Program-made: the position numbers and the translations under genes
In this document: positions 1 to 28,325 of the stretch, in pieces
Layout of the letters: every line of letters starts with the position of its first letter
Numbering within the stretch: the stretch's first letter is position 1
Assembly: GCA_038735675.1 (NCBI GenBank)
Contig: JAVYNJ010000006.1
Span: forward strand, 1 to 28,325
Source: Nanopusillaceae archaeon
Lineage (GTDB): Archaea; Nanobdellota; Nanobdellia; Nanobdellales; Nanobdellaceae
Direction: 5' to 3'
Length of the DNA stretch: 28,325 nucleotides
Notes under the pieces: model-generated
Seen by the model: the letters and a program-made list of their open reading frames with translations, nothing else
Database searches by the model: none
Told to the model about the DNA's origin: nothing

Positions 1-904
1 GTCTTTCATTTCTTTCTCTTACTTCTCTAGATAAACTACTATGATGAATTTCTATTGGATAATCTGGTATCCATTTTTTAAATCTAGAAACTAACAATTC
101 TGCCATTTCTCTAGTATTAACAAATATTATTACCGATTTATGTTTATCTAAAATTTCTTTTATTTTTCTTAAACTCCAAATAATTTTTGGACTCCATCCA
201 AATTTTTTGCTTAATTCAACGTCTTCCTCAGTAATCTCTGGATAAAATACTTCTATATCATATTTTTTTATGCCATACCAAAAAGCAATATCAAAATCTC
301 TATAACCAAAAATAAATTTTCCTGCTAATTCCAGATCTCCGATAGTTGCAGATAATGCAATTCTTTGAAATTCTCCAGAAAAATTAACTAATCTCTCTAA
401 ACCTAAAGATAATTGTATTCCTCTTTTATCATCCAACAATTCATGTAATTCATCAATTATTACAAACTTAACCGTTTTTAAATATTCTTTTAGTTTTTTT
501 CCTAAAAATAATGCTTGAAATGTTTCTGGTGTAGTTATTAAAAATTCTGGAGGTTTTTTTGATTGTCTAGATCTTTCAGATTGAGAAGTATCGCCATGCC
601 TTATTGCAATACTTATATCCAAATTACTACACCACCAAATTAATCTATCTAACATATCTCTATTTAAAGCTCTTAAGGGAGTAATGTAAATCGCTAAAAT
701 TCCATTCTTGTTTTCTTTTTCTTTTATATCTAATATTTTTGAAAAAACTGGGATAACTGCAGCTTCTGTTTTTCCAGAACCTGTAGGAGAAACAATTAAC
801 GTATTTTTTCCAGATAAAATTTTTGGTATAGCAATCTTCTGTATTTCATTAAATTCAGAAAATCTTTCCAAAAATAAATTTTTTACTTCTTTTCTTAGAT
901 TCAT
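1..904 (-). CDS. lhr: Lhr-type DExH-box superfamily-2 helicase, N-terminal ~301 aa; the ORF runs off the left edge of the window
   Basis: My own minus-strand translation from the ATG at 904..902 reads MNLRKEVKNLFLERFSEFNEIQKIAIPKILSGKNTLIVSPTGSGKTEAAV... Ordered helicase motifs follow: PTGSGKT (I), TPLRAL (Ia), TTPE (Ib), DELH (II), SAT (III), FVNTR (IV), HHSSLSRE. It is absent from the ORF track because it has no stop in the window. ATGA start/stop overlap with the upstream gene. Confidence 0.85.
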   Translation of the reverse strand, partial: MNLRKEVKNLFLERFSEFNEIQKIAIPKILSGKNTLIVSPTGSGKTEAAVIPVFSKILDIKEKENKNGILAIYITPLRALNRDMLDRLIWWCSNLDISIAIRHGDTSQSERSRQSKKPPEFLITTPETFQALFLGKKLKEYLKTVKFVIIDELHELLDDKRGIQLSLGLERLVNFSGEFQRIALSATIGDLELAGKFIFGYRDFDIAFWYGIKKYDIEVFYPEITEEDVELSKKFGWSPKIIWSLRKIKEILDKHKSVIIFVNTREMAELLVSRFKKWIPDYPIEIHHSSLSREVRERNER

Positions 905-1560
905 ATTTCTTTAATTAAAATTCCTTCTAAAGTAAATATGCTATAATTTTTGATTTTTTTTGCAATTGGCCCATGAAAACTTCCAACTTCCCAATAACCA
1001 GCTAAATCAGAAAATGCGGGTAAGATTATTATTTCCTTGCTATTAAAGTTTCCTATAACAAATACTTTTTCATATATAGACTCTCCTACATATGTCTTTA
1101 AATTATAAACAAAATGATGATGGCCTATTACATACATGTTACAATCAAAATTGCTTTTCATATTTCCATGGGTAAATACAACATTCCCGATCTTTAATTC
1201 TTTTAGCAATTTTACTTTTTCATCCTCTTTTATTATCTTATTTAAACCTCCATCATGATTTCCTCTAAGTATGTAAATTTTATCAAATATTTCTTTTAAT
1301 TTTTCAATAAAATATGGGATTTCTTTCATTTCCAAAACACTAATCTTAGGAACATTATGTTTTAAATCACCAACAATTATAATTGACTTAGTTTTGTATT
1401 TCATATGCAAATCTTCAACTTTTTTTATTAGATAATCCGTAGCTGCAGGTATATTTATACCGGTCCCAAAAAGTTCCCTTTCGATTCCTATATGCAAATC
1501 AGAAATCACTAAATAATTTTTCTTAAAGATTAATGCTTCTTTTCCAGTGAATTGAAACAT
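901..1560 (-). CDS. Calcineurin-like metallophosphoesterase (COG1407/MPE type, the family usually paired with Lhr)
   Basis: 219 aa with the metallophosphoesterase motifs in order: ISDLHIG, GDLKHN, GNHD, GHHH. 4-nt ATGA overlap with the Lhr start and 1-nt overlap (TAATG) with the upstream gene. Confidence 0.85.
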   Translation of the reverse strand: MFQFTGKEALIFKKNYLVISDLHIGIERELFGTGINIPAATDYLIKKVEDLHMKYKTKSIIIVGDLKHNVPKISVLEMKEIPYFIEKLKEIFDKIYILRGNHDGGLNKIIKEDEKVKLLKELKIGNVVFTHGNMKSNFDCNMYVIGHHHFVYNLKTYVGESIYEKVFVIGNFNSKEIIILPAFSDLAGYWEVGSFHGPIAKKIKNYSIFTLEGILIKEI

Positions 1561-3296
1561 TATTTATAAATAGTAAATTTTCCAAACTTTTTTTTGAGAA
1601 ATTCTAATATTCTATCATCTATAAGATTTCTTAATTTATTCATATGTCTCAAAATTTTTTCAAAATTTTTTTTATCTAATTCTTCTATTTTCTCACCTTC
1701 ATGATTATATATTTCTACTTTATCTAGAACTAGACAAAACTTATCTTCAAAGACAATTAAATCATACACATTTCCATCCGAAATTTGTATTTTGTATGAA
1801 TATCTAGAGAGCACATCTTCCAAAATTCCAGATAAAAAGTCTTTAAATGCTCTATTCAAAATTTTGATGTTCTCTCTTAACTTTTTATGCTCTAAAAGAT
1901 CGAATTTTTCTTCCATATAATATTTAATTTCGTTTTCTACTTCATTAAACAGGTTTTGTAAGTTCTGAAATTTTTCATTTATTATATCTACTATTTTTCT
2001 ACTATATATATCTTCTAGTCTCGCTTTTAACGTATTATATTCTTCGATATAATATATCAATTCCTGTTTTTCTCTCTCTTGATCTATTAAAATTTTTAAC
2101 ACTTTCATTCTGTTTACAAATTTTTCAGCAATATCAATCCATTTTATTAAATCATTATATTCAAATTCTTTAATTTCTCCATGTTCAAATTTTTTTCTTA
2201 AATTCCAGATTTCTTCTAAATTTTTTATATAATCTTCTTCTAAAATTCCCTTTTCTTTTACAAAAATTTCTTTTATATAATTAATAGTTTCTTTTGGATC
2301 CGTTGGAGGTAAACCATAGCTAATCAATACTGCTTGAGCTGATGTAATCATTGAAATAGCAACATTTTCTATTAAAAGAATATTTATAGTTGTTTTCAAT
2401 CTTTCCTTAGTTTCTTTTATCATTAAATCTGAAGAATTTAATAGTTTATCTCCGGCCTCTTTAGAAGGTTTAATTATTCCTTTTGTTAATAATTGCTTCC
2501 ACGCAATATAAACACCTCGATCATAAAAAGCAATTCCATCTCTAAGAAAAGTATATATAACTGGATTTGCTTCTGCTAAAGAATACCAAAATTCTGTTAA
2601 AGTATAAACTTGTGGATGTAAGATTTTCTTCGAATTTAAAATTATTTGGCATTCAATAGCTTTAGAATTGACAATTTGATACAATTTAGATTTTAGTTCC
2701 TCATGAGTATGTTTTTTTACATCAGTATCATCAATAATAACATATACATCTACATCAGAAGTTTCAACATTTCTTCCTTTAACTTGCGATCCTGCTAAAG
2801 CATAAGCTACAACATATTTAGAAAAAGTCTCTATTAAAAGATTTTTATGTAGAACCACTAATTTGAATATTTCTAATATTCCTTTATCATATATTACTTC
2901 TCCACTAGCTATTAAATCTAACAAATCGAATCTTGAATCCATTGAAATATCTTTTATATCTGTCATTGTTATAACATGAACCCATAAATCAAGATTTTTT
3001 TCTTTGATATAATTAATAAAATTTTCCAAAAGTTCATATTTTAATTTTATCTTTTCTTCAAGGGATTCTAAATCATAATCGGAAATTAATATCACTAAAT
3101 GGTTTTTATTCTTTATTTCATTTTCATATTTCTTTTTAAGTTCTTCAGCATCTAAAAAATCTATTTTCTTAACATAAAAATATAAATCTTCTAATAATTT
3201 AATAATTTCTTCTTTTTTTTCTTTAAAAATCGCAACTCCAAGTATTTTATCTTTAAATTTAGATTTTTCTAAATAATTTAAAATCTCTTTTTCCAT
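1560..3296 (-). CDS. Large nucleotidyltransferase-HEPN fusion protein (pol-beta-type NTase domain plus HEPN-like domain, coiled-coil C-terminal region)
   Basis: 578 aa. Minimal NTase signature AGSQVKGRNVETSDVDVYVIIDD (nt 2739..2792). About 180 aa downstream lies a helical region with an Rx4H HEPN motif, RKKFEH (nt 2181..2198). The N-terminal 160 aa look like a second, degenerate NTase fold (ILGVAIF..LVILISDYD..GEVIYDKG) lacking the GS and DxD residues. Confidence 0.6.
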   Translation of the reverse strand: MEKEILNYLEKSKFKDKILGVAIFKEKKEEIIKLLEDLYFYVKKIDFLDAEELKKKYENEIKNKNHLVILISDYDLESLEEKIKLKYELLENFINYIKEKNLDLWVHVITMTDIKDISMDSRFDLLDLIASGEVIYDKGILEIFKLVVLHKNLLIETFSKYVVAYALAGSQVKGRNVETSDVDVYVIIDDTDVKKHTHEELKSKLYQIVNSKAIECQIILNSKKILHPQVYTLTEFWYSLAEANPVIYTFLRDGIAFYDRGVYIAWKQLLTKGIIKPSKEAGDKLLNSSDLMIKETKERLKTTINILLIENVAISMITSAQAVLISYGLPPTDPKETINYIKEIFVKEKGILEEDYIKNLEEIWNLRKKFEHGEIKEFEYNDLIKWIDIAEKFVNRMKVLKILIDQEREKQELIYYIEEYNTLKARLEDIYSRKIVDIINEKFQNLQNLFNEVENEIKYYMEEKFDLLEHKKLRENIKILNRAFKDFLSGILEDVLSRYSYKIQISDGNVYDLIVFEDKFCLVLDKVEIYNHEGEKIEELDKKNFEKILRHMNKLRNLIDDRILEFLKKKFGKFTIYK

Positions 3297-3318
3297 AAAA
3301 TCAAATAATTAAACATAT

Positions 3319-3813
3319 TTATATATTTTTTCTAATCCATTTAAGAAGATCTTTTAGGTTGATTTCTTCAGTTTTTTCATTTTCTATTTTATCTTCTCTT
3401 TTAAAAGAGATCATACTAATGATTTTATTTTTTAAATATTCTAAATCGGTGCTTTCTGCCTTTTTTCTAGGTAAAATTAGCTTAACATTGTCTTCATCAA
3501 ATTTAGGAAAAACTTCTATAGAAATATGTTTTGTTTTTTCGTAATCTTTATTAGAATACAACAAAATAATAATTTTATTCGTATTAAAAATAATTTTTAA
3601 AATCTCAGAAAGCTTTTTAGCTAAAACTAACATTTTTATATACACTTCGTCATTTAAACTACTTAAATCTTCGTAATGCTTTTTTGGAAATATTGTTAAA
3701 TGTCCTGGATTAATAGGAAATATATTTAAAACACACATAATATCTTCATCCTCATATATTTTGAAAGAAGGAATTATATTTTCTGCAATTTTACAAAATA
3801 CACATTCTTCCAT
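3319..3813 (-). CDS. HIT-superfamily protein with a degenerate histidine triad
   Basis: 164 aa. N-terminal CVFCKI (CxxC) and PGHLTIFPKKH are typical of HIT/Hint proteins. The triad position reads HISIEVFP (nt 3514..3528) instead of HxHxHxx. Confidence 0.7.
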   Translation of the reverse strand: MEECVFCKIAENIIPSFKIYEDEDIMCVLNIFPINPGHLTIFPKKHYEDLSSLNDEVYIKMLVLAKKLSEILKIIFNTNKIIILLYSNKDYEKTKHISIEVFPKFDEDNVKLILPRKKAESTDLEYLKNKIISMISFKREDKIENEKTEEINLKDLLKWIRKNI

Positions 3814-3834
3814 AAAACTTTAATTTAATTTTTA

Positions 3835-4797
3835 ATGATAAATTTTTTTATGATAAAATTAGTATTGTCCATATTAAGTATTAAAATTGCATCAATCGCA
3901 ACATATTTAGCAACGGAAATTTTAGCAAAATATGTTTACTCCTATTCTAAAAATTTCAAAGATTTTGGGAAAATATTTTTATTTATATATGCTGGATTAT
4001 TATTTACTTTGATACCTTTAATGATTTCAATAAATTTAGCTTTACTTGGAGAAACAAATTTAGCTTATTATAACATTCTATATAATGTTTTGTTAGACTC
4101 TACAATATCTAGCGGAATATTAATTTTAATAAGCAAAAAAGAAGAATCTATATCTTTAGATAAGAAACTAATTTTTATAATATCCTTAATATTTACTATA
4201 AACATATTTTTAATAATAAAAAGGTTTTTAAATACAGTAGATTCTCTTTTATTATTCTCTTTATTTATTATTTTATCTATATTTTTGTTGAATGATATCA
4301 AAAAAACTAAAATCTACAAAAATTTAGAAAAAAAAGATCATGATAAAATTAATATCCTAACTAAGATTTTTTTTATTTTATTTTCATTTATTATTTTCAT
4401 AATTAGCAGTCAAATTTTATCTTACAATGCTATTTATCTAAAAAGCACGTTAAAAAATATCCCATTAGTTGCTTATATAATAAATTTAGTGTCTAATACA
4501 GCTCCTACACTGATTTTTGGATATGTAATTTATAAAGAATCTAAAAATTTTGAAGAAGGATATATATCGATACTTGGTCAATTCTTTTATTCCTTTACTA
4601 TAGGTATAGGAATAATTTCTGGAATATATCCCATTCTATTTACAGGTAAAGATATAAATGCGATCATTTCTTCTTTTTTAACGCTATATTCCTCTTTAAT
4701 AATCTTTAATTTATATGCCTATGGTTATAATCTTCCTAAAGAGATTGGAATATTTTTGATTATATTAGGCTTTCTAATCAGTTTAACGACAATATAA
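3835..4797 (+). CDS. Polytopic membrane protein (about 10 TM segments in two halves joined by a charged loop); function unknown, possibly transporter-like
   Basis: 320-aa hydrophobic ORF with a 5+5 TM-like layout around KKTKIYKNLEKKDHDK. No motif I can assign with confidence. The true start may be the second Met at 3850, given an AAAACTTTAATTT promoter-like element at 3814..3826. Confidence 0.45.
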   Translation: MINFFMIKLVLSILSIKIASIATYLATEILAKYVYSYSKNFKDFGKIFLFIYAGLLFTLIPLMISINLALLGETNLAYYNILYNVLLDSTISSGILILISKKEESISLDKKLIFIISLIFTINIFLIIKRFLNTVDSLLLFSLFIILSIFLLNDIKKTKIYKNLEKKDHDKINILTKIFFILFSFIIFIISSQILSYNAIYLKSTLKNIPLVAYIINLVSNTAPTLIFGYVIYKESKNFEEGYISILGQFFYSFTIGIGIISGIYPILFTGKDINAIISSFLTLYSSLIIFNLYAYGYNLPKEIGIFLIILGFLISLTTI

Positions 4798-4826
4798 TTA
4801 AAAATTTATTGATGTGTATCTAACTA

Positions 4827-4943
4827 ATGAGAAGAAGTTCCAGAAGGTGGAAAAAGTATAGAAGACCTCGTTGGAAATGGCAAAAGAAAAGAATGAAAGA
4901 AGAAAAAAGATTAAGAAAAATGGCAAGATTAAGGGCGATATAA
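4827..4943 (+). CDS. rpl41e: Ribosomal protein eL41 (38 aa)
   Basis: Small ORF below the ORF-track size cutoff: MRRSSRRWKKYRRPRWKWQKKRMKEEKRLRKMARLRAI. It is extremely basic and carries the RxWKK..RWKWxKKR pattern of archaeal and eukaryotic L41e. A TATA-like TTAAAAATTTA lies about 24 nt upstream. Confidence 0.7.
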   Translation: MRRSSRRWKKYRRPRWKWQKKRMKEEKRLRKMARLRAI

Positions 4944-4954
4944 AACTTTAAAAA
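4942..4954 (+). promoter_or_regulatory. BRE/TATA-like element AAAACTTTAAAAA, candidate 16S rRNA promoter
   Basis: An A-rich BRE-like run followed by TTTAAAAA, about 27-30 nt upstream of where the GC-rich leader begins (4981). The same 13-mer recurs at 26201..26213, and a close variant at 3814..3826. Confidence 0.35.
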
Positions 4955-4980
4955 CTATCCTATACGACTTAATATATATA

Positions 4981-5032
4981 CCCTGTAGGGTCTCGCCTTC
5001 AGATACCTATGAAGTAGGCATCCCCTACAGGG
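4981..5032 (+). ncRNA. GC-rich hairpin at the start of the 16S leader (10-bp perfect stem CCCTGTAGGG/CCCTACAGGG with a nested inner stem)
   Basis: 4981..4990 is the exact reverse complement of 5023..5032. Inside, GCCT..TTCA / TGAA..AGGC can pair with a GT bulge. The GC content stands out against the AT-rich flanks. Confidence 0.4.
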
Positions 5033-5060
5033 AATAAATGTGGAGATATCCGAAATGGAA

Positions 5061-5077
5061 GAGGTTATCCTGGATTT
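5061..5077 (+). other. 16S processing-stem 5' strand (GAGGTTATCCTGGATTT)
   Basis: Perfect 17-nt reverse complement of 6622..6638, bracketing the 16S gene. Confidence 0.8.
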
Positions 5078-5125
5078 GCGGCCGTATTTCTCGGGTTTAG
5101 GCCCGCGGTGGATTTAATCCACCGA

Positions 5126-6617
<1,492 letters not shown>

Positions 6618-6621
6618 AGTT

Positions 6622-6638
6622 AAATCCAGGATAACCTC
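6622..6638 (+). other. 16S processing-stem 3' strand (AAATCCAGGATAACCTC)
   Basis: Reverse complement of 5061..5077. It begins only 5 nt after GGATC of the 16S 3' region. Confidence 0.8.
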
Positions 6639-6675
6639 CAAAATTTCAAATTTTTTTAGCTCTAAATTTTTCTAT

Positions 6676-7923
6676 ATGTTTGAAATAAAGAACAGAGACA
6701 TTGCAGGGCGAATTGGGATTTTAAATATAGATAATAAAAAAATAGAAACTCCGATCTTGCTACCCGTAATAAATCCAAAGAAACAGGATATATCTCCAAA
6801 AGAAATGCAAGAAAAATATAAAGTACAAGCAATAATGACTAATGCTTATATTATCTATTCTGATAAATTATTAAGAGAAAAGATGATTGAAATTGGTTTA
6901 CATAATTATTTTAATTTCTCTGGAGTTATAGAAACTGATTCTGGGTCATATCAAATCTTACACTACAAGAAAGATATTGATTTATCTAATGAAGAAATTG
7001 TCAATTTTCAAATAAAAATAGGAAGTAACATAATAAATGTTTTAGATTTGCCTACAGATATAGATAAAAGCTGGGAAGAAGCTAAAAAAGAATTGGAAAT
7101 CACAATTAACAGAATCAAAGAAGGAATAAAAATTAGAGATTCTTTAAATAAAAAAGTATTAATTAATGGCGCAATTCAGGGCGGCATATATATAGATCTT
7201 AGAAAAACATCTGCTATAGAAGTAAACAAACTAAATGTAGATATTTATGCTATAGGAACTATAGTTCCATATATGATAAAATACGATTTCCAAAGATTGT
7301 TTGAAACAATAATAATTCCTCGTATCTTCTTGTCTCTAAATAAGCCAGTTCATCTGTTTGGATTAGGGCATACTTTGACAATTCCGTTATCAGTAGCAAT
7401 AGGATGTGATATATTTGATTCCGCTTCATATGCTCTATATGCTAATGACAATAGAATAATAACTCACTATGGGACTCTCAGATTAGATGAATTAGAAGAT
7501 TTTTATTTAGAAACAAAAAATAAAAATTATCATATTTCGGAAATTAAAGAAATGCAAAAGGAAGAAAGAAATAGAATAATATCTGAGCATAATTTATTTA
7601 CATTGTTAAAGGAAATTTCCATAATTAAAAATGCTATAAAAAATCAATATTTATTTGATATTATTTTATTCAAGGCTCATTATCACAAATCGATATATAT
7701 AGCTACAAAATATGTATTAGAAAACTTTTATTATTGGTTAAAAAAATTAGATCCAATAAGAAAACGTAGCGGAATAGTTTATGATGGAGATTTACTAGAT
7801 ATAAGAACAGATATAAAAAGGGCTAGAGAAAGATTAAAAGAAAGGGTAGATCCAAGAGATTTCGAAGATATATATGAATACGTATTTCCCTTTAATAGCA
7901 TAAAAAATGATAAAATATTATGA
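6676..7923 (+). CDS. tgtA: Archaeosine tRNA-guanine transglycosylase (ArcTGT), catalytic domain only, lacking the Zn-binding cysteines and the PUA region
   Basis: 415 aa. MFEIKNRDIAGRIGILNIDNKKIETPILLPVINPKK matches the ArcTGT N-terminus. Also present are IETDSGSYQ (catalytic Asp region), LFGLGH and CDIFDSASYALYA. The protein ends about 150-170 aa short of full-length ArcTGT. Confidence 0.85.
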   Translation: MFEIKNRDIAGRIGILNIDNKKIETPILLPVINPKKQDISPKEMQEKYKVQAIMTNAYIIYSDKLLREKMIEIGLHNYFNFSGVIETDSGSYQILHYKKDIDLSNEEIVNFQIKIGSNIINVLDLPTDIDKSWEEAKKELEITINRIKEGIKIRDSLNKKVLINGAIQGGIYIDLRKTSAIEVNKLNVDIYAIGTIVPYMIKYDFQRLFETIIIPRIFLSLNKPVHLFGLGHTLTIPLSVAIGCDIFDSASYALYANDNRIITHYGTLRLDELEDFYLETKNKNYHISEIKEMQKEERNRIISEHNLFTLLKEISIIKNAIKNQYLFDIILFKAHYHKSIYIATKYVLENFYYWLKKLDPIRKRSGIVYDGDLLDIRTDIKRARERLKERVDPRDFEDIYEYVFPFNSIKNDKIL

Positions 7924-8401
7924 AAGAATCATAAAAAGAGAAATAAGAAAAACGAAAAAATTTAGAAAAAATAATATTGTAAGAATTGTTGGAATAAAAT
8001 CAAATACTTATGATTTTTCAATGAATATTATTAAAAAAATATCCGAAAAATATAGTCTAAACTTAAAAATAGACGAAAATGTTTATAAAAATCTGGGAGA
8101 TTTGGAATTAAAAGAAGATAGTATATTAATAATACCATTAGAAGGTGTTTTCTTATCTTATATAATTTATAAAACTGAAAATATAGATCGATTTTATCTT
8201 ATTTTCAAAAAATATAAACCATTAAATATTTGCTATAGAGTTTCGGAATTTGTTTTATCCAAATATCTAAATAAAAAACCATATAAGATAGATGAAAAAT
8301 ATTTTAAAATAATAGAATTTATGTATAAAATTTTTGAAAAAAATGAAAAATATGCAATAGCTGTAGGAAAGTTTTTAGATTATATTGAAAAATATTATTA
8401 A
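7907..8401 (+). CDS. Hypothetical protein, 164 aa, translationally coupled to tgtA (17-nt overlap)
   Basis: ORF with the codon bias of its neighbours and no recognisable motif. It overlaps the tgtA 3' end in another frame. Confidence 0.4.
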   Translation: MIKYYERIIKREIRKTKKFRKNNIVRIVGIKSNTYDFSMNIIKKISEKYSLNLKIDENVYKNLGDLELKEDSILIIPLEGVFLSYIIYKTENIDRFYLIFKKYKPLNICYRVSEFVLSKYLNKKPYKIDEKYFKIIEFMYKIFEKNEKYAIAVGKFLDYIEKYY

Positions 8402-8426
8402 ACTTTTATCCATTTAATTATCTTCT

Positions 8427-8837
8427 ATGCCAGTATTTAAGTTACGTGGATATACAATTGAAGAACTTCAAAAAATGTCTCTAGAAGAATTTATGTTAAA
8501 AGTAGCTAATTCAAGAATTAGAAGAACTTTATCTCGCAGATTAAAAATTGGCTTTCCACCAGAATGGGAAAGATTTTATGAAAAATGTAAGTTACAAAAA
8601 GAAGGAAAATATAAAAAACCGGTAAAAACTCATGCTAGAGAAATTCCTATACTGCCTTTTATGGTAGGATGTAAAATTTCAGTATATAATGGAAAAGAAT
8701 ATGTAGAATACGAAGTAAAACCAGAAATGGTAGGAAGAAGAATTGGAGAATTCTCATTTACAACAAAGAAAGTTAAGCATTCTGCACCTGGAATTGGAGC
8801 TTCTAGATCTTCAAAATTCATGAAAGCTAGCAAATAA
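8427..8837 (+). CDS. rps19p: Ribosomal protein uS19 (S19p/S15e)
   Basis: 136 aa with THAREIPILPFMVG..VYNGKEY..VKPEMVGRRIGEFSFTTKKVKHSAPGIGASRSSKF, the conserved uS19 core. Confidence 0.9.
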   Translation: MPVFKLRGYTIEELQKMSLEEFMLKVANSRIRRTLSRRLKIGFPPEWERFYEKCKLQKEGKYKKPVKTHAREIPILPFMVGCKISVYNGKEYVEYEVKPEMVGRRIGEFSFTTKKVKHSAPGIGASRSSKFMKASK

Positions 8838-8839
8838 GA

Positions 8840-9664
8840 CTATACTCTAAATAAGCCAAGAAGATCTAAAGATTTTGGAAGCATTGGGATAATTAATTTA
8901 AACACAACAAGAGTAAAAAACAATAGTATAAATGAATGTTTAATTCCTGCCTTATAAGATCCTTTATACATTTTTCCTATAGCTAAACCAGAGAAAAAAG
9001 ATTGTATTATTGATATAAGATACAAATTTGAATTTATATCTTCAACTCTAATTTTATTTTTACCTTCTAGACTGGATATATCCAGAAAAGGAACTAGAAA
9101 AACAATAATTATTAAAGCAGTTATAAGAAAGAAGAAAAATACAACGTAAGAATGTATAACATTTTCAAACAATAAAGATTCTCTCTGTTTTTTCAATTTC
9201 CTAATTTCTTTTATAGACTTTATTGTTGCTTCTAAACTTTTATCAAGTTCTCCACCAGATTTATATAGATTTATTATGTTTTTTACTATTTTAGAAATTG
9301 TTTTATTATTACACTCCTCGGAAAACATTTCAAATGACTCTACAATTCCAACTCCCCAATCTATTCTAGCAGAAAAATTTTTTACTGCTCTACTCAATGG
9401 TCCATAATCTGATTTCTCTAGATAACTCAAAGCAACAGGAAGAGGCAATCCAGATCTTAAAAGATCTATAAGATCCATTGAAAATCTAAAAAAATTATTT
9501 TCTTTTATTTCTTCTTTTTTCGAAACATAAGAATAATATAATAGGGTTGGTAAAGTCGACAAAACCAAAGAGGTAACTAATGCATCTTCCAAAGAATATC
9601 CTATATTTAAGAAAATGAAATAAAAAATAAAAAGTAAGATTATAGAAAATATTTCTATTCTCAT
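8840..9664 (-). CDS. Type II/IV secretion system F-domain membrane protein (FlaJ/TadC-like, C-terminal-half equivalent)
   Basis: 274 aa. A cytoplasmic helical T2SSF-like domain (LRSGLPLPVALSYL..YKSGGELDKSLEATIKSI) is flanked by TM segments. ATGA overlap with the upstream paralogous gene. Confidence 0.65.
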   Translation of the reverse strand: MRIEIFSIILLFIFYFIFLNIGYSLEDALVTSLVLSTLPTLLYYSYVSKKEEIKENNFFRFSMDLIDLLRSGLPLPVALSYLEKSDYGPLSRAVKNFSARIDWGVGIVESFEMFSEECNNKTISKIVKNIINLYKSGGELDKSLEATIKSIKEIRKLKKQRESLLFENVIHSYVVFFFFLITALIIIVFLVPFLDISSLEGKNKIRVEDINSNLYLISIIQSFFSGLAIGKMYKGSYKAGIKHSFILLFFTLVVFKLIIPMLPKSLDLLGLFRV

Positions 9665-11055
9665 ATCTCTAATTTAGATATAAAAAGCATTACGCCAATA
9701 TTTATTATCGGAAGAACTATTATTGATATAAATTTAAGAAATTCCGATATTGATAAGCCAAAAATTGTTGAAGATAACGTTGACAACATAATTCCGACTG
9801 AAATAATTAACATTGGTATAGTTAAAACTAAGCCAACATACAAATCTGAAAAGTTTTTCATTACTTGATTTAATTTTTCTAAATCTGTTCTATAAGTTAA
9901 TAGCTGATTTTCGGTATATATAATAAAAAATTCCTTTATATTTCTACCTGATCTTAACGTTAATAATAGTTCATCTAAAAATTCTCTTAATCTTTCTGAA
10001 ACAGTAGTGTCCCTTACATGTTCTATAGCGTCGGATAAACTAATTCCAGAATTCAGTAAATCTGCTAATCTTTTAAATTCTAAAGATAAAAATCCATAAT
10101 CTCCAGTTTCAGATATTAATCTAAAACAATTTTCTATATCTATTCCTGTTTGAAGCAAAGATAAAAGATGTACAGATGCAAATGGGAGATTTATATCTAT
10201 TTCTTTTCTAATCTCTTTTTCTCTATAGATTATATAAGTATATAACAAAATTGGAAAAACAAGAATAAAAATAAATATTATTGTTAAAAAAAACATTTCG
10301 TAAGCATAAATAAGAAAGATTATGAGAACAGAAATTGCTATAGAAACTATAAAAAATATAAAAGATAAAAACTTGGATGGATTTACATTTATTTTTCCCC
10401 TAAACAACATTTTTCTTATTCTATAATGTATATCTGGATATTTTTCCAAAAGATAATTAGATATTTTACCAAACAACAAATCTGATATATCTAAAAGAAT
10501 TTTTTGAATTTCTATTTTTTCTATATCTTTTTTAAATTTCTTTTTAACTTTGTATATCTCTTCCTTTTCTTCAGTTTTCTGTTTAAATTCTTTTTTAAAT
10601 TTAAATTTCTCAATCTTATTTATATCCAATATATTTTCAGCTCTACTTAGTTCTTCTTCTATTTCAAAAAGTTTTGAAGAAATCTTTTGATCCTCTACTT
10701 GATATTCTAATATAGGATTTACAATTTCTTTTACATTTTCAAAAATTTCTTTTTTAATATTTTCTTCAATTGAATGATCTTCCTTTATGTAATCTATCAA
10801 AGTAGAAACATTATATTTTATTTTACCTAGATATATATAGATTTTTGATTCTAATTTAAAGATTCTTTTATTTATTTCCCTTAATTGAGAATGATAATAT
10901 TCTTCTGAAATTTCAAAAAATTTAAATTTTTCTTCTAATTCTTTTTTCTCAGCTAACAATTTATTTAAAGAATTATATATCTTTTTAACATTTTTTATAA
11001 GAAAAAATGTATTTTTTATTTTTTTATTCAAAAAATCTACAGATTCTCTTTTCAT
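9661..11055 (-). CDS. Type II/IV secretion system F-domain membrane protein (FlaJ/TadB-like) with a ~225-aa N-terminal coiled-coil extension
   Basis: 464 aa. A K/E-rich coiled-coil N-terminus is followed by TM segments and a T2SSF-like domain (LLQTGIDIENCFRLI..LNSGISLSDAIEHV..LRSGRNIKEFF). Confidence 0.65.
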   Translation of the reverse strand: MKRESVDFLNKKIKNTFFLIKNVKKIYNSLNKLLAEKKELEEKFKFFEISEEYYHSQLREINKRIFKLESKIYIYLGKIKYNVSTLIDYIKEDHSIEENIKKEIFENVKEIVNPILEYQVEDQKISSKLFEIEEELSRAENILDINKIEKFKFKKEFKQKTEEKEEIYKVKKKFKKDIEKIEIQKILLDISDLLFGKISNYLLEKYPDIHYRIRKMLFRGKINVNPSKFLSFIFFIVSIAISVLIIFLIYAYEMFFLTIIFIFILVFPILLYTYIIYREKEIRKEIDINLPFASVHLLSLLQTGIDIENCFRLISETGDYGFLSLEFKRLADLLNSGISLSDAIEHVRDTTVSERLREFLDELLLTLRSGRNIKEFFIIYTENQLLTYRTDLEKLNQVMKNFSDLYVGLVLTIPMLIISVGIMLSTLSSTIFGLSISEFLKFISIIVLPIINIGVMLFISKLEI

Positions 11056-11099
11056 TATATTTTATTTTAAATATCTCGAGATTATATAAAATTATAATC
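11056..11099. promoter_or_regulatory. Symmetric divergent promoter region between the FlaJ-like and FlaI-like genes
   Basis: TTTTAAATAT (11065..11074) is centred about 30 nt upstream of the + ATG at 11100. TTTTATATAA on the minus strand (11082..11091) is centred about 31 nt upstream of the - ATG at 11055. A CTCGAG palindrome lies between them. Confidence 0.4.
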
Positions 11100-12599
11100 A
11101 TGGATATTATACTTAACCTAAAACCAAAAATTCCAATAATTGAAATACCTCAGAAAATTGAAAACACAAATATAATATATCCTTTAATCGAGCCTTTTGC
11201 TTATGCTAAAATATATTATAATAAGAACAAATCAATATTATTATATAACGTTTTAGAACCTTCTTTGTCAGAAGATGAAAAGAAGCTTTTAGATTCAGTA
11301 AAACTAGGAGTTAAAGATCTTTTATTTGTAAAATTATCGGATATTGAAGATTATAAAAAAGCTTTAAGTTATTTAAAGAGAATATATGATCTTTTGTTAA
11401 AAGAAATGTCCATAAAATTAAATAAAAAACAATACCAAAAAATATTTTATTATGTCTTTAGAGATATATATGGATATGGAAAGATAGAACCACTTATGAG
11501 GGATCCTTTTATCGAAGATATTAGCTGTACAGGAGTTTTATCTCCAATATACATTGTTCATAGATTTTTTGGAAATTTGGAAACAAATATATATTTTCTT
11601 AATGAAGAAGAAATATTAGATACTATAGAAAAGTTTGCTCTTAGATCCAAAAAATACATATCTTTTTCAGATCCTATATTAGATGCTACCTTACCTGATG
11701 GATCTAGAGTTAACGCCACATATTCAAAAGAAATTACTACTAGAGGACCAACCTTTACGATAAGAAAATTTAGAGAGAACCCTTGGACTCCAATAGATTT
11801 AATTAAAATTGGATCTGTAAGTCCAGAAATTTTAGCTTATTTATGGTTAGCAATAGAATATAGAAGAAATATCATAATAATAGGAAGCACATCTTCAGGA
11901 AAGACTACATTTCTCAATGCAATATCGATGTTTATACCTCCATCAGCCAAAATTGTTTCAATAGAAGATACTAGAGAAATCAAATTATATCATAAAAACT
12001 GGATTCCATCAACTATAAAATATTCTAATGACAAAAATAAGGAAATAGATATGTTTACATTACTTAAAGAAGCAATGCGACAAAATCCAAACTATTTAAT
12101 TGTTGGTGAGGTGAGAGGAAAAGAAGCCTATGTTATGTTTCAAGCAATGGCATCCGGACATGCTTCTATATCAACTATGCACGCTGAATCTACAGATGCT
12201 TTGATTTATAGACTTATATCTCCGCCTATAGAATTGCCAGAAAGTTTAGTTAATCTGTTAGATCTTTCTGTTCTTATGTTCCATGATATTACTACAGGAA
12301 AAAACATTAGAAAAGTTAGACAAATTGACGAAATAATAAACAGAAAGAGATATAATACAATATTTTATTGGGATCCTTCTGAAAAACTGTTTAAATCAAA
12401 TTATAAATCTTATATGTTATATAAAATACACACTGAATATGGAGTATCCTACGAAGATTTAATTAGAGAGTTAACTACAAGATCTAAATTATTAAATAGA
12501 CTTACAGCTTATAAAATATCTCCTGAAGATTTTTTCAAAATAATTAACAACTACTACTTTAATAAAGAGTATATTCTAAATTTGTTCAAGATTTTATAA
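11100..12599 (+). CDS. FlaI/PilB-like type II/IV secretion ATPase (archaeal type IV filament assembly ATPase)
   Basis: Walker A GSTSSGKTT, Walker B region NPNYLIVGEVRGKEA, MASGHASISTMHA His box, and an N-terminal FlaI-like region. I place the start at Met32 of the listed ORF (ATG 11100), because the upstream 31 codons overlap the divergent gene. Confidence 0.85.
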   Translation: MDIILNLKPKIPIIEIPQKIENTNIIYPLIEPFAYAKIYYNKNKSILLYNVLEPSLSEDEKKLLDSVKLGVKDLLFVKLSDIEDYKKALSYLKRIYDLLLKEMSIKLNKKQYQKIFYYVFRDIYGYGKIEPLMRDPFIEDISCTGVLSPIYIVHRFFGNLETNIYFLNEEEILDTIEKFALRSKKYISFSDPILDATLPDGSRVNATYSKEITTRGPTFTIRKFRENPWTPIDLIKIGSVSPEILAYLWLAIEYRRNIIIIGSTSSGKTTFLNAISMFIPPSAKIVSIEDTREIKLYHKNWIPSTIKYSNDKNKEIDMFTLLKEAMRQNPNYLIVGEVRGKEAYVMFQAMASGHASISTMHAESTDALIYRLISPPIELPESLVNLLDLSVLMFHDITTGKNIRKVRQIDEIINRKRYNTIFYWDPSEKLFKSNYKSYMLYKIHTEYGVSYEDLIRELTTRSKLLNRLTAYKISPEDFFKIINNYYFNKEYILNLFKIL

Positions 12600-12624
12600 A
12601 AATAAAAGTAAATTTTCTGGGGTT

Positions 12625-12641
12625 GAGGGTTATATAACCCA
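12625..12641 (-). other. 23S processing-stem strand (3' flank of the 23S on the minus strand)
   Basis: GAGGGTTATATAACCCA (plus-strand reading) is the exact reverse complement of 15588..15604. The core GGGTTATATAACCC is itself palindromic. Confidence 0.75.
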
Positions 12642-15587
12642 CGGGCGATTGGAAGCGGTCGGCTTACTCCTCGGAAACCCTCGGAGCTTCCACCGCCGCC
12701 CCATCAACGGGGTCTTCTACCCCAGCCCTTAATAGCCGCCTATTTTCGGGGAGGGGTTCGCCCTTAGATGCTTTCAGGGCTTACCCCCTATGGCGTAGCT
12801 ACCGGGCTTGCCCTCGTCGGACAGCCCGTCCACCAGTGGCCACGGCCCGCCGTTCCTTTCGTACTAGGCGGACCTTCCCCTCAGGCGGCTAGCACCCCCG
12901 ACAGTTAGAGACCGAACTGCCTCGCGGCGTTCTGAACCCATCTCACGACCCCTTTTAATGGGTGAGCACCCCCACCCTTGGCGGCTTCTGCACCACCAGG
13001 ATAGGGGGAGACGACGTCGAGGTCACGAACCGCGGGGTCGATGTGGGCTCTCGCCCGCGACTGTGCTGTTACCCCCGGAGTAGCTTTTCCGCCAGCCCAT
13101 ACCCCCACCAATGGGAGTATGGGGTTCGCTAGGCCCGGGTTTCCCCCCTGCGCCCCTTGATGGTCGGGGCGCAGTCAGGCCGGCTTTTGGCCTTGTCCTC
13201 CACAGCGGAGTTCTGACCCGCTTGAGCCGACCTTTTGGACCCCGCCGATATCTTTTCGGCGGGGTGCCGCCCCAGCCAAACCGCCCACCTGCCGCTGTCC
13301 TCTTCCGAGTTAGTTCCAAAGGGTCCAGAGGCGGGTGTTTCATGGACGCATCCCTTCAACCTAGCGGCTGAAGTTCATCGCTCCCCGCTACGCTACACAC
13401 TGGACCCTTTGGAACAACGGCAGGCTGCGGTTAAGCTTCACGGGGTCTTTTCTACCCATCGGGGGTCCCTGGCCTTCTCACCAGGACGGCAGGTTCAGGG
13501 GGTCCCGGCCAGGGACAGTGGCGGGCTCGTTACACCGTTCGCAAAGCCGGCATTTAACCGGCAAGGCATTACGCTACCTTAAGAGGGTCAGAGTTACCCC
13601 CGCCGTTTACCGGCCCTTAGCCCCCTTGAACGGGGGGTTCAGGTACCGGCACTGGGCAGGTGTCGCCCCCGGTAAAAACCCTTTCGGGCTATCCGGGAGC
13701 TATGTTTTTGATAAACAGTCGGCCCGCCCTAGTCACTGCGACCTGCGGTAGCAGGATTAGCCCACTACCGCAGGCACCCCTTCTCCCTAAGTTACGGGGC
13801 TAATTTGCCGAGTTCCCTTGACCGGGTTACCCCCACGGCCTTAGGCTTTTCACCCAGGGGACCAGTATCGGTGTGCGGTACGGTCGCCCAGGATCGTTCC
13901 TCTTTCCCTTTTCATAGCCACCAGGCCTCGGCGGAAATTCAGGGTTTGAGCCGGTTCTCACCATTACGGTACTCCCCGGCCCTATCCCCTTTAACGGAAG
14001 TAAGTGGAATTTAATCCACCCCTCCGTCCGCCTAGCCCAATGGGTCGGGAAAGAGGCTTGCGTTACCGCACCTACCTGGGCGGTAGGGGAATATTAACCC
14101 CTTTCCCTTTCCCCATATCCCTCTCGGGATATGGGTTAGGACCGACTAACCCCCAGTTGAACTTCATTGCTGGGGAAACCTTTCCCCTTTCGGCCGACGG
14201 GATTCTCACCCGTCTGATTCCTACTACCGCGGGGATCTTCATTCCGAACGGCTCCAGAGCCCCTTTCGGAGCTCCTTCTGAGCCATCCGGACGCCCGCCT
14301 ACCTCACGCGGATCAAAGATCCGCGGACCTGGGTCTCGGCAGCCGGCTTAGACCCGTCCGTTTTCGGGGCCTATCCCCTCGCCGGGTGAGCTGTTACGCA
14401 CTCCTTAGATGATGGCTGCTTCTAAGCCTACATCCCCGGTGTCTTAGGGGATAGACACCCTTGATTTTCACTTAGCCGGCATTTAGGGGCCTTAACCCAG
14501 GTCTCGGTTGTTCCCGTCTCGGATACGCGGCTTTCCCGCGCACCCCGTCTCCCGGGATCTACGGATCTACCAGCTTCGGAGTTGGACTCCGTAGGGATAA
14601 CCCCTACGGAATCCGTAGCTCTACACCGGTAGAATCCTCCCCCGAGGCTTGACTTCAATCAATTTCGGCGGGGACCGGCTATCACCGGGCCCGATTGGCT
14701 TTTCACCCCTACTCCGAGGTTATGGGAGGGATTTTTCCCATCCCTTCGGGCCTCCACGGGGGTTTCCCCCCGCTTCGCCCTACCTCGGAGTAGATCGCCC
14801 GGTTTCCGGTCGTATCCGAGTGACTAACCGCTCTTTCGAACGGGTCCCCTCGCGGAAAAGATTCCGCTGCGGGATCTCGGTTTCCCTACGGCTTCGGGGA
14901 TAAACCCCTTAACCTCGCCACTCGGATACACTCCCCCGCACGTTCTTCCAAACGTACGGCAAAACGGGATAACCTCGCGGTTGTACTCATTCGTCGCCGA
15001 AATTTTCCAACCGCAAGGCCTAACCCGCTTTGCCTGACTGTCCCCGCCCGGTTTCAGATTCTTTTCACACCCTGCCACGGGTTCTTTTCACCGTTCGGTC
15101 GCCCTACTATACGCTATCGGACTCGGGTAGTATTTAGCCTTGGGGGTTGGTTACCCCCAACTTCCTGACGGAAATTCAACCGCCAGTACTCCGGAAGTAG
15201 AGATATTCCGCTGTAAAGGCCCCTACGGGACTGTCACCCTCTTCGGTTCCGGACTTCCACCGGAATTCGAAGCCTTTACAGCGGAATAGCCTCTACCCCA
15301 TAACACCACATCTCCTCTGAGTTACCCCAGAGGATTAGGTTTAGGCTTCTCCCCTTTCGGTCGCCCCTACTAGGGGAATCACGTTTTGTTTTCTTTTCCT
15401 GCGGGTACTGAGATGTTTCACTTCCCCGCGTTCCCCTCCCTTACGGGATGTTCGGGTTTTTCACCCGAACAGGAGTTCCCATTCGGGAATCTGCGGATCA
15501 ATGGTTGCGTGCACCTCCCCGCAGCATTTGGTCGCTTGCCACCCCCTTCTTCGGCTCCCGAGCCCAGGCATCCACCGGGCGGGTTGC
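12642..15587 (-). rRNA. 23S (LSU) rRNA, about 2.95 kb, no intron-sized insertion
   Basis: The minus strand begins ..CCGCCCGGTGGATGCCTGGGCTCGGGAGCCGAAGAAGGGGG, the typical archaeal 23S 5' region. A continuous GC-rich block without credible ORFs runs between the two processing-stem strands. Confidence 0.95.
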
Positions 15588-15604
15588 TGGGTTATATAAC
15601 CCTC
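15588..15604 (-). other. 23S processing-stem strand (5' flank of the 23S on the minus strand)
   Basis: TGGGTTATATAACCCTC is the reverse complement of 12625..12641. Confidence 0.75.
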
Positions 15605-15632
15605 TCATTCCCCTCATCTTTAATCAGAATTC

Positions 15633-15659
15633 TCTCTCTTACTATTATAGTAAGAGAGA
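15633..15659. repeat. Perfect 12-bp inverted repeat with a 3-nt spacer (TCTCTCTTACTA tta TAGTAAGAGAGA) in the 23S/proS divergent region
   Basis: Read directly: 15633..15644 is the reverse complement of 15648..15659. Confidence 0.8.
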
Positions 15660-15720
15660 TCATGATATTGTTAGATATAATTTAGCAATGTTTTAAAATT
15701 TTATAGCATGTTGTAAGATT

Positions 15721-17397
15721 ATGGTTGAATTGGAAAAAAAAGAAAATTTTTCCGAATGGTATAATCAAATAATTAGAGAAGCCGAAATAATTGATGATAG
15801 ATTTCCTGTAAAAGGAATGCCTGCATATCCAAATTATGGATTTTCTTTGATAAAAAATATTTTTTCAATTTTAGAAAAATTATTAGACAAAGAAGAATAC
15901 AAGCCTATATGGCTACCAATATTAATTCCAAAAGAAATATTTCAAAAAGAAGAAGAACATATTATTGGATTTGGAGGCGAAGTATTTTACGTTAAACCTG
16001 GAAATCCCTTAGAAGAAGAAAAAGAGATTTACTATATACTTCGACCAACTTCTGAAACAGAATTATACTACATGTTTTCTTTATGGATCAACTCATATAA
16101 AGATCTGCCTTTTTTAACCTACATGAGCAATTCGGTCTATAGATATGAAACAAAAGCAACAAAACCCTTAATAAGAGGAAGAGAGATTCTATGGATAGAA
16201 TCACATACAGCTCACAAAGATATTGATGATGCTAATAAAAATATTAAAAAATCCATGGAAATATATTCTAATCTATTTTGGGATATCTTGTCAATTCCCC
16301 ATATATGGATTGTTAGACCAGATTGGGACAAATTTGCTGGAGCTCAAAAAACTTTTGCTGCAGATACTTTATTACCTGATGGAAGATTTTTACAAATAGG
16401 AACTACACACATGTTAGGCCAAAATTTTTCAAAAGCATTCAATATTAAATTTCAAGATAAGCATCCTTACATCAAAATAGATGATAATACTTTTGAAGCC
16501 AAAAGCAAAAATGGGGAATATAAATTTATTATAAAGGTTCTAGATAATAATATTGAGATAAGATTTTATGAAAATGAAATTGAAAAAGCAAAAATTTTGG
16601 ATAAAATAGAATTTTCTGGAGATATATCTGAAGATAATGAGAATTTAATTAGAAATATCGATGAAATTTTAAGAAAACATTTTCCAAAAGAGTTTTTAGA
16701 TCTTGATAATACTAAATTTGTATGGCAAACTTGTTTTGGTTTATCTATGAGAATATTAGCGGCTATAGTAGGAATTCACGGAGATGATAGTGGATTAATT
16801 TTGCCTTTTGAAATAGCTCCCATACAAATAGTATTAATTCCCATATATTATTCTGAAACTGAAAAACAAAAAATTTTAGATTATTGTAAAAAAATAGAAA
16901 ACATTTTATCTGAAAAATATAGAATAAAAATTGATGATAGAGACGATAAGACTCCTGGATGGAAATTCAATTATTGGGAAATGAAGGGAGTTCCTATTAG
17001 AATAGAAATAGGCTTAAGAGAATTTGAAAATGAAATTGTAACGATATGCGATAGAATAACTAAAAAAAGAAAATCTATTTCTCTAAACGAAATAGAAAAA
17101 TATCTTTCTGAACTTATAAAAGAACTTGATTTAAAATTAAAAGAAAATAGCAAAAAATTCTTTGAAAGCAGCATTATAAAAATCAAATCTATAGAAGAAC
17201 TAAAGGATATTATAGATAAAAGAAAAGCAGCTAAAGTGCCTTTTTGTTTAAGCGAAGAATGTGGTAAGTACTTAAAAAATAATTTAAATGTTGATGTTCG
17301 TGGCTATGATATTATTCCAGAAATTGCTGAAGATGAAGAGTGTATTGTTTGTAAAAATAAAGCAAAATATTGGTGTTACATTGGAAAAAGTTATTAG
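15721..17397 (+). CDS. proS: Prolyl-tRNA synthetase, archaeal/eukaryote-like type, with an ~84-aa insertion in the catalytic domain
   Basis: 558 aa. NFSEWYNQIIREAEIID, RPTSET, class II motif regions, WQTCFGLSMR, HGDDSGLILP, a C-terminal Cys-rich domain and a terminal Tyr. Confidence 0.9.
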   Translation: MVELEKKENFSEWYNQIIREAEIIDDRFPVKGMPAYPNYGFSLIKNIFSILEKLLDKEEYKPIWLPILIPKEIFQKEEEHIIGFGGEVFYVKPGNPLEEEKEIYYILRPTSETELYYMFSLWINSYKDLPFLTYMSNSVYRYETKATKPLIRGREILWIESHTAHKDIDDANKNIKKSMEIYSNLFWDILSIPHIWIVRPDWDKFAGAQKTFAADTLLPDGRFLQIGTTHMLGQNFSKAFNIKFQDKHPYIKIDDNTFEAKSKNGEYKFIIKVLDNNIEIRFYENEIEKAKILDKIEFSGDISEDNENLIRNIDEILRKHFPKEFLDLDNTKFVWQTCFGLSMRILAAIVGIHGDDSGLILPFEIAPIQIVLIPIYYSETEKQKILDYCKKIENILSEKYRIKIDDRDDKTPGWKFNYWEMKGVPIRIEIGLREFENEIVTICDRITKKRKSISLNEIEKYLSELIKELDLKLKENSKKFFESSIIKIKSIEELKDIIDKRKAAKVPFCLSEECGKYLKNNLNVDVRGYDIIPEIAEDEECIVCKNKAKYWCYIGKSY

Positions 17398-17629
17398 GTG
17401 GCCGTAAGCCGCTTTTAGTATATATTTTTCTAATCGGCAAACCTTTTACCGGCGGGTCTTCCTTCTCAAGATACCGGAAAGCTCTCCAAGGTTATCTTAG
17501 GTTACCCCAAGATATTTCCTTTTCATTTTCATTTGCTTTCCGGCTCGCTATTTCTTGAGAAGTTGCCGGGGATTTCTCCCCCCGACTTGCGTCGGCGCCC
17601 TACGGTAAGCGGACTTTCCAACGGCCACC
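17397..17629 (-). ncRNA. rnpB: RNase P RNA candidate, unusually small (233 nt)
   Basis: Minus strand: 5' GGTGGCCG TT GGAAAGTCCGC ... ACTAAAAGCGGCTTA CGGCCACC 3'. This gives a CR-I-like GGAAAGUCC, a CR-V-like ACnnAAnnCGGCUUA, a P4 pairing with a bulged U, and an 8-bp terminal helix. It is a GC-rich island, with a TATA-like element about 28 nt upstream and a T5 run 8-12 nt downstream. Confidence 0.7.
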
Positions 17630-17650
17630 TATATTTATAAGCTTCTACTT

Positions 17651-17662
17651 AAAATATAAAAA
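17651..17662 (-). promoter_or_regulatory. TATA-like element (TTTTTATATTTT on the minus strand) for the RNase P RNA candidate
   Basis: Centred about 28 nt upstream of the first G of the RNA (17629). Confidence 0.4.
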
Positions 17663-17663
17663 T

Positions 17664-17831
17664 ATGACCACAAAAAAGATAGAAACATTACCTGTTAGAA
17701 GTTTTGCTGGAATATTTAAATTTGGAAAAGAAAAATCTAAAATAGTAATAGATAAAAAAACATTTATTGCTCTAGCAATAATATTGGCTGCTTTAGTTCT
17801 AGCTGCACACATAATATTCAAATATATTTAA
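17664..17831 (+). CDS. Sec61-beta/Sec-beta-like preprotein translocase subunit (55 aa, tail-anchored)
   Basis: Small ORF below the track cutoff: MTTKKIETLPVRSFAGIFKFGKEKSKIVIDKKTFIALAIILAALVLAAHIIFKYI. The (S/F)AG(L/I)xx(Y/F) motif followed by a single C-terminal TM matches archaeal Sec-beta. Confidence 0.6.
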   Translation: MTTKKIETLPVRSFAGIFKFGKEKSKIVIDKKTFIALAIILAALVLAAHIIFKYI

Positions 17832-17840
17832 TAAGAACTC

Positions 17841-18272
17841 ATGAATTCTAAAGAAATTCTTTCAGAAGTTTTACATATTTATAATGTATCTCTAAAAAAT
17901 AATAAAGGATTAGAAACAGTAAAACAACTAATAAAGACATTATGCAGCTTTTATGATTCTTTAATAACAGAATATTTGCAATATTTAAAAAATAAAGGAA
18001 AAATAAAGGAAATTCCTGAAGTACCAATGAAGAGGTTAGAAATATTTGAAGAAAACTTTACTAATGAAGAAGTAAAGCCTATATTAGAAAATTATAAAAT
18101 TTTAAGATTTTGTATAAACTCAGAAATTATGATAAAAGATGAATATAGAAGATCTATGATCATTATATGCAAATCCCTCGATAAAGTTGTAGAAATAAAT
18201 CAAAAGTCGCTAAAAGATTTTGTAGAAATGGCCAAAAAATTTTTACAAATAGTTGAAAAGCAAATTGGCTGA
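17841..18272 (+). CDS. Hypothetical all-helical protein, 143 aa, overlapping the downstream MinD/ParA-like gene
   Basis: ORF with native codon bias and no recognisable motif. It overlaps the next gene by 20 nt. Confidence 0.4.
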   Translation: MNSKEILSEVLHIYNVSLKNNKGLETVKQLIKTLCSFYDSLITEYLQYLKNKGKIKEIPEVPMKRLEIFEENFTNEEVKPILENYKILRFCINSEIMIKDEYRRSMIIICKSLDKVVEINQKSLKDFVEMAKKFLQIVEKQIG

Positions 18273-19020
18273 AGTTTTTTCTATAATATCGGGTAAAGGA
18301 GGAGTAGGAAAAACTTTTATTTCAATAAATTTAGCTTATGCTCTCAACAATTTTAATAAAAAAGTTCTTTTAATAGACTCTAATATAACAACTCCAAATG
18401 TAAGCATTGTTTTAAGAGTTGACAGAAGAGGAAAAACGATTCATGATTTTTTAAAATCAAAAATAGAACTAGAGGATGCTATATTTAAAACAAAATATGG
18501 GTTCGATCTAATACCGGGAAGTTTACAAATAGAAGATTTAGTAGATGTAGATTTAGATAGACTATATTTTCTATATAAAGTCAGAGAGAAATACGATTAC
18601 ATAATACTAGATTCTTCAGCCGGTTTAGGTAGAGAAGCTTATTCTTCCATTAAAGCTGCTGATGAAACCATATTGGTTACAACTCCTGAAAAAGCAGCTT
18701 TAATGGATGCTTTAAGAGCGATAAAAATATGTAAAACTCTGGGAACTAAAATAAAAGGAATAATATTAAATAGATATACTGAAAATGTAGATTTATATAA
18801 AATAGAAACTTTACTAGAAGAAAAATTAATAGGTACCGTCAGAGAAGATGAAAATGTTCAATATAGTATGAATATTGGTATTCCTTTAATAGAAATAGAC
18901 CCAAATTCTCCAGCTTCTTTAGATATCCTAAATATATCAAAGAGAATTTTAGGAATAAAAGAAGAAATTAAAGAAGAAGGATTCTTAACAAAAATATTTA
19001 ACATATTTAAATGGAGATAG
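18253..19020 (+). CDS. MinD/ParA-family P-loop ATPase
   Basis: Deviant Walker A SGKGGVGKT, LLIDSN, Walker B IILDSSAG. The start is uncertain: TTG at 18253 or in-frame TTG at 18265. Confidence 0.85.
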   Translation: MKSKLAEVFSIISGKGGVGKTFISINLAYALNNFNKKVLLIDSNITTPNVSIVLRVDRRGKTIHDFLKSKIELEDAIFKTKYGFDLIPGSLQIEDLVDVDLDRLYFLYKVREKYDYIILDSSAGLGREAYSSIKAADETILVTTPEKAALMDALRAIKICKTLGTKIKGIILNRYTENVDLYKIETLLEEKLIGTVREDENVQYSMNIGIPLIEIDPNSPASLDILNISKRILGIKEEIKEEGFLTKIFNIFKWR

Positions 19021-19274
19021 ATTTAGAAATAAATAGAATTTTAGATATAATAAAAGAAAAAAAGCCAAAAAAGATTTTACTACAATTTCCAGATGGCTTA
19101 AAACCTAGATCAAAAATAATATATGATCTAATAAAAGAAAACTTTCCAAATACAGAAGTTTACATATGGTTGGGGGAAACTTTTGGAGGTTGTGATGTTC
19201 CTATATGGCTAGAAAAATATGGATTTGATCTAATAATAAATATAGGCCATTCGAAAGTTACGATAGAAAGATGA
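19011..19274 (+). CDS. dph2: Diphthamide synthase Dph2 N-terminal fragment (87 aa; truncated gene, split gene or pseudogene)
   Basis: ILLQFPDGLKPRS..GETFGGCDVP..DLIINIGHS aligns by eye with the first ~85 residues of archaeal Dph2 (~330-340 aa). The ORF then stops, and downstream DNA encodes an unrelated membrane peptide. Confidence 0.6.
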   Translation: MEIDLEINRILDIIKEKKPKKILLQFPDGLKPRSKIIYDLIKENFPNTEVYIWLGETFGGCDVPIWLEKYGFDLIINIGHSKVTIER

Positions 19275-19501
19275 TAATCCAAAAATTTTATCTATTTTTA
19301 GGTATTACCTTTATTTTAATAGGAATTTTTTTGACTATTATGTCACTTGGAATACATAAAAATGGGAAATTTACATTTATTGGATTAATTGGTCCTTTTC
19401 CAATAATAATAGTTGATAATAAAATCTCTTATATAACAATACTATCGATATTTATTTTTTTATTTATAGTTTTATTGTTTATTATATTCTTTTTCTACTA
19501 A
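19271..19501 (+). CDS. Small membrane protein, DUF131/TIGR00304-like
   Basis: 76 aa with two to three TM segments and the central motif FIGLIGPFPIII typical of that archaeal family. 4-nt overlap with the Dph2 fragment and 30-nt convergent overlap with the HAD gene. Confidence 0.45.
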   Translation: MIIQKFYLFLGITFILIGIFLTIMSLGIHKNGKFTFIGLIGPFPIIIVDNKISYITILSIFIFLFIVLLFIIFFFY

Positions 19502-20161
19502 ATTTTCTTCAAAAAACTTATAAACTTCTTTAAGATTTTTAAAAATTTTATATATTCCCAAATTTCTGAATTCTTGTTTATTACCCACTCCTGTCAATAC
19601 CGCAATAACATTTAGTCCTGCAGATTTTGCAGATATTACTCCATAAATAGAATCTTCAATTGCCAAACATTCTCCAGCTAATAGATTTAATTTTTTAACA
19701 GCTAAAATATAAGGTTCTGGGTCTGGCTTTGTATTTTTTACATCGTCTGAAGTAATTATAATATCAAAAAAATTTTCTAAACCTAAATTTTTTAATACTT
19801 TTTCCGTAAAATCTCTATTAGAAGAAGTTACAATTCCTATTTTATAATTTTTTTCTTTTAAAAAGAATAAAAGCTCTTTTGATCCCAAATTAAATTTTAT
19901 TTTATCAATATTTTTTTCTAAAATTTCATTTCGCATTTTAAAAAAATTTTCATATGTTATTCCATAATTCTTTAAGTATTTTTCATAAATTTTTTTAGCT
20001 AATTCTTCTGGAGATTCTCCATTATTTTTTATAAAATTTTCATCAGTTTTTATATTTAATTTTTCAAATAATATTCGATATGTTTCTGCATATACTGGTA
20101 AAGAATTTATTAAAGTTCCGTCTAGATCTATAAATACTCCTTTTATATTTCTTAAAAACAT
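19472..20161 (-). CDS. HAD-superfamily hydrolase (beta-phosphoglucomutase/phosphatase-like subfamily IA)
   Basis: 229 aa. Motif I FIDLDGTL, motif II VTSS, and K..P / EDS..G motifs III-IV. Confidence 0.8.
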   Translation of the reverse strand: MFLRNIKGVFIDLDGTLINSLPVYAETYRILFEKLNIKTDENFIKNNGESPEELAKKIYEKYLKNYGITYENFFKMRNEILEKNIDKIKFNLGSKELLFFLKEKNYKIGIVTSSNRDFTEKVLKNLGLENFFDIIITSDDVKNTKPDPEPYILAVKKLNLLAGECLAIEDSIYGVISAKSAGLNVIAVLTGVGNKQEFRNLGIYKIFKNLKEVYKFFEENLVEKEYNKQ

Positions 20162-20167
20162 TATTTT

Positions 20168-20734
20168 TTAATTTAATAATTTTAATATTTCCTTTTCGTC
20201 TATATTTTTACCTACATACTCGAAATAAGATCCAGATAATTTATTTCTGGCGATTCTTAAAAGTTCCTTGATTAAAGGTATCATTTGTTCATTCTCAAAA
20301 TATATAGATAAAATAATATCCTTCCTATATATTTGAGCTGCTCTATACATAGGTTTACCAAATGAAAGTCTCATACCCTGTGATATTCTATCCGCAGCAA
20401 CTCCTCCACCACCATAAACAATTGGATGTTCTCTAACGACATGATGAGGATATTTTCTAATTATAAATAAAAAATCTTTAACATCTTTCTCTAAATATTT
20501 CAGTAAATTGATTCTAACTGCTTCTAAAGAATAATCAGATATTTGAATATTTAATTTTGATATTAAATGTCCGGCATATTTCCAACTTTTAATTACCTTT
20601 GTTTTATTTCCCATCACCATCATTCTTAATTTTGCAATTGGAGCTCCTGGTATTTTGTTAAGTGACTTTGAGTATGAAAATCTAGTATATGCTCTTTCTA
20701 TTTCTCTAAATATTCTCCAAGGTCTTTTAGCCAT
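20168..20734 (-). CDS. rpl10e: Ribosomal protein uL16 (L10e)
   Basis: 188 aa. MAKRPWRIFREIERAYTRFSY..IPGAPIAKLRMMVMGN follows the L10e N-terminal pattern RPxRxYR..YTR..PGxKIxxFxMGN. Confidence 0.9.
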   Translation of the reverse strand: MAKRPWRIFREIERAYTRFSYSKSLNKIPGAPIAKLRMMVMGNKTKVIKSWKYAGHLISKLNIQISDYSLEAVRINLLKYLEKDVKDFLFIIRKYPHHVVREHPIVYGGGGVAADRISQGMRLSFGKPMYRAAQIYRKDIILSIYFENEQMIPLIKELLRIARNKLSGSYFEYVGKNIDEKEILKLLN

Positions 20735-21213
20735 TATATCATTGATGCCAATAAATTATTTATATTTTCGCCCCAGTAACCATACGCTCCGCCTTCCTTA
20801 TAGTTTACTTTAATTCCTTTTCTAGGATATCCTCCAGATGGTGGTTTAAGCCTAAAATATGGTTTAATTCCTGGAATATCTTCTAATTCCATCTTAAAAT
20901 CAAAGAAATTATTAACAAAATCATCTAAAGAAATACCCAATGTTTTCTTCAAATATTCCTCAGAAAATCTTTTATTTCCAACTAATCTTCCTCTTTTTAG
21001 CAATAAATTCTTGAAAATTTCTTTTTTAATCTCTCCCCAAGCTATCCAAGGTTCTACTTTCTTTATCATACCCACAATTTCTGGAGTATTTTTAGTAATA
21101 ACTGCTAAGTTATTTCTCCTTAACCTTAATAAATAAAGAGTGTCTTTGACTTCTCTATCCGATTTTGCAATACCTCTAATTCTAATAACTACAATTCTTT
21201 TTAAATCGTTCAT
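20734..21213 (-). CDS. rpl30p: Ribosomal protein uL30 (L30p/L7e)
   Basis: 159 aa. VVIRIRGIAKSDREVKDTLYLLRLRRNNLAVI is the uL30 core. 4-nt overlap with uS5 and 1-nt overlap with uL16. Confidence 0.9.
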   Translation of the reverse strand: MNDLKRIVVIRIRGIAKSDREVKDTLYLLRLRRNNLAVITKNTPEIVGMIKKVEPWIAWGEIKKEIFKNLLLKRGRLVGNKRFSEEYLKKTLGISLDDFVNNFFDFKMELEDIPGIKPYFRLKPPSGGYPRKGIKVNYKEGGAYGYWGENINNLLASMI

Positions 21214-21986
21214 ATTAAACCAAATTTCAATCCTGAAAGCCTAGCATATTCTTCCTTTATCCTATATTCTGCTGTTTGCTTCAATGCTTTAAAAGCTGCA
21301 GATATAAAGTTTATTCTCTTTCTCGTTTGACCAAAAGATTTCATCCAAATATCTTTTATTCCTGCCAATTTTAATAATTTTTTTATCTCATCTGGAGCAA
21401 CTAATCCAGTTCCAACTGGAGCTGGAAGGAAAACAACTTTTACTGATCCTTGCTTACCCTCAACCTTAAAAGGAATGGAATGTGGCTGTCCACAACCACA
21501 TTCCCATGCACCACATCCTCTTCCTACTGGAAATATATTTAATTTTGCTCTTCTAACAGCTTTTTGCATCGCTAAAGGAATATCATAAGATTTTCCCAAA
21601 CCAACACCAACATATCCGTTTTCATTTCCAACAACTGCTAACGCAACCCATGAAGGTTTATCACCTTCAGCTGTTTTTCTTCTAACCATCTTAACTATTT
21701 TGGGTCTTCTATATTTACCAACAGATAATCCCAATTTTATAAATTCAATTTTTAGATCTGGGATTAAGTAATCTACAATTTCGTATTCAAGAATTTTGTA
21801 TCCATTTACAAATATTTGCTCTATAGATACAATTTTTCCTTCTTTAACTAATTTACCTAGTTTAGTTTTTGGAATCCAATCTTTTAATCTTTCTTTAATT
21901 GTGAGTTGCTCTGTCTCTAAAATCTGTAATCCCTCCTTTTCTTTTTCTTCTATTTTATTTTCATTATTAATTTGTTCCTCTACCAT
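21210..21986 (-). CDS. rps5p: Ribosomal protein uS5 (S5p/S2e)
   Basis: 258 aa. [27 protein letters not shown], and FGQTR near the C-terminus. Acidic N-terminal extension. Confidence 0.9.
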
Positions 21987-22144
21987 TTTCTATCCGATTT
22001 ATATGCCCAATTATAGGCCCTCATTTTTGAAGTTTTTCCAAACCCACAATGCGAACAATAACCTTTATCTGGATTATAAGTTCGTCTACCACATCTTCTA
22101 CATATACCATGATTCCTTTTTGCTCTACCACCAAGTACGGTCAT
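21980..22144 (-). CDS. rpl37e: Ribosomal protein eL37 (54 aa)
   Basis: [46 protein letters not shown] carries the CxxC-x14-CxxC zinc ribbon. I start at Met19 of the listed ORF, because the upstream 18 codons overlap the divergent GT gene. Confidence 0.85.
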
Positions 22145-22184
22145 GAAATAAGTAATATTAAAAATACTTTTTAAAATAAATCGT

Positions 22185-23243
22185 ATGGATATAAGCATTA
22201 TAGTTCCCGTATATAATGAAAGAGAAAATATAGAAAAGCTTGTAAAAAGAATTTCTAATGCTTTAAAGAATTATAAATTTGAAATAATCTTTATAGACGA
22301 TAATTCTACAGATGGAACAACAGAAAAAATAAAAAAACTATGTGATGTAAACAAAAATATTGTTTTAATATTAAGAAAAAAGAAAATGGGTATAAATTCT
22401 GCTTTTATTATTGGTTATAAAAGATCTAAAGGAAAGTATATTGTTTTGATTGATGCAGATCTTCAACATCCACCAGAAAAAATACCGGAAATGATTAAAT
22501 ATCTTGAAAAAGGATATGATATAGTTATTGCATCTAGATTTTTGAAAAAAAGCAAAATAAGAGGATTAAAAACATTAAGAAAGATTTTTTCTATTTTAGC
22601 TTGCAAGCTTATTAGATTGACTATCAAAAAAATTAAAATAAAGGATCCTTTATCCGGATTTTTTGCCTTGAAAAGAGAGGTATTAGATGGAATAATACAA
22701 AAAGTTAAATTCAAGCGAGGATTTAAAATATTAATAGAAATATTGGCAAATTCCGAAAATATTAAATTTAAAGAGATTCCATTTACTTTTGAAAAAAGAG
22801 AATATGGAAAAAGTAAAATAAACAAAATAGTTTTAATAGAACTAATAAAACAAATAATACATTATTCTGAAATAAAAACGATACTTAAGTTTTACTTAGT
22901 TTCTATATCGGGAATAATTGTAAATTTGTTATCTATTTATATTTTAAGCATAATAGGATTTCAACATTTTATATCTAGCGCAATAGCAATAGAATTATCC
23001 ATAATAAACAATTTTCTATTAAATAATTATTGGACATTTAGAAATAGAAATAATAAATCATTTCATAAAAAATTTATAGAATATCATATTGTTACTATGA
23101 TTTCTGTAATTCTTCAATATACCATATCTAATCTTCTTTATTATTTGCTTTTAAAAAACAGTATAATATCCCAATTAATTGCAATACTTTTTTCATCGAT
23201 TATAAATCTTTTTGGAAGTTTCAAAATTGTTTGGACTAAATAA
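22185..23243 (+). CDS. Family-2 glycosyltransferase (dolichyl-phosphate mannose/glucose synthase-like) fused to a GtrA-like membrane domain
   Basis: 352 aa. [28 protein letters not shown] (GT-A with DxD-type motif), then four TM segments with [14 protein letters not shown] typical of GtrA-family domains. Confidence 0.8.
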
Positions 23244-23244
23244 G

Positions 23245-23317
23245 GGCCCGGGCCGGGATTTGAACCCGGGACCTTCGGGTCCACAGCCCGACGCCCTGCC
23301 GCTGGGCTACCCGGGCC
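23245..23317 (-). tRNA. tRNA-His (GUG) with genome-encoded G-1 opposite C73; CCA not encoded
   Basis: Minus strand G-GCCCGGG-TA-GCCC-AGCGGCA-GGGC-G-TCGGG-CTGTGGA-CCCGA-AGGTC-CCGGG-TTCAAAT-CCCGG-CCCGGGC-C folds into a full cloverleaf with anticodon GTG. Confidence 0.9.
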
Positions 23318-23318
23318 A

Positions 23319-24581
23319 TTATGAATTTATTATTTCAATTATTTTATTAATTTCATTTATATCTATATCATATTTTTTCTTTTCAAGTCTATCTTGCAAA
23401 ATTAATTTTTTCTCCTCTATTTCTTTTCTTCCAACAATAATAATGTATCTAATATTTTTTGATACAACATATTCAATTTGATTTTTAAATTTTTTTCTAG
23501 AAACATCTAAATAAACTCTTAATCCGAGATCTCTCAATTTTCTAGCTAATTTTAATGCTTCCACATATAAATTCTGATCTAAATATATTATAGCTAAATC
23601 TAAAATAGTTTTATTATTTAAATCAAAAATTTTATTTTCTATTCCTAAATCCAATAATCTGTTTATTCCTATAGATCCGCCAACAGCAGGAACCTTAGAT
23701 TTTGAGAATAATTCTATCAAATTATCATATCTTCCACCCCCGGCCAAACTTATTTGAAAATTTTTCAAAACAATTTCAAATATCATTCCAGTATAGTAAT
23801 CCAAACCTCTAACCAGAGCAGGATTATAAATTACTTTTTTAGAATTTGAAAGATCTATTATATTATACAAAAGATTTAATCTATCACTTATTTCTTCTCT
23901 TTTTATTTTTGATATCTCATCTATAGCTTCTTGGCCTTTTAAGCCTATGATGCTCACAATTTTTTCTATTGTTTTACTATCAAATTTTTTTGAAAGTTCT
24001 TTAATTACACCATCCAATCCGATTTTATCTAGCTTATCTATTATAGTATAAACATCTTTAAAAGAGATTCCAAAATATTTAAATATATTTTCAATTAAAA
24101 TACGGTCATTTAAATATATATAAAAATCTTTGAATCCTAATTTTTCAAAGATTTTATCAAAAAGCTCTATTATTTCTGCATCTGCCTCTGGATATGGAGA
24201 GCCAATTATATCTGCATCGGCTTGCCAAAATTCTCTATATCTTCCTTTTTGAGGTTCATCATATCTAAACACTCTGTCTATTACATATCTCTTAAAAGGT
24301 AGAGAGGGGCGATATTTTGCATAAAATCTCGCTAAAGGAACTGTATTGTCGTACTTTAATGCATATTCCCTATCAGAAAAGGATAATTTAAATTTCCATA
24401 TTAATTTGTTTTCCGCCTCTTCTCCGTATTTTCCTTTTAAAATATCCCAATATTCAATTATAGGAGTTAATATTGGCTCAAAACCGTATTTTTGAAACTC
24501 CTCTTCAATTACTGAAACAATTTTTTTTCTAAGGATCTCATATTCTACGTTAAAATCCTTCATACCTTTTGGAGGATCCAA
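23319..24581 (-). CDS. hisS: Histidyl-tRNA synthetase
   Basis: 420 aa. PKGMKDF N-terminal motif, class II motifs (FRYDEPQKGRYREFWQ, GGGRYD) and a C-terminal anticodon-binding domain. Apparent TTG start. Confidence 0.9.
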   Translation of the reverse strand: MDPPKGMKDFNVEYEILRKKIVSVIEEEFQKYGFEPILTPIIEYWDILKGKYGEEAENKLIWKFKLSFSDREYALKYDNTVPLARFYAKYRPSLPFKRYVIDRVFRYDEPQKGRYREFWQADADIIGSPYPEADAEIIELFDKIFEKLGFKDFYIYLNDRILIENIFKYFGISFKDVYTIIDKLDKIGLDGVIKELSKKFDSKTIEKIVSIIGLKGQEAIDEISKIKREEISDRLNLLYNIIDLSNSKKVIYNPALVRGLDYYTGMIFEIVLKNFQISLAGGGRYDNLIELFSKSKVPAVGGSIGINRLLDLGIENKIFDLNNKTILDLAIIYLDQNLYVEALKLARKLRDLGLRVYLDVSRKKFKNQIEYVVSKNIRYIIIVGRKEIEEKKLILQDRLEKKKYDIDINEINKIIEIINS

Positions 24582-24617
24582 GCTAATGAAATGACATAAT
24601 AAGTGATTATTTCAATA

Positions 24618-24627
24618 TTTTTATAAA
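24618..24627. promoter_or_regulatory. TATA-like element TTTTTATAAA in the hisS/uL15 divergent spacer
   Basis: Centred about 29 nt upstream of the uL15 ATG (24652). It is near-palindromic and so could serve both directions. Confidence 0.35.
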
Positions 24628-24651
24628 CATAATTGACATATCGGATTTATA

Positions 24652-25101
24652 ATGACAGCGAGAAGATCAAAGAAATACAGGAAATATCTGGGTAAAAGAT
24701 ATGCTAGAAGAGGATATAATGATAGAAACAGATATGCTGGAAATCGCGGAGGTAGAGGAAAAGCTGGTTGGAGATTAAAAAAACAAAAAATGATCAAATT
24801 CTTCAAGGAATACATAGATTACATCAAAGATAAAAAAGGATTTACCAGCCCTAATTATAAAATAGAAAAGAATTTTGTAAATATAGAAGATATAGAAGAA
24901 TACTTTGAATATTTAATAAATGAGGGTATAGCAATGCAAGAAAATGAATTTTATGTAATAAATCTTAACGATCTTGGTATTGATAAATTGCTTGGAAAAG
25001 GAATGGTTAGTAGAAAATATAAAATTATCGTAAAAAGTGCATCAAAAAGCGCTATAGAAAAAATAAAGGCTTTAGGAGGAGAAGTAATCATATCTAACTA
25101 A
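24652..25101 (+). CDS. rpl15p: Ribosomal protein uL15 (L15p/L27Ae)
   Basis: 149 aa. Basic N-terminus with GNRGGRGKAGW, matching the uL15 G-rich loop. Confidence 0.85.
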   Translation: MTARRSKKYRKYLGKRYARRGYNDRNRYAGNRGGRGKAGWRLKKQKMIKFFKEYIDYIKDKKGFTSPNYKIEKNFVNIEDIEEYFEYLINEGIAMQENEFYVINLNDLGIDKLLGKGMVSRKYKIIVKSASKSAIEKIKALGGEVIISN

Positions 25102-25103
25102 AA

Positions 25104-25547
25104 ATGGATTTAGAACTACAAAAGAGGTTGGCATCAGAAATATTTGGAGTTGGAAAAGATAGAATATGGATTGATCCTAAAAAAGCTGAGGAAGTATCAA
25201 AAGCTTTAACTAGAGAAGACGTAAAATCTTTAATAGATCAAAAAATAATTAGAATAAAGCCTATAAAAGGACAATCTAGATATTGGAGTAATCTAATACA
25301 TGAAAAGAAGAAGAAAGGTCGAAGAAGAGGATATGGTTCAAGAAAAGGAAGTAAAAAAATTAGAACTAAAGAAAAAAACAGCAGAATTCTACAAATTAGA
25401 GCTATGAGAAAATTTATTAGAATACTAAAAGAAAAAAAGATTTTAGACAAAAGAATATATAGAAAGTTGTATAATTTAGTTAAAGGAGGCTCTTTAAAAA
25501 ACAAGAGGCATATATTGATCTGGTTAAAAGAAAGAAAAATATTATAG
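25104..25547 (+). CDS. rpl19e: Ribosomal protein eL19
   Basis: 147 aa. LQKRLASEIFGVGKDRIWIDP..IKPIKGQSR is the eL19 N-terminal signature. Confidence 0.9.
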   Translation: MDLELQKRLASEIFGVGKDRIWIDPKKAEEVSKALTREDVKSLIDQKIIRIKPIKGQSRYWSNLIHEKKKKGRRRGYGSRKGSKKIRTKEKNSRILQIRAMRKFIRILKEKKILDKRIYRKLYNLVKGGSLKNKRHILIWLKERKIL

Positions 25548-25548
25548 A

Positions 25549-25589
25549 ATTTTTTAGTTTTTAATAAAAAATTTTTAGTTTTATTTTTG
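25549..25589 (+). terminator. Oligo-T tracts after the uL15-eL19 unit (candidate archaeal intrinsic terminator)
   Basis: AATTTTTTAGTTTTTAATAAAAAATTTTTAGTTTTATTTTTG contains several T5-T6 runs directly after the eL19 stop, including a near-repeat TTTTTAGTTTT x2. Confidence 0.3.
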
Positions 25590-25655
25590 CTTACACAATA
25601 TAAAAAATTCTTTTTTTATGATAAGATTTATATTCTTTTCATAAAATATCTATAT

Positions 25656-25856
25656 ATGGCTGAAAAATCGTCTCCAATAAAAGAAGCCCTAATGAAAAAG
25701 TTTACTGGAGGAATAATAGAGTCTGATTTACAAAAAGTTATTGAGACAGTGGCAAAAGAAACTGGAAAACAGCCAAGAGTAATTAAGGCTTTATTTAGCA
25801 GATATCTAAAATCTGGAGTAATTAAAAAGGAAGGAAACAAATATATTTGGGCCTAG
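25656..25856 (+). CDS. Small hypothetical protein (66 aa), possibly winged-helix-like
   Basis: MAEKSSPIKEALMKKF..RYLKSGVIKKEGNKYIWA. I start at the internal ATG rather than the listed TTG. No firm motif. Confidence 0.3.
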   Translation: MAEKSSPIKEALMKKFTGGIIESDLQKVIETVAKETGKQPRVIKALFSRYLKSGVIKKEGNKYIWA

Positions 25857-25926
25857 AATACTTTTTTAATTGTTTTTTAAGAACGATATATTTTAATTAA
25901 ACAAAGTCATATTAAAAATTTTTATA

Positions 25927-26001
25927 GCCCCCGTCGTCTAGTCAGGTCTAGGATACGGGGTTCTCATCCCCGAGACCCGGGTTCAAATCCCGGCGGGGGC
26001 A
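25927..26001 (+). tRNA. tRNA-Glu (CUC); CCA not encoded
   Basis: GCCCCCG-TC-GTCT-AGTCAGGTCTA-GGAT-A-CGGGG-TTCTCAT-CCCCG-AGAC-CCGGG-TTCAAAT-CCCGG-CGGGGGC-A. Cloverleaf with anticodon CTC; the D stem uses G-U pairs. Confidence 0.9.
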
Positions 26002-26297
26002 TGCTAATTTCTACGAATTATACACATAAGCAAAATTAAAAAAATATGGACTTATATAACAAGAGAAAAACAATAAATGATCAACTGGAAGATTTTTAAA
26101 AGAATAGACTTAAAAACCCATGAGAATGTCGTAAAATTTATAAAAAAATTAGAAGCCAATAATTATTTTAAAGAAAAAATAGAAAATATATTTACATACT
26201 AAAACTTTAAAAAACTTTTAGGAAAAGATCTTTCTAAAGTAACAAAGTATAATTGCTTTTGTATAACTTTTTATTTTTTTATCTTAATTTTGAGTAT

Positions 26298-28325
26298 ATG
26301 GAAAAAAATAATGACTCTGAAATTAGATTCTATGAAATGTTGAGAGATGCTTTCATTGGTGCGAAAATAAAGGAAATGGGGGGAGAATCTGGTTATATAA
26401 ATCTAATGAAAATAAAATCAAAATATTTTTTTGATGTAATATTTCCTAAATTAAAAGAAGAGATTGAAGAGAAAACTAAGGAATTTCCCGAATTCAAAAA
26501 TGAGATTTATAATAAACTTTATAGTTTTTTCAAAAGATATTTTAGTGAAAGTGGTTCTATATATTTTGTTAGTACTCCATTTTCAGAAAGAATTTATGAA
26601 AGAGTTTATACAGACAGTGAAGATGTAATTTTATTCTGGAAAACTCATATGCTATATTATGTTAAAACTGACAGAGTTTTTAAAGACATGGAAATAAAAT
26701 TAGAAGAATTAGATGGTATTAAATTCTTTTTTGATACATCAAAACTAGAACATAAAAAAGCATGGGAAAAAAGAGATATCGTTTTTGAGCTTAAGGATGT
26801 AAAAAAAGATGTAAAAGACAATAACATTATTATCTCATTTTATGTTTTTTATTCCGAAAGGGGAATAAAAACAAATATAGAAAACATAATAAAAGAGCTA
26901 AAGACTAAAGGAATTAAAATAAATGAAGAAATTCTGGAAAAAGCATTTAAAATTTTTGAAAAACAAAGCGAAGTTGATTATTTTATAAATAAGAATGCTA
27001 GACAATTCTTAAAAGAACAATTTGATTTATGGCTTTATCAATATATTTATTCAGATGAAACGGATTTTTCTGAAAGAAGAATAAAGCAATTAAAAATATT
27101 GAAAGAAATTGCTTATAAAATAATTGATTTTATTTCTCAATTTGAAGAAGAACTAGTAAAAATCTGGAATAAACCAAAATTTATTCTTAATTCTAACTAT
27201 GTTATAACTTTAGATAGAATAGCAAAGAAAGGAGAAAAGGGAATTAAACTAATAGAGAAAATAATTAATCATTCCGGCTTTGAAGAGCAAGTTAAGGAAT
27301 GGAAAGAACTGGGAATAATAGAAAATTTTGATAAAAATAAGCTTTTTATAAGAACTCTTAATGGAAAAGATTTAAACAAAGAATATCAGTTTTTACCAAT
27401 AGACACGAAATATTTTGATGAAGAAATTAAATATGAACTACTTTCTTTGTTTGACAACTTGGATCAAGAATTAGATGGCTGGCTTATAAAAAGTGAAAAT
27501 TATCAAGCATTAATTACTATTTTACCAAAATTCAAAGAAAAAGTACAAACAATATATATAGATCCTCCATTTAATAAAGAACAGGATGCTGATTATTTCT
27601 ATTCTGTGAAATTTAAAGATGCAACATGGGCAACAATGCTTGAGAATAGATTAAGACTTGCCAGAGAATTCTTAAAAGATACAGGAAGTATTTTTGTTAG
27701 ATGTGATTATAATGGAAATTGGATTGTTAGAGCTATAATGAATGAGATTTTTGGAAAAGAGAACTTTAGGAATGAGATAGTAGTTAAAAGAGGATCCCCT
27801 AAAGCAGGACTATTTGAACAGTTTGAGAAGCTGAAATCAATCGGAGTAACGTATGATAATCTTTATTTATTTTCGAAAAACCCTGAAGCAAGATGGGGAG
27901 GCTTTACTAAAGTTTTGGGAGAAAAAAGAAGAGGTTATTGGACGAGCTTTAAAAAAATATATGATAGACCTACTATGCGATATGAAATAGAAGGTATTAC
28001 ATTGGAAAAGGGGCAATGGATGTGGAATAAAGAGAGAGCTTATAAAGCAGTTGAAAATTATAAAAAGTATTTAGAAATTAGTAAAAAAACAGGAGAAACA
28101 CTGGAAGAATACTGGGAAAGAACGGGTAGAGTCTTAGAGTTTGTAAGAAGACATAATGATACAATTCAATATTGGGTGCCCCCTAAAGAAAACATTTTAC
28201 TTGATAATAATTGGCTTGATATTCCAGGTTATTCTTCTGGATGGGGGTTCAAAACCGAAAACTCCGAGATCCTTCTTAAACGTATCATAGAATCTACATC
28301 TAACGAAGGTGATTCAATCATGGAT
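26298..28325 (+). CDS. Type III Mod-like (beta-class N6A/N4C) DNA methyltransferase with a ~410-aa N-terminal extension; the ORF runs off the right edge
   Basis: I translated 676 codons by hand with no stop: MEKNNDSEIRFYEMLRDAF... Motif IV is IYIDPPFN (DPPF at 27561..27572), followed by W..ML..RL.LAREFLKDTGSIFV, IMNEIFGKENF and FKTENSEILLKRIIESTSNEGDSIMD, the segment that precedes the FxGSG motif I in beta-class enzymes. It is absent from the ORF track because it has no stop in the window. Confidence 0.8.
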   Translation, partial: MEKNNDSEIRFYEMLRDAFIGAKIKEMGGESGYINLMKIKSKYFFDVIFPKLKEEIEEKTKEFPEFKNEIYNKLYSFFKRYFSESGSIYFVSTPFSERIYERVYTDSEDVILFWKTHMLYYVKTDRVFKDMEIKLEELDGIKFFFDTSKLEHKKAWEKRDIVFELKDVKKDVKDNNIIISFYVFYSERGIKTNIENIIKELKTKGIKINEEILEKAFKIFEKQSEVDYFINKNARQFLKEQFDLWLYQYIYSDETDFSERRIKQLKILKEIAYKIIDFISQFEEELVKIWNKPKFILNSNYVITLDRIAKKGEKGIKLIEKIINHSGFEEQVKEWKELGIIENFDKNKLFIRTLNGKDLNKEYQFLPIDTKYFDEEIKYELLSLFDNLDQELDGWLIKSENYQALITILPKFKEKVQTIYIDPPFNKEQDADYFYSVKFKDATWATMLENRLRLAREFLKDTGSIFVRCDYNGNWIVRAIMNEIFGKENFRNEIVVKRGSPKAGLFEQFEKLKSIGVTYDNLYLFSKNPEARWGGFTKVLGEKRRGYWTSFKKIYDRPTMRYEIEGITLEKGQWMWNKERAYKAVENYKKYLEISKKTGETLEEYWERTGRVLEFVRRHNDTIQYWVPPKENILLDNNWLDIPGYSSGWGFKTENSEILLKRIIESTSNEGDSIMD

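Follow-up and report, generated by a model that had tools for sequence, protein, structure and literature searches.

The minus strand of the window (the whole stretch of DNA that was analysed, 28,325 nucleotides) carries, with a probability of roughly 0.93, the gene for the RNase P RNA subunit of a hot-spring Nanopusillaceae archaeon, of the reduced class that has already been described for this family. The form without P2 and P3 is not novel, as it was published for Nanopusillaceae in 2013 and 2026: a shortened RNase P RNA was reported in Ca. Nanobsidianus stetteri Nst1 (Podar et al. 2013, PMC3655853), and Nanopusillaceae RNase P RNAs were modelled without P2 and P3 ("Coevolution of RNase P and the ribosome", PNAS 2026, PMC12974513). 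Homologues of the window RNA were already known from these two papers, a point that an earlier note on this DNA, made from its letters, could not tell. Because the point is in print already (2013, 2016, 2026), the window adds only a divergent sequence (~70% identical to Nst1) and support from covariation.

The gene, referred to here as RPR, was identified by its match to the Rfam model RF00373, its homologues, and covariation:

17396..17630, minus strand: RNase P RNA gene (RPR), 235 nt with the closing A-U pair

A nucleotide at RNA position n has the window coordinate 17631-n. On the minus strand, RPR starts with (A)GGTGGCCG-TT-GGAAAGTCCGC, from 17630/17629 downward, and ends with ACTAAAAGCGGCTTA-CGGCCACC(T) at 17397/17396. 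The termini and the length of 233 nt given in the earlier note were confirmed against the minus-strand sequence; the length becomes 235 nt when an extra closing A-U pair is counted. The GC-rich island that the note placed between proS and a Sec61beta-like ORF agrees with both the base composition and the neighbours. GC is 0.475 at 17400-17599 and 0.21-0.31 in the flanks, and RPR has a GC content of 48.9%, versus 25.4% for the window minus its structural RNAs. ProRS, identified by Pfam, is encoded at 15721-17397 on the plus strand, and its TAG stop codon (17395-17397, plus strand) shares 2 nt with the 3' strand of P1. The 55-aa ORF at 17664-17831 shows a weak likeness to Sec61beta (Pfam E=0.0077; NCBIfam PRK01253 E=4.9e-6, under the PRK01253 cut-off). 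The nanoarchaeal affiliation proposed for this DNA is borne out by ProRS, which is 100% identical to the ProRS from a Nanopusillaceae MAG, and by orthologues of the RNA in Nanopusillus, Nanobsidianus, and Nanobdella.

As a check, the earlier note had proposed a scan with Rfam covariance models, which gave a significant match on the minus strand. RF00373 (Rfam archaeal RNase P) matched RPR end to end (model positions 1-288) with 81.9 bits and E=3.1e-23, and this model, not the type-T family, was the best Rfam match. The score is 2.1 bits under the RF00373 gathering score of 84, so RPR is missed at default Rfam settings. Of three orthologues scanned with the same model, that of strain YN1 exceeded the gathering cut-off with 85.5 bits, and the other two reached 81.8 and 70.9 bits. 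On the archaeal model, scores of 53.6-228.6 bits are given for genuine archaeal RNase P RNAs and of no more than 14.3 bits for random genomes (Chan 2012); RPR falls inside the span of the genuine RNAs. Its fold had a z-score of -7.13 versus 200 shuffles.

In total, 31 distinct homologues of 231-235 nt were collected from Nanopusillus, Nanobsidianus (Nst1), Nanobdella, strain YN1, and hot-spring metagenomes. They are only 65-73% identical to the window RNA; the Nst1 copy (L007/L018) aligns over its full length with about 70% identity. Most homologues have the syntenic position in common, and the order ProRS-RNA-Sec61beta was checked in the window and eight relatives' loci. The window and Nst1 have a longer gene order in common, which runs ProRS / RNA / Sec61beta-like / 143-150-aa ORF / ParA / Dph2-N. 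Retrieval by synteny returned nothing from Nanoclepta or from three relatives at a greater distance (L005, L009-L011); the pattern scans were family-specific and do not imply absence from Nanoclepta or N. equitans.

Folding with covariation from related genomes, also suggested in the note, yielded a clear type-A-derived structure for the 31 sequences together, and the predicted helices covary across them. RNAalifold recovered all helices, with double-sided changes in 34 of 68 pairs. In the curated structure, 30 pairs showed changes on both sides versus 9.6+-1.8 expected from shuffles, and none of 500 shuffles matched the observed values on any of five measures. This structure was 87.8% paired, and slid controls reached 31-51%. 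Covariation backs P1, P4 (bulged U included), P5, and P7-P12, while the invariant positions cluster in CR-I, CR-III, CR-IV, and CR-V. Together with the full-length RF00373 match, the covarying homologues bear out the reading of the minus strand as an RNase P RNA with P1, CR-I, CR-V, and a P4 with bulged U. The elements of the catalytic core are as follows:

17622..17630, minus strand: P1 5' strand, RNA 1-9, AGGUGGCCG; pairs with 17396-17404, with one G-C to A-U compensation in Nanobdella
17396..17404, minus strand: P1 3' strand, RNA 227-235, CGGCCACCU
17607..17619, minus strand: CR-I and P4 5' strand, RNA 12-24, GGAAAGUCCGCUU, U18 bulged; from the Rfam alignment, invariance, and covariation
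17405..17419, minus strand: CR-V and P4 3' strand, RNA 212-226, ACUAAAAGCGGCUUA; 12 of 15 positions invariant, adjoins P1 directly
17420..17433, minus strand: CR-IV-like joining region, RNA 198-211, UUAGAAAAAUAUAU; 10 of 14 positions invariant

The termini do form P1, which measures 9 bp in the window and whose seven inner pairs form in 31/31 sequences. Positions 10-24 of the RNA (J1/4 and CR-I) are invariant at 11 of 15 positions. The pairing of the CR-I and CR-V signatures as P4 with the conserved bulged U holds as well: the eight pairs between CR-I (GGAAAGUCC) and CR-V (ACnnAAnnnGGCUUA) are 98.8% paired, with U18 bulged and three pairs compensated. Covarying P4 pairs are found at columns 16-228 (A-U/G-C) and 20-225 (U-A/C-G). 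Within the CR-IV-like region, UUAGAAAAAU aligns to the RF00373 segment uAGucGAAU, after which the 6-column P2 3' strand is deleted.

The window RNA and its relative L001 keep the canonical P4, GGAAAGUC/GGCUUA. The other 29 sequences carry the CR-I variant GGAAGGUC, in 28 cases paired with GGCCUA and in one with GGCUUA. This replacement of the near-universal GGAAAGUC in most family members counts as a point against, though P4 compensates for it.

Between P1 and CR-I lie only 2 nt, a spacing kept in 31/31 aligned sequences, and CR-V adjoins P1 on the other side. P2 and P3 are absent, because CR-I comes so soon after P1. The earlier note had argued for this absence, and the RF00373 alignment supports it: in the window RNA, the deleted columns are precisely those of P3 and both P2 strands, 25 of them between P1 and CR-I, and the P2 and P3 columns are likewise deleted in the three orthologues scanned. 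As P2 is absent, P4 nests inside P1 and does not form a pseudoknot. At the P15 region, a 41-nt RF00373 insert is cut to 4 nt; L15, P16, P17, and P6 are absent, and a small stem is found:

17433..17443, minus strand: vestigial P15, RNA 188-198, 2-3-bp stem capped by a loop of 4-6 nt; columns 191-193 pair with 200-202 in RNAalifold

The register of this P15 is ambiguous, since its pairs are invariant or G-U only. Judging from the alignments, the shrinkage of RPR is that of the periphery of the catalytic domain, namely P2, P3, and P15-P17/P6.

The interior had been read in the note as a possible remnant of the specificity domain. This view was not upheld, as P7-P12 are complete:

17451..17607, minus strand: P5 (24-27/181-184) and P7 (32-35/177-180), around the specificity domain; 100% of cells paired
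17582..17595, minus strand: P8 hairpin, CCGAC-GCAA-GUCGG; A-U to G-C at columns 41-48
17568..17581, minus strand: P9 hairpin, GGGGA-GAAA-UCCCC, with a GNRA loop; double-sided changes in 3 of 5 pairs
17544..17558, minus strand: CR-II (J11/12), RNA 73-87, with invariant AGAAAU
17474..17543, minus strand: P12, consisting of base helix, internal loop, 4-bp helix, and distal hairpin
17462..17473, minus strand: CR-III (J12/13), RNA 158-169, with invariant UUGAGAA

Double-sided changes occur in all four P7 pairs and in one P5 pair. The GCAA-capped hairpin and the GGGG/CCCC hairpin, both pointed out earlier, correspond to P8 and P9, respectively. By analogy with the P1-P9 contact described for M. jannaschii RNase P RNA, L9 would dock on P1. 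P11 and P12, which flank CR-II and CR-III, both covary. The P12 base helix has 9 bp (88-96/149-157), with 9/9 paired in 30/31 sequences and compensation at eight of nine positions; these counts were anchored per sequence, as the MAFFT columns shift the window RNA and L001 by one (30% paired when counted by column). In the internal loop that follows, a conserved AUGA...AUGA faces GGAGAG; by analogy, the loop is K-turn-like and the presumed L7Ae site. Beyond the loop come a 4-bp helix (110-113/140-143) and an 8-bp distal hairpin (118-125/130-137) with a GUAA loop. These distal helices are 99% paired, with double-sided changes in 10 of 12 pairs. As read from the alignments, then, the specificity domain is complete and type-A-like, with P7, P8, P9, P10, P11, CR-II/CR-III, and P12.

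The long imperfect hairpin that the note had drawn across this region is replaced by P11, the CR-II/CR-III loops, and P12. Its 10-bp register, CUUCUCAAGA/UCUUGAGAAG, is the choice of single-sequence MFE folding, but is not conserved, with 52% of cells paired and no compensation across the 31 sequences.

Putative transcription signals were found on both sides of the gene:

17653..17660, minus strand: TATA box TTTATATT of RPR, -30 to -23 from the first P1 nucleotide
17385..17389, minus strand: T5 run, candidate oligo-T terminator, 7-11 nt beyond the RNA 3' end (8-12 past 17397), inside the ProRS CDS

The centre of the TATA-like box lies ~27-28 nt upstream of the first G, and every other genome has a conserved TTTATATA box at -28 to -21. 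We infer a transcription start that coincides with the mature 5' end or lies within about 2 nt of it; the conserved distance supports the same proposal in the earlier note. The T5 run, whose position inside the ProRS coding sequence was confirmed, may serve as a terminator. Most homologues have such a run, though not all: it is absent from L003 and L008.

No genes for the RNase P proteins Rpp21, Rpp29, Rpp30, Pop5, or L7Ae were found in the 28-kb window. In Nst1, the RNase P RNA was described along with p21, p29, and p30 (Podar et al. 2013, PMC3655853); in the literature, Rpp21, Rpp29, Rpp30, and L7Ae are reported for this organism, while Pop5 was not found. In M. jannaschii, Pop5 sits on the P2/P3 junction, Rpp30 touches P2-P3, and Rpp29-Rpp21-L7Ae bind P1/P9, the T-loops, and the P12 K-turn. 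In solved structures, the CR-II/CR-III loops fold into T-loops that anchor the elbow of the tRNA. RPR keeps the universal catalytic core (the P1/P4/P5 stack, CR-I, CR-IV, CR-V, and the P4 bulged U), and its ribonucleoprotein would probably cleave the 5' leaders of pre-tRNAs via the usual metal-ion mechanism. By analogy, Rpp21, Rpp29, and L7Ae would bind RPR at the retained ends of P1/P9, at the T-loops, and at the K-turn-like loop in P12. The Pop5/Rpp30 platform, which is P2-P3 in M. jannaschii, is gone, in keeping with the report that Pop5 could not be found in Nst1. A core of this kind need not be active, because P2/P3 and L15 normally aid core stability and the docking of substrate and protein.

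The tRNA genes give some context. In the tRNA-His gene of the window, G-1 is encoded, and the gene begins 1 nt past the stop codon of the same-strand hisS, an arrangement that most simply needs 5' endonucleolytic processing. A survey of 12 relatives' loci yielded only one extra tRNA, and the upstream regions of tRNA-Glu (window and L038 only) showed no common TATA box at a fixed distance.

The conserved 143-aa neighbour (17841-18272) was considered as a hidden RNase P subunit and rejected, its family matches being at noise level (NEPRO_N E=0.009; adenylate kinase E=0.014). It is restricted to the lineage, and its AF2 model has a pLDDT of 90; the best Foldseek match in the PDB (E=0.14) gives only a weak HEPN-like helical resemblance.

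Three other explanations of RPR were weighed. The segment might be a GC-rich intergenic or protein-coding stretch that resembles RNase P motifs by chance, a notion to which short ORFs of 62 aa (plus strand, 17370-17558) and 42 aa (minus strand, 17312-17440) over the region and the subthreshold Rfam score lend some colour. However, the covariance-model E-value of 3e-23, a fold z-score of -7.1, an orthologue above the gathering threshold, and substitutions that are RNA-like (paired compensation) and not codon-like leave this next to no chance; the model match, the orthologue scores, and the covariation have effectively refuted it already. We consider it highly unlikely that RPR is a decaying relic, recognisable but non-catalytic and heading to loss as in Nanoarchaeum equitans. 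The lost P2, P3, and P15-17, the Pop5 reportedly missing in Nst1, the term "partial degradation" used by Podar et al. (PMC3655853), and the related N. equitans having dispensed with the whole enzyme would all fit decay. A decaying gene, however, is at odds with a length held at 231-235 nt across 31 sequences despite their low identity to the window RNA, with every helix being maintained by compensatory changes, with near-invariant CR-I, CR-III, CR-IV, and CR-V, with a promoter at a fixed distance in all genomes, and with the three or four RNase P protein genes that Nst1 retains.

Such conservation shows function, but not which one, and RPR could be a conserved structured RNA derived from RNase P whose main role is now different, for instance as a scaffold or on non-tRNA substrates. 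The losses in the periphery of the C domain and of L15, which binds the 3'-CCA, point in that direction. Yet the invariant elements are those for the recognition and cleavage of pre-tRNA (CR-II/III as T-loop anchors, CR-I/IV/V as active site), and tRNA-His next to hisS most simply calls for 5' processing, so that we give a changed role a very slim chance. The reading of RPR as the RNA subunit of a working RNase P is preferred. Whether the Nanopusillaceae enzyme really functions with neither Pop5 nor the P2-P3 platform is a separate matter, on which we lean towards doubt while regarding it as a real possibility: the platform is missing from the RNA, and the protein side consists of published negative searches in Nst1. 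If true, either Rpp30 would act without its usual partner or a lineage-specific protein would stabilise CR-IV, and the holoenzyme would be a distinct fourth archaeal type.

Compared with known RNase P RNAs, RPR is closest to that of Nst1, with which it shares the family, the architecture without P2 and P3, the length class (234 nt in Nst1, 235 nt in the window), and the genomic position between ProRS and a Sec61beta-like gene. It differs in sequence (only ~70% identical), in the canonical P4 found in the lineage of the window and L001, in its 5-bp P8 with a GCAA loop, and in the sequence of P12. With archaeal type A (RF00373), it shares CR-I to CR-V, P1, P4 with bulged U, P5, P7-P11, and P12 with the K-turn-like extension, but not P2, P3, L15, P16, P17, P6, or the pseudoknotted form of P4; the consensus model spans 288 positions versus ~235 nt for the window RNA. 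Type M also has no L15 substrate loop, P16, or P6 and is protein-dependent, but keeps P2 and P3 and typically has no P8, whereas RPR has a covarying P8. Type T is likewise strongly shortened, with loss of RNA elements accompanying the loss of one protein partner. It keeps the catalytic domain (P2 of 3 bp, P3, P15) and has lost most of the specificity domain along with Rpp21 (Chan 2012; the 2026 NAR paper). RPR is its mirror image, in that the specificity domain is kept and P2/P3 are absent, with the loss of Pop5 taken from the literature on Nst1. Ascomycete mitochondrial RNase P RNAs (RPM1) also keep P1 and P4 and have lost P2 and P3, as far as Seif et al. 2003 is cited in PMC12974513; these RNAs are organellar, bacterial-derived, and much more degenerate, and have Rpm2 as their protein partner.

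RNase P is near-universal, with N. equitans as the classic exception. The terrestrial relatives of N. equitans have a form in between, namely a catalytic RNA minus P2/P3 and P15-17, in which the tRNA-measuring domain is intact. This form shows which of its parts the ribozyme core can do without in vivo, and that RNA elements and protein partners are lost jointly, P2/P3 with Pop5 here and the specificity domain with Rpp21 in type T. Two family members, N. acidilobi and Nanobdella aerobiophila, are in co-culture.

The candidate lies where the earlier note had placed it, between the ProRS gene and a Sec61beta-like ORF, and its last 2 nt overlap the ProRS TAG stop codon:

15721-17397, plus strand: ProRS gene
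17630-17396, minus strand: RNase P RNA
17664-17831, plus strand: 55-aa ORF, weakly Sec61beta-like

Its ends also read as described there: the 5' terminus is (A)GGUGGCCG-UU-GGAAAGUCCGC and the 3' terminus ACUAAAAGCGGCUUA-CGGCCACC(U). The GC-rich island is real: 17400-17599 has a GC fraction of 0.475, compared with 0.21-0.31 on either side, and the RNA itself is 48.9% GC, against 25.4% for the window minus its structural RNAs. Its predicted fold is much more stable than that of shuffled sequences (MFE -99.2 kcal/mol, z=-7.13).

At Rfam gathering thresholds, only the 16S rRNA, the 23S rRNA, and two tRNAs were reported in the window. A permissive scan (17300-17750) returned a full-length match to RF00373, the Rfam model for RNase P RNAs of archaea. 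It covers model positions 1-288 and scores 81.9 bits (E=3.1e-23), which is 2.1 bits short of the gathering cut-off of 84. Genuine archaeal RNase P RNAs score 53.6-228.6 bits on this model, and random genomes at most 14.3 bits (Chan et al. 2012). CR-I, P5, P7, P8, P9, P10, P11, CR-II, P12, CR-III, CR-IV, CR-V, and P1 were all aligned. Three stretches of the model are deleted: the 5' strand of P2 with the whole of P3 (25 columns), the 3' strand of P2 (6 columns), and the 41-nt P15-P17 insert, which is down to 4 nt. This bears out the proposal of an RNase P RNA without P2 and P3.

We compared the DNA around ProRS from 11 relatives. The order ProRS, gap of ~265 nt, Sec61beta-like ORF, 143-150-aa ORF, and ParA is kept in 7 (eight loci), followed by an N-terminal Dph2 fragment wherever the examined DNA extends that far; this synteny is absent in Nanoclepta and three more distant relatives. 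All three ProRS-Sec61beta gaps scanned with the model scored as RNase P RNA (85.5, 81.8, and 70.9 bits). Two pattern scans based on conserved blocks yielded further copies from Ca. Nanopusillus acidilobi 7A, Nanobdella aerobiophila MJ1, strain YN1, several MAGs, Ca. Nanobsidianus stetteri (Nst1 and a second isolate), and 20 hot-spring metagenome contigs, bringing the homologues to 31 distinct sequences of 231-235 nt. The window's RNA shares 89% identity with its nearest relative and 65-73% with the rest (~70% with that of Nst1). A protein of a "Nanopusillaceae archaeon" MAG matches the window's ProRS at 100% identity. The window makes up a whole 28,325-bp contig of an NCBI MAG with proteins labelled "Candidatus Aenigmatarchaeota archaeon". 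As ProRS, gene order, and RNase P RNA all place the window in the Nanopusillaceae, this public label is probably wrong. The GC content of the rRNAs, 59-63% against ~25% for the genome, fits a thermophile.

The RNA is conserved and covaries, and it has all five conserved regions as well as the P1/P4/P5 core. Unguided RNAalifold on the 31 sequences recovered all helices expected from the Rfam alignment, with double-sided changes in 34 of 68 pairs. Under the curated structure, 87.8% of cells are paired and 30 pairs show double-sided changes, compared with 9.6+-1.8 in shuffles; none of 500 shuffles reached any of the five measures, and pairing fell to 31-51% when the 3' partners were shifted by 1-3 columns. 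Compensatory changes fall in the helices listed here, and invariant positions cluster in four of the conserved regions:

P1: G-C to A-U swap in Nanobdella
P4: compensation in 3 of 8 pairs
P7: compensation in 4 of 4 pairs
P9: compensation in 3 of 5 pairs
P11: compensation in 3 of 4 pairs
P12, two distal helices: compensation in 10 of 12 pairs
CR-I: 11 of 15 positions invariant
CR-III: 8 of 12 positions invariant
CR-IV: 10 of 14 positions invariant
CR-V: 12 of 15 positions invariant

The P12 base helix scored poorly by column because the MAFFT alignment shifted the window and L001, its nearest relative, by one column; a per-sequence count finds the helix fully paired (9/9) in 30 of 31, and 8 of 9 positions show compensation. 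In P4, the window and L001 carry the near-universal GGAAAGUC/GGCUUA (alignment columns 16/228; window 17615 and 17407). The other 29 members carry GGAAGGUC; in 28 of these CR-V reads GGCCUA, a compensated change from A-U to G-C at a normally invariant core pair, and the remaining one, L017, keeps GGCUUA and has a G-U pair. P4 is nested in P1, where the 5' side has a 4-nt bulge, and crosses no helix any more because P2 is missing.

One long hairpin in the interior had been taken for a possible remnant specificity domain. The interior is instead a complete, type-A-like specificity domain, and the reduction sits in the periphery of the catalytic domain (P2, P3, and P15-P17/P6). The 10-bp pairing CUUCUCAAGA/UCUUGAGAAG of that hairpin is 52% paired across the family with zero compensation, and is a peculiarity of the window's sequence. 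The conserved alternative is a 4-bp P11 (RNA 69-72/170-173) beside the CR-II and CR-III loops.

This architecture is the mirror image of type T, in which the catalytic domain persists and the specificity domain and Rpp21 are gone; it differs from type M, which retains both P2 and P3. A shortened RNase P RNA, which the authors could not fold, and three protein subunits were reported for Nst1 (Podar et al. 2013, PMC3655853), and the smaller RNA and missing Pop5 were noted by Samanta et al. 2016. A March 2026 PNAS paper (PMC12974513) describes Nanopusillaceae RNase P RNAs with P2 and P3 deleted, models that of Nanobsidianus stetteri, and likens it to fungal mitochondrial RNAs lacking both helices. 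Formal classes are still limited to types A, M, and T in an August 2026 NAR paper, so the form is documented yet unnamed. The earlier proposal correctly rediscovered, by independent reasoning, a variant already known; the window adds a new, divergent member of the group and strong support from covariation, rather than a new kind of element.

The RNA would be the catalytic subunit of a ribonucleoprotein that trims the 5' leaders of tRNAs. The cryo-EM structure from M. jannaschii shows Pop5 on the P2/P3 junction, where it holds CR-IV, and Rpp30 in contact with P2-P3, while Rpp29-Rpp21-L7Ae bind the ends of P1 and P9, the T-loops, and P12 with its K-turn. The window's RNA retains all the elements bound there by the Rpp29-Rpp21-L7Ae subcomplex (the K-turn by analogy) and has lost the Pop5/Rpp30 platform. 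This loss fits the reports on Nst1, in which Rpp21, Rpp29, Rpp30, and L7Ae are encoded and Pop5 was not detectable (PMC3655853; Samanta et al. 2016). None of the RNase P protein genes is encoded within the 28-kb window. The tRNA-His gene (23245-23321, minus strand; genome-encoded G-1 at 23317) begins 1 nt past the TAA stop codon of the HisRS gene (hisS) on the same strand, which suggests co-transcription with its own synthetase gene; this position and the encoded G-1 most simply require 5' endonucleolytic processing.

A TATA-like box had been noted upstream, and indeed lies at -30 to -23 from the first P1 nucleotide in the window, with TTTATATA at -28 to -21 in all relatives. From this, we infer that transcription starts at the mature 5' end or within ~2 nt of it. 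The window and most genomes have the T5 run 8-12 nt downstream, but two homologous loci (L003 and L008) lack it, so it is not universal. The RNA 5' end and the start codon (ATG at 17664) of the divergently oriented Sec61beta-like ORF are only 33 nt apart (17631-17663). Two TATA-like boxes in this gap are conserved in relatives: TTTATATT on the minus strand (17660-17653), which serves the RNase P RNA, and TTTATAA on the plus strand (17634-17640), whose position ~24-30 nt before the ATG implies a leaderless Sec61beta-like mRNA.

The 143-aa ORF (17841-18272, plus strand) invariably adjoins the RNase P RNA locus, is confined to Nanopusillaceae and Nanobdella, and contains an invariant 17-residue motif, VLHIYNVSLKNNKGLET. 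Its AF2 model is confident (pLDDT 90), with four helices and a small sheet; no PDB fold matched it significantly, the best (E=0.14) being a weak HEPN-like resemblance. The 87-aa ORF (19011-19274, plus strand) matches only the first 58 of 302 positions of the Pfam diphthamide-synthase profile, marking it as an N-terminal Dph2 fragment; it is conserved in relatives, in agreement with the split Dph2 gene of Nst1 (Podar et al., PMC3655853). The 16S (5126-6623, plus strand) and 23S (12630-15599, minus strand) rRNA genes are unlinked, with ~6 kb of protein genes between them, including those for TGT, S19, and a type-IV-pilus/archaellum-like ATPase and membrane proteins; the 23S-ProRS adjacency is kept in relatives. 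Relative to the archaeal SSU consensus, the 16S rRNA has an extended hairpin inserted at 5308-5350 (around model positions 193-200). Large ORFs are cut at both contig ends (26253-28325, plus strand; 2-910, minus strand): an open frame spanning at least 691 aa, and a DEAD/Lhr-type helicase of which the N-terminal part is present.
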